The position numbers and the translations under genes were made by a program. From an uncultured Phycisphaerales bacterium (GTDB lineage: Bacteria > Planctomycetota > Phycisphaerae > Tepidisphaerales > Tepidisphaeraceae): a stretch of DNA of 64,000 bases. The notes beneath the pieces are model-generated. The model was not told the DNA's origin and ran no database searches. It was given only the letters and a program-made list of their open reading frames with translations. Positions 1-64,000 of the stretch are shown piece after piece; the first letter of the stretch is position 1; the number at the start of each line of letters is the position of its first letter. The stretch covers positions 3,552,001-3,616,000 of the forward strand of contig CAVWVQ010000003.1 in assembly GCA_963758525.1 (NCBI GenBank), written 5' to 3'.

Positions 1-849
1 CGATCGCCTTGGCGCCCAGAACGAGGTGCTGCGCCGCCCGGGGCCCCGCGCCCACGTCAGCCAGTCGTTCACGAACGAAGGTGTATGCTTCTCTTTGGGA
101 CGCGTCGCCCTCACCAGGTTCACCGCGTAGTCCACCACATGATCGCTGACCGGCAACTTGCGCAGGATCTTCTGGACGTGCAGAATGTCTGAGGCGGACA
201 GAACCGCTTGCGGCGCGGCCTCCAGGTCCATCGTCGTCGCCCGGACAATCGCGCGCTCCTCGGGCTGGCTGGGGTAGCCGATGTTCACCATAAACATGAA
301 CCGATCGAGTTGCGCCTCCGGAAGCGGGTAGGTTCCCTCCTGCTCGATGGGATTCTGCGTCGCAAGAACGAAGAACGGCAGATCGATCGGGTACGTTCGT
401 CCGCCGGCGGTAACGTGGTACTCCTGCATCGCCTGCAAGAGAGCCGCCTGCGTTTTTGGCGGCGTGCGATTGATTTCGTCGGCCAGAATCAGATTGGAAA
501 ACACCGGACCTTTGACAAATCGAAATGACCGCTTCCCGGTGGTTTGATCTTCTTCCAGAACATCGGTCCCGGTGATGTCGGCGGGCATCAGATCGGGCGT
601 AAACTGGATGCGGTTGAACTCGAGCTGCAGCACCTTGGCCAGCGTGCTGATCAGAAGCGTCTTCGCCAGGCCGGGAACTCCGACCAGCAGGCAATGTCCG
701 CGTGCGAAAATCGCGGCAAGCAGCAGTTCGATCACCGCTTCCTGCCCAATGATGACTTTGTGCAGTTCCTTGTGAAGGCGATCCTTCACGGCGCTGAACT
801 TTTCAATGAATGTCGATTCGCCCGCCTCGGACGCCGATAGAGTCTGCAT
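1..849 (-). CDS. MoxR-family AAA+ ATPase (runs off the window start)
   Basis: Manual translation from ATG at 849: HCLLVGVPGLAKT (Walker A), RIQFTPDLMPADITG, LADEINRTPPKTQAALLQAMQE, ATQNPIEQEGTYPLPEAQLDRF. Possible indel near position 50. Confidence 0.92.
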   Translation of the reverse strand, partial: MQTLSASEAGESTFIEKFSAVKDRLHKELHKVIIGQEAVIELLLAAIFARGHCLLVGVPGLAKTLLISTLAKVLQLEFNRIQFTPDLMPADITGTDVLEEDQTTGKRSFRFVKGPVFSNLILADEINRTPPKTQAALLQAMQEYHVTAGGRTYPIDLPFFVLATQNPIEQEGTYPLPEAQLDRFMFMVNIGYPSQPEERAIVRATTMDLEAAPQAVLSASDILHVQKILRKLPVSDHVVDYAVNLVRATRPKEKHTPSFVNDWLTWARGPGRRSTSFWAPRRS

Positions 850-929
850 CAGGTTGCCGTTCTCGTCGAAAGAGTTCCGATCGCGACTTCAAATTTCAAA
901 TTTCAAGTATTTCAAATTTCAAATCGATC

Positions 930-2447
930 TCAATGTGACACCGCGTACATGAAGATGTTCGCCCCCAGCTTCAAGGCGTCGGCATCGGCGTAGCCATTAT
1001 CGTACGCGCGCGGAAGCTGCTCCCAGCCCGCGCTGAGGCTCAAGCGGGAGTAGATCACCGGAAGCTGCCCGTCGATTTGAATCGCTTCAAGACGCGGAGC
1101 AATGGCATCGGTCCCGATCAACTGCGCCGCCAGGGGCGACAGGTGCGCGATCTTCGTGTCGTACACGAAATTGAAGATCGGATGATCCGCCGGCAGCGGC
1201 TGCAGGTCGTGGTCCTTGTAAATCTCCTTCATCTCCCGGCGAAACGCCCGGTCGAATTCGCTGCTGCCGACCACGTCATCGACGATCAGCGTTCCTCCCT
1301 GATCGAAATACTTGCGCAGCCGCGTGCGCGCCTCGGGCGAAAAGGAGAAATCGCGCTGGCCGCTCATGTAGAGAACGGGAAAGCTGAAGATATCCGACTG
1401 GGCCGGATCGACGGGGACGCGCTTGAACTGCACGTGCAGCGTCGTTGACTGATCAATCGTCTTGAGCAGATTCGGCAAGCCGTGCGGCGTGGCATCCCAG
1501 TCGCCGTTGTGAACGATCTGCCCCAGCACAAGCTGATCGCGCGTCGCGTCCGACGCCTGGTGGTACACCTTCTGATGATCGAAGAAACGGCCGTACTGAT
1601 ATTCCGCCAGGCAGTAGGTGACAATGTTCGCGCCCATGTGCAGCGCGTCTTCCTGACTGTAGAGAATGCCTCCTTCGATCGGATGGGTGTCAGCATTCCA
1701 CCCGCAGGAGAGGTCGATCGGCGAGAAAATCACCGCCGCGCGCGTTCCGATGTTTACGACCTCCAGATAGGGCGGGACGACCTGCCAAGGGTCATCATCC
1801 TTTCGCACGTGCATCTGCGTGATTCGATAGAACGACGAAAAGAGCGGATGATCCGTCGGAACCGCCGCCAGTTCCCTATCGGGAAAAATCCGGCGTATTT
1901 CCCGCCGAAACGAATCATTGAATTCCGGCCGTCCGCAACTGCTGTGCACCACCCACGTGCCGCCGTCCATCAGATACTGGCGGAGCTTCTGAATCGTCCC
2001 GTCGTCAAACTCCGGCAACGGCTGCCAACCGGTGAAGTACAGAATCGGCAATTCCGTCGGATCGTAGCTGAATCGGCCAAAGTCAGTCCGCACATACCGA
2101 TATCGCTGCCCCAACTGGCTGTTGGTGAAATCGACCCACTGCTCGATATCAATAATGGTCGTCTGCCATTGTCGGCGCGTTCCGCGCAGCGACTGCGAGA
2201 CAAACGTTACGCTGCCGATCAGCGCCGGCGCCGACGGCTCGCGCTTTTTCTCCGAACGGCGCAGCGGAGTGACCGGCAGCGGCGGCAGCGGCGGAAATCC
2301 CTCCCCCGCATTCTGCCGTTGCGGCTTGGCCTGCGGCGGAATATTCGCCTTGGGATTGACCCATTCGCCCGCCCGCGCCGGCGCGTCAACAACCACCGCC
2401 AGCAGCAGCAGGACCGGCAGCAAACTTTTCGGAACCGGTTTGTTCAT
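930..2447 (-). CDS. Secreted protein with two tandem DUF4159-like domains
   Basis: Signal peptide, then two repeats of P(I/V)LY.(T/S)G...L(R/K).Y...GGT...F..(S/A)FRRE...DHP(L/I)F. Adjacent to MoxR. Confidence 0.75.
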   Translation of the reverse strand: MNKPVPKSLLPVLLLLAVVVDAPARAGEWVNPKANIPPQAKPQRQNAGEGFPPLPPLPVTPLRRSEKKREPSAPALIGSVTFVSQSLRGTRRQWQTTIIDIEQWVDFTNSQLGQRYRYVRTDFGRFSYDPTELPILYFTGWQPLPEFDDGTIQKLRQYLMDGGTWVVHSSCGRPEFNDSFRREIRRIFPDRELAAVPTDHPLFSSFYRITQMHVRKDDDPWQVVPPYLEVVNIGTRAAVIFSPIDLSCGWNADTHPIEGGILYSQEDALHMGANIVTYCLAEYQYGRFFDHQKVYHQASDATRDQLVLGQIVHNGDWDATPHGLPNLLKTIDQSTTLHVQFKRVPVDPAQSDIFSFPVLYMSGQRDFSFSPEARTRLRKYFDQGGTLIVDDVVGSSEFDRAFRREMKEIYKDHDLQPLPADHPIFNFVYDTKIAHLSPLAAQLIGTDAIAPRLEAIQIDGQLPVIYSRLSLSAGWEQLPRAYDNGYADADALKLGANIFMYAVSH

Positions 2448-2539
2448 GCGCTTCCCTTGCTATTCTATATCGACCTGCGCGAAAAGGGTTGTCTTGCAGC
2501 CGGCACGCGAAGCCGCTTCAAGCGGCAGCGCCTTGCGCG

Positions 2540-3490
2540 TCATGTCCCGTTTTCAGACTCGACTTCCGCCCCCGCCGGTTTCTCCGTCTCAGTCCCAAGT
2601 CCCGCACCTTCAACATCTCCCTCATCGCGCGAGCCGTCGAAATCCATCAGGAAATGGATGTTCTTCATGCGTTCGTCGCCCACTCGCTTGCGAAGCAGAT
2701 TCCGCGCCCGGCGAATCGCCGTGCGCCGCGAAACGTGCGTGATCACAATCTCCTTGTTCTTCAATTTCGGCAGCACTTCAATCAACTGCTCCAGGTGCAG
2801 ATGGCGGCCCGCCTTTGCCTTGGATCTGTGATCGGCATCCCAAAATGTACATTCCGTGATCAGTATTTCCGCGTTCTGCACGTCCGGATCATCGAAGACC
2901 GAGCCGATCGTGGTATCGCCCAAAAATGCCACCATCGGCACCTCCAGCCGATATTGGATCTCGACGCCCGCGTTGCGCATCGCAACCAGCTCCGGCCCCG
3001 TCTTGCCGATCAGCTCCGGCTTCAGTTTTTCGCGGATGTTGATCAGGGCATATCCTACGCTCGACCCGCCATGATGCGTGGCAAAGCATCGCACGCCAAA
3101 GTCGCGCCGCACCTCATACATCTGTCCCGGACTCATCGGCAACAGCTTGTACGGCGTCCCCTGCCGTTCGACATCGCGCCAGCACCGCAGCATCCCATCG
3201 ACCGACTGCTGCAATTCGCGCGGCAGAAACACCGTCCCCGCCTTCATCCCCTGAAAATACCGTTGCGACAGATAATACGGCAGCCCCGCCAGGTGATCCA
3301 TGTGTCCGTGCGTGATGCAGACAAAATCGCTGGTCAACGCGAAATAAGGACACCGCCCGATGTCGAAGCAGACATTCAGCTCCGGAATCTGCACCACCGT
3401 CTCTTCGCCGGCGACGCTGTAGCCGACGACGTGATACATCCCCAGCGGGATCTTGGCGAACTTCTGAACCAGGAACGACTTTTCCGGCAT
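2540..3490 (-). CDS. MBL-fold hydrolase, TM-type short tRNase Z-like
   Basis: GYSVAGEET, FDIGRCP, THGHMDH (HxHxDH), KLKPELIGKTGPEL arm, GDT, TECTF, HLH motifs. Confidence 0.75.
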   Translation of the reverse strand: MPEKSFLVQKFAKIPLGMYHVVGYSVAGEETVVQIPELNVCFDIGRCPYFALTSDFVCITHGHMDHLAGLPYYLSQRYFQGMKAGTVFLPRELQQSVDGMLRCWRDVERQGTPYKLLPMSPGQMYEVRRDFGVRCFATHHGGSSVGYALINIREKLKPELIGKTGPELVAMRNAGVEIQYRLEVPMVAFLGDTTIGSVFDDPDVQNAEILITECTFWDADHRSKAKAGRHLHLEQLIEVLPKLKNKEIVITHVSRRTAIRRARNLLRKRVGDERMKNIHFLMDFDGSRDEGDVEGAGLGTETEKPAGAEVESENGT

Positions 3491-3629
3491 AAAGGAAGTG
3501 TAGTCGGCTCAGTCGAGCGACGAAAGACGACCGCGATCCGGTCCCGCCGGGACAGTCACTCCAGTGGAATGACCGTTTTCTCGCGATATGATCCGGCAGT
3601 CGGCGCCGGCTGGCTCTATCAAGGAGCAT

Positions 3630-3797
3630 ATGATGTCTAAGATGATGACGGTTGCCCAGATCGTAAAAGAGAACGAAGAAGTGATGAAGCGGGCGGGAAA
3701 GCGAGCACGTCGCAGCAAGAAGAGCGCGACAGCGTTCCTGGTTCGGGCCGGAATCCTCAACAAAAACGGTAAAGGATTGGCCAGACCGTACCGCTGA
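3630..3797 (+). CDS. Small basic hypothetical protein (possible antitoxin)
   Basis: AAGGAG RBS at 3621-3626; about 55 aa; stop lies 3 nt before the next ATG. Confidence 0.6.
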   Translation: MMSKMMTVAQIVKENEEVMKRAGKRARRSKKSATAFLVRAGILNKNGKGLARPYR

Positions 3798-3800
3798 ACC

Positions 3801-4399
3801 ATGTACGATCGGCTGCCAGGTCTCATTCTCGGCTACCACGGTTGCGACCGCGCGGTCGGCGAGGGCGTGTTGTCGGGCAAAGTCGACTTGATGGGGAGCA
3901 AGAACTCGTACGACTGGCTTGGTCACGGCATTTATTTTTGGGAGAACAATTCGGTGCGCGCGATCGAGTGGGCGCGTCTGCTTCAGCACATCCCACGCGG
4001 CAATCGGCGAAAAATCAGACATCCCATGGCGATTGGGGCGGTAATTGACTTGGGCCTTTGCCTCAACCTGCTCGATGCGGCGTTCTTAGCACAACTGCCC
4101 CTCGCCTATGACGAGCTTCGCGATTTTCATGAACGCTCGGGTCAGCCATTCCCCGAAAACCGTCCTTTGGCCGGATCTAAAGATCTGCTACTGCGCCACC
4201 TGGACTGTGCGGTGATCGAGACACTCCACCAATTGCGAAACGATGGAAACAAACCTTCTTTCGACACCGCGCCGGGGTCTTCGTCGAAGGTGAGCCGCTT
4301 TATCCTGGAGCGGCCATTCAAAAATTCAATCACATTCAGGTTTGTGTCCGCAACCCCGATTGCATCAAGGGATACTTTCGGTTGCGCAAAAATCTGTGA
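3801..4399 (+). CDS. ADP-ribosyltransferase-like (DUF3990-like) protein; frameshift near 4270
   Basis: GYHGCD...YDWLGHGIYFWE. After the shift it reads GVFVEGEPLYPGAAIQKFNHIQVCVRNPDCIKGYF to TGA at 4397-4399. The ORF track fuses it artificially to the permease. Confidence 0.65.
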
Positions 4400-4544
4400 C
4401 CGTCTCCTGGCCGCACCCGCAGCGCCGTTGCAAGAGCCCATAACACGGGCGCAAAAAAATCCCCTTCCTTCCCTTCGTGCCTCCGTGCCTTTCTTCCGCA
4501 CCTCTCTTCTTGACCTTTCCCCTCCCGGAACGACACTGCCCCGC

Positions 4545-5507
4545 ATGTCCGCGATCGCCGCAACTCGCCTTGGCGCCGGCTTCGAGAACGTTGCCGTCGA
4601 TCATCTCTGGCGGCGCGTCCTCGCCAGCGGACGCATCGTCATCGGCGGCGGATTCGTTTCACTCTTGCTCCTCACGTGTCTGCTCTATCTCCCCTTTACG
4701 CTCAACGATTCGGGCTCGATGTATTACAACCGCCAGGTCGAGGCGATGGCCCGGCATGGGCCGATGTGGACCTCGCAATCGATGCTCTTTGGCGCCGATG
4801 AACTGGGAAACAGCATCTTTTCACGCTGCCTGCTGGGCGGCGTGATCAGCCTGATGATCGGCGTTGCTGCGGCCACGATTTCCGTCGTGCTCGGCGTGGC
4901 CGTCGGACTCATCGCGGGGTATCGAGGGGGATGGGTCGACGGGCTGCTGATGCGCATCGTCGATATCCTCTACGGGCTCCCCTACATCCTTCTGGTCATT
5001 CTTTTCAAGATCGCGCTGGAACAGCCGCTGGCGAGAGTGTTGCATTCGCCGCCGGCGGGAAATCTGGTGGTGCTCTTCCTGGCCATCGGACTGGTGAGTT
5101 GGCTGACGATGGCGCGCGTGATTCGCGGGCAGGTGCTGCTGCTGCGGAGCCTGCCGTTCGTGGAAGCGGCGCGGGCGGCGGGCGTCACGGAATTGCGAAT
5201 CTTCACGCGGCACCTGTTGCCGAATCTTGTGGGACCGATCACGGTGTATGCGACGCTCACGGTGCCGCAGGCGATCCTGCAGGAGTCGTTCCTCAGCTTC
5301 CTCGGCGTCGGCATTCAGCCGCCCCTGCCGACGTGGGGGTCGCTCGCCAGCGGCGGGCTCATGCCGGCGCTCAACCCGCTTCACAGCCTCTGGTGGGTGC
5401 TGCTGTTTCCCTGTACTCTGTTGGCCCTGACGCTCCTGAGCCTCAACTTCCTTGGCGACGGACTGCGCGACGTGTTCGATCCGCAGCGCGACGCCGCGAA
5501 AATCTGA
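4545..5507 (+). CDS. Peptide ABC transporter permease (OppC-like)
   Basis: FGADELG...SR, multiple TM segments, EAA loop FVEAARAAG, ESFLSFLGVG, GDGLRDVFDP. Confidence 0.9.
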   Translation: MSAIAATRLGAGFENVAVDHLWRRVLASGRIVIGGGFVSLLLLTCLLYLPFTLNDSGSMYYNRQVEAMARHGPMWTSQSMLFGADELGNSIFSRCLLGGVISLMIGVAAATISVVLGVAVGLIAGYRGGWVDGLLMRIVDILYGLPYILLVILFKIALEQPLARVLHSPPAGNLVVLFLAIGLVSWLTMARVIRGQVLLLRSLPFVEAARAAGVTELRIFTRHLLPNLVGPITVYATLTVPQAILQESFLSFLGVGIQPPLPTWGSLASGGLMPALNPLHSLWWVLLFPCTLLALTLLSLNFLGDGLRDVFDPQRDAAKI

Positions 5508-5536
5508 AAGCAGTGAGCGAGTCGCGAGTTCGAAGC

Positions 5537-7408
5537 ATGGAAAATCGATTCGGATTTTTTCATTTCATCTTTAGCGTCCTGCTGATCCTGCTGATCGTCG
5601 TGGTATGCCTGGGAATGCAGCAGTTGGATCGGCAGTGGACGAAGCTGCGGCAAATCCAGGACTCACTTGATCAGCAGACCAAAACCCTGGCGCAATTGAG
5701 CGTCGCGGTGGCCAATGCGCCGCCGCCCGGCACCGGGCCGGGTCAGTCTGACCATCCCGGCAGCGCAACGGTGATTGCCAGCGATCGCGGCGATGTGTTT
5801 GCAGAAGTGAAGGCGGCCGAGAAGCAGCCGGATTTCGCCCGCGGGGATTGGTTCATCGATAACATGGGGACCAAGGTCGGCCGAATCACCCCGATGATCT
5901 CCAGCGATCTCTATGCGATTATCGTCGACGCCAAGGTGGTCGAATCGCTGGTGGTTCGCGACCCGATGACGCTTGAGTATGTTCCCCAACTGGCGCACGA
6001 CTGGAAGATCAGCGACGACGGGCTGACGTTCACGTTTTACCTTCGCCGCGGCGTCACCTTCTCCGACGGCGAGCCTTTCACGGCCGACGACGTGGTTTTC
6101 TCGTATCAGATCATCATGGACCCAAAGATCGATGATCCGCGGGACCGGGCGTATCTCGATAAAATCAAGAGCGTGCAGAAAGTGGATGATTACACGGTGG
6201 TCTTCAAGATGACTGAGCCGTATTTCGACAGCATGAGCCTGACGGGCGGCCTCAACATTCTGCCCAGGCACTTCTATTCAAAATACACCCAGGAGCAGAT
6301 CAATCAGAATCCCGGCCTGTTGATGGGAACCGGCCCTTACAAGCTGCGCGACCCCGCAGGCTGGATTCCGGGACAACTGCTGGAAGTGATCCGCAACGAT
6401 CGCTATTGGGGTCCGCCGCCGACTTTTAACCGATTGGTCTTCCACGAGGTGGAGGAAGAAGCCGCTGAAGAGGCGATGTACATCAATGGAGAGTTGGACC
6501 AGTTTGCGCCGCAGCCGGAACAATACGTGCGGATGCTGAAGGACAAGCGGGTGATGGATCGGTCGAATCATTACGAGTATTCCACTTTGCTGAGCGGATA
6601 CTCGTATATCGCCTGGAACGAGAAGCGGGCGGGAAAGCCAACAGCATTTGCCGATCCGAAGGTTCGTACCGCCATGACCTTGCTGACGGATCGGCAGCGG
6701 ATCTGCCAGGAAGTCTATCTTGGGTACGCCCAGCCGATCAGCGGCCCGTTTTCCAACAATTCGCCGCAGGCGGATCCTTCAATCAAGCCGCTCCCCTACG
6801 ACCCGGCAGCGGCGGCAAAGCTGCTAGCCGAGGCGGGATACGCCTATCGCGACAACTCCGGAGTGCTGGAAGACGCCGAGGGAAAGCCCCTGCGAATCAA
6901 GCTCTCCTATGGCAGTGGGAACGCGACGTTCGAGCGCATCGCGCTATTCCTCAAGGACACTTACGCGAAGGCCGGAGTCACCCTCCAACTCGACCCGGTG
7001 GATTGGCCGCTGCTGGTCAAGAAGCTTGATGAACGCGATTTCGAAGCGGTGTCGCTCGGATGGGGCGGCGCGATCGAGAGTGACTTGTACCAGGAATTCG
7101 ACTCCAGCCAGATTCCAGATCGCGCGGATAATTTCATGTCCTACTCGAATCCCGATCTGGATCGCGTGGTGCGCCAGGCGAGGAAGACCGTGGACGACGC
7201 GGCGCGGATGAAGCTGTGGCACGAGGCGCATCGAATCCTTGCCCGGGACCAGCCCTACACGTTCCTGCTCGAACGCATGAGCCTCCGGTTCATCGACAAA
7301 AGAATCAAAAACGTGGAGCCCTCCAAAGTGGGACTGAATTATGTGAATCTCTGGAGCAGTCCCATCCCCTGGTACGTCCCTAAGGCACTGCAAAAATACG
7401 CCGACTGA
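5537..7408 (+). CDS. Peptide ABC transporter substrate-binding protein (family 5)
   Basis: N-terminal TM anchor and coiled coil; LAHDWKISDDGLTFTFYLRRGVTFSDGEPFTADDVVFS; GTGPY. Confidence 0.92.
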   Translation: MENRFGFFHFIFSVLLILLIVVVCLGMQQLDRQWTKLRQIQDSLDQQTKTLAQLSVAVANAPPPGTGPGQSDHPGSATVIASDRGDVFAEVKAAEKQPDFARGDWFIDNMGTKVGRITPMISSDLYAIIVDAKVVESLVVRDPMTLEYVPQLAHDWKISDDGLTFTFYLRRGVTFSDGEPFTADDVVFSYQIIMDPKIDDPRDRAYLDKIKSVQKVDDYTVVFKMTEPYFDSMSLTGGLNILPRHFYSKYTQEQINQNPGLLMGTGPYKLRDPAGWIPGQLLEVIRNDRYWGPPPTFNRLVFHEVEEEAAEEAMYINGELDQFAPQPEQYVRMLKDKRVMDRSNHYEYSTLLSGYSYIAWNEKRAGKPTAFADPKVRTAMTLLTDRQRICQEVYLGYAQPISGPFSNNSPQADPSIKPLPYDPAAAAKLLAEAGYAYRDNSGVLEDAEGKPLRIKLSYGSGNATFERIALFLKDTYAKAGVTLQLDPVDWPLLVKKLDERDFEAVSLGWGGAIESDLYQEFDSSQIPDRADNFMSYSNPDLDRVVRQARKTVDDAARMKLWHEAHRILARDQPYTFLLERMSLRFIDKRIKNVEPSKVGLNYVNLWSSPIPWYVPKALQKYAD

Positions 7409-7414
7409 TCCGTC

Positions 7415-8497
7415 ATGCTCACTTATGTCATTCGGCGGTTGCTGCTGCTCGTGCCGACATTGCTCGGCATTACTCTTGTTGTCTTTGCTGTCGTCGCCAG
7501 CACCCCGGGCGGCATGGGCGCTTCGCTGCTGGGTAGAGACCTGGAATTGCGCCCCGCCCAGCGCAAGGCGTATGAAGCATATCTGAATGAACGATTCGGG
7601 CTGAATCAGCCGCTGCATACGCAGTACCTCAAATGGCTCAAAAAGGTTTTGCCCGTCGGCGCCAAGAAGATCGGCGAGGGTTTCCCGTCGGGATGGTCGG
7701 TCGGATTGAAAGCGCCCGACCTCGGCTACAGCTTCAATCGCGGACGTCCTGTGGGCATGCTCATTTGGGAGGCCCTGCCGATCACCCTCCTGATCGAAAG
7801 CCTGTCGCTTCCGCTCACATACTTGATCGCTATCGGAACCGGCATCCGCGCGGCGCTCTCCCGCGGGAAACTTGCCGACGTTGGCATTGGAACAATTCTG
7901 ATCGGGCTCTATTCACTGCCAGAGATCTGGGTTGGAGTGCTTCTCATCGGCGTGCTCACCAATCGGGAAATCCTGCACTGGTTTCCCAGTAATGGCCTGC
8001 ACGATGTGCTCGCCGAATCCATGCCATACCTCCCGCACTGGACCTCATCAGGATTTGAGCGCGGCTGGCTGCTCGACACGCTCTGGCATCTCACGCTGCC
8101 GCTGATTTGCTTTTCTTATGCGAGCTTCGCCTTTCTCTCGCGCCTGATGCGCGCGAACATCCTTGATACGCTCGGGCTCGACTTCGTACGCACTGCCCGC
8201 GCAAAGGGGTTGGCGTCGCGAATCGTGCTCTACCGGCATGTGCTGCGAAACAGTCTCATTTCACTCATTACTGCATCTTCGGGGATACTTCCGGGGCTGA
8301 TCGCCGGTTCCTTCATAGTCGAAACCATCTTTGGAATTCCCGGCATGGGAAAACTCACGATCGACGCCGTCAAATCGCGCGATCGTGACCTGTTCATGTC
8401 GCTGACGCTGATCACCAGCCTGCTGCAGTTGATTGGTTTTCTCCTGGCCGACCTGGCATATGCCCTTGCCGATCCGAGGGTGAGCTATGTCAATTGA
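7415..8497 (+). CDS. Peptide ABC transporter permease (OppB-like)
   Basis: MLTYVIRRLL, GLNQPLHTQY, DFVRTARAKGL, VETIFGIPGMG, DPRV. Confidence 0.92.
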   Translation: MLTYVIRRLLLLVPTLLGITLVVFAVVASTPGGMGASLLGRDLELRPAQRKAYEAYLNERFGLNQPLHTQYLKWLKKVLPVGAKKIGEGFPSGWSVGLKAPDLGYSFNRGRPVGMLIWEALPITLLIESLSLPLTYLIAIGTGIRAALSRGKLADVGIGTILIGLYSLPEIWVGVLLIGVLTNREILHWFPSNGLHDVLAESMPYLPHWTSSGFERGWLLDTLWHLTLPLICFSYASFAFLSRLMRANILDTLGLDFVRTARAKGLASRIVLYRHVLRNSLISLITASSGILPGLIAGSFIVETIFGIPGMGKLTIDAVKSRDRDLFMSLTLITSLLQLIGFLLADLAYALADPRVSYVN

Positions 8498-9704
8498 GCA
8501 AGTGGAGGAATCCGTGCGCCTGGATGTCGGGGCTCTCATTGCCGCGCAACCACCTTCGATCGGCTTTCTCCGCCAGGCCGTGCGCGAAACCGTCCGCTCG
8601 CGCACGGCTCAGGCAGGCTTGCTCTGGCTGGCGGTGCTTGCCATCTGCGCGATTTTCGCTCCGCTGCTGGCCAATACACATCCACTCCTCTTGAAGACCG
8701 ATGGCCGATGGACCTGTCCCCTGGCCCGCAGCCTGCATCCGACCGACGTTTTGCTGTTGATCGCCTTTGTCGAATCGCTTGTTCTCATTGCCGCACGAAG
8801 GCACAGTTTTCTCTCGGGCGCAAGGATTGTTGCGCTCACGATGCTGGTGCTGATCTATCCGGCTTATCGCCTGATCCGCCCGCCCGACGCCGAAGATTAT
8901 TCCCGATTCCGCGCCATGGAAGCGGAGGGACGGGTGGAATCCGCTTGGATGACGCCGATTCCGTACTCCCCAGCCGACCGGCTGCGCGACAACCCTGAAG
9001 CCCGCCTTCTGCCCCCCAGCCGGCTGCACTATCTCGGAACCGACACCAACGGCGCCGATGTCGCCAGCAACATCATCCACGCGTCGCGCATCGCTCTTTC
9101 CATCGGATTCATTTCCACCGGGTTGTCGGTTGTCATCGGTGTCGTTATCGGCGGGTTCATGGGATACTACGTCGGCGTGCTCGATTTGCTGGGCATGCGA
9201 CTCATCGAAATTTTCGAGGCCATCCCGCGACTCTTCCTCTTGATCACGGTCACGGCGTTCGTTCAAGAGCGTAATATCTACCTGATGATGACCATCATCG
9301 GCCTGACCGGCTGGACCGGTTACGCACGGTTTCTGCGCGGCGAAATCTTCTCATTGCGAAAGCAGGATTTCGTGCAGGCCGCGATTGCCGCCGGTCTTCC
9401 CGAGCGCTCCGTCGTATTCCGCCACCTGCTGCCCAATGGCCTCACGCCGGTGCTTGTGAATACAACCTTCAGCGTCGCATCCGCGATCGTTCTCGAAAGC
9501 ACGCTCACGTTCCTCGGACTTGGGCTGGTCGATGAAGCCAGTTGGGGCGGCATGCTGAACCAGGCCCGCGCCGGCGGCAGCGGATTCGTCTGGTGGATCG
9601 CCACCTTCCCTGGCCTGGCGATTTTCCTCACCGTTTTCTCCTATAACCTCGTCGGCGAAGCGATTCGCGACGCGCTGGACCCTAAACTTCAGAGCATGGC
9701 ATGA
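8487..9704 (+). CDS. Peptide ABC transporter permease (OppC-like)
   Basis: HYLGTDTNGADV, DFVQAAIAAG, ESTLTFLGLG, GEAIRDALDP. Confidence 0.92.
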   Translation: MSIEQVEESVRLDVGALIAAQPPSIGFLRQAVRETVRSRTAQAGLLWLAVLAICAIFAPLLANTHPLLLKTDGRWTCPLARSLHPTDVLLLIAFVESLVLIAARRHSFLSGARIVALTMLVLIYPAYRLIRPPDAEDYSRFRAMEAEGRVESAWMTPIPYSPADRLRDNPEARLLPPSRLHYLGTDTNGADVASNIIHASRIALSIGFISTGLSVVIGVVIGGFMGYYVGVLDLLGMRLIEIFEAIPRLFLLITVTAFVQERNIYLMMTIIGLTGWTGYARFLRGEIFSLRKQDFVQAAIAAGLPERSVVFRHLLPNGLTPVLVNTTFSVASAIVLESTLTFLGLGLVDEASWGGMLNQARAGGSGFVWWIATFPGLAIFLTVFSYNLVGEAIRDALDPKLQSMA

Positions 9705-9737
9705 TGACCAACACCAGCGAAACTCTTGCCCGCTTAT

Positions 9738-9827
9738 GTAGGACGGGATTCATCCCGCCGGTCTTTTTGTCCGGAAGACATTTGCGCTATGCAAGAGTGG
9801 AAAACGGCGGGATGAATCCCGCCCTAC
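9738..9827. repeat. REP doublet, family A (GTAGGGCGGGATTCATCCCGCC)
   Basis: GTAG-footed hairpin plus inverted copy ending CCGCCCTAC, intergenic. Confidence 0.8.
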
Positions 9828-9859
9828 ATCGGTGAAAATTACCGCTAGCCGATCAAACC

Positions 9860-10978
9860 ATGCCCATCACTGCCCAACCACTGCTGCAGATCAAAGACCT
9901 GACGATTGGCTTCAACACCAAGCGCGGTCAGATCCGGCCGGTGCAGAACGTCTCGTTCTCGATCTTTCCCGGGCAGACCGTCGCCATCGTCGGCGAAAGC
10001 GGATGCGGCAAATCCGTCACCTCGCTCTCAATTCTCCGGCTGATTCCCGAGCCGCCTGGCGAGGTGCTCGGCGGGGAAATCCTGCTCAATGGACGCAATC
10101 TGCTGGCGCTTCCGGAGCGCGAGATGCGGGCGGTGCGCGGCAAGGAGATCGCAATGATCTTCCAGGAGCCGATGACGTCGCTCAACCCGGTTTACACCAT
10201 CGGCGATCAGATCGTGGAAGCCGTGACGCTGCACCAGGGTGTGCCGACCCGGCAGGCATACCAGATCGCGGAAGATGCCCTGCACGACGTGGGAATTGCC
10301 GACCCGCGCCGGCGCATCCGCGAATATCCGCACCAGATGTCCGGCGGCATGCGCCAGCGCGTCATGATCGCAATGGCGCTCTCGTGTCAGCCGAAGCTGC
10401 TGATCGCCGACGAACCGACAACGGCGCTGGACGTTACGATCCAGGCGCAGATTCTCGATCTGCTGCGCAAACTGCAGCGCGAGCGGGGCATGTCGATTCT
10501 GCTGATCACACATGACTTGGGCGTGGTCGCGGAAAACGCCGATGTCGTCGGCGTGATGTATGCGAGCCGAATCGTCGAATTCGCGACGGTCGAAGCGCTG
10601 TTCGATCATCCGCAGCATCCGTACACGGAAGGACTGTTTCGCTCGATCCCCAAGCTGGGATCGCGCGTCAGCCGGCTCCAGACGATCTCGGGCAACGTTC
10701 CAAATCCCGCCCGTTTTCCGTCCGGCTGCAAATTTCACCCTCGATGCCCGCGCACGAGGGCAGCCGCTGCCGCTGCTCCGTCGCAGGAGGTGAAGAAAGT
10801 TCAATCGACCGAGGAGTGGTCCGATGCGTTGCAGATTTGCGCTGCCGAGGAACCTCCCTTGCGTGACGTGGCGAATTTGCACTGGGCGTCGTGTCATCTG
10901 ATCGACGATTTCACGAAAGCGCCGGTCACTCCGCCGAGTCTTGACACGCGACGTGAAGTGCAGGCGGAGGCCAAATGA
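9860..10978 (+). CDS. Peptide ABC transporter ATP-binding protein (OppD-like)
   Basis: [28 protein letters not shown]-terminal GCKFHPRC. Confidence 0.93.
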
Positions 10979-12084
10979 CCCGCGCGATCGAATCTCCAAA
11001 AGTTGACGCCCCACCCTCGCTGGGCCCGCTGCTGCAGGTGCGCGATCTGCGGACGTGGTTCCCGATCCGCCGCGGACTGTTCTCGTCCGTTGTCGGGCAG
11101 GTGAAGGCTGTGGATGGCGTCAGCTTCGATGTGCGGCCCGGCAAAACGCTCGGCTTGGTCGGTGAGTCCGGCTGCGGCAAGACGACCGTCGGGCGAACGA
11201 TCCTGCGGCTGATTCCCGCCACCTCCGGACAGGTCCGCTACAAGGGCGAAGATTTCTTCGCCTACCGCGGCGAAGCGTTGCGGCGATTGCGCCGCCAGAT
11301 GCAGATCGTCTTCCAGGATCCGGTCAGCAGCCTCAATCCGCGCATGACCGTCGGCAACATCATCGGCGAGCCGATGGAAGTGCATGGAATCGCCACCGGC
11401 AGCGATAAGAGCGATCGCGTGGCCGCCCTGCTTCACCGCGTCGGACTCGATCCGTCGTATTCCGTCCGCTATCCCCACGAATTTTCGGGCGGCCAGCGGC
11501 AGCGCATTGGCATCGCCCGCGCACTCTCGCTCTCGCCGGATTTCATTGTTTGCGATGAGCCGGTGTCGGCGCTGGACGTTTCAATTCAGTCGCAGATTCT
11601 GAATCTGCTGGATGAACTTCAGCAGGAACGCAACATCGCGTATCTGTTCATCGCGCACAATCTGGCCGTCGTCGAGCATTTCTCCGACGAGGTTGCCGTG
11701 ATGTATCTGGGCAGAATCGTCGAGAAGGCGCCCCGCGATGAGTTGTATTCTGATCCGAGACATCCTTACACGGTGAGCCTGCTCTCCGCGGTTCCGGAGC
11801 CCAACCCCCGCCCGAAGAAAAAGCGCATCGTCCTTCCCGGCGAAGTGCCGTCTCCTTCCAATCCCCCCAGCGGCTGTCCCTTTCACCCCCGCTGTCCCTT
11901 GACGCGACAATTGGCCGCCAATGCATCACAGGCCGAGACGATCGTCATCGCCTCTGGAGAAGGTTCCGCCCGCGTGATGCGTAAATGCGTTGAGCAAATT
12001 CCACCTCTTGAGGGAATCACGGGCAAGCCGGAGCACACCGCCGCCTGCTGGTTTGCGGAGCAGGCCGGCGATTTGGCTCGATAA
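10975..12084 (+). CDS. Peptide ABC transporter ATP-binding protein (OppF-like)
   Basis: [38 protein letters not shown] overlap with the previous gene. Confidence 0.93.
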
Positions 12085-12100
12085 ATTGCGGAGCGGCACC

Positions 12101-12580
12101 GGATCGCACTGGTAGTTCATTCCGTCGAAAATTCGGGGGGACAACGTAGGGCGGGATTCATCCCGCCACGCCTTCCGTAAGACGACAGACCACGGCGGGA
12201 TAAATCCCGCCCTGCGGCATCGGATCGCACTGGTGGTTCATTCCGTCGAAAATTCGGGGGGACAACGTAGGGCGGGATTCATCCCGCCACGCCTTCTGTA
12301 AGACGACAGACTACGGCGGGATAAATCCCGCCCTGCGGCATCGGATCGCACTGGTGGTTCATTCCGTCGAAAATTCGGGGGGGACAACGTAGGGCGGGAT
12401 TCATCCCGCCACGCCTTCTGTAAGACGACAGACCACGGCGGGATAAATCCCGCCCTACGGCATCGGATCGCACTGGTGGTTCACTCCCGTCGAAAATTCG
12501 AGGGGGCAACGTAGGGCGGGATTCATCCCGCCACGCCTTCTGTAAGACGACAGACTACGGCGGGATAAATCCCGCCCTAC
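12101..12580. repeat. Four tandem ~121-bp units, each with a family A REP doublet (BIME/REPIN-like array)
   Basis: Units start GGATCGCACTGGT at 12101, 12222, 12343 and 12465 and are nearly identical along their length. Confidence 0.9.
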
Positions 12581-12668
12581 ACGAGACAGACCCGCAAGTT
12601 CCGATGGAATGTACCACAGTGAGTGGGCGAATTTCCGGCGTGTTTCTTCTTGCCTCCTCCCCTCGTAC

Positions 12669-14444
12669 GGGGCCTGTCGATTTATGTGGAACACCCATTG
12701 CATCTTTGCCGGCGTGGCGCTGAAATGCTTGCCCAAGCACGGAGGCTTCGCAATGGGTCACTGGGCAACTCCCCGTCTGGATCGCAAACAGGTCACGCTT
12801 TTCGCGCCTACTCTCGATGCGTCGATTGCCGACGATCATCCCGTACGCCTCTTCCACGAGACGCTGGGGAGGATCGACTTCTCCCCCTGGGAAGCATCGT
12901 ACGTGCGGGTGGTCGGCCAGCCTCCGATCCATCCGCGGGTGCTGGCGGGATGCATTCTCTATGGATTGTCGCTGGGAATCCGTTCCAGCCGCAAGCTGGA
13001 GGACGCGGCCGCCAACCGGCTGGATTTCATCTGGCTGCTGGAGGGACGCGTCCCCGATCACGCAACGATCTGCAAATTCCGCACGCAGTTTGGCAAGCAG
13101 ATCAAGGACCTGTTCCGACAGGTCGGCCGGGTGGCGATGTCGCTGGGGCTGGTGTCGCTCAATTCGGTGATGCTCGACGGGACGGAGCTGAAGGCGAACA
13201 ACAGCCGCTACGCGACCAACCGCCGGGCGTCGCTGCAGCAGAAGCTCGATGCGTTGGACGTTCAGGTCGATCGCTTGATGGCCGAGGCGGACGCCGCGGA
13301 CAAGGCCGACGCTCAGTTGTTTGGGGAGAGTTCTCCGACGAAGCTGCCCCGGGAGCTGAGCGATCTCAAGGCCCGTCAGGCGCGTCTGCAAAAGGCGATG
13401 GACAGCGTCAATGAGATGGAAAAGCAGCGTGGGAACCGCAAGGACATGCCGCAGGGGCCGGCGATTCCGACCACCGACCCCGAGTCGCGCGTGCTGCCGG
13501 CCAAGCAGGGGGGCTACGCGCCCGCTTACACCGCGGTGCTGGCCACCGACGCGGATCATGGCTTCATCGTGGACACGCAGATGCTGGCCGGCAACGACGA
13601 GGCCTCCACGGTGCTGGCGGCGGTGCAAAACATCGAGGAGCACTTTGGCCGCAAGCCCCGGGAAATGATCGCGGATTCGGGGTTCAACACCGGGCCGAAC
13701 CTCGCGGGGCTCCAGGAGCAGAAGGTCGAGGCGCTGATGCCGCCGCGGCAGGAACTGGACGCGTCGGCGGCGCAGCGACCGGATCCCTCGCAGCCGGTGG
13801 CCGAGGCGGATCGCCCGCGTCTGCCGGTCAACCCGCAGAACAAGGTGCTGGACCGTTCGGGATTCACCTACGATGCGGCGGCCGATCAGTATCACTGCCC
13901 CATGGGACAAGCGATGCCGCGGGTCGATGACAAGCCGTACAACCGGCACGGGAACAAGGGAACCTATCAAATCTACCAGAGCCCCGACTGCGCCGGTTGC
14001 CCCCTGAAGAGCCGCTGCCTCAGCGGCAAGTCGCCGACGCGACGGGTCTGCCGCGACGAATACCAGACGCTGCGCGAGGCGATGGCAGGCCGGATGCAAA
14101 GCGAGGCCGGCCGGCAACGATATAAACAGCGCGCGGCGGTGGCGGAGCGGGCGTTTGCGGTGTTGAAAGCCAGAATGAACCTGCGGCAATTGCTGCTGCG
14201 CGGGATGGAAAAAGTGCAGATCGAGGTTGATTGGGCGGCCGCGGCGTTCAACCTGATGAAATTGATGGCCCTGACGGCAAAATAACCGGGCAGAAGCAAA
14301 GGAAAAGATCGGCTTGGACGAAAGCTGGTTCATAAAGATGGACTGATGCAGCGGAGGAAAAACGGGCAACGCGAATTCCGGCAGCCTACTGCCGAGATGA
14401 GCCGGCCTCGGAACCTGGCGGGCCGAGGTTAAAACGACAGGCCC
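12669..14444 (+). mobile_element. IS1182-family insertion sequence
   Basis: IRs GGGCCTGTCGATTTAT (12670-12685) and TTAAAACGACAGGCCC (14429-14444), 14/16 match; TAC duplicated on the flanks; single transposase. Confidence 0.85.
12753..14285 (+). CDS. IS1182-family transposase
   Basis: GGAGG RBS; DHPVR, GIRSSRKLE, PDHATICKFR, LDGTELKAN, TTDPESR, ADSGF, Cys cluster, YKQRAAVAERAFAVLK. Confidence 0.9.
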   Translation: MGHWATPRLDRKQVTLFAPTLDASIADDHPVRLFHETLGRIDFSPWEASYVRVVGQPPIHPRVLAGCILYGLSLGIRSSRKLEDAAANRLDFIWLLEGRVPDHATICKFRTQFGKQIKDLFRQVGRVAMSLGLVSLNSVMLDGTELKANNSRYATNRRASLQQKLDALDVQVDRLMAEADAADKADAQLFGESSPTKLPRELSDLKARQARLQKAMDSVNEMEKQRGNRKDMPQGPAIPTTDPESRVLPAKQGGYAPAYTAVLATDADHGFIVDTQMLAGNDEASTVLAAVQNIEEHFGRKPREMIADSGFNTGPNLAGLQEQKVEALMPPRQELDASAAQRPDPSQPVAEADRPRLPVNPQNKVLDRSGFTYDAAADQYHCPMGQAMPRVDDKPYNRHGNKGTYQIYQSPDCAGCPLKSRCLSGKSPTRRVCRDEYQTLREAMAGRMQSEAGRQRYKQRAAVAERAFAVLKARMNLRQLLLRGMEKVQIEVDWAAAAFNLMKLMALTAK

Positions 14445-14759
14445 TACTCCGGGGGACGGTTGGGGTGGGGGCTTGCTCGGGATAAGCAGGAAATGGTTAC
14501 CGAAGCGGGTTCTTACTTCCTGCCCCCAACTCGTTGCGCCTCCCAGGTACGAGAGGAGCAGAAAAGTAGCTCCTGTTTTTTCGGGGACACCCCAATAATC
14601 CGCGAACCCCCACCCCAGCCCTCCCCCGGAGCACCAGGGGAGGGGGAAGTAATCGCAGCGCCTAAAGTTCCACGCCGCCGGAAAAACGGGCACGTCCCCC
14701 GGAAATTCGCACTCGCCTTTCGCGCGATTCATTTGCACTTCCGCGGCTATGATTGCCCG

Positions 14760-16142
14760 ATGCCTCTCGAATTCCTCGACACCGGCGGAAACCAGCGGCT
14801 GGCGATCTTTTCGGAGATGATGGACGTCATCGCGGCGGGGAGCGAGGACGCGCGCGCTCTGCACCAGACCATCGTCGGCATGATGCGCCGCGCGTTCGGC
14901 AGACGCTGCTACGTGGAGGTCGCCGCCGGCGGTTTGCCAAAAGGGGCTTTTCGTCTCACGCGCGTCTGGCGCGACGACGGGAGCGAAGCCGTCCCCAATA
15001 ACAGCCCGTGGCGCTCCGCACAGGCGGCCGTCCGGGAGGGGGGTGTCATCGCCGAGATTCTGGCGCAGAACAGGGCGGTAGCCGTCAACCGCCTGTGCAT
15101 GCCCGAGTCGGATCCTGTTTTCGCTGAACTGGGAGGCTATCACAGTCTTGCCGCCGCCCCGGGCGCATTGGGCGAACCCTTGAATTGGGTGCTGATCCTC
15201 GATCCGCTCGAAAACGCGTTCACGGACGAAGACGTCGCCACGCTGGTGTTGCGGCTCAGCCTCATCGGACTGTCGCTCAAGCATCTGGACACGATCGGAG
15301 AATTGCGTCGCGCGACCGCCTACATCGAGGCCGAGGTGGATCGGATCGCGGACATCCAGCGCGCTCTGCTGCCCGAGATTCCAAGAGAGGTGAGCGGACT
15401 GGAGATTGCCGCCAGTTGGGAAACATTCGATCGCGCCGGCGGCGACGCGTATGACTACGCGCGGCTTCCGGACGGCTCATGGGCGTTCCTTATTTCCGAT
15501 GCCAGCGGCCACGGCCCTTCTGCCGCGGTGGTTTCCGCCGTGCTCAACGCGATCCTGCACACGTTGCCCACCATTCACGGCGCGCGCACGCCTCGGCCGG
15601 CGGAGGTGCTGGGCTTCGCGAACGCGCAGCTCGCCAATAAGCAGATCGGCCAGTCGTTTGTCACCGCATTCCTCGGCGTCTGGAATCCGCGCGACCGCAG
15701 CTTCACCTATGCCCGTGCCGGTCATAACCCCCCGATCCTGCGACGCGATCATCAGATTCAGCTTCTCGACGCCGTCGGCGAGCTCCCGCTCGCCATCTTC
15801 GACGACACGGCCTATTCCCAGTGCACACTAGCCCTCAAGGATGACGATGTCATTGTTCTGTTCACCGACGGGATCATCGAAGCATTCAACGAAAGCAATG
15901 AAATGTTCGGCGACGACCGCCTTTGCGCGGCACTTCTCGCCGCCGACGGCGATGCCACCCAGATTCTCGCGTCGCTGGCAAACACGCAACGGAAATTTCT
16001 CGCGGGAACGCATTCGCGCGATGACGCGACGATGATGGTGCTGCGAGTGTTGGCGGGGGAAGCTCCGAATGACGATGAGGACGAATCCAGAATCCCGGAA
16101 TCAAACCGAAGCTCCGCTGTGGCGGATCCGAAGGACAAATGA
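14760..16142 (+). CDS. PP2C/SpoIIE-family Ser/Thr phosphatase with N-terminal GAF-like region
   Basis: IQRALLP, AGGDAYD, ISDASGHG, AGHNPP, FTDGIIEA, DDAT. Start moved past the upstream REP. Confidence 0.88.
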   Translation: MPLEFLDTGGNQRLAIFSEMMDVIAAGSEDARALHQTIVGMMRRAFGRRCYVEVAAGGLPKGAFRLTRVWRDDGSEAVPNNSPWRSAQAAVREGGVIAEILAQNRAVAVNRLCMPESDPVFAELGGYHSLAAAPGALGEPLNWVLILDPLENAFTDEDVATLVLRLSLIGLSLKHLDTIGELRRATAYIEAEVDRIADIQRALLPEIPREVSGLEIAASWETFDRAGGDAYDYARLPDGSWAFLISDASGHGPSAAVVSAVLNAILHTLPTIHGARTPRPAEVLGFANAQLANKQIGQSFVTAFLGVWNPRDRSFTYARAGHNPPILRRDHQIQLLDAVGELPLAIFDDTAYSQCTLALKDDDVIVLFTDGIIEAFNESNEMFGDDRLCAALLAADGDATQILASLANTQRKFLAGTHSRDDATMMVLRVLAGEAPNDDEDESRIPESNRSSAVADPKDK

Positions 16143-16372
16143 TCAAATGTCGGGCGAATGCGGAACCGCTCCGCCGAGGCAGCCAGCGCGAGACGGCGTC
16201 GCTCCTGACGGCGGCGGCGAAGCCGGAACGTTGTCTCGGCAATTCGTCATTCGGGTTTCGGATTTGATTATTTGATTCGGAATTCGGGTTTCGTCATTCG
16301 GGTTTTGGCAGTCAATGCGCCCGACTATGCTGATTTAATAAGAGCCGCTGTAATGCCATCCCCCGGAGTCCC

Positions 16373-17120
16373 ATGAACTACACCATTCACGGCACCACCA
16401 TGCAGACCCTGTCCGTCGAGCTATCGGCGGGCGAAACGCTCTACAGCCAGACGCACGCCATGGCCTGGATGAGCGACAACATTCAGATGCAAACCCACAC
16501 CGGCGGCGGAATCCTCGCCGGGCTGTCGCGCAGCTTCGGCGGCGGATCGTTCTTCATCACCGACTATACCTCGGCCGCAAATGCGCAGCATCGCCTTCGC
16601 GCCGCGCTTCCCCGGCAGCATCCTCCCATTCAAGCTTGCGGCCGGCGAATCGATCCTCTGCCGAAAGCAGACGTTCCTGTGCGCCGAGAAATCCGTCACG
16701 TTTGAAATCGCCTTCCAGAAACGCCTTGGCGCCGGTTTCTTCGGCGGCGAAGGCTTCATCATCCAGCGACTCACCGGGCCCGGCACCGTCTGGCTCGATC
16801 TCTCCGGCGAAGTCATCACCTACGACCTCGCCCCCGGCCAGAAAATTCTCGTCCACGCCGGCCACGTCGGCGCCCAGGCGCCGTCGGTCAACTTTGACGT
16901 GCAGATGCTCAAAGGCTTCCGCAACATTCTCTTCGGCGGCGAAGGCCTCTTTCTCGCCAGCCTGACCGGCCCCGGCAAAGTCTGGCTCCAAAGCATGCCG
17001 ATCATGAATCTCGCCGAAGCCATTGCCCAATATTTGCCGCGCGGCGACAGCGAGTCCGCCTCGCAAAGCGTGGCGGGAGGAATTGTGGGAGGGGTGTTGA
17101 GGGGGTTGCTGAAGAGCTGA
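16373..17120 (+). CDS. TIGR00266/AIM24-family protein; frameshift near 16580
   Basis: [17 protein letters not shown]...; [17 protein letters not shown] and [23 protein letters not shown] in the second frame. Confidence 0.85.
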
Positions 17121-17521
17121 CGCAGCGCAGCGCTATTCCGCAAACATCGGCAAAAATACGAGCGAAAGAAGCGAGATCAAGAGCACTCACTCGAAAGTGG
17201 CGAATGGCTCCGAGTAGGGCGGGATGAATTCCGCCCTGCCACCGCAAAGATCCGCAATCACCACAAAAGTTACACCCGTCCGCGGAAGAGCTGCCGGTTG
17301 ATACATCGTTCGTGCGAATGCTTTTCTACGGACCTTTGTACAGCGCACAAAGGTCCGCAGGAGGGCGACGCGCATTCTCGGGCTTCGTGCTTATTTGCGC
17401 GCCCTCCTACGGACCCTACGCAACTGGGGTGTTGCGCTCGAAAGTGACGATGGCTCCGAGTAGGGCGGGATTCATCCCGCCGATTTGTTGGCCGGCCGAG
17501 GAAACGGCGGGATGAATTCCG
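17109..17521. repeat. Composite REP-containing repeat, direct copy of 20181-20637
   Basis: Near-identical sequence starting CTGACGCAGCGCAGCGCTATTCCGC in both places. Confidence 0.88.
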
Positions 17522-17685
17522 ATCTGCTGAAGATCCCACGTGCAGAATCCTCGAAAGCTCGTCAGCGTCCGCGTAGCCGCCCTTGTCGAGCCAGTCTTCC
17601 ATGAGATTCGGTTTTCGGGGCCGAAGAAGATTCCCATTTGTCGACTCATATCACCCAGAACGTCGCGCGGTTAACATCAACGTAG

Positions 17686-18138
17686 ATGGCGAAGCTTGGC
17701 GCGAGCGATTACCGAATCGGCGCGAGGGAACGACTGGAAGAAGCGTATTTTCTGCTGCGCCAAGAAAGGTTCGGCGGCAGCATCTACCTCGCCGGCAGAG
17801 CTGTCGAGGGAATGCTCCGCGCGGTCATCTGGAAAAGCGATCCGGAGTATGTCACTGGTAAGAAGAACTTAGAAACAGGGCACGGTTTACGGAACCTGCT
17901 CGACTTGGTGGGCGAGATCGGCGTTTTGCGGAACAACCCTCTGAGGGACGACATCGGGGCACATGTGCAGCACGTCGGACCACTCTGGTGGAACGACATG
18001 CGGTTTCTTCCCCAAAACCGGATCAAGACCCGCTGGTTCCAACTCAACGAAATCGGCGGAAAACGGACATTCAAACTCGCCGCGAATGAGTATTATGACT
18101 CGTGCTCGGCGATCGTGAAGAGATGCGAGGCAATATGA
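17686..18138 (+). CDS. HEPN domain protein
   Basis: ARERLEEAYFLL...GSIYLAGRAVEGMLRAVI...TGHGLRNLL...WWNDMRF pattern of stand-alone HEPN proteins. Confidence 0.75.
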   Translation: MAKLGASDYRIGARERLEEAYFLLRQERFGGSIYLAGRAVEGMLRAVIWKSDPEYVTGKKNLETGHGLRNLLDLVGEIGVLRNNPLRDDIGAHVQHVGPLWWNDMRFLPQNRIKTRWFQLNEIGGKRTFKLAANEYYDSCSAIVKRCEAI

Positions 18139-18428
18139 CAAAACTGACGAAGAAGAAGCTCGAAGCAATTCTGACTCGTCGGCTCTGCTTGGTGGACCCG
18201 GAATTCCGACTGGAGAAAGCCTCCGAGCGGCTGATCGGCAACGTCATTTCCCTGACGTTCAAGGGCAAACGCGATCACGAACGGCAAAAAATGATCTGGG
18301 ACGCGCTGGAGGCCGAGTTCGGCGAGGAGTCGGTTCTGCTCGTCGGAATGTTGTTGGCCTATACCCCGGACGAGTGGAATCTGGACGCGGATCAGAAGTC
18401 GGCACCCAAAGCGAAAAAGGCCGGATGA
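18135..18428 (+). CDS. Small BolA-like / degenerate MNT-like protein coupled to HEPN
   Basis: ATGA overlap; VISLTFKGKRDHERQKMIWDAL...LLAYTPDEW. Confidence 0.6.
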   Translation: MTKLTKKKLEAILTRRLCLVDPEFRLEKASERLIGNVISLTFKGKRDHERQKMIWDALEAEFGEESVLLVGMLLAYTPDEWNLDADQKSAPKAKKAG

Positions 18429-18491
18429 ACGCGCCGGCTGTTGACAACCGCACCGTGCAGCCGGGCGAGCATGCTCGCCGCGCAGAACCTA

Positions 18492-19705
18492 GTACTCCAG
18501 CGCGCTTTGTTTGATGACTCGCGCTCTCGCTTTTTAGACGGTATGCTTTAGGCATGGTCCAAGCAAGGAGGCAACCATGTTGAAGGCTAACGTTGTGTCT
18601 TTGACCGGCGAGCAGCGAGAGGAATTGAAGCGGATCAGTCGTTCTGGAAAAAGTTCCGCACGAAGGGTGGTTCGAGCGCGGATCCTGCTCAAGAGCGACA
18701 TCGGAGAGACCGATCAGGAGATCTCCGAGGCGCTGGATGTCGGCGTGGCAACGATCGAACGCGTCCGCAGAAAGTTTGCCGCTGGCGGAATAGAGGCTGC
18801 CATCGAATCGGGTCCGCAGCCGCCGCGTCCGCAGAAGCGGCGGTTGGATGGCGAGGGCGAAGCCAAACTGGTGATGCTCGCCTGCAGCAGGCCATCCGAC
18901 GAACATGGGCATTGGACGCTGGATTTGCTGGCCGGCCAGATGGTGAAGCTGAACTACGTGCCGGCGATTTCCGGGGACACTGTCGGTCGGGTTCTAAAAA
19001 AAACGAAATCAAGCCCTGGCTGAAGGAAGAATGGTGCATTCCGCCCGATGCCAGCGGCGAGTTTGTCTATCGCATGGAGGATGTTCTGGAGGTTTACAAG
19101 CGGCCTTATGACCCGCTGCGGCCGGTGGTGGCATTGGACGAAAAGCCTCTGCAAATCCTCTCGGACACGCGCAAGCCGATCCCTTGTGAACCCGGCAGTT
19201 CGGCCAAGCAGGACCACGAGTACAAGCGTAACGGAACCGCGAACATCTTCTGTGCCGTCGAACCACTGGGAAACTTTCGCCGCCTGGAATTGACCGAGCG
19301 CCGGACCAAGCTGGACTTCGCCCATTTCGTCAAGGACCTGGTCGATACGCGGTACAAAGACGCACAGAAGATCGTGCTGGTGATGGACAATCTCAACACG
19401 CACAGTCCGGCCAGTTTCTACGACGCTTTTTCGCCCCAGGAAGCACGGCGTCTGACGGAAAAGCTGGAGATCCACCATACGCCCAAGCACGGCTCATGGC
19501 TGAATGTGGCAGAGATTGAACTGAGCGTCGTCGGACGCCGACTGCGTGATCGATGTGACAACATAGAAGATCTGGCCCGGCAATTGGCAGCAATCGAACG
19601 AGATCGCAACCAAGCCGCCAAAGGCGTCGATTGGCAATTCACTGTCGACAAGGCACGGATAAAGTTGAAACGGCTCTACCCATCATTCGAAATGCGGTAG
19701 ACTAC
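18492..19705 (+). mobile_element. IS630-family insertion sequence
   Basis: Ends CTAGTACTCCAGCGC and GCGGTAGACTACTAG (12/15 inverted match), TA within CTAG on both sides. Confidence 0.88.
18577..19700 (+). CDS. IS630 transposase, two ORFs joined by a probable programmed -1 frameshift
   Basis: HTH ORF then DDE ORF (ALDEKP, EYKRNGT, MDNLNTH, HGSWLNVAEIE); A8 run at 18996-19003 gives LKKNEIKPW. Confidence 0.9.
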
Positions 19706-19707
19706 TA

Positions 19708-19974
19708 GGCTCTGTCTGAAAACCCTAAGTCCTCACGACGGCTCAGAATGGCTTTGGCCGCTAGGCGCCCTGGCGACATCAGGGTCCGTAGACCCTTTGA
19801 GCCGGGGCAACGACGCGGACGAAGCCATTCTGAGCCGCCTGCGGTGGGCCGGATTCGATCCGCCTGCTTCATTGCCGCCCCTTGATGGCTCTACGGAGCC
19901 GGACTGCGGGGCGACGCCTCGCAGTCGAATCGAATCCGGCCCATCGTGAGGGCTTAGGGTTTTCAGACAGAGCC
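19708..19974. mobile_element. MITE (267 bp, non-autonomous)
   Basis: 34-bp terminal IR including flanking CTAG (CTAGGCTCTGTCTGAAAACCCTAAG(T/C)CCTCACGA), one mismatch; two internal IR pairs; no credible ORF. Confidence 0.85.
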
Positions 19975-20009
19975 TAGGAGACTGCGAGACCGATTCGGCG
20001 GACAACGGG

Positions 20010-21090
20010 GTATGGCGGGATTCATCCCGCCGACTGACTTTTCACCGAAACACGTGGCGGGATGAATCCCGCCCTACAAACTGCGGACCTTTGTTCGCCG
20101 CGCAGACGGTCCGCAGAAGGGCGACGGTGCTCGTGCGCGGATTCGTGTTCATTGGGCGCCCTCCTGCGGACCCTACGGCACTGAAAAACTGACGCAGCGC
20201 AGCGCTATTCCGCAAACATCGGCCAAATACGAGCGAAAGAAGCGAGATCAAGAGCACTCACTCGAAAGTGGCGAATGGCTCCGAGTAGGGCGGGATTCAT
20301 CCCGCCGATTTGTTGGCCGGCCGAGAAAACGGCGGGATGAATCCCGCCCTACCACCGCAAAGATCCGCAATCACCACAAAAGTTACACCCGTCCGCGGAA
20401 GAGCTGCCGGTTGATACATCGTTCGTGCGAATGCTTTTCTACGGACCTTTGTACACCGCACAAAGGTCCGCAGGAGGGCGACGCGCATTCTCGGGCTTCG
20501 TGCCTATTTGCGCGCCCTCCTACGGACCCTACGCAACTGGGGTGTTGCGCTCGAAAGTGGCGATGGCGCCGAGTAGGGCGGGATTCATCCCGCCGATTTG
20601 TTGGCCGGCCGAGGAAACGGCGGGATGAGTTCCGCCCCTCCCATCGCAAAGATCCGCAATCGCCACAATTAAAAGTTATCCCCGTCCGCGGAAGAGTTTC
20701 CGGTAATACATCGTTCGTGCGAATGCTTTTCTACGGACCTTTGTACACCGCACAAAGGTCCGCAGGAGGGCGACGCGCATTCTCGGGCTTCGTGCTTATT
20801 TGCGCGCCCTCCTACGGACCCTACGCAACTGGGGTGTTGCGCTCGAAAGTGACGATGGCTGCGAGTAGGGCGGGATTCATCCCGCCGATTTGTTGGCCGG
20901 CCGAGAAAACGGCGGGATGAATCCCGCCCTACCACCGCAAAGATCCGCAATCACCACAAAAGTTACACCCGTCCGCGGAAGAGCTGCCGCTTGATACATC
21001 GTTCGTGCGAATGCTTTTTACGGACCTTTGTAAACCGCACAAAGGTCCGCAGGAGGGCGACGCGCATTCTCGGGCTTCGTGCTTATTTTT
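20010..21090. repeat. REP array with ~290-bp tandem units
   Basis: Units start at about 20354, 20643 and 20934 (last partial); each holds family A doublets and GGACCTTTGT/ACAAAGGTCC and GGAGGGCG/CGCCCTCC hairpins. Confidence 0.88.
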
Positions 21091-21273
21091 AGCCCTGCCT
21101 GTTTTAAGATGCTCTTTAAAGTTTCGGGCGGCACCTCCTTCGAAAGTTTGCCGCCGCCGGAATCGATCACCGTCCCTGCTTCTCGGGTGCCGACACTGCA
21201 TATGACTCCCCACAGTTCGCGTGAGACGCCATCCGTTCGCCTCGATCACTTTGATGATGTCCCGGTATTTCAT
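21085..21273 (-). pseudogene. hicA: HicA-family toxin, frameshifted, with no hicB
   Basis: MKYRDIIKVIEANGWRLTRTVGSHMQCRHP then, in another frame, GGKLSKEVPPETLKSILKQAGL; the 3' end abuts the repeat array. Confidence 0.75.
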
Positions 21274-21295
21274 TGCGGCGAACTGGTCGGCCGGC

Positions 21296-24200
21296 CTAGC
21301 TGCACCCCATCGAATTCCCGCAATTCAAGCACTTGTAGCAAGTCCCGCTGCGGACGGTGATGCTGCCGCAGACATCGCAGGCCGGCGCGTCGGCTTGCAA
21401 CTCGCTCCCCTGCTGGCTCAGGGGATCGGAGACGATCGCCAGGCGGAGATTGGCGCCGCTGGGCGTGGGGGCGCCGACTTCGGGAGCCTGCAGGTGGCTG
21501 CTGTGAGCCTCCTTGAGCTGTTCATCAGTGGCAGAGCCGTAGTTGAAGGGCTTCGCGGTATCGATTTCAATGCGCGGGCCGTGACCGTTGCCGGATTTCT
21601 TCTCGCTCGTGGGGGCGGGACGCATGTCGCTCGTCTCCGCTTCGGCCGTCGCGGGCAGTGCGATCGGCGTCGCTGATTCCAACGTCGGCGAGGGTGCGGG
21701 CGGGATCGCGGGTTTCGTGCGCCGCGGAGCGTGCTGGGCGCGGTAGCCGGGCACGAATTCCATCGCGAGCCAGCGGAAGATGTAATCGACCAGCGACTTG
21801 GCGATCGGGATCTCAGGGTTGCGCGTCATGCCGCTTGGCTCAAAACGGACATGCTCGAACTTGCGGACCAGCGATTCGACAGGCACGCCATATTGCAGGC
21901 TGACGCTGACAAGCGTGGCGATGGTGTCCATCAGCCCGCCGATGGTGGAGCCTTCTTTGGCGATGCGGATGAAGACTTCGCCCGGTTGGCCGTCGTCGTA
22001 CAGACCGACGGTGATGTACCCTTCGTGACCGGCAACGTCGAACTTGTGCGTCTTGGCGGTGCGCGTGTCGGGCAGCCGTCGGCGCAGCGGACGCTCCACG
22101 ATGCGCTCTACGATTTTCTCGATCGTGTGATGATGCACCGGCGCGATATTGTCAGATGAGATTGCGGGGACCAGCGCGAGCGATGCGGCAGCCACGACGT
22201 CGGCGGCAACCTCCTCGCGCGCGGCCAGCACGGATTCCTCGTCATCCTCTTCCAGCTCGTCGATTTCCTCGTCGCTCTTCACGTTCAGCGGCTGGCTCAA
22301 CTTGGAACCGTCGCGATACAGCGCGTTGGCCTTGAGACCGAGCTTCCAGCTCAGCTCGTAGCTCTTCTGAATGTCTTCGATCGTCGCCTCATTGGGCAGA
22401 TTGATCGTCTTGGAGATCGCGCCGCTGATGAATGGCTGGGCCGCGGCCATCATGCGGATGTGACCCTCGACGGCGATGTATCGCTTCCCGTGCCTGCCGC
22501 ACTTGTTGGCGCAGTCAAACACCGGCAGGTGGACGTTTTGCAGGCCCGGCGCGCCTTCGATGGTTCCGTGACCGCAAATCACATCGTTGGCTTCGTCGAT
22601 CTGCTTCTTGTTGAAACCGAGCCGGCGGAGCAGATTGAAGTTGGGCGACTGCCATTCGCCTTCGGAAATACCCAGCCGGTTCATCAGATCGGGGCCCATC
22701 GCCCATGGATTGAAGGCAAACGAGATCTCAAACGTGCCGGGGAGCGCGGCCTCCACTTTTTCCAGCTCGGCATCGGTGAAGCCGAGGCGCTGAAGCCGTT
22801 CGTAACTGATGTGCGGCGCGTCGTGGAGCGTGAGGGTGCCCATGACGTACTTGATGATGTCGTGAATCTGCGTCGGCTCGTAGCCGAGATTTTCCAGCGC
22901 GGGCCGGAGCGATTGATTGGCGATCTTGAAGTAACCGCCGCCGGCCAGTTTCTTGAACTTGACCAGCGCGAAATCGGGCTCGACGCCGGTCGTGTCGCAG
23001 TCCATGAGCAGCCCGATGGTGCCGGTGGGGGCGATGACGGTGGTCTGCGCGTTGCGGTAGCCGTGACGTTCTCCCAGCGCCAGCGCGCGGTCCCAGCATT
23101 CGCGGGCCGAGGACAGCAGCGGACGGGGCGCCATCGGATCGGCATCTGAGAATTGCGTCTCGTCGATACCGACCGGCTCGATATCCAGGTGCTCGTAGGG
23201 ACCGGTCGCTTTGCGATGGGTCGGGGCCTTGCTTACGTTGTAAGCCGCCCGGCGATGATTGCGGATCACGCGGAGCATCTCCGCCTGGTTTTGCTCATAG
23301 CCGGGAAATGCGCCTAGCTCGCGAGCCATCTCCGCGCTGGTGGCGTAGCTCTCGCCGGTCAGAATTGCGGTGAGGGCGCCGCAGATTGCCCGTCCCTTCT
23401 CCGAATCGTACGGAATGCCCGCCTGCATCAGCATTGCCCCCAGGTTGGCATACCCCAGGCCGAGGGTCCGGTAGTGGTAGCTGAGCCTGGCGATTGCTTC
23501 GGAGGGGAAGCTGGCCATGAGCACCGAAATTTCCAGCACGATCGTCCAGAGGCGAATCCCGTGCTTGTACCCCTCCACGTCGAAGCGGCGCGACTCGGCG
23601 TCGAAAAACGTGAGGACGTTGAGCGATGCGAGATTGCACGCCGTGTCGTCGAGGAACATGTATTCCGAGCAGTTATGAACGGTCAATCCGTTCGCGACAA
23701 AGCTGCCGGTGACCGGTTCGGTCAGATCGAAAACCTGCTGCTTGCCGAGCGGCGTGAGCGTGGCGACGTGATCGTAGTTGGGCAGATCGCCGAACCTCGA
23801 CACCGATCCGCCGGCGGCTTCAGTCAGTTGAGAGAGCAGCGGGCCGGGAAGCAGAGAGATCGATTCACAAAAAGAGCGGAGGCTGCCCGGCTCAATACGC
23901 AGGCCGTGGCGTCTGGATTCTGCGTGCCCGGATTGATCGTCCGAAAGGCGACCGGACAGCGCTCCGCTGGCGAAGGCTCCGCCTTCGCATGTGTTGAGTT
24001 GCACCGACGACTGAATTCCAAAACCCGCAAGGAGGAGTTGCACGTCTTCCAGGAACCCGACGCTGTTGTGCTCGAGCGCGAGGATTCCGTCGCGAAGGCT
24101 CCCGTCGGCGGTGAAGAGCCCGCGAAGCAAATGCTTTTGCGCGGGCAGACCCGCGGTAAAGGCCTCATCGCCCAGACGCGTCTCACCCGTATCGGCGCGG

Positions 24201-25993
24201 AGGAACGCCTTGAGCCGGCTGATGAGCCGACGGTTGGTCAGCGTCGCGGTGAGCGTGTCGGCGCTCTCGTCTCCGAGCATGACCTGATTGACATAGTCAT
24301 CGCGATATCGTCGTTCACCCCAGGTGTCGGCGACATATCGCGTGTACTGATCGATCGCGGCCGCATCTCGCAGGCAGGCATCGAGCTTGACGGTGTTTGC
24401 ATCGTGGTTCGCGTTCGACAGCAGCAGGCCAAGAACCTGGAAGAACCGGGCGTCGGTCGGCTCGCCGATTTCTTCAACGCATGCCGGCCGGCTGGGAAGC
24501 TTGATCTCGTCCGACGCGGTGAGGTCCTGCGCCGCAACCCAGCCGCGATGGCGCGTCCAGACCTTGTGATCTGCCGTGAGTTTCAAGCGGTATCCGCCGG
24601 CGGTTCGCAGCTCGAAAACCTCGCGGGTGCCGGTGGGGAAAGCGCCGTCGGTGCCGTGGATTTCCTGCGAGTCTTTGTTGGTGATGATCCGGCTGGGGAG
24701 ATGAATCATCTGATCGATGCGGCGCCAGATTCCGCCGGGGGTGAGCACGCGCGTATCTCCGGTCACGCACGGATTCGACGCGTTGATCCGGCCCGATCGC
24801 GGGCAGGTGTGCCACTGGTTGATCGTGTCGTCATATTGCACGCCCGGGTCGGCGCAACGCCAGGCGGCAAACGAGATTTGCTCCCACAGATCGCGCACCT
24901 TCACCGTCTTGGCGACCTTCCCGCTCGAGCGCCAGGTGAGCGTCCAGTCGCCATCCTCCTCAACCGCCTTGAAGAAACGATTGGGGATGCGGACGGAGTT
25001 GTTTGAGTTTTGGCCGGAGACGGTGAGATAACCTTCGCCATTGAAATCGTAGTCCAGCTTCAGCCCGAGCTTTTTGGCCAACTCCTGCTGCGGCTTGGAC
25101 AGATGCTTGATCCCTTCCGCCAGCGCGGCAACCTTGAGCTCTTCGCGCACTTTCCAGTTGACGAAATCCTCGATATCCGGATGGTCCAGATCGAGGCAGA
25201 CCATTTTGGCGGCCCGGCGCGTCGTGCCGCCCGACTTGATCGCGCCCGCGGCACGGTCGCCAATTTTCAGGAAGCTCATCAGCCCCGAGGATTTTCCGCC
25301 GCCCGAGAGCGGCTCGTCTTCACCGCGGATTTTCGAGAAGTTGGTTCCGGTGCCCGAGCCGTATTTGAAGAGACGCGCCTCGCGCGTCCAGAGATCCATG
25401 ATGCCGCCCTCGTTCACCAGGTCGTCTTTGACCGATTGGATAAAGCAGGCATGAGGTTGCGGATGTGAATACGCGTCGCGGCTCTTCTGCAGCTCGCCGT
25501 TCTTGGGATCGCAATAGAGATGCCCCTGCGCCGGGCCGGTGATGCCGTAGGCAAAGTTCAGCCCCGTGTTGAACCACTGCGGCGAGTTGGGCGCGCACAT
25601 CTGATGCAGCAGCATGTAGGCCAACTCGTCATAAAAGGCCTGCGCGTCCTCGGCGGTGTCGAAATACCCGTGCTTCTCGCCCCAGTAGCGCCAGCATCCG
25701 GCCAGGCGATGCACCACCTGCCGCGCGGATTTCTCCGGGCCGGTGACGATATTGCCGTGCGCATCGCGGATCGGCTGCCCGCTCTCGTCGGCCAGCGGAA
25801 CACCCGCCTTGCGGAAATACTTGCTCACCATGATGTCGGTGGCAAGCTGCGACCACTGGGCCGGAATCTCCGCGTCATTCATCTCGAAGACAATCGAGCC
25901 GTCGGGATTGCTGATCCGGCTCGTGCGCTTCTGATATTCAACCGATGCGAATGGGTCCTGTCCGGCCTTGGTGAATCGACGGGTGATCTTCAT
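21296..25993 (-). CDS. nrdJ: Class II (B12-dependent) ribonucleotide reductase with intein and C-terminal TSCPD/Zn-ribbon
   Basis: APNSPQWFNTG, ACFIQ, GGTTRRAAKM, NASNP|CSEY, ACNLAS, IAPTGTIG, SGAISKTINLP, CDVCG...CLNCGNSMGCS. Confidence 0.95.
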   Translation of the reverse strand: MKITRRFTKAGQDPFASVEYQKRTSRISNPDGSIVFEMNDAEIPAQWSQLATDIMVSKYFRKAGVPLADESGQPIRDAHGNIVTGPEKSARQVVHRLAGCWRYWGEKHGYFDTAEDAQAFYDELAYMLLHQMCAPNSPQWFNTGLNFAYGITGPAQGHLYCDPKNGELQKSRDAYSHPQPHACFIQSVKDDLVNEGGIMDLWTREARLFKYGSGTGTNFSKIRGEDEPLSGGGKSSGLMSFLKIGDRAAGAIKSGGTTRRAAKMVCLDLDHPDIEDFVNWKVREELKVAALAEGIKHLSKPQQELAKKLGLKLDYDFNGEGYLTVSGQNSNNSVRIPNRFFKAVEEDGDWTLTWRSSGKVAKTVKVRDLWEQISFAAWRCADPGVQYDDTINQWHTCPRSGRINASNPCVTGDTRVLTPGGIWRRIDQMIHLPSRIITNKDSQEIHGTDGAFPTGTREVFELRTAGGYRLKLTADHKVWTRHRGWVAAQDLTASDEIKLPSRPACVEEIGEPTDARFFQVLGLLLSNANHDANTVKLDACLRDAAAIDQYTRYVADTWGERRYRDDYVNQVMLGDESADTLTATLTNRRLISRLKAFLRADTGETRLGDEAFTAGLPAQKHLLRGLFTADGSLRDGILALEHNSVGFLEDVQLLLAGFGIQSSVQLNTCEGGAFASGALSGRLSDDQSGHAESRRHGLRIEPGSLRSFCESISLLPGPLLSQLTEAAGGSVSRFGDLPNYDHVATLTPLGKQQVFDLTEPVTGSFVANGLTVHNCSEYMFLDDTACNLASLNVLTFFDAESRRFDVEGYKHGIRLWTIVLEISVLMASFPSEAIARLSYHYRTLGLGYANLGAMLMQAGIPYDSEKGRAICGALTAILTGESYATSAEMARELGAFPGYEQNQAEMLRVIRNHRRAAYNVSKAPTHRKATGPYEHLDIEPVGIDETQFSDADPMAPRPLLSSARECWDRALALGERHGYRNAQTTVIAPTGTIGLLMDCDTTGVEPDFALVKFKKLAGGGYFKIANQSLRPALENLGYEPTQIHDIIKYVMGTLTLHDAPHISYERLQRLGFTDAELEKVEAALPGTFEISFAFNPWAMGPDLMNRLGISEGEWQSPNFNLLRRLGFNKKQIDEANDVICGHGTIEGAPGLQNVHLPVFDCANKCGRHGKRYIAVEGHIRMMAAAQPFISGAISKTINLPNEATIEDIQKSYELSWKLGLKANALYRDGSKLSQPLNVKSDEEIDELEEDDEESVLAAREEVAADVVAAASLALVPAISSDNIAPVHHHTIEKIVERIVERPLRRRLPDTRTAKTHKFDVAGHEGYITVGLYDDGQPGEVFIRIAKEGSTIGGLMDTIATLVSVSLQYGVPVESLVRKFEHVRFEPSGMTRNPEIPIAKSLVDYIFRWLAMEFVPGYRAQHAPRRTKPAIPPAPSPTLESATPIALPATAEAETSDMRPAPTSEKKSGNGHGPRIEIDTAKPFNYGSATDEQLKEAHSSHLQAPEVGAPTPSGANLRLAIVSDPLSQQGSELQADAPACDVCGSITVRSGTCYKCLNCGNSMGCS
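23672..24769 (-). mobile_element. Intein (366 aa) with LAGLIDADG-type homing endonuclease remnant
   Basis: Block A CVTGDTRV, block B TADHKVWT, LRGLFTADG, block F VFDLT, block G VHN followed by C. Confidence 0.93.
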
Positions 25994-26091
25994 CTGGTCA
26001 CATCCCTGTTTTTAAAGCGTTTGTAGAAATTCCAGTGACATTGCGAATATGACATGACGCGCCCTTTCGGCCGCGCATGCGGACGGCCGGT

Positions 26092-26652
26092 TCAATCAAC
26101 CTTGGGAAGCGTCAGACCGGCCTGGTTCTGATATTTCCCGCGCTTATCGGCATAGCTGACGGCACACACGCGATCGGCCTTGAGAAAAACGAGCTGGGCG
26201 ATCCCCTCATTGGCGTAAATCTTTGCCGGCAGCGGCGTCGTGTTGCTGATTTCGAGCGTGATCTTTCCCTGCCATTCCGGCTCGATCGGCGTCACGTTCA
26301 CAATGATCCCGCAACGGGCGTAGGTGCTCTTGCCGACGCAAATCGCCAATGCGTTTCGCGGCATGACAACGTGTTCGACGGTTTCGCACAGCGCAAACGA
26401 ATTGGGCGGAATCAAAACGTAGTCCCTTCCCTCGATCTCGGTATCGACGGTGACAAACGAGCGCTCCGAAAAGCGCTTCGGATCGATCACCTCAGAATTG
26501 ACATTGGTGAAGATCTTGAACACCGATCCCACCCGCAGATCGTACCCGTAGCTGGAGACGCCGAAACTGATCTTCCCCTGGCGTTTGGTGTTTTCCTCGA
26601 ACGGCTCGATGCCGATCAACTCGCGGATTTGCGTATCGCACAGCACACCCAT
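26092..26652 (-). CDS. dcd: dCTP deaminase
   Basis: [52 protein letters not shown]. Confidence 0.95.
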
Positions 26653-26885
26653 CGGACCCTCGCAGTCTCGCAGAACGTGAAGGACGTATTCGTCCGTTTT
26701 CATCCGCGCCAGCGTCCCGTCGGTCCATGACGGTAAATCGCAATCATCTCAAAAAAATGCCCGCGCTGGTCCTTGCGCCGGGACACGACACATCTCGCAA
26801 GATCAGTGCCCAAAAGCAGTAGCGCTTCGTACTTGGGCTCGCCACCGGCCGACGTTCGATTTATCGGCTTAAGCTCGCCAACTGT

Positions 26886-26933
26886 ACACAATATCTTGTG
26901 GTCTTCAAAGGATAATTTACCACAGCTAGTGCA
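26886..26933. promoter_or_regulatory. Tandem NrdR boxes over the dcd-nrdJ promoter
   Basis: ACACAATATCTTGTGG (26886-26901) fits acaCwAtATaTwGtg; weaker TACCACAGCTAGTGCA starts 32 bp away; box 1 lies within a minus-strand TTGAAG-N16-TACAGT. Confidence 0.75.
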
Positions 26934-27061
26934 TACTGAATCTTAGCGCTTTGATAGTTCAAGGATTACGATACGCGAAAAATTTTCCATGCCGTCGATC
27001 GACTGTCGCGCGGCGCAGCTTATCCACCGGCTCACGTGACAGGTTGTGGAAAAGTGTTGCT

Positions 27062-27089
27062 TTGACATCGAACCTGCACGCATTAAACT
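27062..27089 (+). promoter_or_regulatory. Sigma70 promoter, probably leaderless, for the DUF433 gene
   Basis: TTGACA-N16-TAAACT, with GTG start 7 nt downstream. Confidence 0.5.
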
Positions 27090-27096
27090 TTGATTC

Positions 27097-27324
27097 GTGG
27101 ATTACTCGCACCTCATCACAATCGAGGCGGAGAAGCGGAGCGGGCAGGCATGTATCCGCGGCCTGCGCATCACCGTTCGCGATGTGCTTGAGTACCTCGC
27201 CTCCGGAATGTCCAGCGAGGAAATTCTCGGCGATTTTCCTGATCTGACCGCGGATGATATCCGTGCATGTCTGGCATTTGCGGCTGAGCGAGAACGGCGG
27301 CTGTGGGTTGTGCCCGCCGCATGA
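27097..27324 (+). CDS. DUF433 antitoxin-like protein
   Basis: ITIEAEKRSGQACIRGLRITVRDVLEYLASGMSSEEILGDFPDLTADDIRACLAFAA. Confidence 0.9.
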   Translation: MDYSHLITIEAEKRSGQACIRGLRITVRDVLEYLASGMSSEEILGDFPDLTADDIRACLAFAAERERRLWVVPAA

Positions 27325-27359
27325 AACTCCTCTTCGATCAGAACTTCACCCGACGGCTT
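27321..27359 (+). pseudogene. 5' stub of a DUF5615-type PIN toxin
   Basis: ATGA overlap then MKLLFDQNFTRRL; similarity stops at the convergent DUF4058 gene. Confidence 0.6.
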
Positions 27360-28104
27360 CTATCACATTCTTCCATCGCCGCGGCACGCCTTCGTACGCG
27401 GCGGCGTAGGTCGCGTCCAACGGGAGGTTGACATACCAGTCAGGATCGTAAAACAGCGGCATCTCGGGGACTGGTTCGCCCGGCTCGAATGATTCGCCAT
27501 AGCAGTGGACCAGATCGGCAACACGGAAGGAGGAAGTGGAAAGGGGTTTGCCCCCCGGCCATGCGATACGCTGCCCGCCGATCGCTTCCCATACGGCGCT
27601 GCTGAGTCCCGCCGGATCGCTCGGGCCGGCAGGGAAGAGGTCGACCACCACAAGGTGATACCCGGCTTGTAAGCTGCCCACCGCCTTATCGATGAATCGC
27701 TGCACGGACTGGGCCCGGTCCTTGTTGCCGGGCGAAACGATCTCCAGAAGCGCAACGATTCGGTCATTGGTGGCATGACGAATCGTCAGCGTGCGCCGCT
27801 TGAGGGCGTACAGTGCCGCCTCGTCGACCTGCCCGATCACGTGCGCCTTTGGCCGCGCCACTGCCAGCGCGGTTCCGCCGCCGTCCGACGAAAAATCCTC
27901 CGGCTCGCGGCTCTCGCTACCCTCGTCATGTTGCTCCAGCGCCAGAAGGTCCGGCTCGAACTCCGCCGCCCGCTGCTCGGCCAAGGCGTATAAATCACGC
28001 GGCAGAAGGCCGGAATTGAGGGCACGGCGGAGCTCCGCGATCCACGCCAGGTGGAAGTCATGAAACGTTCCCGCTGTCACTCTTGTCCAGTCGTGCGCCG
28101 GCAT
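27346..28104 (-). CDS. DUF4058-family protein (restriction-endonuclease-like fold)
   Basis: MPAHDWTRV..GTFHDFH..WI; IVALLEIVSPGNK; HLVVVDLF; LDATYAAAY. Confidence 0.8.
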   Translation of the reverse strand: MPAHDWTRVTAGTFHDFHLAWIAELRRALNSGLLPRDLYALAEQRAAEFEPDLLALEQHDEGSESREPEDFSSDGGGTALAVARPKAHVIGQVDEAALYALKRRTLTIRHATNDRIVALLEIVSPGNKDRAQSVQRFIDKAVGSLQAGYHLVVVDLFPAGPSDPAGLSSAVWEAIGGQRIAWPGGKPLSTSSFRVADLVHCYGESFEPGEPVPEMPLFYDPDWYVNLPLDATYAAAYEGVPRRWKNVIEAVG

Positions 28105-28267
28105 AAAAATCATTATACGGTCCGAAAAGAAATAAGCGTATGAGACAACGCTCGTCCTCTCGTCACGTTTCACGTCTTCACGTTCGAAGATTTCCACCTC
28201 CCTGTCACGTTCCAATCACCAATCACCAATCGCAACGCCCACGACGTACAAATAAATTATTTCACCC

Positions 28268-28296
28268 TTGCATCTCGCAAATCCGATAGCTAACAT
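28268..28296 (+). promoter_or_regulatory. Putative sigma70 promoter of recA
   Basis: TTGCAT-N17-TAACAT with an AT-rich upstream tract. Confidence 0.45.
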
Positions 28297-28439
28297 CCCC
28301 CAAACAGCACTGAGTCAGGACGGTATTGGCGACTTCCGTCGAGCTCAGTTGGCGATGGCCGGTATGTGCCGGTCGGTCGCTTGAAGTCGCCGCATACGCT
28401 GGCTGAAAAACAGACCCGGCGTTCACTGGAGTTCATATC

Positions 28440-29576
<1,137 letters not shown>

Positions 29577-29821
29577 TCTTGCCGTGCCCAAAGAACCGGC
29601 AACTGGGTTCGCTGCACCAGGTAGCAATTTGTGATGCCCAGCGGATTCTTTGCCTGCCGGAAATATCCGGCACATCACCACTTATGTGAGCGGCGGCTTC
29701 AACCAGGAGCTTGAAGCCGCCGCTGCTCTTGCCGAGGGCGCGCAAATTGCTAAACATGCAGGGGCTGGCGAGCGTAGTGCTCGCAGCGGGCGTTGTGGGC
29801 TTTTGTGCATCGGGGTTGTGA

Positions 29822-31300
29822 ATGGGCTTGTGCATCTCGCGGACGACGCGGGGGGCGGTCGTTGCGATCATCGGATCATGCGGTCTGCTCGCTTCGTGCA
29901 CCACGGCGAGTCACACCGCCTCTCTACCCGCAATTGTCGCCGGATCTCAAGCTCCATTGATGGCGAACTTCGATGCTGCCGCATTGCAGCAGCAATTCGA
30001 AGCGGTCGCCGATCGGGTCGCGCCGGCGGTGGTGGCCATAGCGGCAACCGAGCAGCACGCGCCAGCCGCCTCACGACTGGGCCGCGAAGACATCAATGGA
30101 GATCGTCTCGCGTCAATGCTCAGTTCCGTTGACCGCACCGTCGGCACTGGCTTTGTTGTGGATTCCAACGGCTATGTGCTGACAAACGACCACGTCGTGG
30201 ATGGGGCCGCGGAACTTTGGATCACAACCGACGATCACAAAGTCTATCCGGCTGTCGTCGTCGAATCCGATCCATACGCCGATCTCGCGCTCTTGAAAAT
30301 TCCCGCGGCAAACCTTGCGGTCGCAAAACTCAGTGATGGCCCCGAGCCCCGGCGCGGGCAGTGGACGATCGCTCTGGGCAACCCATACGGCATGTCAACC
30401 CGCGGGCAGATGTGCGCCAGCGTGGGTGTGGTCAGCGCCGTTGACCAGGCGCTTCCCCGCCTCTCCGACAAGGAGGACCGTCTTTACACTGGTTTGATTC
30501 AGACGACTGCACAGATCAACCCCGGCAACTCCGGCGGACCGCTGCTCAACCTCGCCGGCAAAGTTATTGGGATCAACACGGCGGTCATCCTGCCGCTCAA
30601 GCAGACCAATGGCATCGGATTCGCCATCCCCGCCTCCCGGCGACTCGCTGCCGAAATCGAAAATTTCAAGCAAGGCCGGCCGGTCGTGTACGGCTACCTC
30701 GGCGTGCGCGTCTCGTCTCCCACCCAGCACGAATGCGATGAAGCGCACCTGGACGACGGCTGTGGCGTGCGCATCGATTCGGTCGAGGACTCGTCGCCGG
30801 CCGCGGGCAATCTGCTGGCCGGGGATGTCATTGTCCGCTTTAATCAGCGCGACGTCGAAAGCTCGCAGCAGTTCAGCCGCCTGGTTTGCGATGCCCCGAT
30901 CGGCGAGCCGATCAGTGCCGATGTCCATCGCGCAGGCCGCGACCGCACGATCGGCTTCACGCTGCGGACCCGTCCGGCATCCGGCGCCGCCGATTCGCGG
31001 GAGAAGGACCGATTCCGCTGGAAAGGCCTCTTGCTCGGCTCGATCCCGCCAAACTGGCAAGCCGATGCGGACCCCCGGGCTGGAGCCGGTGTTCTGGTTC
31101 TTGCAATAGATCCGAAAAGCCCCTTCGTGCGCCAGGGAATTCAAGCGGGGGCGATCATCACCGCCATCGGCGGCAGCGCGGTTGAGAGCATCGCGCAATT
31201 CCAGGTCGCAGCAGAGCACTGCCGCGCTAAGGTGCCCGAGTTGCGCTTCACACCATCAACGGACCAACTGTTGGTCTCGGCAAGTCCGCCAGTTCGTTGA
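29822..31300 (+). CDS. HtrA/DegP-like serine protease with two PDZ domains (possible lipoprotein)
   Basis: GTGFVV, TNDHVV, ADLALLK, INPGNSGGPL, GYLGV; LLASC lipobox-like. Confidence 0.9.
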   Translation: MGLCISRTTRGAVVAIIGSCGLLASCTTASHTASLPAIVAGSQAPLMANFDAAALQQQFEAVADRVAPAVVAIAATEQHAPAASRLGREDINGDRLASMLSSVDRTVGTGFVVDSNGYVLTNDHVVDGAAELWITTDDHKVYPAVVVESDPYADLALLKIPAANLAVAKLSDGPEPRRGQWTIALGNPYGMSTRGQMCASVGVVSAVDQALPRLSDKEDRLYTGLIQTTAQINPGNSGGPLLNLAGKVIGINTAVILPLKQTNGIGFAIPASRRLAAEIENFKQGRPVVYGYLGVRVSSPTQHECDEAHLDDGCGVRIDSVEDSSPAAGNLLAGDVIVRFNQRDVESSQQFSRLVCDAPIGEPISADVHRAGRDRTIGFTLRTRPASGAADSREKDRFRWKGLLLGSIPPNWQADADPRAGAGVLVLAIDPKSPFVRQGIQAGAIITAIGGSAVESIAQFQVAAEHCRAKVPELRFTPSTDQLLVSASPPVR

Positions 31301-31329
31301 GTTCAAGTCGTTCTCCAGAGATTGCTCGC

Positions 31330-31510
31330 GGATCTGTTTCTTCCCGCGTGCGCAGCACACCGAATTTTTTAGCCGCCTCGCTCGCGAGGCGTGTCCAGCG
31401 GCGCGGATGTTTCGTTTGGCGCCGTTTGGAAGAATTACGCAACTGGACACGCCCCGCAAGCGAGGCGGCTAAAGAATCGGTGGGCTGCGCACGCGCGAAG
31501 AAGCAGATCC
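31330..31510. repeat. Long inverted repeat with nested TTAGCCGCCTCGC hairpins (REP family E)
   Basis: CGGATCTG..TTCTTC...GTGTCCAG mirrored by CTGGACAC...GAAGAAGCAGATCCG; related site near 53669. Confidence 0.75.
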
Positions 31511-31615
31511 GTCTTCCCCAAATCCACGCACCCCCGCTTGTCCCTCGTCTAACTTGGAATTCTTGAATGCTCTGCTGACTTCCCTCATAATCCCGCGCTT
31601 TTCCCCGCGGAGCGT

Positions 31616-34600
31616 ATGACTTCAGATCAAATTCGCCGGCAATTCATCGACTTCTTCGTGCAGAAGCATGGCCACACGTTCGTGCCAAGCTCTCCCGTCG
31701 TTCCGCACGACGATCCGACGCTCCTCTTCACCAATGCGGGAATGAACCAGTTCAAGCCGATTTTTCTCGGGCAGGAGCAGCGATCGTACACGCGCGCGGC
31801 CAACACGCAGAAATGCATCCGTGCCGGCGGGAAGCATAACGATCTCGACGACGTGGGCCGATCGCGCCGTCATCACACGTTCTTCGAGATGCTCGGCAAC
31901 TGGAGCTTCGGCGATTACTTCAAGCGCGGCGCCATCGAGATGGCGTGGGAGCTGCTCACCGGCGTCTGGAAGCTCGATCCAACGCGATTGCACGTCTCAT
32001 GCTACGAAGGCAATGAACCGGCCGGCATCCCCCGCGATCACGAAGCGGCGCACCTGTGGAAGGAAATCGCCGGGCTTCCCGACGATCACATTCATTATTT
32101 CGGTAAGGACAATTTCTGGGAAATGGGCGAAACCGGCCCGTGCGGCCCCTGTACGGAAATCTATATCGACCGCACGCCCGACAAGACCGGCGGCAAAGAC
32201 GTCAACGGCGAAGATCCGCGGGTCATGGAAATCTGGAACCTGGTGTTCATCCAGTTCAATCGCGATGCCGCCGGCAAGCTCACGCCGCTTCCTTCGCGGC
32301 ATGTGGATACGGGAATGGGCCTGGAGCGCATCTGCCAGGTGATCCAAAACAAAACGGACAACTACGGCACCGATCTGTGGACGCCGCTGTTCGACGCGAT
32401 ATCTCAAATCTCTAATTTGAAATACACCGGTCTGTTCCCCGCCACCAACGCCGCGGACCCGGTTGCGGAAGCCGCCAACGCGCAGCTGCGATACGACATT
32501 GCCTTCCGCGTCGTAGCGGATCATCTGCGCTGCCTGACCTTTGCGCTGACCGACGGCGCCGTGCCCAGCAACGAAGGGCGCGGCTACGTCTTGCGGCGAA
32601 TCCTCCGCCGGGCTGTGCGATTTGGTCGGCAGCAGCTTGGGCTCAATGAGCCGTTCATGCACCGACTGGTGCCGGTGATCGTCGATTCAATGGGCGAGAC
32701 GTTCCCGGAGTTGAAGAAGAACCCGCAACGTGTAATCGAACTGATAAAGGATGAGGAGATCAGTTTCGGCAAGACACTCGATCGCGGCATCGAGCTCTTT
32801 GAGGAGGCTGCGCAGAAGGGGAGCATCGTCGGCAGCGACGCATTCAAATTGCACGACACCTACGGTTTCCCCATCGATCTCACCCGCATCATGGCCGAAG
32901 AACGCGGCATGAGCGTCGATATCGCCGGGTACGAAAGGCTCATGGAGGAGGCAAGAGAGCGCGCGCGCGCTGGCGGGAAAAGACAGGACACGCGGATCGA
33001 GTCATTGTCGCCGGCCGCGCTGGCTCAGCTTGCACAGAGTGGCGTTGGTTCCACCGACGACGCGGCCAAGTATGCGCACGACCTCATTGAGGCGCGCGTC
33101 GTGGCGATCTGGAACGGGACCGATCTGGGTCTCTCTCCTGCCAACGCGTTTGATGATGGAGAACTGGGCATTATTCTCGACCGCACCAATTTCTACGCCG
33201 AGATGGGCGGGCAAGCGGGCGACCGGGGCGAATTGCTCGGAAGCGGCTTCTCTACCCCCTCTCCCGGTACGCCGGGAGAGGGTCGGGGTGAGGGTGATTT
33301 CGAGCACCAACAGCGCTCGACCCTCGAAATCACCCTCACCCCAGCCCTCTCCCGGAGTACCGGGAGAGGGGGTAAGCGCCCGAACTTTTGCAACCGGCCC
33401 CTGGCGGCGCGGAAACGATTTTCGACGTCGAGACAACCCGCGCCGCTGGCGGATACGTGATGCACGTCGGTCGAGTGCGCTTCGGAAAACTCCGTGTCGG
33501 AGACATTGTCACGACGAGAGTCGTCGGCGACCGACTGCTAACCGAGAAGAATCACACATCCACGCACATCGCCAACTGGGCGCTCCGCGAAGTCCTCGGC
33601 GAGGATGTGCAACAGAAGGGATCGCTCGTCGATCCGGAAAAACTCCGATTCGATTTTTCGCACGGCAAGTCGCTGAGCGATGAAGAACTCGAACGCGTTG
33701 AGGAACTGGTCACGGAGCGGATCGAACAGAAGCTCCCGATTTTCGCCGAGGAAGCGCCGCAGGAACAGGCGTTGAAAATCAACGGACTTCGCGCGGTGTT
33801 CGGCGAGAAATATCCGCCGATGGTGCGCGTCGTGAGCGTCGGAGTTCCCGTCGATCAACTGCTCGCTGATCCCGCCAATGAGAAATGGCGTGAGTATTCG
33901 ATTGAATTCTGCGGCGGCACGCACCTGGGCAACAGTGCTGAGGCGGAGGCATTTGTCATCACGGGCGAGGAGTCCGTCAGCAAAGGCGTCCGACGGGTCG
34001 TCGCCCTCACGGGGCCAGCCGTGCGCCAGGCAAACGAGAACGCCCGGCAGATCGACTTGCTGGTGAACCAGGCCCGGGAAACGCAAGGCGATGAGTTGCC
34101 ACCGTTGATCGCCGCGCTCACCGCCGCAATCGGGGCCGGTCCGATTCCACTCCGCGCCAGCGCCGTGCGCAGCTCGTCATCAGTGAGTTGCAATCGAAGC
34201 TCAGGGCGTTCGAAAAATCGAAACCTTCCGGCTCGGGAAGCGCGAAAGTGGACGTGACCGCGTTGGCGCACAAGCTGCTGAGCGACGCCCGCGCGGAAGG
34301 AGTTGAGAAGCTGATCATCGGAGAACTTCCCGGAGCGTCCGACGATCAGCTCCGTTCATCCATGGACTGGCTGAAGAAACAAACCGCCAGTTACGCAATT
34401 CTTCTCGCCACGCGAGGCGAGGAAAAGGTGACCTTCATCGCCGCGGTAAGCGACGATCACATCGCCAACGGCCTCAAGGCCGGCGACTGGATTCGCGAAA
34501 CCGCGAAAGTCGCCGGAGGCGGAGGTGGCGGCCGACCGCAGATGGCGCAGGCGGGGGGGAAAGACCCGACGAAACTCGAAGCAGCTCTGAAGACTGCCCA

Positions 34601-34628
34601 CGAGTATGCTGCGAGGTTTGTGCGATAG
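31616..34628 (+). CDS. alaS: Alanine--tRNA ligase; frameshifts near 33385 and 34158; internal palindromic insertion
   Basis: FTNAGMNQFK, HHTFFEMLGNWSFGDYFK, DTGMGLER, editing HTSTH and EFCGGTH, GGGGGGRPQMAQAGG across three frames. Confidence 0.95.
33253..33374. repeat. REP doublet family B (CCCCTCTCCCGG..CCGGGAGAGGG) inside alaS
   Basis: 52-bp arms (33253-33304 and 33323-33374) with 3 mismatches. Confidence 0.9.
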
Positions 34629-34649
34629 GGGGGGGCAAGGGCGAATGTC

Positions 34650-34878
34650 GAAATCAGAATCCCCTGTGCCGAAACCAGAATGACGAAACCAGAATCCCCG
34701 AACGAAACCAGAATGACAAATGACCGAATGAAGAGGGGTCAAGACCAGTTCACGGGTCACGGCAGCTTCAGCGGTGTCATTGTTGGGGGGTGTTGGCAGT
34801 AGAACTTCCGTTTCGACATTCGGTCATTCGGGCTTCGGATTTGATTCGACATTCGCGTTTCGGAATTCTGGTTTCCGC
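34650..34878 (+). repeat. ~229-bp dispersed element, inverted copy at 40784-41012
   Basis: GAATGAC/GAAACCA-rich ends and a unique core shared in reverse complement. Confidence 0.85.
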
Positions 34879-34895
34879 TCCACGTGCGGCTTTGC

Positions 34896-34924
34896 TTGAC
34901 AGAACAAACCGCACCTTCTAACGT
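34896..34924 (+). promoter_or_regulatory. Putative sigma70 promoter of the rpmF-fab operon
   Basis: TTGACA-N17-TAACGT. Confidence 0.5.
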
Positions 34925-35035
34925 AACCCTCTTTCTCAGCCCCGCGAGCGTGAAATACGCGGCTGGCGGTTTGATCTATTCAACAGGGTTCCGACGTTAG
35001 CTTCATCGCGGTCGGCCGAAAGAGAGTCGCTTCTC

Positions 35036-35221
35036 ATGCTTCCCGTACAGAAACACAGCAAGGCTCGGAAACGCAAACGCCGTGCACATCAGGCATTGCG
35101 GCCGATCCATTATGTTCGCTGCCCCCAATGCGGAAGCGCCAAGCTGCCTCATTGTGCGTGCGATAATTGCGGGTATGTGAACCCGAAACTGGCGTTGCAG
35201 ATGGGTCCGGAAACCGCCTGA
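35036..35221 (+). CDS. rpmF: 50S ribosomal protein L32
   Basis: PVQKHSKARKRKRRAH, CPQCG..KLPH..CDNCGY; upstream of plsX. Confidence 0.93.
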   Translation: MLPVQKHSKARKRKRRAHQALRPIHYVRCPQCGSAKLPHCACDNCGYVNPKLALQMGPETA

Positions 35222-35249
35222 GCCAGGCCTCGCCTGACGGAGGTTTTGC

Positions 35250-36268
35250 TTGCGAGCTGCGGTGGACGTGATGGGCGGCGATCGCGCGCCAGACGCGATT
35301 CTCAAGGGATGCTGGGAAGCCGCGCCCTGCTTGACGGCGACGACGCGGTGTATCTCGTCGGTGACGAAGTGATCGTCCGCGGCGCTTTGGACGCCTGCAC
35401 GCTCCCGCCCGAAGTCAAAGCCCGTTACAAACCGGTCTTCTCCACCGAAGTCGTCACCATGGACGAATCGCCGGTCGAGGCGGTTCGCTCCAAGCCGAAC
35501 AGCTCCATCGCCATCATGTGCAAGCTCGCCGCCAAGGGCGAGGCGGATGTCGTGATTTCCGCGGGAAACACCGGCGCCTGCGTGGCCGCGGCGCAATTGC
35601 GAATGCGAACCCTTCCCGGAGTCAGCCGGCCGGGGATCGCGGTCACGATGCCGACCTTTTACGGACCGGTCGTGATCTGCGACGTTGGCGCCAACATCGC
35701 TCCCCAGCCGCGGCATCTGATGCAATATGCATTGATGGCCAGCGCCTACGCGACGGCTGTTTGCAATATTCAAAACCCCCGCGTCGGGCTGCTCTCCATT
35801 GGCGAGGAAGACGGCAAGGGGACGACCATGGTCAAGGACGCCCGCAAGCTGATGCGCGACGAGCCGCAGATCAATTACATCGGCAACGTCGAGGGCCGCG
35901 ACCTGTTTAAGGGGACAGTCGACGTGGTCGTCTGCGACGGGTTCGTCGGCAACGTGGTGCTCAAGTGCTCCGAGGGGATGGCAGAGGGAATGTTTCAGAC
36001 CATTCTCGCGGCACTCAATGACGCCGATCCGGGCCTGATCGAGAAGTTCAAGCCGATCATGAAGCAGATTCACAAGAAGCACGACTGGCAGGAATACGGG
36101 GGAGCGCCGCTGCTGGGAGTGGGGGGATATTGCCTGATCTGTCACGGCCGGTCGGAGAGCCGCGCGATCATGAACGCCATTCGCGTCGGCAAGCAACTGG
36201 TCATCAGCGGGATCAATCAAAAGATCGTGAAGGAAATCGCCGCGAGCATCCCCGGTGGCGAAGAGTAA
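35250..36268 (+). CDS. plsX: Phosphate acyltransferase; frameshift near 35326
   Basis: MRAAVDVMGGDRAP in frame 1; SAGNTGA, DVGAN, GNVEGRD, VCDGFVGN, YGGAPLLG in frame 2. Confidence 0.93.
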
Positions 36269-36271
36269 TCC

Positions 36272-37257
36272 ATGTCTCGATTCGGTTCCATCCTCGCTGG
36301 CACGGGCAGCTACGTTCCAGAGAAGCGTTTGACCAACGATGAACTCTCCGGAATGGTGGATACGAACGACGCATGGATCGTGCAGCGCACCGGTATTCGC
36401 GAGCGCCGGATTGCCGGGCCGGGCGAATCCACCGCCTCGATGGCGGTTTCCGCCGCGCAAAGGCGCTCGCCGCGGCGGGACTCGAGGCTGACGAACTCGA
36501 TCTGATTATCTGCGGCACGATCTCCCCGGAGATGCATTTCCCTTCGACCGCCTGCTTCGTCGCCGCGGAACTGGGGCTCAAGTCGACGCCGGCGTTCGAC
36601 ATTGCCGCGGCATGCAGCGGATTTATCTACACGTTGGAAACCGCTTCGAACTTCCTCAAGAGCGGAAGCTATCGCAACGTGCTGATCATTGGCGCCGAAA
36701 CGCTCAGCCGGATCACCGATTATCGCGATCGCGGCAGTTGCATCCTTTTTGGCGACGGCGCGGGCGCGGTGGTGCTGCGCCAGTCGCCCGATCCGAGGCG
36801 CGGCGTGATTTACAGCAGCCTGCATGCCGACGGTCACGGCTGGGAAATGCTCTACTGCCGGCCCGGCAGCCGCCATCCGTTGACGGCCGAAGGAATCGCC
36901 GCGGGCGATCAGTTCATGAAAATCAAGGGCCGCGAAGTATATAAATTTGCGGTGCAGCGATTCGAAGAGCTGATCGAAGACGCAATGCGAAAGTGTGAAT
37001 TGTCGAACGATGACGTGAAGCTGATCGTCCCGCACCAGGTGAATCAGCGCATCATCGACTCGGCGATGCACAAACTCGATCTTCCCATCGAGAAGGCGTT
37101 TGTGAATATCAGCAAATACGGCAACACCTCAGCCGCCTCCATCCCCATCGCGCTCGATGAAGCGACCCGCGAAGGTCGTATTTCTCCGGGCGATATTGTC
37201 ATCCTCGTGGCGTTTGGCGCCGGGCTCACCTGGGCGAACGCGGTCATCAGATTCTAA
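36272..37257 (+). CDS. fabH: 3-oxoacyl-ACP synthase III; frameshift near 36460
   Basis: [45 protein letters not shown]. Confidence 0.93.
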
Positions 37258-37303
37258 TGCACCCGCAAGACGCAAAATCCGCTGTATGCGAGTTGCCTGC
37301 CGC

Positions 37304-37412
37304 GTGGCATGGGCGTCCCGCCCATGCGGACGACACAGGAGAAGGAAAACGCGCAATATTGAAGCTCTGTGTCAGTTTCCGCGTCGCTAACATGGGCGGG
37401 ACGCCCATGCCG
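37304..37412. repeat. REP doublet family C (GTGGCAYGGGCRTCCYGCCCRTG)
   Basis: Inverted pair; relatives at 43874-43981 and 50234-50343. Confidence 0.75.
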
Positions 37413-37428
37413 CGGGGAAGGCGGTAAC

Positions 37429-38379
37429 ATGGCCAAGCGAACCTACATTCTTTGCCCGGGGCAGGGTGCGCAGGCCGTCGGCATGGCGAAGGAACTTTAC
37501 GATGCGGCGCCGGTCGCGCGGGAAGTGTTCGATTCGGCCCGGCAGATTCTCGACTGGGATCTCGCATCGATCTGCTTCAACGGGCCCGAAGACCGTCTGA
37601 ATCAAACGGACGTGAGCCAGCCGGCGATTTATGCGGCAAGCGTCGCCAGCTTCCGCGCGGCACGCGCGGCTGGCGTCATCGATCCGTCAGCGGTCGTGGC
37701 CTATGCAGGCCTCAGCCTCGGCGAATACACAGCGCTGCACCTGGCGGGAGTCTTCAGCTTCGAGGACGGCCTGAAGCTGGTCGCGGCGCGGGGTCGCTAC
37801 ATGCAGCAGGCGGCTGTCGCGTCGCCCAGCGGCATGGTTGCCGTGCTCGGCGCGGATGAAGAAGCAGTCGCCAGGCTTTGTCAGGAAGCGGCCGGTGGAG
37901 AAGTGCTGGTTCCTGCCAATATCAACGCGCCAGGCCAGATCATCATCAGCGGGAGCAACGGCGCGTGTGCGCGAGCCCTGGCGGTCGCGGAGGCGGCCGG
38001 GTTGAAGGTGACGATGCTCAAGGTCGCCGGCGCGTTTCACAGCCCGCTGATGCAATCGGCGGCCGACAAGATGCGGGCCGAATTGGAGCGCGTGCGGTTT
38101 GCTTCGCCGGCGACGGCTGTGTATTCAAACGTGACCGCAACACCGCATACGGACCCTGAAGGGATCAAAAGGCTGCTGGTTGATCAGATCGTCTCGCCGG
38201 TGCAGTGGGAACGGACGATGAAGACGATCCTGGCTGACGCGGAAGGTCGGTATGTTGAGTTGAGCCCCGGCCGGACCCTTGCGGGATTGGCCAAGCGGAT
38301 CAACCGCAGGCTTGCGGTCGAGAGCGTGGCAACGGCGGAATCCATCGCGCAACTTGCCGGAATTGAGAGGCTGACATGA
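37429..38379 (+). CDS. fabD: Malonyl-CoA:ACP transacylase
   Basis: PGQGAQ, GLSLGEY, GAFHSPLM, SPVQW. Confidence 0.95.
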   Translation: MAKRTYILCPGQGAQAVGMAKELYDAAPVAREVFDSARQILDWDLASICFNGPEDRLNQTDVSQPAIYAASVASFRAARAAGVIDPSAVVAYAGLSLGEYTALHLAGVFSFEDGLKLVAARGRYMQQAAVASPSGMVAVLGADEEAVARLCQEAAGGEVLVPANINAPGQIIISGSNGACARALAVAEAAGLKVTMLKVAGAFHSPLMQSAADKMRAELERVRFASPATAVYSNVTATPHTDPEGIKRLLVDQIVSPVQWERTMKTILADAEGRYVELSPGRTLAGLAKRINRRLAVESVATAESIAQLAGIERLT

Positions 38380-39113
38380 CAGAACAGCGCGTGGCATTCG
38401 TGACCGGTGGCTCCCGGGGAATCGGCGCGGCCATCGTCAAGCGTCTGGCGAAGGATGGATTGCATGTGGTGGCGGTGGCGCGTCAGATGGACAAGCTGCA
38501 GGAAGTCTGCCAGGCCGTCGCTCAGGCGGAGGGCCTCGCCGAAGCGGTGGTCTGCGACGTAGCCGATCCGAAGGCGCTCGCCGCTGCCATCGAGCAGGTC
38601 GCCGACAGGCATGGGCGTCTTGACGTGCTGGTGAACAACGCCGGAATCACCAAAGACGGGCTGATCCTGCGGATGGACGACGAGGACTTCGATACCGTGA
38701 TTGCGACCAATCTCAAGAGCGCGTTCGTGGCGATTCGCGCCGCGGCCCGCCCGATGATGCGCTCCAGGAGCGGCCGGATCATCAACATCAGCAGCGTCTC
38801 GGGCGTTGCGGGAAACGCCGGGCAGGCCAACTACGCCGCCAGCAAGGCGGGCCTGATCGGTCTGTCGAAGAGCGTGGCGCGGGAGCTGGCGGGCAAGGGG
38901 ATCACGTCGAACGTGGTGGCCCCGGGTTTCATCACGACTGACATGACCAGCGCGTTGAACGACAAGTTGAAGGAAACCGTCAAAGGGGCGATCCCGCTGC
39001 GCCGCTTCGGCGAGGCGGACGAAGTGGCGGCCGCCGTGGCGTTTTTCGCCAGCGAAGCGGCTGCTTATGTGACTGGTCAAGTGTTATGCGTAGACGGCGG
39101 CATGGTGATGTAG
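38376..39113 (+). CDS. fabG: 3-oxoacyl-ACP reductase
   Basis: TGGSRGIG, NNAGIT, NYAASKAG, PGFI; operon context. Confidence 0.95.
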   Translation: MTEQRVAFVTGGSRGIGAAIVKRLAKDGLHVVAVARQMDKLQEVCQAVAQAEGLAEAVVCDVADPKALAAAIEQVADRHGRLDVLVNNAGITKDGLILRMDDEDFDTVIATNLKSAFVAIRAAARPMMRSRSGRIINISSVSGVAGNAGQANYAASKAGLIGLSKSVARELAGKGITSNVVAPGFITTDMTSALNDKLKETVKGAIPLRRFGEADEVAAAVAFFASEAAAYVTGQVLCVDGGMVM

Positions 39114-39202
39114 TTTGCAAATGCATTGCCCACCGCTATATTTTTTCAACCTCCGGCCGCGCGGTCTGAGCGAACGGTCTGCACAGGGAAGGTGGAATTT
39201 CT

Positions 39203-39442
39203 ATGGAAGATTTGGAACAGAAAGTCATTGAGATCGTCAGCGAGCAAATGGGCGTTGATAAGAGCGAGATCACTCGCGAAACCCATTTCATCAACGATCT
39301 GAATGCTGACTCCCTCGATACCGTCGAGCTGGTCATGGAATTTGAAGACGAATTCGAGCTCTCCATTCCGGATGAAGAGGCGGAGAAGATTCAAACCGTT
39401 GGCCAGGCCATCGACTACATCAAGGGTCATTCCAGCAAGTAG
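39203..39442 (+). CDS. acpP: Acyl carrier protein
   Basis: [20 protein letters not shown]. Confidence 0.97.
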
Positions 39443-39511
39443 ACAACTCGAGCCCCAGCGACGGCGCCTGGCGGAGGCGCCGGCTGCGGCTCTGACTCTT
39501 TCCGCGTCCAA

Positions 39512-40756
39512 ATGATGTCACAACGCCGCGTCGTGGTCACTGGCCTGGGGGTTGTCACCTCGCTTGGCGAATTAGCCGACGAGATGTGGGAGAAGGTCTG
39601 CGCCGGGCAATGCGGCATTGGGCCGGTGCGCAGATGGGATGTCAGCAAATTCCCCATCCGCATCGGCGGGGAGTGCCTTTCGTTTGACGTCACCAGCTAC
39701 GGCGTCGACAGCCGCGAGGCAAAGCGCATGGACCGCTTCGCTCAGATGGGGCTGGCCGCGTCCATCAGCGCGGTAAAGGATGCCGGTATCGATTTCGAGA
39801 AGGAAGACCGCGACCGCTGCGGCGTCGTGATTGGGTCGGGCATCGGCGGGATTGAGACGATCCAGGAGCAGAACGCCATCCTCATTTCCCGCGGCGTCGG
39901 AAGAGTCAGCCCTTTCACGGTCCCCCGGCTGATGGCGAACGCGGCCAGCGGCAATGTCTCGATCCGGTATCAACTGCACGGCCCCAATACCTGCGTCGCG
40001 ACCGCCTGTGCCACCGGCTCCAACGCCATCGGCGACGGCGGGCGTTTCATTCAATACAACCTCGCCGACGTGGTGATAGCCGGCGGCAGCGAAGCTGCCC
40101 TGTGCGAGATGGGAATGGGAAGCTTCATCGCTTCGCGGGCTCTCTCGGCCCGCAACGATGATCCGCAGCATTCCAGCCGGCCATGGGATAAGGACCGCGA
40201 CGGTTTTGTCATGTCCGAAGGCGCCGGCATCGTCATCCTTGAAGAGTACGAACACGCCAAAAAACGCGGCGCGCGGATCTATTCTGAATTGATCGGATAC
40301 GGGATGAGCGGCGACGGCTCTCACATCACTGCCCCCGAGCCCGAAGGCCGCGGGGCGGCGCTGGCGATGAAGCTGGCCCTGAAAGACGCGGGCGTCAACG
40401 GCGACATCGTCGACTACATCAACGCCCACGGCACCAGCACTCCGCTCGGTGACCTGGCCGAAACCAAAGCCGTAAAGACCACCTTCGGCTCCCATGCCCG
40501 GAAAGTCGCGATCAGCTCGACCAAGAGCCAGCTCGGCCATCTCCTGGGCGCCAGCGGCGGCGTGGAAGCGGCCATCACGTCGCTGGCGATCTATCACAAT
40601 CTCATGCCGCCCACGATCAATCTGGAGCATCCCGACGAGGGGTGTGATCTGGATTACATTCCCAACAAGGCGCACGACAAGCACGTAATCCACGCCATGA
40701 GCAACAGCTTCGGATTCGGCGGGCATAACGCCTCATTGCTGTTTAAAAAAGTGTGA
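39512..40756 (+). CDS. fabF: 3-oxoacyl-ACP synthase II
   Basis: TACATG, NAHGTST, GHLLGA, NSFGFGGHN. Confidence 0.96.
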   Translation: MMSQRRVVVTGLGVVTSLGELADEMWEKVCAGQCGIGPVRRWDVSKFPIRIGGECLSFDVTSYGVDSREAKRMDRFAQMGLAASISAVKDAGIDFEKEDRDRCGVVIGSGIGGIETIQEQNAILISRGVGRVSPFTVPRLMANAASGNVSIRYQLHGPNTCVATACATGSNAIGDGGRFIQYNLADVVIAGGSEAALCEMGMGSFIASRALSARNDDPQHSSRPWDKDRDGFVMSEGAGIVILEEYEHAKKRGARIYSELIGYGMSGDGSHITAPEPEGRGAALAMKLALKDAGVNGDIVDYINAHGTSTPLGDLAETKAVKTTFGSHARKVAISSTKSQLGHLLGASGGVEAAITSLAIYHNLMPPTINLEHPDEGCDLDYIPNKAHDKHVIHAMSNSFGFGGHNASLLFKKV

Positions 40757-40783
40757 CGTGCTCGGATTCGGCCGCCACTGCGG

Positions 40784-41012
40784 GCGGAAACCAGAATTCC
40801 GAAACCCGAATGTCGAATCAAATCCGAAGCCCGAATGACCGAATGTCGAAACGGAAGTTCTACTGCCAACACTCTCCAACATGACACCGTTGAAGTTGCC
40901 GTGACCCGGTCTTGACCAGTCTTCATTCGGTCATCTGTCATTCTGGTTTCATTCTTTCATTCGGGGATTCTGGTTTCGTCATTCTGGTTTCGGCGCAGGC
41001 GATTCTGGTTTC
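40784..41012 (-). repeat. Inverted copy of the 34650-34878 element
   Basis: Reverse-complement match including GTTGGCAGTAGAACTTCCGTTTCGACATTCGGTCATTCGGGCTTCGGATTTGATTCGAC. Confidence 0.85.
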
Positions 41013-41106
41013 TCAAGCTTCGTCCTTCGAGCTTCCGCCCCCAGTGGCGTCCCGCCTGTTGCGTTGCCCGGCGAGTTGCCGATAATCCCCCGGACCGCTC
41101 TTCAGT

Positions 41107-41433
41107 TTGAAAGGATGCCGCTTGCCGGTGGTTCGCTCTGAGCGCAGGCCTCTCTTATCGCCCGGACGCGAGCTGGCGCACATTCTCAAGATGCAGGTGC
41201 CGGTGATCGTCAAGCTGGCGGACCGGAAGCTGGCGGTCTCGGAAGTGATGCGGCTGGGCACCGGCGCCATCATCGAATTCAGCAAGCGCAGCGACGAGCC
41301 GCTGGAGTTGCTCATCAACAACAAAACAATCGGGCTGGGCGAAACCGTGAAGGTGGGGGAAAACTTCGGCCTGCGTCTCACACAGATCGGCGAAGTGAAA
41401 CAGCTCATCCGGGCGCTGAGCGGAAAGCGGTGA
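41107..41433 (+). CDS. FliM/FliN C-terminal (SpoA) domain protein; start uncertain
   Basis: LGTGAIIEFSK...PLELLINNKTIGLGETVKVGENFGLRLT. Confidence 0.8.
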   Translation: MKGCRLPVVRSERRPLLSPGRELAHILKMQVPVIVKLADRKLAVSEVMRLGTGAIIEFSKRSDEPLELLINNKTIGLGETVKVGENFGLRLTQIGEVKQLIRALSGKR

Positions 41434-41479
41434 GATCCCGCCAACTCCTGAAATTGCTTCCGATCCATCCCAGGATGGC

Positions 41480-41833
41480 ATGAACATCGACTCGCTCCAT
41501 GAACTGACCGCCCGCGTCCTGCTCCACCGCGATGAGCGCGACTGGGCGCAGTTTCACACGCCAAAGGAGCTGGCCGTCTCGCTGGTCGTCGAAGCTTCGG
41601 AGTTGCTGGCCCTGATGCAGTGGAAGACCGGCGAGTCGCTCGACTCCGCCCTGGCGGCCCGTCGCCAGAGCGTCCGCGATGAGCTCGCAGACGTATTGCA
41701 TTCACTCCTGCTGCTCGGCAACGCTCTCGATGTGGACCTCGGAGCCGCACTCGAACAGAAGCTGCAGCGCGACGCGGTAAAATACCCGATTGAAAAAGCG
41801 AGGGGTCGCGCGGATAAGTACACCGAACTGTGA
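41480..41833 (+). CDS. MazG-like nucleotide pyrophosphohydrolase
   Basis: ERDWAQFHTPKELAVSLVVEASELL, DELADV, KYP. Confidence 0.88.
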   Translation: MNIDSLHELTARVLLHRDERDWAQFHTPKELAVSLVVEASELLALMQWKTGESLDSALAARRQSVRDELADVLHSLLLLGNALDVDLGAALEQKLQRDAVKYPIEKARGRADKYTEL

Positions 41834-41848
41834 TTAGGCCCGGCAGAT

Positions 41849-42850
41849 TCAAGCCGGCGGATTCGCCGGCAGCGTCCGCAGAAAGAACTCGATCCAGTTT
41901 CCCCCAAGAATCGCGAGCACGTCCTGATCCGCGAAACCCGCACTGGCCAATGCATCCTCGATTCGAGGCAGATCCGCGGAAGTGCGGATTTCGATGGGGA
42001 TTTGATCGCGGCCCAGCCCGCCGTCCATGTCGGTGCCGATGCCGACATGGCGGGCGTTGCCGATCACATCGCACATATGCCGCAGGTGAGCGACGACGTC
42101 GCCGAGAGTGGCGCGGCGCTTGCCGTATTGGTCGGGCGGGACGAGAAACTTATCGAAGAAGTTGATGCCAATTACGCCCCTGCGCTGCGCGACGGCGCGA
42201 ATCATATCATCCGAGAGTTGCCGATCGGTCGGCACGATCGCCCGGCAGTTGGAATGCGACGCCATCATCGGGCCGCCGCTGGCGTCGAGAAGTTGCCAGA
42301 ATGATTCCTCCGCGAGATGGGAAAGATCGTGAATGATGTTGTGCCGATCGAGTGCTTTGACAAGCTCGCGTCCCGCTGGCGTGAGCGGACCGGGCATTCC
42401 AGTGCCGCCGGCATAACGCGTCTGCCGCCATGCGAGCCCGACGATTCGCAGGCCGGCGGCAACCCAGTCGGCGATTTCTTCAGGTGAGCGGAGAGGGTCG
42501 GCACCTTCCATCAACAGGATCGCGGCCTGGGCGGGATCGTTGCTCGCGAGGTCCGCGGGGCTGCGCACGAATCGCATGCGACCGGCTTGTTCCTGCCGCT
42601 GATACCAATGAAGGTGTTGCAAAGCCATCGCCCGCGCTTCGTCGGCGGTCCGATAGCCCTCGTGTTTCTCGTCAGCCGGAAGGCAAAAGATCGTTGCGCA
42701 AATCAGATCAACGCCTCCTGCGGACAAATCCGGCAAGCCGACGCTGGGAATATCATCCGGCTCGCCGATCTGCAGCGCCGCCGGCGCCAGCACGTCCCGG
42801 CCTCGCAGCGCGTTGTAGGAGAGATCGAGATGTGCGTCGACGATCCGCAT
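41849..42850 (-). CDS. Membrane dipeptidase (M19)
   Basis: DAHLD, MEGAD, DLSH, SHSN, GIGTDMDG, ILGGNW. Confidence 0.9.
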   Translation of the reverse strand: MRIVDAHLDLSYNALRGRDVLAPAALQIGEPDDIPSVGLPDLSAGGVDLICATIFCLPADEKHEGYRTADEARAMALQHLHWYQRQEQAGRMRFVRSPADLASNDPAQAAILLMEGADPLRSPEEIADWVAAGLRIVGLAWRQTRYAGGTGMPGPLTPAGRELVKALDRHNIIHDLSHLAEESFWQLLDASGGPMMASHSNCRAIVPTDRQLSDDMIRAVAQRRGVIGINFFDKFLVPPDQYGKRRATLGDVVAHLRHMCDVIGNARHVGIGTDMDGGLGRDQIPIEIRTSADLPRIEDALASAGFADQDVLAILGGNWIEFFLRTLPANPPA

Positions 42851-42851
42851 C

Positions 42852-43859
42852 CTACGTCGAGCTCAGTCCGATCAGATGATCGACGACAGATCGCCCCAAT
42901 GCCCGCAGGTTGTAGCCCCCTTCGAGCACGCTGACGATCCTCCCATCGCAATGCCGGTTGGCGGATTCGACCAGCAGTTGAGTCATCCTCCAGAAACCGT
43001 CTTCGGTGAGATTGATTTGCGACAGCGGATCATCGCGATGGGCATCGAAACCGGCCGAAAGCAGCAGCACTTCCGGCTGAAAGCGGTCCAATGCGGGAAG
43101 AACGCTCTGTTCCATGACCCGAAGATAATCGCCGTCGTTGGAGCCCGGCTCGAATGGGAGATTGAGTGTGAATCCCTTGCCCGCGCCAACCCCGGTTTCT
43201 GATGCGTACCCGGTGCCGGGATAGCACGTTCGCGGATCCTGATGAAGGCTGATGAACAGCACGCTGTCGTCGGCCGCGAGCGCCGCCTGCGTCCCGTTGC
43301 CGTGATGCACGTCGAAATCGACGATCGCGACCCGGCCCGCGTCATGTTTCTGCCGCAGATATCGCGCGCCGATCGCCACGTTGGCGAAGAGACAGAATCC
43401 CATTGCCCGCTCCGGCTCGGCATGATGTCCAGGCGGCCGCACCGCGCAGAACGCCCGCCCGGCACTGCCTTCCATGACTGCGTCGCATCCGGCGAGTACG
43501 GCGCCGACCGCCAGGAGCGCGATCTCGAAACTGTCCTCGCACACGGGCGTGTCGCCTTCATCCAGCACCGAGTTGAGCGCGCAGGCATGCCGCACTCTCT
43601 CGATGTGCTCGGATGTGTGTACGGTGCGCAGCCAGGTTTCGTCGGCCGGCGCAGGCAGCGGCAGCTCGGTGAGCTTTTCCACGGCGCTGGGGAGTGTGCC
43701 AAAATCGAGATCGAGCCTGGCCAATGGATTGGGCGAATCGAGAAGCCCGGCCTCGCGCACCGCGGTTGCAATGGCCCGGATGCGATCGGGCCGCTCGGGA
43801 TGGCCGGGGCCAGTGAGGTGATCGACAAAACGAGGATGCGTGACAAAAGCGACCGACAT
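42852..43859 (-). CDS. Histone deacetylase family protein
   Basis: HPERPDR, RPPGHHA, MGFCLFAN, DFDVHHGNGTQ, SAGFDAH, LEGGY. Confidence 0.93.
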   Translation of the reverse strand: MSVAFVTHPRFVDHLTGPGHPERPDRIRAIATAVREAGLLDSPNPLARLDLDFGTLPSAVEKLTELPLPAPADETWLRTVHTSEHIERVRHACALNSVLDEGDTPVCEDSFEIALLAVGAVLAGCDAVMEGSAGRAFCAVRPPGHHAEPERAMGFCLFANVAIGARYLRQKHDAGRVAIVDFDVHHGNGTQAALAADDSVLFISLHQDPRTCYPGTGYASETGVGAGKGFTLNLPFEPGSNDGDYLRVMEQSVLPALDRFQPEVLLLSAGFDAHRDDPLSQINLTEDGFWRMTQLLVESANRHCDGRIVSVLEGGYNLRALGRSVVDHLIGLSST

Positions 43860-44012
43860 CTTGTTTTGTTCCCGTGGCACGGGCGTCACGCCCGTGTTGA
43901 GTGCGCGGAACAGAGAAAATCGCGATAGCCAGTCTCGTTTTCTGCTTTGCGCCGTTAGCACGGGCAGGATGCCCGTGACACGCGGAGCGATTCAACAGAC
44001 CGCGCCAGCCTC

Positions 44013-45560
44013 TTATCGAGCAAGTCGATCTTCCATCACTTTCCGCATGGTGTCCAGCGGAGCGACTTGATCTGTCCACGCTTGGAATTGACTGGCCGCC
44101 TGGCGCAGAAACATTTCGACTCCGGAAATCGTCTTGGCGCCCGCGGCCTCGGCCTGCCGCAGGAACTTGGTGCGCTGCGGATTGTACACCGCGTCGAAGA
44201 CGAGCGTCTCGGCCGTAAAGTTGGCCGGCGATGTCCCCAGAGGGCTCGCGTTCACGTTCGGGTGCATTCCGACTGACGTTGTATTGATGTAAATGTGACA
44301 GCAACTGTCGCAGAGTTTGTCCATCGGCCCGGCAACAACCTTGCCGCTGCGCCCGGTGAATTCCGCTGCCAGTGCTTCGGAGCGTTCGTGCGTGCGGTTG
44401 TAGATGACGACCGTGGCGCCGTAATGAGCCAGGGCGGCGACGGCCGTGCGTCCGGTGCCTCCGGCTCCGATCACCGCAATGCGATAGTCCGCCAGTCGCT
44501 CGCGGGTGATTTGCAGCGCGGAGGTGATGCTGTCGAGGATGGCGGCATAGTCGGTATTCAGCCCGCGCAGGACGCCGGCGCTGTCGATCAGAATAGTGTT
44601 TACCGCCCCGATCCGGTGCGCCAGCTCCTCGACATCCGCATCGCGCTCCTTCAGATAGCGCAGAGCGTTTTCCTTGTGCGGAATCGTGATCGAAAGCCCG
44701 GAAAGGTGCAGCGGCTTAAACGCGAGGAACGATTCCATGAAAGCTTTGAAGCTTTCGTATCCTTCGTTGACGAGCAACGGGAGATAGACACCGTCGTAAC
44801 TGATGCGGTCAAACGCGGCGTTGTGGATGGCGGGGGACATTGAATGTGCGATGGGCGAACCAACGACGCCAAAGACTTTGGTCCTGGGTCCAAGTGCGTC
44901 CCAACGATAGAGGCGCTTCATGTCGGCGATGGTGATCTGTCCCGGAGCGCTTTCGTGGCCGCGATCGAACGACGCGAACGTGAGAAACGCACCGAATTTT
45001 TTTGCCAGCACCCGGCTGATCAGCCCTGCCTCGCCCATGCACAGGGCGATCGTCGGCTTCTGTTTTTGCTCGAGCAGCTCGAACGCTTCGATGTTGTCAC
45101 GAATCGTGCGAGCTTTCCACGCGATTTTGATGATCGGAGCGGGATGCGCGTTCATCTCCAGAATGCAGTTGCCCAGCCGATCCGGCCGGCCGTCAAAATC
45201 GTGGGAGCTGAGAATGACGGGCAGGTTCAGTGATCCCAGATCAACCGCCGAAGCGGCGGCCAGTTCAAAATCGACGTAAGCGGCTTGACCCTGGCTGAGA
45301 AGGGCGAGGAAGTCGAATCGCTCGCGATCATCGAGCCGGGAGCGGCCGCCTTCCCATGCTGGCCGGCATGTGAGAATGCACGGCAGCGGCGCCGTCCGAA
45401 GAAAGCCGCGAAGCGCGGTCAATGCCACGTCGTCGTCCCTGGGGAATTCGTCCAGCCTCAACTCGAGAACGTCGGCGCCGGCCTCGCTGGCGAGCAGCGC
45501 AGTGCGCTGGACCGCAACAATATCCGAAGTGACAAAGATAGGAACGCAGAGCCGTGTCAT
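44013..45560 (-). CDS. aroE: Fused type I 3-dehydroquinate dehydratase / shikimate dehydrogenase (AroD-AroE)
   Basis: ELRLD, EGG, SSHDF, SAPGQ; then HSMSPAIHN, TIPHK, GAVNT, NTDY, GAGGTG. Confidence 0.92.
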   Translation of the reverse strand: MTRLCVPIFVTSDIVAVQRTALLASEAGADVLELRLDEFPRDDDVALTALRGFLRTAPLPCILTCRPAWEGGRSRLDDRERFDFLALLSQGQAAYVDFELAAASAVDLGSLNLPVILSSHDFDGRPDRLGNCILEMNAHPAPIIKIAWKARTIRDNIEAFELLEQKQKPTIALCMGEAGLISRVLAKKFGAFLTFASFDRGHESAPGQITIADMKRLYRWDALGPRTKVFGVVGSPIAHSMSPAIHNAAFDRISYDGVYLPLLVNEGYESFKAFMESFLAFKPLHLSGLSITIPHKENALRYLKERDADVEELAHRIGAVNTILIDSAGVLRGLNTDYAAILDSITSALQITRERLADYRIAVIGAGGTGRTAVAALAHYGATVVIYNRTHERSEALAAEFTGRSGKVVAGPMDKLCDSCCHIYINTTSVGMHPNVNASPLGTSPANFTAETLVFDAVYNPQRTKFLRQAEAAGAKTISGVEMFLRQAASQFQAWTDQVAPLDTMRKVMEDRLAR

Positions 45561-45688
45561 GCAATCGTCGCTGTTCAGGCACCAACGTAGGGCGGGATTC
45601 ATCCCGCCGGCTCATCGCGGCAGACCGGTCGGCTGCACGAATCCCGCCCTGCACAATCGCCGCCGCATGGCGACAACTCAGGGCGACT

Positions 45689-46543
45689 TCACGCTCCTAC
45701 CAGCGATTCGATCAATGCTTTAGTCGATTCGCTCGCTTCACACAGCGGCAGACGCAGCTCGCCGGAGTCGCGGCCGACGACTTTCATCGCGTGCTTGATC
45801 CCGACGGGATTGCCGTCGATGAACAACGAGCGAATCAGCGGGAAGAGTCGGTGATGGACGGAAGCGGCCTTCTTCAAATCGCCCGCCAATGCGGAGGCGG
45901 TCAGTGCTTTCACATCGGCCGGCAGCAGATTCGACACGACGCTGATCACTCCCTTGGCGCCGATCGACATGAGCGGAAGCGTCAGCGAATCATCGCCGCT
46001 GATGATGGCGATGTCGCAGAGCGACGCGATTTCGCTGGCCATGTCGAGCGATCCGGTGGCTTCCTTGATTGCGACGATGTTCGGGTGTTTTGCAAGCCGC
46101 GCGACGGTTTGGGCGGCCATCGTGATCCCGGTTCGGCCGGGAATATTGTAAAGCACGATCGGAAGATCGACCCGGTCGGCCAGCGTCATGAAGTGACGGT
46201 AGAGCCCTTCCTGCGACGGTTTGTTGTAATACGGATTAACGGACAATCCGGCGGTCGCACCAGTCTTGCGTGCGAAGGAATGAAGCTCAATCGCCTCGCT
46301 GGTGGCATTGGCGCCGACGCCGGCAATCACGGGAACGCGCCCCTTTACGGTCTGCACCGTGATTTCAATGACGCGTTCGTGTTCCTGGAACCCGAGCGTG
46401 GGGGATTCGCCGGTGGTGCCGACCGGGATCAGGCCGTCAATGCCTCCCTTGATCTGATATTCGATCTGCTCGCGCAGGCGAGCCTCGTCGAGGCGCCCTT
46501 CGTTGAAGGGGGTGATCATTGCCGTCATCGCGCCGCTGAACAT
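45689..46543 (-). CDS. dapA: 4-hydroxy-tetrahydrodipicolinate synthase
   Basis: GTTGESPTL, PYYNKP, YNIPGRT, IKEATG, SGDD. Confidence 0.96.
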   Translation of the reverse strand: MFSGAMTAMITPFNEGRLDEARLREQIEYQIKGGIDGLIPVGTTGESPTLGFQEHERVIEITVQTVKGRVPVIAGVGANATSEAIELHSFARKTGATAGLSVNPYYNKPSQEGLYRHFMTLADRVDLPIVLYNIPGRTGITMAAQTVARLAKHPNIVAIKEATGSLDMASEIASLCDIAIISGDDSLTLPLMSIGAKGVISVVSNLLPADVKALTASALAGDLKKAASVHHRLFPLIRSLFIDGNPVGIKHAMKVVGRDSGELRLPLCEASESTKALIESLVGA

Positions 46544-46592
46544 CGTTGATCCTTTCCGGAAGCCAAAGCATGACTATACGTGGCCGCAAGCG

Positions 46593-46752
46593 AGAAGCCA
46601 GAAGTCAGGGGGAAGGAGCCAGAAGCCAGGAGTCAGAAGTCAGGAGTCAGGAGTCAGTGTCCCGAAGATTCCTTCAGTCTTCTGTCTTTCACTCCTTGCT
46701 TCTGGCTCCTGGCTTCTGACTCCTGGCTTCTTGCCCCTGACTCCTGACTTCT
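46593..46752. repeat. Heptamer (CAGRAGY) tandem tracts in inverted arrangement
   Basis: AGCCAGA/AGTCAGG run followed by the complementary CTCCTGR run. Confidence 0.7.
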
Positions 46753-46757
46753 TCCCT

Positions 46758-47471
46758 TCACTTGTTGATCAGCACCTTCATTTCCCGAACCGCTTCGCGC
46801 AAGCCGATGAAAACCGCCCGACTGACGATGGCGTGCCCGATGTTCAGCTCCGTCATGTCGGGAAGCGAGGCGATCGGGCCGACGTTGTGATAATTGAGAC
46901 CATGCCCGGCGTGAAGGCGCAGCCCGCGATCGCGAACAAGTTGGGCTCCGTTTGCGAGGCGGGCTAGTTCATCGATGATGCGAGCCGCATCGGCGTTGGC
47001 GTATTCGCCGGTGTGCAGCTCGATCGCGTCATACCCCTGGTCGGCGGCCGCGTCGATCTGCCTTTCGTCGGGGCCGATGAAAGCCGAAACAAATACGCCC
47101 GCGTCCTTGAGGCGCTTGACTGCGTCCCCGGATCGCTCGGCATGCGCGAGCAGATCGAGACCCCCTTCGGTGGTAATCTCCTCGCGGCGCTCCGGCACGA
47201 TCGTCGCCTGGTCAGGGAGCGTGCGCACGGCGATATCAACGATCTCCGGCACAAGGCTCATTTCCAGGTTGAGCTTGCAATGCACCGATCGGCGCAGCAG
47301 TTCCACGTCGCGATCATTGATATGCCGGCGATCTTCGCGGAGGTGCACAGTGATGCCGTCGGCTCCGCCGAGTTCCGCTTCAACGGCGGCCCAGACCGGA
47401 TCAGGTTCGTAAGTTTTCCGCGCCTGACGCAGTGTGGCAATGTGGTCGATGTTGACGCCAAGTTCGATCAT
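46758..47471 (-). CDS. pdxJ: Pyridoxine 5'-phosphate synthase
   Basis: LGVNIDHIATLRQAR, HLREDRRHI, TTEGGLD, ELHTG, AGHGL, ELNIGH. Confidence 0.97.
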   Translation of the reverse strand: MIELGVNIDHIATLRQARKTYEPDPVWAAVEAELGGADGITVHLREDRRHINDRDVELLRRSVHCKLNLEMSLVPEIVDIAVRTLPDQATIVPERREEITTEGGLDLLAHAERSGDAVKRLKDAGVFVSAFIGPDERQIDAAADQGYDAIELHTGEYANADAARIIDELARLANGAQLVRDRGLRLHAGHGLNYHNVGPIASLPDMTELNIGHAIVSRAVFIGLREAVREMKVLINK

Positions 47472-47684
47472 TGCGGGGGATTGTAATGCGGGGATTGGGG
47501 GATGCCAGAAGGGGGGGAGAGGCAGGAAAAGACAAAGGAACGAAGGCACGGAGGCACGAAGGCACGAAGGGGAGGACGCTGCGCGGCGGCGGAGTGTATG
47601 TACTTCTTCCTGCCTTCCTTACCCTTCGTGCCTTCGTGCCTATGTGCCTTCGTGCCTTTCTCATTCTTCCCTCAATTTTGTTCT

Positions 47685-47713
47685 TGCAATTTCATGATTG
47701 GTTGGCAATAATT
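47685..47713 (+). promoter_or_regulatory. Putative sigma70 promoter of the tRNA array
   Basis: TTGCAA-N17-AATAAT in an AT-rich patch. Confidence 0.5.
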
Positions 47714-47780
47714 CAACCTTAGCTTCGTTTGTGTCGAAAGAGGTAACGTGCAACACTTGAGAATAACTATTAGCAGGGCC

Positions 47781-47991
47781 TGCCGGAAATCGCTTCAAGA
47801 GCGATTCGTCGGCATGGATCGACGCCCAGCGCACTGACTCCTCGCCTTTTCGGCCGGGAGTTCTTCCCGGCTGCCTGACACTTTTTTTTGTGATGCCCGG
47901 GAAGAATTGAATCGCAGCCGCGATCGCGCTGGCGGGCGTTCTTCGTTTTGTGGCTCGAAATGTCGGGGAAACAGGCGTTTCCCATTCGGAG
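47781..47991 (+). ncRNA. Candidate structured RNA leader of the tRNA array
   Basis: Several complementary stems forming a hairpin, a multibranch domain and a second hairpin; no family recognised. Confidence 0.4.
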
Positions 47992-47998
47992 ATACTGC

Positions 47999-48070
47999 GC
48001 GCTGTTAGCTCAGAGGAAGAGCATTCCGTTGATAACGGAAAGGCCGGAGCGTCGAGAACTCCACGGCGCA
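47999..48070 (+). tRNA. tRNA-Ile(GAT), atypical T arm
   Basis: GCGCTGT/ACGGCGC acceptor; TTCCG-TTGATAA-CGGAA; T loop GTCGAGA. Confidence 0.6.
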
Positions 48071-48073
48071 TAC

Positions 48074-48147
48074 GCATCGATGGTCCAAATGGATAGGGCG
48101 CCGGACTACGAATCCGGACGATGGAGGTTCGACTCCTCCTCGATGCA
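48074..48147 (+). tRNA. tRNA-Arg(ACG)
   Basis: GCATCGA/TCGATGC; CCGGA-CTACGAA-TCCGG; GGTTCGACTCC. Confidence 0.88.
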
Positions 48148-48201
48148 TTAGGTTGAGGCGAACTATGGAACTCAGACGAAAACGGTGCTTCTGCAACTAG
48201 A

Positions 48202-48275
48202 GCACCGGTAGCTCAACGGAACAGAGCAGCTCTCTTCTAAAGAGCTTGATGGGGGTTCGAATCCCTCCCGGTGCA
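48202..48275 (+). tRNA. tRNA-Arg(TCT)
   Basis: GCACCGG/CCGGTGC; GCTCT-CTTCTAA-AGAGC; GGTTCGAATCC. Confidence 0.9.
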
Positions 48276-48296
48276 TCGCAGCCTGCGGGCTGCCGC

Positions 48297-48369
48297 GCAC
48301 CGATAGCTCAACCGGCAGAGCTGCCGGCTTTTAACCGGAAGGTTGCGGGTTCGACTCCTGCTCGGTGCA
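48297..48369 (+). tRNA. tRNA-Lys(TTT)
   Basis: GCACCGA/TCGGTGC; CCGG-CTTTTAA-CCGG; GGTTCGACTCC. Confidence 0.88.
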
Positions 48370-48371
48370 AA

Positions 48372-48445
48372 GGTTCGTTAGCTCAGATGGACAGAGCGCC
48401 GGCTTGTCACGCCGAAGGTCACGGGTTCGATCCCCGTACGGACCG
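48372..48445 (+). tRNA. tRNA-Asp(GTC)
   Basis: GGTTCGT/ACGGACC with G73; CGGC-TTGTCAC-GCCG; GGTTCGATCCC. Confidence 0.88.
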
Positions 48446-48456
48446 CTGAAGAAAAC

Positions 48457-48530
48457 GGGAGCGTAGCTCAGCAGGCAGAGCGGGGGCCTCATAAGCCCCA
48501 GGCCGTTGGTTCGAATCCAACCGACTCCCA
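48457..48530 (+). tRNA. tRNA with CAT anticodon (Met or Ile2), bulged acceptor stem
   Basis: GGGGC-CTCATAA-GCCCC; GTTGG-TTCGAAT-CCAAC; acceptor GGGAGCG vs CGACTCCC. Confidence 0.75.
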
Positions 48531-48552
48531 TGTGCGCATGCGAAGAACGTCC

Positions 48553-48659
48553 CGTACCACGGGTTTCCAACCCGTGCGAGCAGCGCCAGAAGAAAGAAAT
48601 TAGTATTACCGGGCATTGGTCTACCACGCCAACTGCACGGGTTGGAAACCCGTGGTACG
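48553..48659. repeat. REP doublet family D (GTACCACGGGTTTCCAACCCGTG)
   Basis: Inverted pair; second locus at 53765-53860. Confidence 0.8.
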
Positions 48660-48676
48660 GTGTGTACGGGTGAATC

Positions 48677-50188
48677 ATGGCAGACGAATCGGAAAACTCC
48701 TCATCGGCGATCATCCCCACGGGCGAAGCGACGGGATTTCTGCCGGTGCGCAACGGCGCCGGCGGGAAGCCGATCACCGTCATTGGAACGCAGGCAATCC
48801 GCGACACGTTCGATTCGGTCTGTCTTCAACAGGCGATCAACTCGCGTCTGGCCCCGGGCGTCACGGATGTCGTGCTGAATCCCGATGCTCACCGCGGATA
48901 CGGCGCTCCGGTCGGGTCGGTGATCGTTTCGCCCACGCATATTTACCCGGGGCCGGTCGGAGTCGACATCAAATGTTCGATGAGCCTGTTGCAGTTCGAT
49001 CTTCCGGCCGAGGCAGTGGCGGGAGAGAAGATTCGCCGTGCGCTGATCAATGCGATTTTGGAGCGGACGCCGACCGGCGCGGGCAAGGGACTGCGCGACG
49101 CGCGCAAGGCGCGCCGCGTGAGTCCGCAAATCGGCAAGATGGCGGTGGTGGAAGGGGCTTCGCCGGCGGTCTGCGCTGCGCTGGGAGTTCCCGCGGAGTG
49201 GGCGTCGCGCTGCGAAGACGCGGCTCACGTCGGACACGACGACACGCCTGACGCTTTGGCGATGCGCCTTGATCGCATGCTTGCCAATGAACCGCGTGGC
49301 AAGTTCGAGTCGAGAATGAGCCAGATCGGAAGCTATGGCGGAGGGAATCACTTTGGCGAATGTGAGATCGTGCAGGTTGCCGACGACGACAGCATGCGCG
49401 CGGTGGCGGATGTGTTTGGCCTGCGCGACGGGCACGTCGCGTTTCTCTCGCATTGCGGGTCGCGCGGTTTCGGACATCAACTGGCAAGCGGTCAGTTCCG
49501 CTCGTTGCAGGAACGGTTTGCCAAGTGGTCCATCCCGCTGCCGGGAAATGATCGCGAGCTGGTCTACGCGCCGCTGGGAACTCCCGAGGCCGATGCGTAC
49601 ATTGACGACATGAGCCTGGGGGCGAACTTCGCAACGGTCAACCACATGGTGATCAATGCGCTGGTGCTCGAAGCATTCCAGGAAGTGATTCCGGGTGTGA
49701 CGGGCCGGCTCGTCTATTTCATCAGCCACAACATTGCGCGAAAGGAAGTCGTCGACAACCGGATTGCGTGGGTTCATCGCAAGGGAGCGACGCGCGCGTT
49801 CCCGGCGGGGCATCACGCGCTGAAGAACACGCCGTTCGCCCAGAGCGGGCATCCGATCCTGCTGCCGGGGAATCCGCGCGAAGGGTCGATCGTGATGGTT
49901 GCGCGCCCCGAGGCGGCCAAGAGCGTCTACAGCGTCAACCACGGCGCCGGCCGGCGTCTGGGCCGGCGCGATGCGATTCGCAAGCTGGATCAGGCCGAGG
50001 TGGACGCGGGCCTTGCCGAGTGCGATGTGATGAGCAATTGCCGGCAATATCCGAAGGACAAAGCGCCGGATGCGTATAAGGATTTTGGCGAAGTCGTGCG
50101 GTCGGTAGAGCTCGCAAAGCTGGCGCGCGGCGTCGCGCGGCTCAAGGCGCGGTTTGTCATTAAGGATTCATCGGACGCTGATGATTGA
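48677..50188 (+). CDS. rtcB: RtcB-family RNA ligase
   Basis: NPDAHRGYGAPVG, VGVDIKC, GGGNHF, HCGSRGFGH, SHN, HRKGATRA, HGAGR, AP.AYK. Confidence 0.92.
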   Translation: MADESENSSSAIIPTGEATGFLPVRNGAGGKPITVIGTQAIRDTFDSVCLQQAINSRLAPGVTDVVLNPDAHRGYGAPVGSVIVSPTHIYPGPVGVDIKCSMSLLQFDLPAEAVAGEKIRRALINAILERTPTGAGKGLRDARKARRVSPQIGKMAVVEGASPAVCAALGVPAEWASRCEDAAHVGHDDTPDALAMRLDRMLANEPRGKFESRMSQIGSYGGGNHFGECEIVQVADDDSMRAVADVFGLRDGHVAFLSHCGSRGFGHQLASGQFRSLQERFAKWSIPLPGNDRELVYAPLGTPEADAYIDDMSLGANFATVNHMVINALVLEAFQEVIPGVTGRLVYFISHNIARKEVVDNRIAWVHRKGATRAFPAGHHALKNTPFAQSGHPILLPGNPREGSIVMVARPEAAKSVYSVNHGAGRRLGRRDAIRKLDQAEVDAGLAECDVMSNCRQYPKDKAPDAYKDFGEVVRSVELAKLARGVARLKARFVIKDSSDADD

Positions 50189-50382
50189 CACGGAGCCGAG
50201 GATTCGGTTTCATGCTTTTCTGGCGGTATTCTTGTGGCACGGGCATCCTGCCCGTGTTAAAGGCGTGGTGCAGAAGAAAAAATCTGATATCAGCGTCTCT
50301 CTTCTGAACCACGCGGCTAACACGGGCAGGATGCCCGTGCCACGACGATGACAAAATCAGCTTTTCGGCGAAGGAGCTTGCA

Positions 50383-51408
50383 ATGGGTCGGCCGGTCACA
50401 TTATTCACGGGTCAGTGGGCGGATCTCTCGTTTGAGACGGTTTGCGAAAAGGCGAAGAAATTTGGCTATGACGGAATCGAACTGCCGTGTTGGGGCGATC
50501 ATTTCGAGGTCGACAAAGCGCTGAAAGACAAAGGCTACTGCAAGGGACGCTGGGACATTCTGCGTTCACATGGCCTCAAGGCGTTTGCCGTTTCAAATCA
50601 TCTCGTCGGACAGGCGGTGTGCGACAATATTGATGAACGGCATCAACTGATTTTGCCTCCTGATGTCTGGGGCGATGGCGATCCGGAGGGCGTTCGCAAA
50701 CGCGCGGCGCTGAAGATGATTGACACCGGTAAGGCGATCCGCGCGTTCATCGACGCCGCGCCGGAGCCGACCGGATTCCCGGCGGTGATGAATGGGTTCA
50801 CCGGCTCGAGCATCTGGCATTCTATCTACGCGTTTCCGCCGACCGATCAGAAATACTGGCAGAAGGGCTTTGACGATTTTGCCGCGCGATTCACGCCCAT
50901 TCTCAACGAGCTGGACAAGGTCAACGTCAACTTCGGTCTGGAAGTGCATCCGACGGAAATTGCGTTCGACATCAGCTCCGCCCAGCGGGCGATCGACGCG
51001 GTGAAAGGTCACAAGCGCTTCGGGTTTAATTACGACCCCTCGCACCTGGGCTACCAGCACGTCGATTACGTGAAATTCATCCGGACGTTCGGCAAGCGGA
51101 TTTTCCACGTCCACATGAAGGACGCCTGGTGGGGCCATGGCGACGGGACGACGGGCGTATTCGGCGGTCACACGAGCTTTGCCGATCCATCCCGCTATTG
51201 GGATTTCCGCAGCCCCGGTCGCGGCGACGTCAATTTTGAAGACATCATCGTCGCGCTCAACGATGTGGGCTATCAGGGACCGCTATCGGTTGAATGGGAA
51301 GACAGCCGGATGGATCGCGAGCATGGGGCGACCGAGGCTGCCGCACTGGTGCGCCGCCTTGACTTCAAGCCGTCGGCAATTGCGTTTGACGCGCAATTTG
51401 ACCGGTAG
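50383..51408 (+). CDS. Sugar phosphate isomerase/epimerase (TIM barrel, IolE-like)
   Basis: [32 protein letters not shown]. Confidence 0.88.
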
Positions 51409-51624
51409 GCGGGAAGCATCCCGCAGATTTGCAATAAGGATTTGCGATCGCGTGACACGGACATCTTGTCCGTGTTAACGGATCGCAATGGAATAATCGC
51501 TCGATGCGGCGATTTTGGCGGCTCCGCGTCGTCAACATGGGCGGGTCAACCATGCCGCGGGGGGCAGATGATCCCCTGCCGTCTGTTTTACACTCCGCGC
51601 AAAAAGAGGACAATTGACCCCCAT

Positions 51625-53661
51625 ATGACGGAAACCAAATCGCAAGCGGGAACGGCACTGGTCGACCTGGATCCGTGGCTCGAGCCGCATCGCGGAAGAC
51701 TGGCCGATCGACACGCGCACTATAAGGCGGCCCTGGGCAAATTTGACGCGACCGGCGGCCTGCTGGGCCAGATCAGCAAAGGGCATCATTATTTCGGCTT
51801 CAACCGTGGCGAGCTATTTGGAAAACAGGGAGTGTGGTACCGCGAATGGGCGCCGGGCGCGCTGCAGCTTCGCGTCGTGGGCGACTTCAATAACTGGGAT
51901 CGCTGGGCGAATCCGCTGGTGCGCGACGAGTTTGGCGTCTGGAGCTTGTTTCTGCCGGATGAGAAATTCGCCGGCAAGCTTGTGCATGGCAGCAAGGTGA
52001 AGGTGCATGTCATCGGCCATGACAGCAGCGGCACGGATCGGATTCCGGTTTATATCCGCCGCGTGTTGCAGGATTCCTCAAACGATTGGGCGGGCGTCTA
52101 CTGGGATCCGCCGGAGCGTTTCATTTTCAAAAACGATATCCCGCGGATGCGCGGCGGTTTGCGAATTTATGAAGCGCACGTCGGGATGGCGCGCGAGGAG
52201 CAGCGGCTGGGCACGTACGCGGAGTTCACTCGCGACGTGCTGCCAAGAATTGCGAAGCTTGGATACAACGCGGTGCAGTTGATGGCGGTGATGGAGCATC
52301 CCTATTACGGCTCGTTCGGATATCACGTCAGCAGCTTCTTCGCTCCCTCCTCCCGATTCGGCACGCCGGAAGATTTAAAATTGCTCGTTGATGCGGCTCA
52401 TGGGATGGGCGTGCGCGTGGTGATGGACATCGTGCACAGCCACGCGGTCAAGAACATCCGCGAGGGGCTCAACATGTTTGACGGGACCGATCATCAGTAT
52501 TTTCACGCCGGTCCGCGCGGGCAGCACCCGGCGTGGGATTCACTGCTTTTCGATTACACGAAATACGAAGTGCAGCGCATGCTGCTGAGCAATATCCGAT
52601 ACTGGCTCGAAGACTACCGCTTCGACGGATTTCGTTTTGACGGCGTTACGAGCATGATCTACCGCGATCATGGCCTGGGGACGGGGTTCGGCAGCTATGA
52701 CGACTATTTCAGCGGCAACGTCGACGAAGACGCGCTGATCTATCTCAAGATGGCCAACGAACTGGCGCACACGATTCGCCCGGACGCGATCACCATCTCC
52801 GAAGACGTCTCGGGAATGGTCGGCATGGCCCGGCCCGTCGCCGAAGGGGGGCTGGGCTTCGATTATCGTCTGGCGATGGGCGTGCCGGATAACTGGATCA
52901 AACTGCTCAAAGAGAGACGCGATGAGGACTGGAATCTGGGCCAGCTCTATTCAACGCTGTTGAACCGCCGGCATGCGGAGAAGCATATCGGCTACGCCGA
53001 GAGTCACGACCAGGCGCTGGTCGGCGATAAGACGATCGCCTTCTGGCTGATGGACAAGGAAATGTACTGGCACATGAACAAAGCCAGCCACAGTCTGGTC
53101 ATCGATCGCGGCCTGTCACTTCACAAGATGATCCGTCTCATCACCTTCAGCCTTGCCGGCGAAGGCTATCTCAACTTCATGGGCAATGAGTTCGGCCACC
53201 CCGAATGGGTCGATTTCCCGCGCGAGGGGAACAATTGGTCGCTTTATTACGCCCGCCGGCAGTGGTCTCTCTCAGATCATCCTGACCTGCATTACCAGGG
53301 ACTCAACCAGTTTGACCACGCGATGCTTGCGCTGGACGAGCCTTATGGCTTGCTCAACTCGACGCTTATCGAGCAGTTGATGGTGCATGAAGACATGAAG
53401 GTGTTGGTCTACCGGCGTGGGCCGTTGGTTTTCGCGATGAACTTCCACCCGACCGAGTCATACCCCGATCTGCGGATCGGCGTCCCCGATCCGGCGAATT
53501 ACGCGCTGGTGCTCAATTCCGATGACGCGAAGTTCAGCGGTTTTGGGCGGGTCGCCGAGGGGATGGTGTATCCCCGGGAGACGGTGCCGATGCACGGGCG
53601 CGAGCAGAGCGTGCGGCTGTATCTGCCGAGCCGCAGCGCGCAGGTGTTGGCGCCGAAGTAA
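51625..53661 (+). CDS. glgB: 1,4-alpha-glucan branching enzyme (GH13_8-like)
   Basis: YREWAP, IYEAHVG, EHPYYGSFGYHV, FDGFRFDGVTSM, ESHDQALVGDKT, FMGNEFGHPEW. Confidence 0.93.
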   Translation: MTETKSQAGTALVDLDPWLEPHRGRLADRHAHYKAALGKFDATGGLLGQISKGHHYFGFNRGELFGKQGVWYREWAPGALQLRVVGDFNNWDRWANPLVRDEFGVWSLFLPDEKFAGKLVHGSKVKVHVIGHDSSGTDRIPVYIRRVLQDSSNDWAGVYWDPPERFIFKNDIPRMRGGLRIYEAHVGMAREEQRLGTYAEFTRDVLPRIAKLGYNAVQLMAVMEHPYYGSFGYHVSSFFAPSSRFGTPEDLKLLVDAAHGMGVRVVMDIVHSHAVKNIREGLNMFDGTDHQYFHAGPRGQHPAWDSLLFDYTKYEVQRMLLSNIRYWLEDYRFDGFRFDGVTSMIYRDHGLGTGFGSYDDYFSGNVDEDALIYLKMANELAHTIRPDAITISEDVSGMVGMARPVAEGGLGFDYRLAMGVPDNWIKLLKERRDEDWNLGQLYSTLLNRRHAEKHIGYAESHDQALVGDKTIAFWLMDKEMYWHMNKASHSLVIDRGLSLHKMIRLITFSLAGEGYLNFMGNEFGHPEWVDFPREGNNWSLYYARRQWSLSDHPDLHYQGLNQFDHAMLALDEPYGLLNSTLIEQLMVHEDMKVLVYRRGPLVFAMNFHPTESYPDLRIGVPDPANYALVLNSDDAKFSGFGRVAEGMVYPRETVPMHGREQSVRLYLPSRSAQVLAPK

Positions 53662-53862
53662 TTCTCAGTTTAGCCGCCGGGCTTGCCCGGCGTGTCGCGC
53701 CAGCGAACTCGGTTGATCGCGGGCACGATTTGCGAAAGACAAAATGTAGCGGAGTTTTCTTTGAGTATCACGGGTTTCCAACCCGTGTGGAGAGCATATT
53801 CTCGATAATGCGCCCATTCCTTCTTCGATGCCATGAGCACGGGTTGGAAACCCGTGGTACGG

Positions 53863-54842
53863 TTAGATAATGCGATCTGCCAGCGGCTCGCCGCGCTCGA
53901 ATCTCCGCAGATTATCGAGAAAATGGCGCACGAGCCGGTCGAATTCGTCGGCGTGGCCGCCGGCGGTGTGAGGCGTGATGAAGCAATTGGGCGCGGACCA
54001 GAGCGGATGGTTGATTGGCAGCGGCTCGGGATCAGTCACATCCAGATACGCGCCGGCGAGATGATTCTGCGCGAGTGACGCAACCAGCGCCTCCTGGTCG
54101 ACCGTTGCGCCCCGGCCGATGTTGTAAAAGTAAGCCGAGGTTTTCATCTTGCTGATGCGTTCCGCGTTCACGAAGTTGCGCGTGGCGGGGCTGTCGGGCA
54201 GTATGTTGATGACATGATCGCAGTCTGCCAGGACGTCGTCGAGCTGGCTCTCCTGGATGATCGGGATCGGTTCGCTGCCGGTGCGGGAGCGGCGCATTGC
54301 GATGAGTTTCATTTCGAAAGGGCGGAGCAATTGCTCAATGCGTCGGCCGATGGCGCCGAAGCCAAGCAGGAGGGCAGTCTGCCCGCGCAGCAAACGGGTG
54401 CGCTCGCGGTGGCTGGCGGTATGCCATCCGCGGTCGCCCTGTTGTTCCAAGACACATTGCGGCAGTTGGCGCGCCTGGCTGAGAAGCATCGCGACCAGAT
54501 GCTCGGCGCACGGCTCAGCGTAGACCGTCGAGCTGTTCGTCAACGCGGCGCCCGGCTTCTCAGTGCGGCGCGCACGTCGTCGCGGTCGTAACGGGTGTAG
54601 CCGGCGGTGGTCAGTTGAATCCATTGCAATCGGGTGACCCGGCAAATCTGCTCAGCATCGGGCTGGCCAAAGGCGATGTCCGCCGACTCGAGCGCGGGGT
54701 CGCTGCCGCCGGCGGAGAGAATCGACTTTTGAACCGCCTCGGGAAAAATCAGGCGATGCGACCCGATTCCGCTGCGCAACAATTGATGAGCGGATTGCGG
54801 GAAGGCGGCGTTGCAAAAAATGGTCAGGTTTTGATCGGGCAT
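53863..54842 (-). CDS. D-2-hydroxyacid dehydrogenase; frameshift near 54560
   Basis: WIQLTTAGY in frame 1; LGFGAIG, NIGRG, AYLDV, TPHTAG in frame 2. Confidence 0.88.
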
Positions 54843-55160
54843 TCCGGTAGATTACCGCCGGATCGCGGAAGGGGAGGGGGACGGGGAGGGGGGATCTCAA
54901 ATCTCAAATATCAGATCTCAGATCTCAGATATCTCAAATCTGAAATATCTCAAATCTCAGATTATTTCAGGTCCGCGTGTTTTTTCCGAACCCGTCCTAC
55001 GGCGCTTGCGTTTAGAGTGACGGAGTTTATGATCGGCCCGGTTGATCGGATAACCGGCGGAAGTCCGAACGGGTTGATCGGATTCACGGTTCACCGCGGG
55101 TGGCGAAGGAACGCCTCCGGGTAGCGCGAAGAATGGTTGTCGCGCTGAGTTTAGAAAGGC

Positions 55161-57566
55161 ATGGATGCCATGGCGTCAAGCGGCGCTGCCAATCGCTTCG
55201 GGGTCAATCGTCTGGGGCGACTCTGGCAATTTCCCCTCCTTCTCGCGGCTCTGGGCCTGTTCGGTTACGCGGCATATCTGTTTGTCGACCCCAAGCCCGG
55301 TCTCACGGTTCGCCAGCGAATCAATCTTGCCGAAGACCTCACCAAGCACGATCGGCCCGAAGCGGCCATCGAGGAGCTGAACAATCTCCTGAACACGCAA
55401 AAGCTCGTCGTGGATGATGAAGGCCGCGTCCACTTGCTGATGGCCGAGGCGCTGGACGCCGGGCAGAGACTGAATCACATCGAGTCAAAATACAACTACG
55501 AGCAGATGGTCGACCAGACGCGGATCGCACTGGCGGAGGGAGCGCGGGCGGGGGGCGACGCGTATCGCCGTTTGGGCCAGGCTTATGAATATCTCGGTCG
55601 GCCGCTGGAGGCGCTGGAAAACTACCGCCGGTCGATGGCGCTGGATGCCACGCGGGATCTGTCGCTGCAGCGGAAGGTGATCAACCTGCAACTGGCGCAG
55701 ACGGACACCGGTCCGGCCGAGGCATCGATCGATGAATATTTGAAGGATGCCCGGCTGTCGAACACCGAGCGCGGCTGGGCTATGGAGCAGAAGGCGGAAC
55801 TGGAAGCCAAACGCGGCGAGGTCGTCGAGGCGCAGGCGATGCTCAATTCGGTGCTGCATCTGACGCCGGACATCGTCGCGCAGGGCGAAGCACACTATCA
55901 CCTCGGATACATCGCATATAAATCGGGCGACTCGCCTGAAGCGGAGCGATTGCTGCGCGTGGCGCGCGATCAATTAAAGGTGGGTAATCCGCTGGATGCC
56001 GAGGCGGCGTGGCTGCTGGGAAAAATCCGCGAGAACGCGAATCAGCCGCGGGAGGCCATCAGCTTCTATCAGTCGGTGCTGGAGAGCCATCCAGAGTCTC
56101 ATGCGGCGCCGCTGGCGCTGCTGGGGCGGGGCGCCTGCCGGATCGCGCTAGGGGAGGATGCTCCCGGCCTCTCCGATCTGCATGACGTGACAGATCGGAT
56201 TATTGGCAAACCTGCCGAAGACTATCGCGCGGCAGCGCTCACGGGTCTGCGCACTGCGTCCGCGGCGCTCTCAGGCAAAGGGGATTTCCAGGGCGCGCTG
56301 GAACTGCTCTCCTATGAACAGCAACTCATGCCCGAGCCGCCGCCGGAATTCTTCGCCCGGCTCGCCAGCGTATATGAGCGGCGCGCCGATCAGATGGACG
56401 CATCCAAGGACGACCCGGCCACCGAAGCAGATGGAATCCGTCGCTCGCAGAGCATTGCCGACCTTCGCACGCATGCGGGCGACGCTTACATCGCCTATTC
56501 ACGCGCGTTGACGCTCGCGGATGATCGGGCGCATGCCGAGGCCATGTGGAAAGGCGTCGATCTGTACGACGCGGCGGGGAACACGCAGCGGGCGATCTCC
56601 GCATTGCAACTGTTCGTTGCCGAACGGCCCGACGACGGCCAGACGCCCGAGGCGCTGCTGCGGCTTGGCCGAACGTATCAGTCGGCTGGGCAGTTCGACA
56701 AGGCAATCGACGCGTTTCAACATAATCAGTTTCGCTATCCGCAGAGCCTGGCCGCATCGCAATCCGGCGTTCCGTTGGCGCAGGCATACATCGCCAAAGG
56801 GGCTGACGAATATCCCAAGGCGGAAAAAGTACTGCTGGGCGTGATCGACAGTCCGCTCATCCGGCCTGACGCGAAGGAATTTCGTCAGGCGCTGTTCGAA
56901 CTGTCGCAACTCTTCTATCACACCGGCCGTTATGAAGAAGCCGTAGCTCGTCTGGAAGAGATGACCGAGCGATATCCCAACGACGAGCACATGGGGCAAC
57001 TGCTGTTCCTGATGGGTGACAGCTACCGCAAGAGCGCGTCGCTGCTGGTGAAGCTGGCGTCGAACAATCCCGCGGATGGCGCGGCCAGCGTTGCGGCTGA
57101 TCTTGCCGAAGCCGCTGCCGCCAAGAAAGACCGGCTCAACAAAGCCAAAAACCTGTTCGACCGCGTCGTGGAGGTTTACCGGCAGTCGCCGCCGCAGGCG
57201 GATCTCGACAAGCTGTATCTGAAGCTCGGCCACTTCTATCGAGCCGATTGCCTGTTCGATCTGGGGCAATACGAAGAGGCCATCAAGCTCTACGACGCCG
57301 CGACGCTGCGCTACCAGGACGATCCGGCAGCATTGGCGGCGTACGTGCAGATCGTCAACGCGTACTGCGCGCTTGGCAAAACGGAAGAGGCGCGCACCGC
57401 CAACGAGCGCGCGAAATGGCTGCTGCGCCGCATGCCTCCCGAGGCGTTCAGTGACGGGTCGTTTTCAATGCCGAAGGAATATTGGGAGCAATGGCTGAAG
57501 TGGACGAGCGACTCGGGGATCTGGCCCAAGCCGGGGCCGCCGGTGGCATCGCTGGGAATGAAATAG
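55161..57566 (+). CDS. Membrane-anchored TPR protein, first gene of the flagellar region
   Basis: N-terminal TM helix, many TPR-like helical repeats. Confidence 0.8.
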   Translation: MDAMASSGAANRFGVNRLGRLWQFPLLLAALGLFGYAAYLFVDPKPGLTVRQRINLAEDLTKHDRPEAAIEELNNLLNTQKLVVDDEGRVHLLMAEALDAGQRLNHIESKYNYEQMVDQTRIALAEGARAGGDAYRRLGQAYEYLGRPLEALENYRRSMALDATRDLSLQRKVINLQLAQTDTGPAEASIDEYLKDARLSNTERGWAMEQKAELEAKRGEVVEAQAMLNSVLHLTPDIVAQGEAHYHLGYIAYKSGDSPEAERLLRVARDQLKVGNPLDAEAAWLLGKIRENANQPREAISFYQSVLESHPESHAAPLALLGRGACRIALGEDAPGLSDLHDVTDRIIGKPAEDYRAAALTGLRTASAALSGKGDFQGALELLSYEQQLMPEPPPEFFARLASVYERRADQMDASKDDPATEADGIRRSQSIADLRTHAGDAYIAYSRALTLADDRAHAEAMWKGVDLYDAAGNTQRAISALQLFVAERPDDGQTPEALLRLGRTYQSAGQFDKAIDAFQHNQFRYPQSLAASQSGVPLAQAYIAKGADEYPKAEKVLLGVIDSPLIRPDAKEFRQALFELSQLFYHTGRYEEAVARLEEMTERYPNDEHMGQLLFLMGDSYRKSASLLVKLASNNPADGAASVAADLAEAAAAKKDRLNKAKNLFDRVVEVYRQSPPQADLDKLYLKLGHFYRADCLFDLGQYEEAIKLYDAATLRYQDDPAALAAYVQIVNAYCALGKTEEARTANERAKWLLRRMPPEAFSDGSFSMPKEYWEQWLKWTSDSGIWPKPGPPVASLGMK

Positions 57567-57574
57567 GGAATTGC

Positions 57575-58018
57575 ATGAGCGACCAACCGGTTATTGCAGC
57601 GCTGATCGAGCAGGTTGAGTGCTACCGCCAGCTTGCCCGCCTTGCGGGCCAGCAGCACCTGCACGTGCAGCAGGGTCAGACCGAGCAGTTGCTGGATGTG
57701 CTGCGACGCCGTCAGGAAGTGCTCGACCTTGCCGCGACGCATGAGTCGGTGATCGTCCCGGCCAAACGGCGCTGGCAGGAATTTACAACGGGGCTCAGCG
57801 CCGATCTCCGCGCCAAGGCTGAAGCGCTGCTCGGCGAGACACGCCGGCTGCTCGAACAGATTACCGCCGCCGATCGCAACGACGCATTGGTGCTGCAGCA
57901 GCGAAAATTGAATCTGGGCAGGCAGATCAATATGGCCGCCACCGCCCGGCAGGTGAATCGCAAATACTCCGCCGCCGCGTATGGGACGCGCCGGCCGAAC
58001 ATGGACATTCAACGTTGA
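57575..58018 (+). CDS. FlgN-like flagellar export chaperone
   Basis: All-helical ~147 aa with L..Q...Y..L..L...Q pattern and C-terminal AY; flagellar context. Confidence 0.55.
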   Translation: MSDQPVIAALIEQVECYRQLARLAGQQHLHVQQGQTEQLLDVLRRRQEVLDLAATHESVIVPAKRRWQEFTTGLSADLRAKAEALLGETRRLLEQITAADRNDALVLQQRKLNLGRQINMAATARQVNRKYSAAAYGTRRPNMDIQR

Positions 58019-58029
58019 TTCGAAGCTCG

Positions 58030-58871
58030 ATGGGCGCACTGACCGAAACATCTTCTTTCAACGCCGCACAGCGGATGGAGGAGCTGGGCCGGATCATCCT
58101 CGCCTACAGCGACGTGACGGAGAAGCTGCAGCGGTCGCAGGAGCAGCTCACGCGGACCGTGCAGTCGCTCCGCGCCGAGCTCAGCGAAAAGAACCGGCAG
58201 TTGGAGCGGCGGAACCGTCTGGCGGCGCTGGGCGAAATGGCTGCCGGGCTTGCACATGAAATTCGCAATCCGCTGGGCGCGATTCAGCTCTACGCGTCGG
58301 TGCTGACCCGGGACCTGCAAGGCAAAGACGAGTCGCTGGCGACGGTTCGGAAAATTTCCGGCGGCGTCAGACGGCTCGAGGCGCTGGTCACGCAGGTCCT
58401 GCAATTCACGCGCGAGATTCGAACGACTGTCGCCCGCTGCGATCTTGCCGCGGTCGTCGAGCAGGCCGTTGATTTTGCGCAGGGCGTGTTTCACGATCGC
58501 GGCGTGCAATGCAGCGTCGAAGGCCCGCAGCCCATGCCTGTGGAGATCGATCCGCTGCTCATTGGACAGGCGCTGTTGAATCTCCTGCGCAACGCCGCCG
58601 AGGCGTCAAGCACGGGGGCGTGGTGCAACTGCGGTTTGCTCCGCCGCCAGCGGATTCGGAAGCCCGGCAGTTTCATCTGATCGTGCGCGACGCGGGGGCG
58701 GGAATCGCAACGGACGCGCTGGATCGCATTTTTAATCCGTTCTTCACGACGAAGGACGATGGAACCGGCTTGGGGCTGGCGATTGTTCACCGCGTGGTTG
58801 AAGCGCACGACGGCACCATCATCGTTACAAATCCGCCCGATGGCGGCGCAAAATTTGAGATCAGGATATGA
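58030..58871 (+). CDS. Cytoplasmic sensor histidine kinase; frameshift near 58620
   Basis: LAHEIRNPL, NLLRNA; then DAGAGI, FNPFFTTK, GTGLGL. Confidence 0.9.
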
Positions 58872-59072
58872 AGCAAAACGAACCAGTTGCGGCGGCGATC
58901 TTGCGAGGCGGACCTGACGTGCGCGCGTGGGACGAACGCCCGGCTCGCGCCAGCTCCGTCGGGAGTTATTTGCAGCAGTTCGTACAGGTTCGCTCCTGTC
59001 TGCATCAGGCGGGAGCGCATTCCGACGGGACGTCATATCGGGCGCTGGGGGTCTTGAAGCAAGGGAGTGCAC

Positions 59073-60445
59073 ATGGCACGGATTCTGATTGTCGATGACC
59101 AGGAAATGATGAGAGATTCGCTTGCCGCCACGCTGGCGCACGATGGTCACGAGGTCGTCGCCGCCGGGGACGGACCGGCGGCTGTCGCGCGGCTGAGCTC
59201 GGCGCGCGGATCGATCTGCTCATCTCCGATCTCAAAATGCCGAAGATGACGGGGATCGAGCTGCTCGCCGAGGCCCGGCGGATTCGCCCCGACATGCCGG
59301 TCGTGCTGATGACGGCATTTGCGACGGTGGCGACTGCCGTCGAGGCCATGAAGCTCGGCGCCTACGACTATATTCAAAAGCCTTTTGACGGCGACGAGAT
59401 CAAGCTGCTCGTCGACCGGACTCTGGAACATACCCGCCTGGTGCGTGAAAATCAGGCGCTGCGGGCGATGGCGGAGTTGTCCGCCCCCAGGCCGTTGATC
59501 GGGTCTGGCGAAGTGATGGCGGAAGTGCGCAAGAAAATAGAGTTGGTCGCCCGCAGCGCCGCAACCGTTCTGATTCGCGGGGAGAGCGGCACTGGCAAGG
59601 AAGTCGTCGCCCGCGCGATTCATCAGGCGTCGCCGCGCAACGAGCGCCCGATGCTTGCCGTCAACTGCGCGGCGCTCTCGGAGTCGCTGCTGGAGTCGGA
59701 GCTGTTCGGCCATGAGAAAGGGGCCTTCACCGGCGCCGACAAGATCCGCCGGGGCCGATTTGAGCTGGCCGATGGCGGCTCGCTGCTGCTGGACGAAATC
59801 AGCGAGATTGCTCCGGCGTTGCAGGCGAAGCTGCTTCGGGTTTTGCAGGAGAGCCAGTTCGAGCGAGTGGGCAGCAGCATCAGCCAGCAGGTCGATGTTC
59901 GCGTGATTGCGACGAGCAATCGCGATCTCGAAACGGAAGTCGAAGCCGGACGTTTTCGCCAGGACCTCTTCTACCGTCTGAATGTGGTGCCGATCGATCT
60001 GCCGCCGCTTCGGCAGCGGAGCGAGGACATTCCCGAGCTCTGCCGGCATTTTCTCCATCAGATCGCGAAGCGGGAAAACTCGCCGTTCCGGCACGTCGAG
60101 AACGAAGCGATCCGCGCGATGCAGCGGTACAACTGGCCGGGTAACGTGCGCGAATTGCAGAATATTGTCGAGCGTGCCGCCGTCCTGGAAACCGAGCCAG
60201 GCGTCGTGCGGGCGGTGACGATCGAACCCTGGCTGCGCCAGCGGGGCGCGAACACGACCGCCGTCGACGACCTGGCGGGCAAGCCGCTGGCGGACATCGA
60301 AAAGCAGATCATTCTCAGCACATTGAATCAGTTCAAGGGCCATCGCGTGAAGACCGCGGGGGCACTTGGAATTGGCGTGAGAACGCTGGGAATGAAGCTC
60401 AAGCGATGGAAAGAAGAAGACGCGCCCGTTGGCGCGGCATACTGA
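59073..60445 (+). CDS. Sigma54-dependent response regulator (NtrC/FleR-like); frameshift near 59205
   Basis: ILIVDD, DLKMP, GESGTGKE, GAFTGA, LLDEI, WPGNVREL, HTH. Confidence 0.92.
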
Positions 60446-60557
60446 TCGAGGCGTGTGGTTCGCGCAGCTTGTGCGCGTGACGCGCAGCAGTTGCGGCTTC
60501 GGCCCGGCACGGCCCCATAATTGGGCAGCTTTCCAGCGGCGCAAGCGAGCGGGCGCG

Positions 60558-60572
60558 TGGCACGGGGTTTGA
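60558..60572 (+). promoter_or_regulatory. Putative sigma54 promoter upstream of flgB
   Basis: TGGCAC-N5-TTGA (consensus TTGC). Confidence 0.5.
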
Positions 60573-60599
60573 TTTGGATGGTCTGATCTGGAGTCTGCG

Positions 60600-61001
60600 A
60601 TGTTCGTCGAACGGATGCTCAATCAGGGAAGCACGCCGCTGCTGGAGCAGATGGTGCGTTTCACCGCGGCCCGTCACGAGTTGATTGCCTCGGATGTGGT
60701 GAACATCAGCACCCCGGGCTACAAGCAGAAGGATCTGGACCTTGGGGCGTTTCAGCACATGCTCGCGGAGCACGCCGGGCAGCGGGACGCCAACGGGCCG
60801 GAAAACGTCGACTTCTCTGATATCGACGAAGAGATCGAGGAGCCGCACCGAGGGTTGCTGTTTCATGACGGGGCCAATCGGTCGATGGAGCAGCTCATGA
60901 GCGACCAGGCCAAAAACGCGCTGATGCACAACGTTGCGATCGAACTGCTCCGCCAGCAGTTTCAGACGCTGGAATTGGCGTTGAAAGAACGCGTTTCTTA
61001 A
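60600..61001 (+). CDS. flgB: Flagellar basal-body rod protein FlgB
   Basis: RHELIASDVVNISTPGYKQKDL; DGANRSMEQLM; synteny. Confidence 0.88.
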   Translation: MFVERMLNQGSTPLLEQMVRFTAARHELIASDVVNISTPGYKQKDLDLGAFQHMLAEHAGQRDANGPENVDFSDIDEEIEEPHRGLLFHDGANRSMEQLMSDQAKNALMHNVAIELLRQQFQTLELALKERVS

Positions 61002-61032
61002 AGGTGAGATTTAAAAGGTCAGGACGGGACAC

Positions 61033-61436
61033 ATGTTTGATGCACTCGATATCGGCGCCAGCGGGCTGACGGCCCAGCGCACGCGCATGGACACGATCGC
61101 CAATAATATTCTCAACGCGAAGACCACGCGCAACGCCGCGGGCGGCAAGGAAACATATCGGCGGAAGTTCGTGGTCTTTGCGCCGGGCAGGCGAACGATC
61201 CGTCGAAGCCGGGCGTACATGTTCAGGAGATCGATGCCGATCAGTCTCCGCTCCGCAAGGAATTTGATCCGGGTCACCCTGACGCCGACGAGAAAGGATA
61301 CGTTTCGTATCCGAACGTGGACACGGCCGTGGAATATGTGAACGCCATGGAAGCATCGCGTGCCTATGAGGCGAACGTCACCATGATGGATGTCACCAAG
61401 GCGATGATCAATGCGAGTCTGCGGCTGATTGCATAG
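61033..61436 (+). CDS. flgC: Flagellar basal-body rod protein FlgC; frameshift near 61190
   Basis: SGLTAQRTRMDTIANNI; then DPGHPDAD..GYVSYPNV, ASRAYEANV. Confidence 0.92.
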
Positions 61437-61445
61437 TGGAAGCTC

Positions 61446-61754
61446 ATGATCGATCCGACGAGCAGTCTGTCCGTCACCCGCGCGTCGATGCCGACTGCGC
61501 CCAGCAGCCCCGCCGGCGCCGGTGCAACTGCTGGGACGAGCTTCGCCGACACGCTCAAAAGCAGTATCGATGAGGTATCGCGGCTGCAGCAGGATGCGAG
61601 CAGTGCCGTGGAAAACCTCGCCGAAGGAAAGACCGACAACATGAGCGGTGTGATGACCGCCGTGGAGAAATCAGATCTCGCGTTCAAGACGCTGCTGGCG
61701 ATTCGCGCCAAGCTGATGGACGCCTACGACGAAATAAAGGGAATCTCCGTGTAA
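61446..61754 (+). CDS. fliE: Flagellar hook-basal body protein FliE
   Basis: SFADTLK, VMTAVEKSDLAF...IRAKLMDAYDEI. Confidence 0.92.
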   Translation: MIDPTSSLSVTRASMPTAPSSPAGAGATAGTSFADTLKSSIDEVSRLQQDASSAVENLAEGKTDNMSGVMTAVEKSDLAFKTLLAIRAKLMDAYDEIKGISV

Positions 61755-61811
61755 CAACATCAACGCGGGCGGAGCCCGCGCGGCGTTCCATCAGCCAAGG
61801 AGGGCTGATCC

Positions 61812-63474
61812 ATGGATTTGCTCAAAGCACAATTCGATCGCATTTCCAAGCAACTTTCCGAACTGAGTTCATCGCAGAAGATGCTGACCGCGGCGCTCGT
61901 GGCCATCATGGTCATGACCCTGATCTGGTGGGGGCGCTGCCGGCGATCCTGAAATGGAGCCGGTGCTCGATCAGGCCTTCTCCGCGCAGGACGTCAGCCG
62001 CATCACCGCCAATCTCGCCTCCCGCGGAATTCACTACACCGTCTCGGGCGATCGCATCCTCGTTCCCGCCGATCGGAAATTCGAGGTGATCGCCGCGCTG
62101 AGTTACGCGAAGCTGATGCCGCGTGACACCGCCAGCGGGTTCGACGAGATGATGAAGAATCTCAGCAACCCGTTCAATGCCGAAACGATGAACGAGAAGC
62201 TTTTCAATCACGGCAAAGAGGTGATGCTTTCGCAGATCATCCAGAATTTTCCCAACGTCGCCAAGGCGGACGTGATGATCGATCCGACGCGGGAAGTGCA
62301 CGTGTCGGCGTCGGTTGAGCCGTCGGCGACCGTCACGCTGACAATGCAGGACGGAGCGCAGGCGCCCGACCAACTCGTGGACGCCGCCGCGGACGTGGTG
62401 CAGGGCGCGCAATCCGGACTGGCGCGTTCGCAGATCAAGGTGGTCGTCGGCGGCGTTCCGCGGCGGCTGCACGACACGGAGGACGGCAATGATATCAGCG
62501 GCGCCGGCAGCGACGCCCTGGAGCTGGAGCAGAAAGCGGAAGTAAATGCCGAAAAAGAGATCAAGGATTACTTCAGCTACATTCCCGATCTGAAGGTGTT
62601 TGTGAAGGTAAAGGTCAACTCCACGTCAACCGAACAGACCCAGCAGGAATATGACCCGAAGAAAGTCGTGCAGAAAGAGGTCGAAACCAACAACGACACC
62701 GTGGAAAGCAGCAATCCCAACCCCGCATCGGGCGAGCCGGGTGTCTCCACAAATGCGGGGCTCGCGGTCAACGGCCCAAGCGCAGGCAGCGCTTCAACAA
62801 ATAGCGAAACCAAGGAAAACACCAAGTTCCAGAACTTCGTGACCAGCACTGAATCACACACGAAGACCCCGCCGGGTCTGACCAGCGTTGTCGCCGCGAC
62901 AGTGCGGGTTCCGATGGCATATTTCGAGGCGATCTACACGAAACGGAACCCCGACGCCAAAGCGCCCACCGACGCCCAGCTTCAGCCGCTGCTGGAGGCG
63001 GAGCTGCCGAAGATTCGCACCGATGTGTTGAAGTGCACCGGACTGCTGACCGCGACGGATGTCGCCGTGGAAACCTATCTGGACGCCGCCCCGGTCGTGG
63101 CAACCGCGCCGGCGACCGCGTCGGCCTTATCCGTCAGCACGCTGATCGGCGGCCACAGCCGCGACCTGATGCTAGGCGGGCTGGCAGTCATGAGCTTGTT
63201 CATGGTGTCAATGATGGTTCGCAAGGGAACTCCGGTTCTGGTAGCGCCCGCCGCCGCGACGGGCGGAGCTGTGGCGATGGGACCCGGCGGGACATTGAGC
63301 ACCGAAGAGGCGGTAGCCGGCGAAGTGAGCGGCGGGGGTTCAATGCTCAACGGAATGGAGCTCGATGAAGCAGCCGTCCGCAGTCAACAAATGCTGGAGC
63401 AGGTTTCCAGCATGGTGAAGGAAAACCCCGAAGCCGCCGCGAATCTGGTGAAGCGGTGGATGAGCCATGCGTAA
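61812..63474 (+). CDS. fliF: Flagellar M-ring protein FliF; frameshift near 61935
   Basis: N-terminal TM, PSATVTL, GEPGVSTN, second TM, ENPEAAANLVKRW; synteny. Confidence 0.85.
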
Positions 63475-63592
63475 GAGGGTTCAGGGTGTCAGTGTTCAGG
63501 GTGTCAGGGTTCAGGGTGTCAGGGTTGAGGGTTCAGGAGGCGACTTGGCTGCTGAACCGCGAGCGTTTGTTGGGAGTTTGGAACAGTAGCGT

Positions 63593-64000
63593 ATGGCAGA
63601 TCTTACCGGTGTCAGAAAGTCCGCGATTCTGCTTCTCTCGCTGAGCCAGGACGAGGCGGCGGAGATTCTCAAGCGCCTTCCGGCCGAAGCCGTCGAAGAG
63701 GTCAGCCGGGAAATCGCCTCGATGGGCGACGTGCCGGTGGCGGCTCGCGGAGATGTCTTCGGAGAGTTCTACAACCTGGCGCTGGCGAACTCCTATCTGG
63801 GCGAAGGAGGGCTGGAGTACGCCAAAACCCTTCTGCGGAAATCGCTGAGCGAGGATGAAGCGTCGCGCGTCATCAAGCAGGTGACGCAGCAGGTGCAGAC
63901 GACTCCCTTCTCATTTTTGCAGAAGGCCGAAAGCGAAAATCTGCTGACGTTTATTCAGGATGAGCATCCGCAGACGATTGCGCTGATTCTGGCCCATCTC
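63593..64000 (+). CDS. fliG: Flagellar motor switch FliG (partial; frameshift near 63635)
   Basis: LTGVRKSAIL, GGLEYAKTLL, PFSFL, FIQDEHPQTIALILAHL. Confidence 0.92.
   Translation, partial: MADLTGVRKSAILLLSLSQDEAAEILKRLPAEAVEEVSREIASMGDVPVAARGDVFGEFYNLALANSYLGEGGLEYAKTLLRKSLSEDEASRVIKQVTQQVQTTPFSFLQKAESENLLTFIQDEHPQTIALILAHL

Follow-up and report, generated by a model that had tools for sequence, protein, structure and literature searches.

The 64,000 nucleotide stretch analysed in this study, referred to below as the window, carries a two-gene unit in which a HEPN-fold protein is paired with a BolA-family protein that lacks the BolA histidines. The HEPN gene (150 aa, 17686..18138, + strand) encodes a predicted toxin of the class II, PF05168/HEPN-T-like type. 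The BolA-family gene (97 aa, 18135..18428, + strand) encodes the predicted antitoxin. The HEPN plus histidine-less BolA module is real, conserved and apparently undescribed, and no published description of it was found in a literature search that was light on subscription journals. The interpretation we favor, with somewhat better than even confidence, is a toxin-antitoxin module composed of a class II HEPN toxin and a non-enzymatic, histidine-less BolA-type antitoxin. If this is true, the BolA fold, whose established work alongside glutaredoxins is the handling of iron-sulfur and metals, gains an antitoxin role in a conflict system. The module also offers a clean test of whether class II HEPNs are toxins, a question raised in PMC7641770, without AMPylation as a confounder.

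The HEPN stop codon and the partner start codon share the sequence ATGA (18135..18138, + strand), as the initial annotation had claimed, and the two genes are probably translationally coupled. The motifs quoted in that annotation were also located, TGHGL and DMRF in the HEPN protein and VISLTFKG, ERQKMIWDAL and YTPDEW in the partner. The partner ATG overlaps the HEPN 3' end by 4–31 nt in 23/23 genome loci checked, a count that left out one frameshifted and one truncated locus. The gene pair is 56% GC vs 61% for the genome. It is flanked by an AIM24-family gene and, 3' of the partner, by an insertion-sequence gene with HTH matches, which we take to be IS630. No promoter-like site was found on the coding strand upstream of the pair, nor was an operator, and the upstream regions of 24 loci shared no motif by eye.

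The window HEPN matched the Pfam HEPN family PF05168 at E 0.0036 with 17.9 bits, which is below the cut-off of 22. A paralogous HEPN (L005) cleared the cut-off with 26.8 bits. PF05168 was matched by 66/83 close homologs at E≤0.05 and by 41/79 broad-family HEPNs at E≤0.01. The structure model (pLDDT 93) has the four-helix HEPN fold, and its top five structure matches are HEPN domains. The matches include 1ufb (TT1696; Z 14.3, rmsd 2.6, 119 aligned), the sacsin HEPN 3o10 (Z 14.3), and ST0689 and AF0298 (Z 13.1). Foldseek ranked the TT1696/sacsin/ST0689/AF0298 group first, with none at E≤0.001. The HEPN profile found nothing significant among PDB sequences; it aligned to MNT-linked HEPNs with 96% probability.

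According to the initial annotation the HEPN protein has no obvious Rx4-6H motif. The absence was confirmed, as no conserved His follows R106 in the HEPN family, and the RX4HXY pattern, present in 10/178 HEPNs, is not conserved. It is however not a novelty. Class II is made up of PF05168 HEPNs that lack RX4HXY and have a conserved Tyr, and as toxins they had not been validated as of PMC7641770. HEPN-T proteins lack the motif His and retain the Arg plus a second, upstream His, which is described as a possible alternative site (PMC3710099). Because class II HEPNs lack the motif (PMC7641770, PMC3710099), its absence is a class trait. AbiV, whose motif is Rx5H and whose antitoxin is an RNA (10.1101/2024.05.05.592566), is for these reasons no test of a site formed by H66, R106 and E41.

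The residues of the proposed alternative site, an upstream His, the motif Arg and Ex3[KR], have conserved counterparts in this family. The segment Y34-x2-G37-x3-E41-x3-R45 (17785..17820, + strand) contains Ex3[KR], a HEPN helix 2 motif described in PMC3710099. Among 115 broad-family HEPNs, Y34 is found in 97%, G37 in 98%, E41 in 97% and K/R45 in 94%, and W101 is also conserved. H66 (17881..17883, + strand), the candidate catalytic histidine, is present in 115/115 broad-family and 83/83 close-family sequences. In R106-F107 (18001..18006, + strand) the Arg is near-invariant (98%). Position 107 is Tyr in 71% and Phe in 26% of the 115 HEPNs, and Phe in 78/83 close homologs. H66 and R106 are the His of TGHGL and the Arg of DMRF. 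With F107, the window subfamily lacks the conserved Tyr that could accept AMP. Since most of the wider family keeps it, the Tyr was not lost in step with the change of partner.

The initial annotation had called the partner BolA-like and not a canonical MNT, and Foldseek, structure and profile comparisons all place BolA first. A profile of 73 close partner homologs matched 13 PDB sequences, all of the BolA type, with BolA2 the best (E 4e-7). Foldseek ranks 1–22 were BolA-family entries and the first MNT appeared at rank 30 (E 0.044). A wide structure search aligned the partner with BolA 3o2e (Z 9.8, rmsd 2.3, 81 aligned), and hhalign aligned it with 30 canonical planctomycete BolA sequences (98.3%, E 1.8e-14). 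By homology and by its class II KH-like fold the partner belongs with BolA, and it scores below the Pfam cut-off. Partners are often auto-annotated as IbaG/YrbA, and therefore the module is hidden in annotations.

Likeness to BolA/IbaG(YrbA)/Fra2 (PF01722; PMC7538681) extends over sequence and fold, including F-x-G, the R-helix and T-P-x-E-W. The conserved partner core consists of F42, R50-Q51, W55 and T77-P78-x-E80 (18258..18374, + strand); in 115 partners F is conserved at 97%, R at 95%, Q at 80%, W at 71%, P at 83% and E at 91%. Two histidines serve as metal and Fe-S ligands in BolA (PMC7538681). The partner differs from the BolA family in lacking both of these and the RH histidine. The three His columns are occupied in 100/96/100% of canonical BolA (n=30) vs 0/6/1% of partners (n=115), and strong conservation of polar residues is confined to R50, Q51 and E80; a His or Asp pair is absent. 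A monothiol glutaredoxin neighbour was found at 0/142 partner loci vs 17/30 canonical BolA loci, and canonical BolA loci had a HEPN neighbour in 0/30 cases. Because the Fe-S histidines and the glutaredoxin neighbour are both missing, the partner counts as a BolA homolog that has lost the metal site. No canonical BolA was found in the source genome, which is 91% complete. No separate DNA-binding domain was found in the partner. Longer fused forms were absent at E≤0.01 among 7990 candidates, which is weak evidence.

Tandem and two-domain forms of the partner exist. Tandem two-domain histidine-less BolA proteins were seen in P0238, P0244, P0245, P0253, P0257, P0264, P0265, P0269 and P0287 and at L064:2998-3630. 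A form of ~175 aa, coupled to divergent HEPNs (L344, L362, L364, L365, L372), has a BolA-like domain (93.6% profile match) and a second, unassigned domain.

The partner also lacks the GS..DxD motif, as had been claimed. GSX10DXD was found in 38/38 control MNTs, and a loose version of the pattern occurred in 14/178 partners, none in the MNT register. A mis-called MNT start was rejected, because the frame stops 11 codons upstream of the partner ATG and no MNT motif lies there.

We next consider whether the partner could be an MNT without catalytic activity that either came to resemble the BolA pattern by convergence or is ancestral to it; the module would then be a decayed class II HEPN/MNT system. 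The partner shares a topology with the MNTs, matching two MNT structures at Z 5.8–5.9 (1ylq Z 5.9, rmsd 3.5, 77 aligned), but acyl-CoA ligase, RimP and transporter domains score equally well. The partner profile aligned in register over its full length with 13 HEPN-linked MNTs (E 8e-4 over 78 columns). The same 13-MNT profile gave E 0.23 with canonical BolA, and reversed controls gave E 0.15–0.68. This signal fell to E 0.34 with 25 other MNTs and E 0.055 with all 38 MNTs, whereas an unrelated transporter domain of similar topology gave E 0.0065. One hint remains: the partner aligns at E 4e-4 to 6e-4 with a different family of small partners found in its HEPN clade. There is also a precedent in the HINPO preprint, where a domain that follows a HEPN is termed an inactive nucleotidyltransferase (10.64898/2026.10.19.760177). 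BolA is nevertheless far closer than MNT by profile and by structure (E 1.8e-14, Z 9.8), and we consider a dead MNT very unlikely. The special BolA-MNT link proposed in the initial annotation was not borne out, as the MNT signal fades with more sequences and is no better than that of an unrelated domain. We counted the resemblance as shared topology only. In a joint reading, partners of the HEPN clade pass from active MNT through dead MNT-like to BolA-like forms, the histidine-less BolA proteins constitute a new antitoxin class, and such an antitoxin gave rise to the Fe-S BolA of bacteria and eukaryotes; we regard this combination as quite improbable.

By eye, two further small partner families encoded after HEPNs of this clade resemble dead MNTs (L351, L352, L354-L360, L363 and L064:2320-2709; L326, L337, L341 and L361). 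Those scanned gave no PADLOC match, and the L064 protein, the sole one compared with Pfam, had no match. HEPNs of a different subfamily are followed by an 83–107 aa alpha/beta protein (L128:1125-1376 in the source genome, L310, L313, L314, L026) for which similarity to BolA or MNT could not be detected. It is another undescribed partner type. In L127:1781-2191 (source genome) and L319, a 136-aa gene without an MNT motif or a Pfam match precedes the HEPN gene.

At E≤0.001 and with the query included each time, 76 partner and 108 HEPN homologs were identified. Conservation of the pairing was confirmed by a gene-neighbourhood survey. The partner lies directly downstream in 24/25 genome loci found via the HEPN, and the 25th is at a contig edge. 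These 25 loci belong to Phycisphaerae, Tepidisphaerales or unclassified Planctomycetota. Among 80 metagenome loci found via the partner, a HEPN lies directly upstream in 58 and is absent from that position in 15; the remaining 7 have <450 nt of upstream sequence. In the order Tepidisphaerales, 71/141 genomes contain 1–6 partner copies. Outside the order such pairs were found in 5/300 sampled genomes of the phylum, with 12 candidates scored per genome. A library-wide search with the partner profile retrieved 493 representatives (E≤0.001) that include some ordinary BolA. In the Atlas the partner falls in Planctomycetota clusters and the HEPN in PF05168 clusters, which we treat as leads only. Two partner queries had no match on plasmids, the HEPN had one weak match in Nostoc, and 0/49 candidate stretches from viral contigs were confirmed. 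Like type II toxin-antitoxin systems, the module consists of two coupled genes and has a patchy spread in several copies.

The window subfamily occupies 20 different neighbourhood groups in 24 loci. Several other subfamilies are fixed behind housekeeping genes across many genera, two of the sites having 27 and 32 intact loci. The fixed positions are behind groEL (Pfam Cpn60) and two other genes, presumably a glutamate-synthase-like gene and a MoxR-like gene. Such sites would suit a non-toxic regulatory pair, in which a catalytically weak HEPN and a KH-like BolA protein would together modulate the surrounding housekeeping operons by binding RNA or nucleotides. The lack of Rx4-6H would suit it as well, and some motif-less HEPNs have been suggested to only bind RNA (PMC3710099). 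However, the host genes vary by subfamily and have no function in common, and the module is missing from half of the genomes. H66, R106 and E41 are moreover 97–100% conserved at a median identity of 22%, which suits catalysis. A purely regulatory role thus seems quite unlikely to us.

Gene loss at these loci is one-sided. The partner-locus set (n=145) was assembled from 142 of the partner matches listed (150 of 153) and the three pairs of the source genome; three source-genome entries and five partial or tandem ones were left out of the 150. A full HEPN is present at 114 of the 145 loci, a partial or broken one at 8, a contig edge at 2 and no HEPN at 21. Two of the 21 orphan partners are degraded, leaving apparently intact partners without a HEPN at about 19/145 loci. 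Five separate positions on the chromosome carry orphans while 4–32 relatives retain both genes there (7/9 orphans tested shared a site); the orphans are related to each other and not independent. In the other direction, the best 150 of 168 HEPN matches were followed by a BolA-like gene in 136 cases and by another coupled gene in 12, with one contig end and one truncated remnant, which belongs to the source genome. A known partner adjoins 119 of these HEPN matches, and 30 more were fetched individually. The 30 further HEPN loci contain a BolA-like gene (17), a different small coupled gene (11), a ParA-type operon (1) and a contig end (1). There was no intact solitary HEPN in 148 among the matches listed, found with a profile that was built from partner-adjacent HEPNs and may under-sample orphans.

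One-sided loss is the pattern that would be expected if the HEPN were harmful without its partner, and it appears to fit a toxin-antitoxin pair neutralised without nucleotidylation. It also bears on a reversal of roles, in which the BolA-like protein would be the toxin, with the upstream HEPN as the antitoxin. In such dyads the first gene is usually the antitoxin (PMC3710099), and UVI31+ is a BolA-fold DNA endonuclease (PMC6137056), so a nuclease of this kind could be imagined. The losses run the opposite way, since among the matches listed it is the partner that survives alone and never the intact HEPN. A UVI31+-type triad would need a His, and none is conserved in the partner; pairs with active MNTs can likewise have the HEPN gene first (L306, L316). 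We find reversed roles extremely improbable.

Both genes are under purifying selection. Of 20 disjoint pairs, 13 were measurable for the HEPN (median dN/dS 0.07) and 17 for the partner (median dN/dS 0.13). HEPN and partner distances correlate with r 0.87 over 156 non-redundant pairs, vs 0.08 for the best of 999 permutations, a value inflated by common descent at fixed sites. Covariation over the 156 pairs (effective 131 sequences, 208 columns) gave a top inter-chain z of 5.6 vs 2.9–4.4 in three neighbour-swap controls; the covarying pairs are scattered, and the neighbour-swap control strips lineage signal. An unrooted HEPN tree (n=47) contained 29 partner-linked representatives (<45% identity), 11 MNT-linked HEPNs and 7 others. 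The partner-linked HEPNs group together on one side of a 97/93 branch, apart from the 11 MNT-linked ones. One long-branch HEPN with a different partner sits on the partner-linked side.

The nearest described systems are class II HEPN/MNT and HINPO/PDC-M28. The class II HEPN/MNT systems (PF05168 + PF01909; PMC7641770, PMC3710099) have the same HEPN fold and subfamily, with TT1696, ST0689, AF0298 and sacsin as the top matches, and likewise form small coupled two-gene units with an upstream His, a downstream Arg and no RX4HXY. The module in the window differs in its partner, a BolA homolog without GSX10DXD, in the separate branch its HEPNs occupy relative to the sampled MNT-linked ones, and in the Phe at the modifiable Tyr position of the window subfamily. 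Class I HepT/MntA type VII systems of Shewanella and Legionella (PMC7641770, PMC11586414, the latter on regulation of class I systems) also pair a HEPN with an adjacent small alpha/beta partner. Here, in contrast, RX4HXY and an adenylyltransferase are lacking, and structural similarity is lower (5yep Z 8.0).

HINPO consists of a HEPN, an inactive nucleotidyltransferase fused to ParA, and ORC/CDC6 (10.64898/2026.10.19.760177). We infer that PDC-M28 is the same system; the available main text of the PDC preprint does not name PDC-M28 (10.1101/2024.01.29.577857), and "BolA" is absent from the available text of the HINPO preprint (10.64898/2026.10.19.760177). As in the window, the HEPN gene comes first and a small non-catalytic alpha/beta domain follows. 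The HEPNs are also related, as 41/79 HEPNs of the clade match the PADLOC model PDC-M28A at E≤0.001. The module could then be a stripped-down HINPO/PDC-M28 relative that acts as a minimal phage defence, the BolA-like protein activating the HEPN after sensing or binding nucleic acid or a phage protein. DNA binding is possible for BolA-fold proteins (PMC6137056), and at one related locus (L368) the HEPN precedes a two-frame gene with a weak resemblance to PDC-M28B in its first part and a ParA-type motif in its second. The window HEPN itself reaches only E 0.013 with PDC-M28A, and none of 70 partners reaches E≤0.001 with a PADLOC model. The module differs further in having no ParA or ORC/CDC6, the partner being a stand-alone 97-aa ORF with the IS gene next to it. 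No credible ParA motif was found in 250 loci with 1.2–3 kb flanks, and the flanks scanned contain mostly housekeeping genes. One ParA-linked N-terminal region showed no similarity to the partner. An activator model does not predict the absence of solitary intact HEPNs. We therefore rate an anti-phage sensor or activator as unlikely. Locus L368:1047-2860 itself looks like a HINPO/PDC-M28 locus.

Under the toxin-antitoxin interpretation, the HEPN would be toxic, a predicted RNase using H66, R106 and E41. By analogy to other HEPNs it may cleave tRNA or rRNA. The partner, which has no nucleotidyltransferase site, would hold the HEPN inactive by direct binding, and the HEPN might be released when stress or phage infection removes the partner. 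In favor of this interpretation are the folds, the overlap, the pairing, the lost metal ligands, the lack of an MNT motif, purifying selection, divergent copies and one-sided loss. The many neighbourhoods of the window subfamily and the correlated HEPN and partner distances also count for it, and the conserved polar HEPN residues match the proposed HEPN-T alternative site. Against it are the lack of a separate DNA-binding domain in the partner and of an upstream operator or promoter, and the fixed sites behind housekeeping genes, which make the module less mobile than a selfish one. The matches of clade HEPNs to the anti-phage candidate PDC-M28A also count against it, since the partner may have a sensing or activating function instead.

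The source genome has three intact HEPN/BolA-type pairs with 23–37% identity, plus two remnants. Beside them are three ordinary MNT-then-HEPN class II modules (L123, L124, L125), and one of these HEPNs has an internal stop. In the window, the AIM24-family gene (16373-17120) is in two overlapping frames, possibly owing to a frameshift or a sequencing error. Transposase genes lie at 18577-19700 and 12609-14285; the former is split between two frames that meet at a stretch of A, which suggests programmed frameshifting. Long intergenic repeats with palindromic cores occur in both orientations at about 17120-17610, 20270-20950 and 12100-12740, and the same element recurs near other loci of the source genome. 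A HicA-like ORF (20929-21273, - strand) matches the first half of the Pfam domain only and is probably a broken toxin gene. A gene at 21296-25993 (- strand) encodes a 1565-aa protein that we take to be a class II ribonucleotide reductase with an apparent intein insertion.

Follow-up and report, generated by a model that had tools for sequence, protein, structure and literature searches.

Multivalent leader-peptide attenuators such as thrL, ilvL, hisL and trpL control amino-acid operons through a short uORF, the codons of which report the supply of the operon's product, together with four RNA segments that pair in alternative ways. In PMC12360218, which also lists hisL, complete translation of the mgtL/mgtA and corL/corA uORFs is described as refolding the leader into a termination-prone form and stalling as giving read-through; these leaders sense Mg2+ and head transporter genes. 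Arrays of spare isodecoder tRNAs (L-arrays; roughly 25-43 genes, non-periodic) have been reported in Planctomycetes; such arrays are typically patchy in distribution, spread horizontally and stay silent until translation stress induces them. The trn operon of Anabaena PCC 7120 has been described together with the TrcR regulon, to which a slipin gene belongs. According to the main text of these reports (PMC8421152, PMC10272220), cyanobacterial arrays have rtcB in their neighbourhood, where it is co-induced, and control in Anabaena is exerted by a DNA-binding repressor at promoter repeats. The string "attenuat" does not occur in the main text of either paper, nor "leader" in that of PMC8421152, and the literature searched yielded no report of tRNA genes being attenuated through matching codons. 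Elsewhere, rtcB belongs to RtcR-controlled Rsr (Ro60)-YrlA-rtcB operons, in which divergent rtcR, rsr and Y RNAs stand beside it.

The locus described here lies in a 64,000-nucleotide stretch of Tepidisphaeraceae DNA (the window). It resembles L-arrays in its array of spare isodecoder tRNAs and in the presence of SPFH genes in the same genome, but has only six genes and so falls short of their length. Unlike the Anabaena trn operon, it carries a cis-acting uORF switch that matches the anticodons of the array, the array is distributed over three chromosomal blocks, each with a leader of its own, and, compared with the TrcR regulon, the conserved element lies downstream of the promoter. As in leader-peptide attenuators, a uORF led by a Shine-Dalgarno (SD) sequence occupies a fixed position and its control codons match the product, with exceptions. 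In contrast to thrL, ilvL, hisL and trpL, however, tRNA genes rather than biosynthetic enzymes would be controlled, the whole uORF would serve as sensor and ends before segment 1, there is no U-tailed terminator, and codon content appears to be rewritten as the array changes. The likeness to mgtL/mgtA and corL/corA is one of uORF logic. Finally, rtcB here stands behind a tRNA array rather than beside rtcR, rsr and Y RNAs.

The six-tRNA block and its leader

Six tRNA genes, all on the + strand, were found with Rfam models. These are spare copies of tRNA-Ile(GAT) (47999..48070), tRNA-Arg(ACG) (48074..48147), tRNA-Arg(TCT) (48202..48275), tRNA-Lys(TTT) (48297..48369), tRNA-Asp(GTC) (48372..48445) and an elongator-type tRNA-CAT (Met or Ile2; 48457..48529). 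ARAGORN also returns the last five and misses the first, which has an atypical T-loop and the anticodon GAT (Rfam 55.6 bits); the calls rest on default ARAGORN and Rfam, relaxed ARAGORN having been dropped after giving mostly false calls. The anticodon order agrees with that of an earlier sequence-only reading, and the promoter-like site, REP doublet and rtcB that it listed are all real. Its proposal that these genes duplicate housekeeping tRNAs also holds, with a housekeeping isodecoder at 55-76% identity for all six. The tRNAs do lack an encoded CCA, as that reading had said, but this is not special because an encoded CCA is present in 0/82 ARAGORN calls genome-wide, and CCA-lessness was therefore discarded as a distinguishing trait. 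In tRNA-CAT the first acceptor position is paired, and identity to the initiator is 59%, lower than the 69-73% shared with the two genes for elongator CAT tRNAs.

The sigma70-like promoter (47684..47712, + strand; -35 at 47684-47689, -10 at 47707-47712; 9/12 matches) is the only such site on the + strand, three being found on both strands where 0.8 are expected. Behind the tRNAs, a REP-like inverted repeat pair, to which no strand is assigned (48558..48654; arms 48558-48576 and 48636-48654), is predicted to form a long hairpin (folding z -5.4); this repeat is common genome-wide, with 49 and 31 matches in its two orientations. The gene for the RtcB RNA ligase follows (48677..50188, + strand; 503 aa; Pfam RtcB E 3e-100).

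The key part of the locus is a leader uORF with a four-segment switch, which the sequence-only reading overlooked. Its structured leader of about 280 nt does contain these elements, although the whole 279 nt folds no better than shuffles (z -1.47). All elements are on the + strand: an SD-like sequence (47739..47743), a uORF with a GTG start and 29 codons plus stop (47748..47837), a C-rich segment 1 directly after the stop (47838..47846), segments 2 and 3 within a conserved 19-nt core (47852..47870), where segment 2 can pair with 1 or with 3, and segment 4 (47897..47906), which is predicted to pair with segment 3. Cognate codons (AGA/AGG, ATA/ATG, ATT, AAA, CGA/CGC and GAT) make up 10/28 codons of the uORF and cover all six downstream tRNAs, whereas the two paralogous leaders of this genome cover 2/6 and 1/6 of the same set. 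Searched against Rfam at E up to 5, the leader gave two chance-level matches and no family. Elsewhere in the genome, a tRNA-CAT gene and an SPFH gene are headed by a second, unrelated pan-codon leader.

In 99/110 leaders there is an SD-led uORF with its end 0-4 nt ahead of segment 1, compared to 0.73±0.85 in shuffles. In 108 leaders that had been selected for carrying such a uORF, the stop lies 0-4 nt from segment 1 in every case and at 0 nt in 76. A promoter-like pattern precedes 64/108 non-redundant leaders, and a similar sigma70-like site lies ahead of both paralogous leaders. Folding predicts 1:2 and 3:4 pairing in 103-106 of 106 leaders when no ribosome occupies the stop, and dominant 2:3 pairing in 61/106 when one does. 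Nevertheless, 3:4 still prevails at equilibrium in 43/106 leaders with a ribosome at the stop, and all three leaders of this genome keep it (P 0.68-0.89), so that the switch would have to rest on co-transcriptional timing. Two-sided covariation was absent from helices 1:2 and 3:4 and amounted to one cell, not above shuffles, in 2:3, within a set chosen by exact core sequence; covariation is limited to flanking pairs, for which kinship inflates the test.

Leader codons follow array content across relatives

The conserved core gave 158 distinct matches, 29 of which lack a uORF (chance matches, truncations or a non-adjacent stop); 114 are followed by an array, and 51 of these are complete with an SD sequence. 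The leader peptides diverge, forming 36 clusters at 50% identity among the 51, and these clusters were tested, with kinship handled through clustering and pairing only. In reduced arrays (n=21), 97/102 tRNAs have a cognate codon in their leader versus 69.0±4.5 when permuted, and 88/93 versus 63.3 once the clusters of this genome are removed. Redrawing synonymous codons lowers coverage from 97 to 88.7±2.6 (p 0.001). Moreover, in held-out truncated arrays codons are enriched for retained tRNAs (163/217 versus 137.1±6.2 permuted) and depleted for lost ones (74/184 versus 110.8±6.5). A weaker test, on pairs of nearest non-coding relatives, gives the expected direction in 14/18 (p 0.015) and the wrong one in 4/18. 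At the extreme, a complete Gln-only array (L141) has a Gln-rich leader (9/28 codons), as does a Gln-only array in a different genus (L396), the contig of which stops after the first tRNA, and an Ala-rich leader before Ala tRNAs is also seen. Arrays with tRNA-CAT have an internal ATG in 11/11 leaders and ATA in 5/11.

The match is imperfect. One leader (L159) covers 1/2 tRNAs, another (L129) has 1/28 cognate codons, near-identical leaders head arrays of 9 to 28 tRNAs, Arg-CGN codons are found whether or not the array has tRNA-Arg(ACG) (14/14 versus 10/10), and tests of single anticodons are mostly not significant. In some clusters leaders also lag behind tRNA loss, which might be expected if the uORF switch were a general sensor of translation stress (ribosome drugs, global slowing). 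The codon match would then be a secondary refinement, or a by-product that trails the erosion of arrays, and shortage of a single tRNA would not be the main signal. The pan-amino-acid leaders of near-full arrays (n=9; 18.7 distinct amino acids, the corresponding figures being 13.3 for ORF windows and 14.5 for shuffles) would indeed answer any slowing. The pan-codon leader of the tRNA-CAT and SPFH genes also speaks for such a sensor, and PMC8421152 reports induction of the Anabaena array by ribosome antibiotics in general. A sensor of this kind, however, needs neither the depletion of lost-tRNA codons and enrichment of cognate ones, up to Gln- and Ala-rich leaders, nor three differently spelled leaders for the three-way split in this genome, and we regard it as unlikely, if the strongest of the alternatives.

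The split array and rtcB

Three copies of the leader are present in the genome, all of them before a block of spare tRNAs, and the three blocks (6, 15 plus 2 partial, and 3 tRNAs) carry non-overlapping anticodons. Because relatives carry a full array of ~28-30 tRNAs in the same order, the six-gene block is a fragment of an L-array. An ancestral array of ~30 tRNAs that was divided into three non-overlapping shares accounts better for its anticodons than does the choice of ribotoxin targets proposed by the sequence-only reading. Tyr, His, Asn and Arg-CCG tRNAs, which are targets of colicins E5/D, are located in the other two blocks, and target enrichment was rejected as an explanation of this anticodon set. 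Enteric VapC cleaves fMet tRNA, and since the tRNA-CAT here is not initiator-like, it is not that substrate. As for the toxin genes that the reading had mentioned, scanning 33 small ORFs, out of 68 non-overlapping window ORFs, turned up just two candidates, a DUF433 gene (27097-27321) and a fragment resembling HicA (20932-21273), and PIN and HEPN genes were not confirmed among them.

The leader is matched in 52/141 genomes of the order, and in 13/63 genomes of the family versus 2/337 in other families of the class. Among 108 leaders, 10 have no detected tRNA behind them, several being truncated, and some related arrays contain EF-Tu or an Rnl2-like RNA ligase. Searches of viruses gave 8 matches, all to a single unrelated hairpin followed by a U-tract, with neither uORF nor tRNAs, and searches of plasmids gave short tRNA-level matches only. 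A search of sequencing runs listed no RNA run and one DNA run at a share of 0.06. A loose genome-wide pattern scan, returning at least 117 stretches, mostly chance matches without tRNAs, was set aside.

RtcB, to which no second Pfam match exists in this genome, conserves the metal ligands and nucleophile His (D97, C100, H225, H259, H351 and H422; residue roles after PMC9745838). Position 462 is Lys, whereas Glu is found in 25/25 orthologous loci in which the motif was read; PMC9745838 gave no indication that this Glu has a role, the residue numbers searched not being mentioned there. As stated in the sequence-only reading, neither rtcR nor Ro60 adjoins rtcB, and RtcR, Ro60 and YrlA were not found anywhere in this genome (91% complete). 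RtcB orthologues, mostly ~70% identical, nevertheless reside in RtcR/Ro60/Y-RNA operons of many relatives, including one of the same genus (G096).

A survey of tRNA arrays beside rtcB, which that reading had suggested, finds the pairing only here and in a syntenic relative (L200), i.e. in 2/158 matched loci, many of which are short; both cases are among the 51 complete arrays. In L200 a REP-like repeat also precedes rtcB, and flanking genes share ~80% DNA identity. Conversely, no leader core lies within 1.5 kb ahead of rtcB in 29 orthologous loci. One locus, L336, was left out of the rtcB comparison. Linkage to rtcB was therefore rejected as a family trait. Of the replace-and-repair module originally proposed, the spare tRNAs and a leader architecture pointing to conditional expression under translation stress stand, as does the absence of a promoter-like or terminator-like site between the last tRNA and rtcB, but a general module is not supported. 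A dedicated anti-ribotoxin operon, in which six target tRNAs and RtcB were selected together, could draw on that missing site, on the arrangement being kept in L200, on the RNA ligase of another family inside three related arrays, and on rtcB neighbouring L-arrays in cyanobacteria (PMC8421152). We nonetheless consider it very unlikely given the rarity of the pairing, the six anticodons being a share of an ancestral array with conserved order, the elongator-like tRNA-CAT, the long REP hairpin that parts the array from rtcB, and the Lys that replaces an otherwise constant Glu in RtcB.

Proposed attenuation mechanism and its implications

The codon match recurs in dozens of related planctomycetes, and the cell therefore likely induces these genes when the corresponding tRNAs run short. 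We judge it likely, on the basis of sequence comparison and folding models, that the leader works by ribosome-stalling attenuation, probably Rho-dependent, which responds when the tRNAs encoded in the operon itself are in short supply. When the ribosome is absent or still upstream, 1:2 and 3:4 would pair and hide both pyrimidine-rich strands. A ribosome that reaches the stop codon would cover segment 1 so that 2:3 can form, and we infer that this 2:3 state is OFF. RNA that stays unpaired when 2:3 forms contains 37% C and 12% G, Rho is present in the genome, and no U-tract follows, so that termination is probably by Rho acting on exposed C-rich, G-poor RNA, as in the mgtA/corA type, a likeness drawn here from composition. 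A stall in the leader caused by a missing cognate tRNA would then likely let transcription run into the tRNA genes. Because the outcome would depend solely on whether the ribosome gets to the stop, stalling at any codon would suffice and one leader could watch many tRNAs; the shortage could be brought about by cleaved, undercharged or undermodified tRNAs or by ribosome drugs. That the uORF and hairpins instead act post-transcriptionally, on tRNA precursor processing or stability or on transcription-translation coupling, we find very unlikely. In its favour, a canonical intrinsic terminator is lacking (no more than 15/98 leaders have 5 or more T in the 8 nt that follow the core), 3:4 is a long stable stem, and only tens of bases may separate segment 4 from the first tRNA. 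Against it, the fixed stop and the predicted mutually exclusive helices have the geometry of an attenuator, and Rho is present.

The attenuation model can be extended to a fuller history, to which we give even weight for and against. Tepidisphaeraceae would maintain an additional set of tRNAs governed by a self-sensing attenuator, the leader being a codon barcode that is rewritten upon tRNA loss; here, the set would have been triplicated and divided into three modules, each detecting and refilling its share of the tRNAs, and the sensor would have taken over rtcB from RtcR/Ro60/Y-RNA. The attenuation model itself holds that rtcB probably joined the block within this lineage and would be induced together with the tRNAs, replacing the RtcR/Ro60/Y-RNA control of relatives.

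The switch element represents an RNA family that Rfam does not contain, and more than 100 copies of it were found. In the reports cited, control of cryptic tRNA arrays is known only for Anabaena, where a repressor exerts it; the leader described here would be a second, protein-free answer with built-in specificity. From the codons of a leader one would predict the tRNAs whose shortage opens its block, and the three paralogous blocks in one genome provide a ready-made test with internal controls. The switch would, in addition, offer a simple and programmable means of sensing damage to tRNAs, such as that inflicted by anticodon nucleases. If the proposed history is true, these bacteria would possess anticodon-level feedback control of the tRNA pool that is coupled to tRNA repair.

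Spare tRNA blocks of the genome

The window block is a genuine piece of a spare tRNA array. Its six tRNA genes (47999-48529, plus strand) are recognized by Rfam, five of them also being called by ARAGORN, and the site scan places a promoter-like site upstream (47684-47712, plus strand). rtcB and the REP-like inverted pair that forms a long hairpin ahead of it, both described in the sequence-only reading, are present as well. Each of the six tRNAs has a housekeeping isodecoder elsewhere in the genome (55-76% identity), confirming the duplication that the reading had proposed checking. The genes are indeed CCA-less, as it had remarked, but this trait is ordinary because none of the 82 tRNA calls genome-wide encodes CCA. 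A DDE transposase and a HicA-like fragment (both within window 19074-21273) and a DUF433 gene (27097-27321) lie more than 20 kb from the array.

Two further spare blocks are located on contig C3 of the source genome (G000): a large paralogous block (C3:3764011-3766477) containing 15 tRNAs, partial Val-TAC and Leu-CAA genes and a small ORF, and a third (C3:44047-43672) encoding Thr-CGT, Tyr and Trp. No two of the three blocks overlap in anticodons. Each holds part of the single array of ~28-30 genes with conserved order seen in relatives and for the most part keeps that array's order, suggesting duplication with reciprocal loss. Metagenome loci L200, L182 and L233 are counterparts of the three blocks, L200 being syntenic with the window. 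Solitary extra tRNAs also occur on C3 at 890237-890307 (Cys-GCA), 358272-358346 (a second Arg-CCT) and 1635945-1636018 (Arg-TCG), and a degenerate tRNA-Asn copy (C3:765290-765472) lies directly 5' of the housekeeping tRNA-Asn.

A predicted RNA switch in the leader

A homologous leader begins all three blocks, and a profile search finds three copies in the genome. The promoter-like site is followed by an SD, a short uORF (in the window 29 codons, GTG 47748 to TGA 47837, plus strand) and four segments: C-rich segment 1 at the uORF stop, the 19-nt core of segments 2 and 3, and segment 4 ~25 nt 3' of the core. An Rfam search of the leader matched no family. The core is matched in 43/141 genomes of the order, and a covariance model matches 52/141, with false ones among its weakest hits. 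In a class sample, core matches occur in 13 of the 63 genomes that belong to the family versus 2 of 337 others; the ten loci that have both a title and an array following the leader are labelled Tepidisphaeraceae in eight cases and Phycisphaerales in two. Of 110 leaders followed by tRNAs, 99 have a uORF of 18-48 codons that is SD-led and stops 0-4 nt short of segment 1 (0.73 in shuffles).

When folded with no ribosome at the stop, 103-106 of 106 leaders are dominated by the 1:2 and 3:4 helices. Covering the stop region makes 2:3 dominant in 61 and 3:4 in 43, the latter including all three G000 leaders; 2:3 could form during transcription before segment 4 exists, and timing would decide. Covariation in the core helices does not exceed that of shuffles, as expected because their strands serve two helices and the set was selected by its sequence. 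At flanking 3:4 pairs, Watson-Crick combinations occur in 40, 36 and 48 of 103, compared with 24.8, 21.4 and 31.6 when shuffled, and among divergent leader copies most of the variation falls in the 2:3 loop. Only 15/98 leaders have a U-tract after 2:3, the genome has a Rho gene, and the 2:3 state leaves unpaired RNA of 37% C and 12% G; these features suggest that the leader works by Rho-dependent attenuation. It would then resemble mgtL and corL, for which PMC12360218 describes termination favoured by complete uORF translation and read-through upon stalling. Rho-like genes lie at C3:4358004-4359239 and C3:3994036-3995112, the second scoring 412 bits, under the curated cut-off.

A second attenuator-like locus with an unrelated leader (C3:4473536-4473167, minus strand, in L318) points to the same polarity, full uORF translation leading to termination. 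Its 36-codon uORF specifies 18 different amino acids and has an antiterminator-capable end, able to base-pair with the 5' strand of a U-tailed terminator; next come an additional tRNA-CAT and a gene of the SPFH/slipin type.

Codon match between leaders and arrays

The window leader has codons for all six of its own tRNAs, and the paralogous leaders cover two and one of them; the third-block leader covers 3/3 of its own, the other two 0/3. Large-block tRNAs are less discriminating (own leader 11/15, others 9 and 8). A complete-array test used 36 leader clusters, 21 of them with reduced arrays, in which 97/102 tRNAs have a cognate codon compared with 69.0±4.5 on permutation, although permutation p-values overstate the match because the genomes are kin. 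The cognate codon fraction for reduced arrays is 0.269 vs 0.179 permuted, and 88/93 tRNAs are covered vs 63.3 permuted when G000 clusters are removed. Redrawing synonymous codons lowers coverage from 97 to 88.7±2.6 (p 0.001) and gives a cognate count of 158 vs 167 observed (p 0.046), placing part of the match at the codon level.

Nine near-full-array leaders encode 18.7 distinct amino acids (ORF windows 13.3, base shuffles 14.5). Among 36 held-out clusters with truncated arrays, codons are present for 163/217 retained tRNAs (permuted 137.1±6.2) and for 74/184 tRNAs lost within the observed span (110.8±6.5). Leaders paired by non-coding similarity differ in the expected direction in 14/18 pairs (p 0.015). 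For most single anticodons the test is not significant. The match is poor in L159 and L129, similar leaders head arrays of 9 to 28 tRNAs, and Arg-CGN codons occur whether or not tRNA-Arg(ACG) is there. Gln-rich leaders recur ahead of tRNA-Gln (L141, L396, L175); L220 has one with no tRNA detected within 1.4 kb. ORFs of ~280 aa with no Pfam match lie near Gln genes in arrays (L128:4042-4899, L142:3370-4212, L145:2246-3088, L211:2750-3571, L236:1967-2803).

rtcB, recruited genes and known arrays

The gene rtcB (48677-50188, plus strand) is the genome's sole Pfam RtcB match. No predicted promoter or terminator was found between the last tRNA and rtcB, and co-transcription is plausible from sequence, with a long REP hairpin standing between. 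The metal ligands and His nucleophile are intact; residue 462 (50060-50062) is Lys, compared with Glu in 25/25 readable orthologous loci and at the matching position of Pyrococcus RtcB, reflecting either a real change or an assembly error. RtcB homologues (E < 1e-30) occur in 34/141 genomes, and none of 29 such loci has the leader core within 1.5 kb. A Y-RNA-like motif lies 5' of the homologue in 14/29, Rfam confirming YrlA in 9/12 loci chosen for that motif. Ro60 and RtcR accompany 13 and 12 of 15 extended loci, which were mostly motif-chosen and include same-genus genome G096. None of RtcR, Ro60 and YrlA was found in G000 (91% complete), so rtcB probably once belonged to an operon controlled by RtcR and was later placed at the end of the window array. 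In relatives L322, L326 (five), L327, L330 and L332, tRNA genes lie 5' of rtcB, within or beside Ro60/Y-RNA operons.

The replace-and-repair link proposed from sequence is plausible as one local to the window and L200, and is not supported as a general module, since only these 2 of 158 matches have rtcB behind a leader-headed array. EF-Tu occurs in 9/158 matched loci and an Rnl2-like RNA ligase in 3/158, and arrays thus repeatedly recruit translation and repair genes. The extra EF-Tu genes are inside or behind the leader-headed arrays of L134, L154, L155, L163 (with tRNA-Val(TAC)), L224, L233 (with Thr/Tyr/Trp), L237, L192 and L161; the ligase (PF09414) is inside the arrays of L155, L193 and L179, with a PF21189 OB fold in L155 and L193.

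L-arrays, with Planctomycetes among their carriers, are described in PMC8421152, which also demonstrates induction by translation stress and co-regulation of rtcB. Their cyanobacterial repressor is named TrcR in PMC10272220, whereas the window block has a putative uORF attenuator; the main texts of both papers do not mention attenuation. A search of titles and abstract openings, covering few subscription papers, found no report of tRNA genes being attenuated through a leader peptide. The predicted codon-matched uORF attenuator, apparently conserved in one planctomycete family, would be the most interesting part of the locus.
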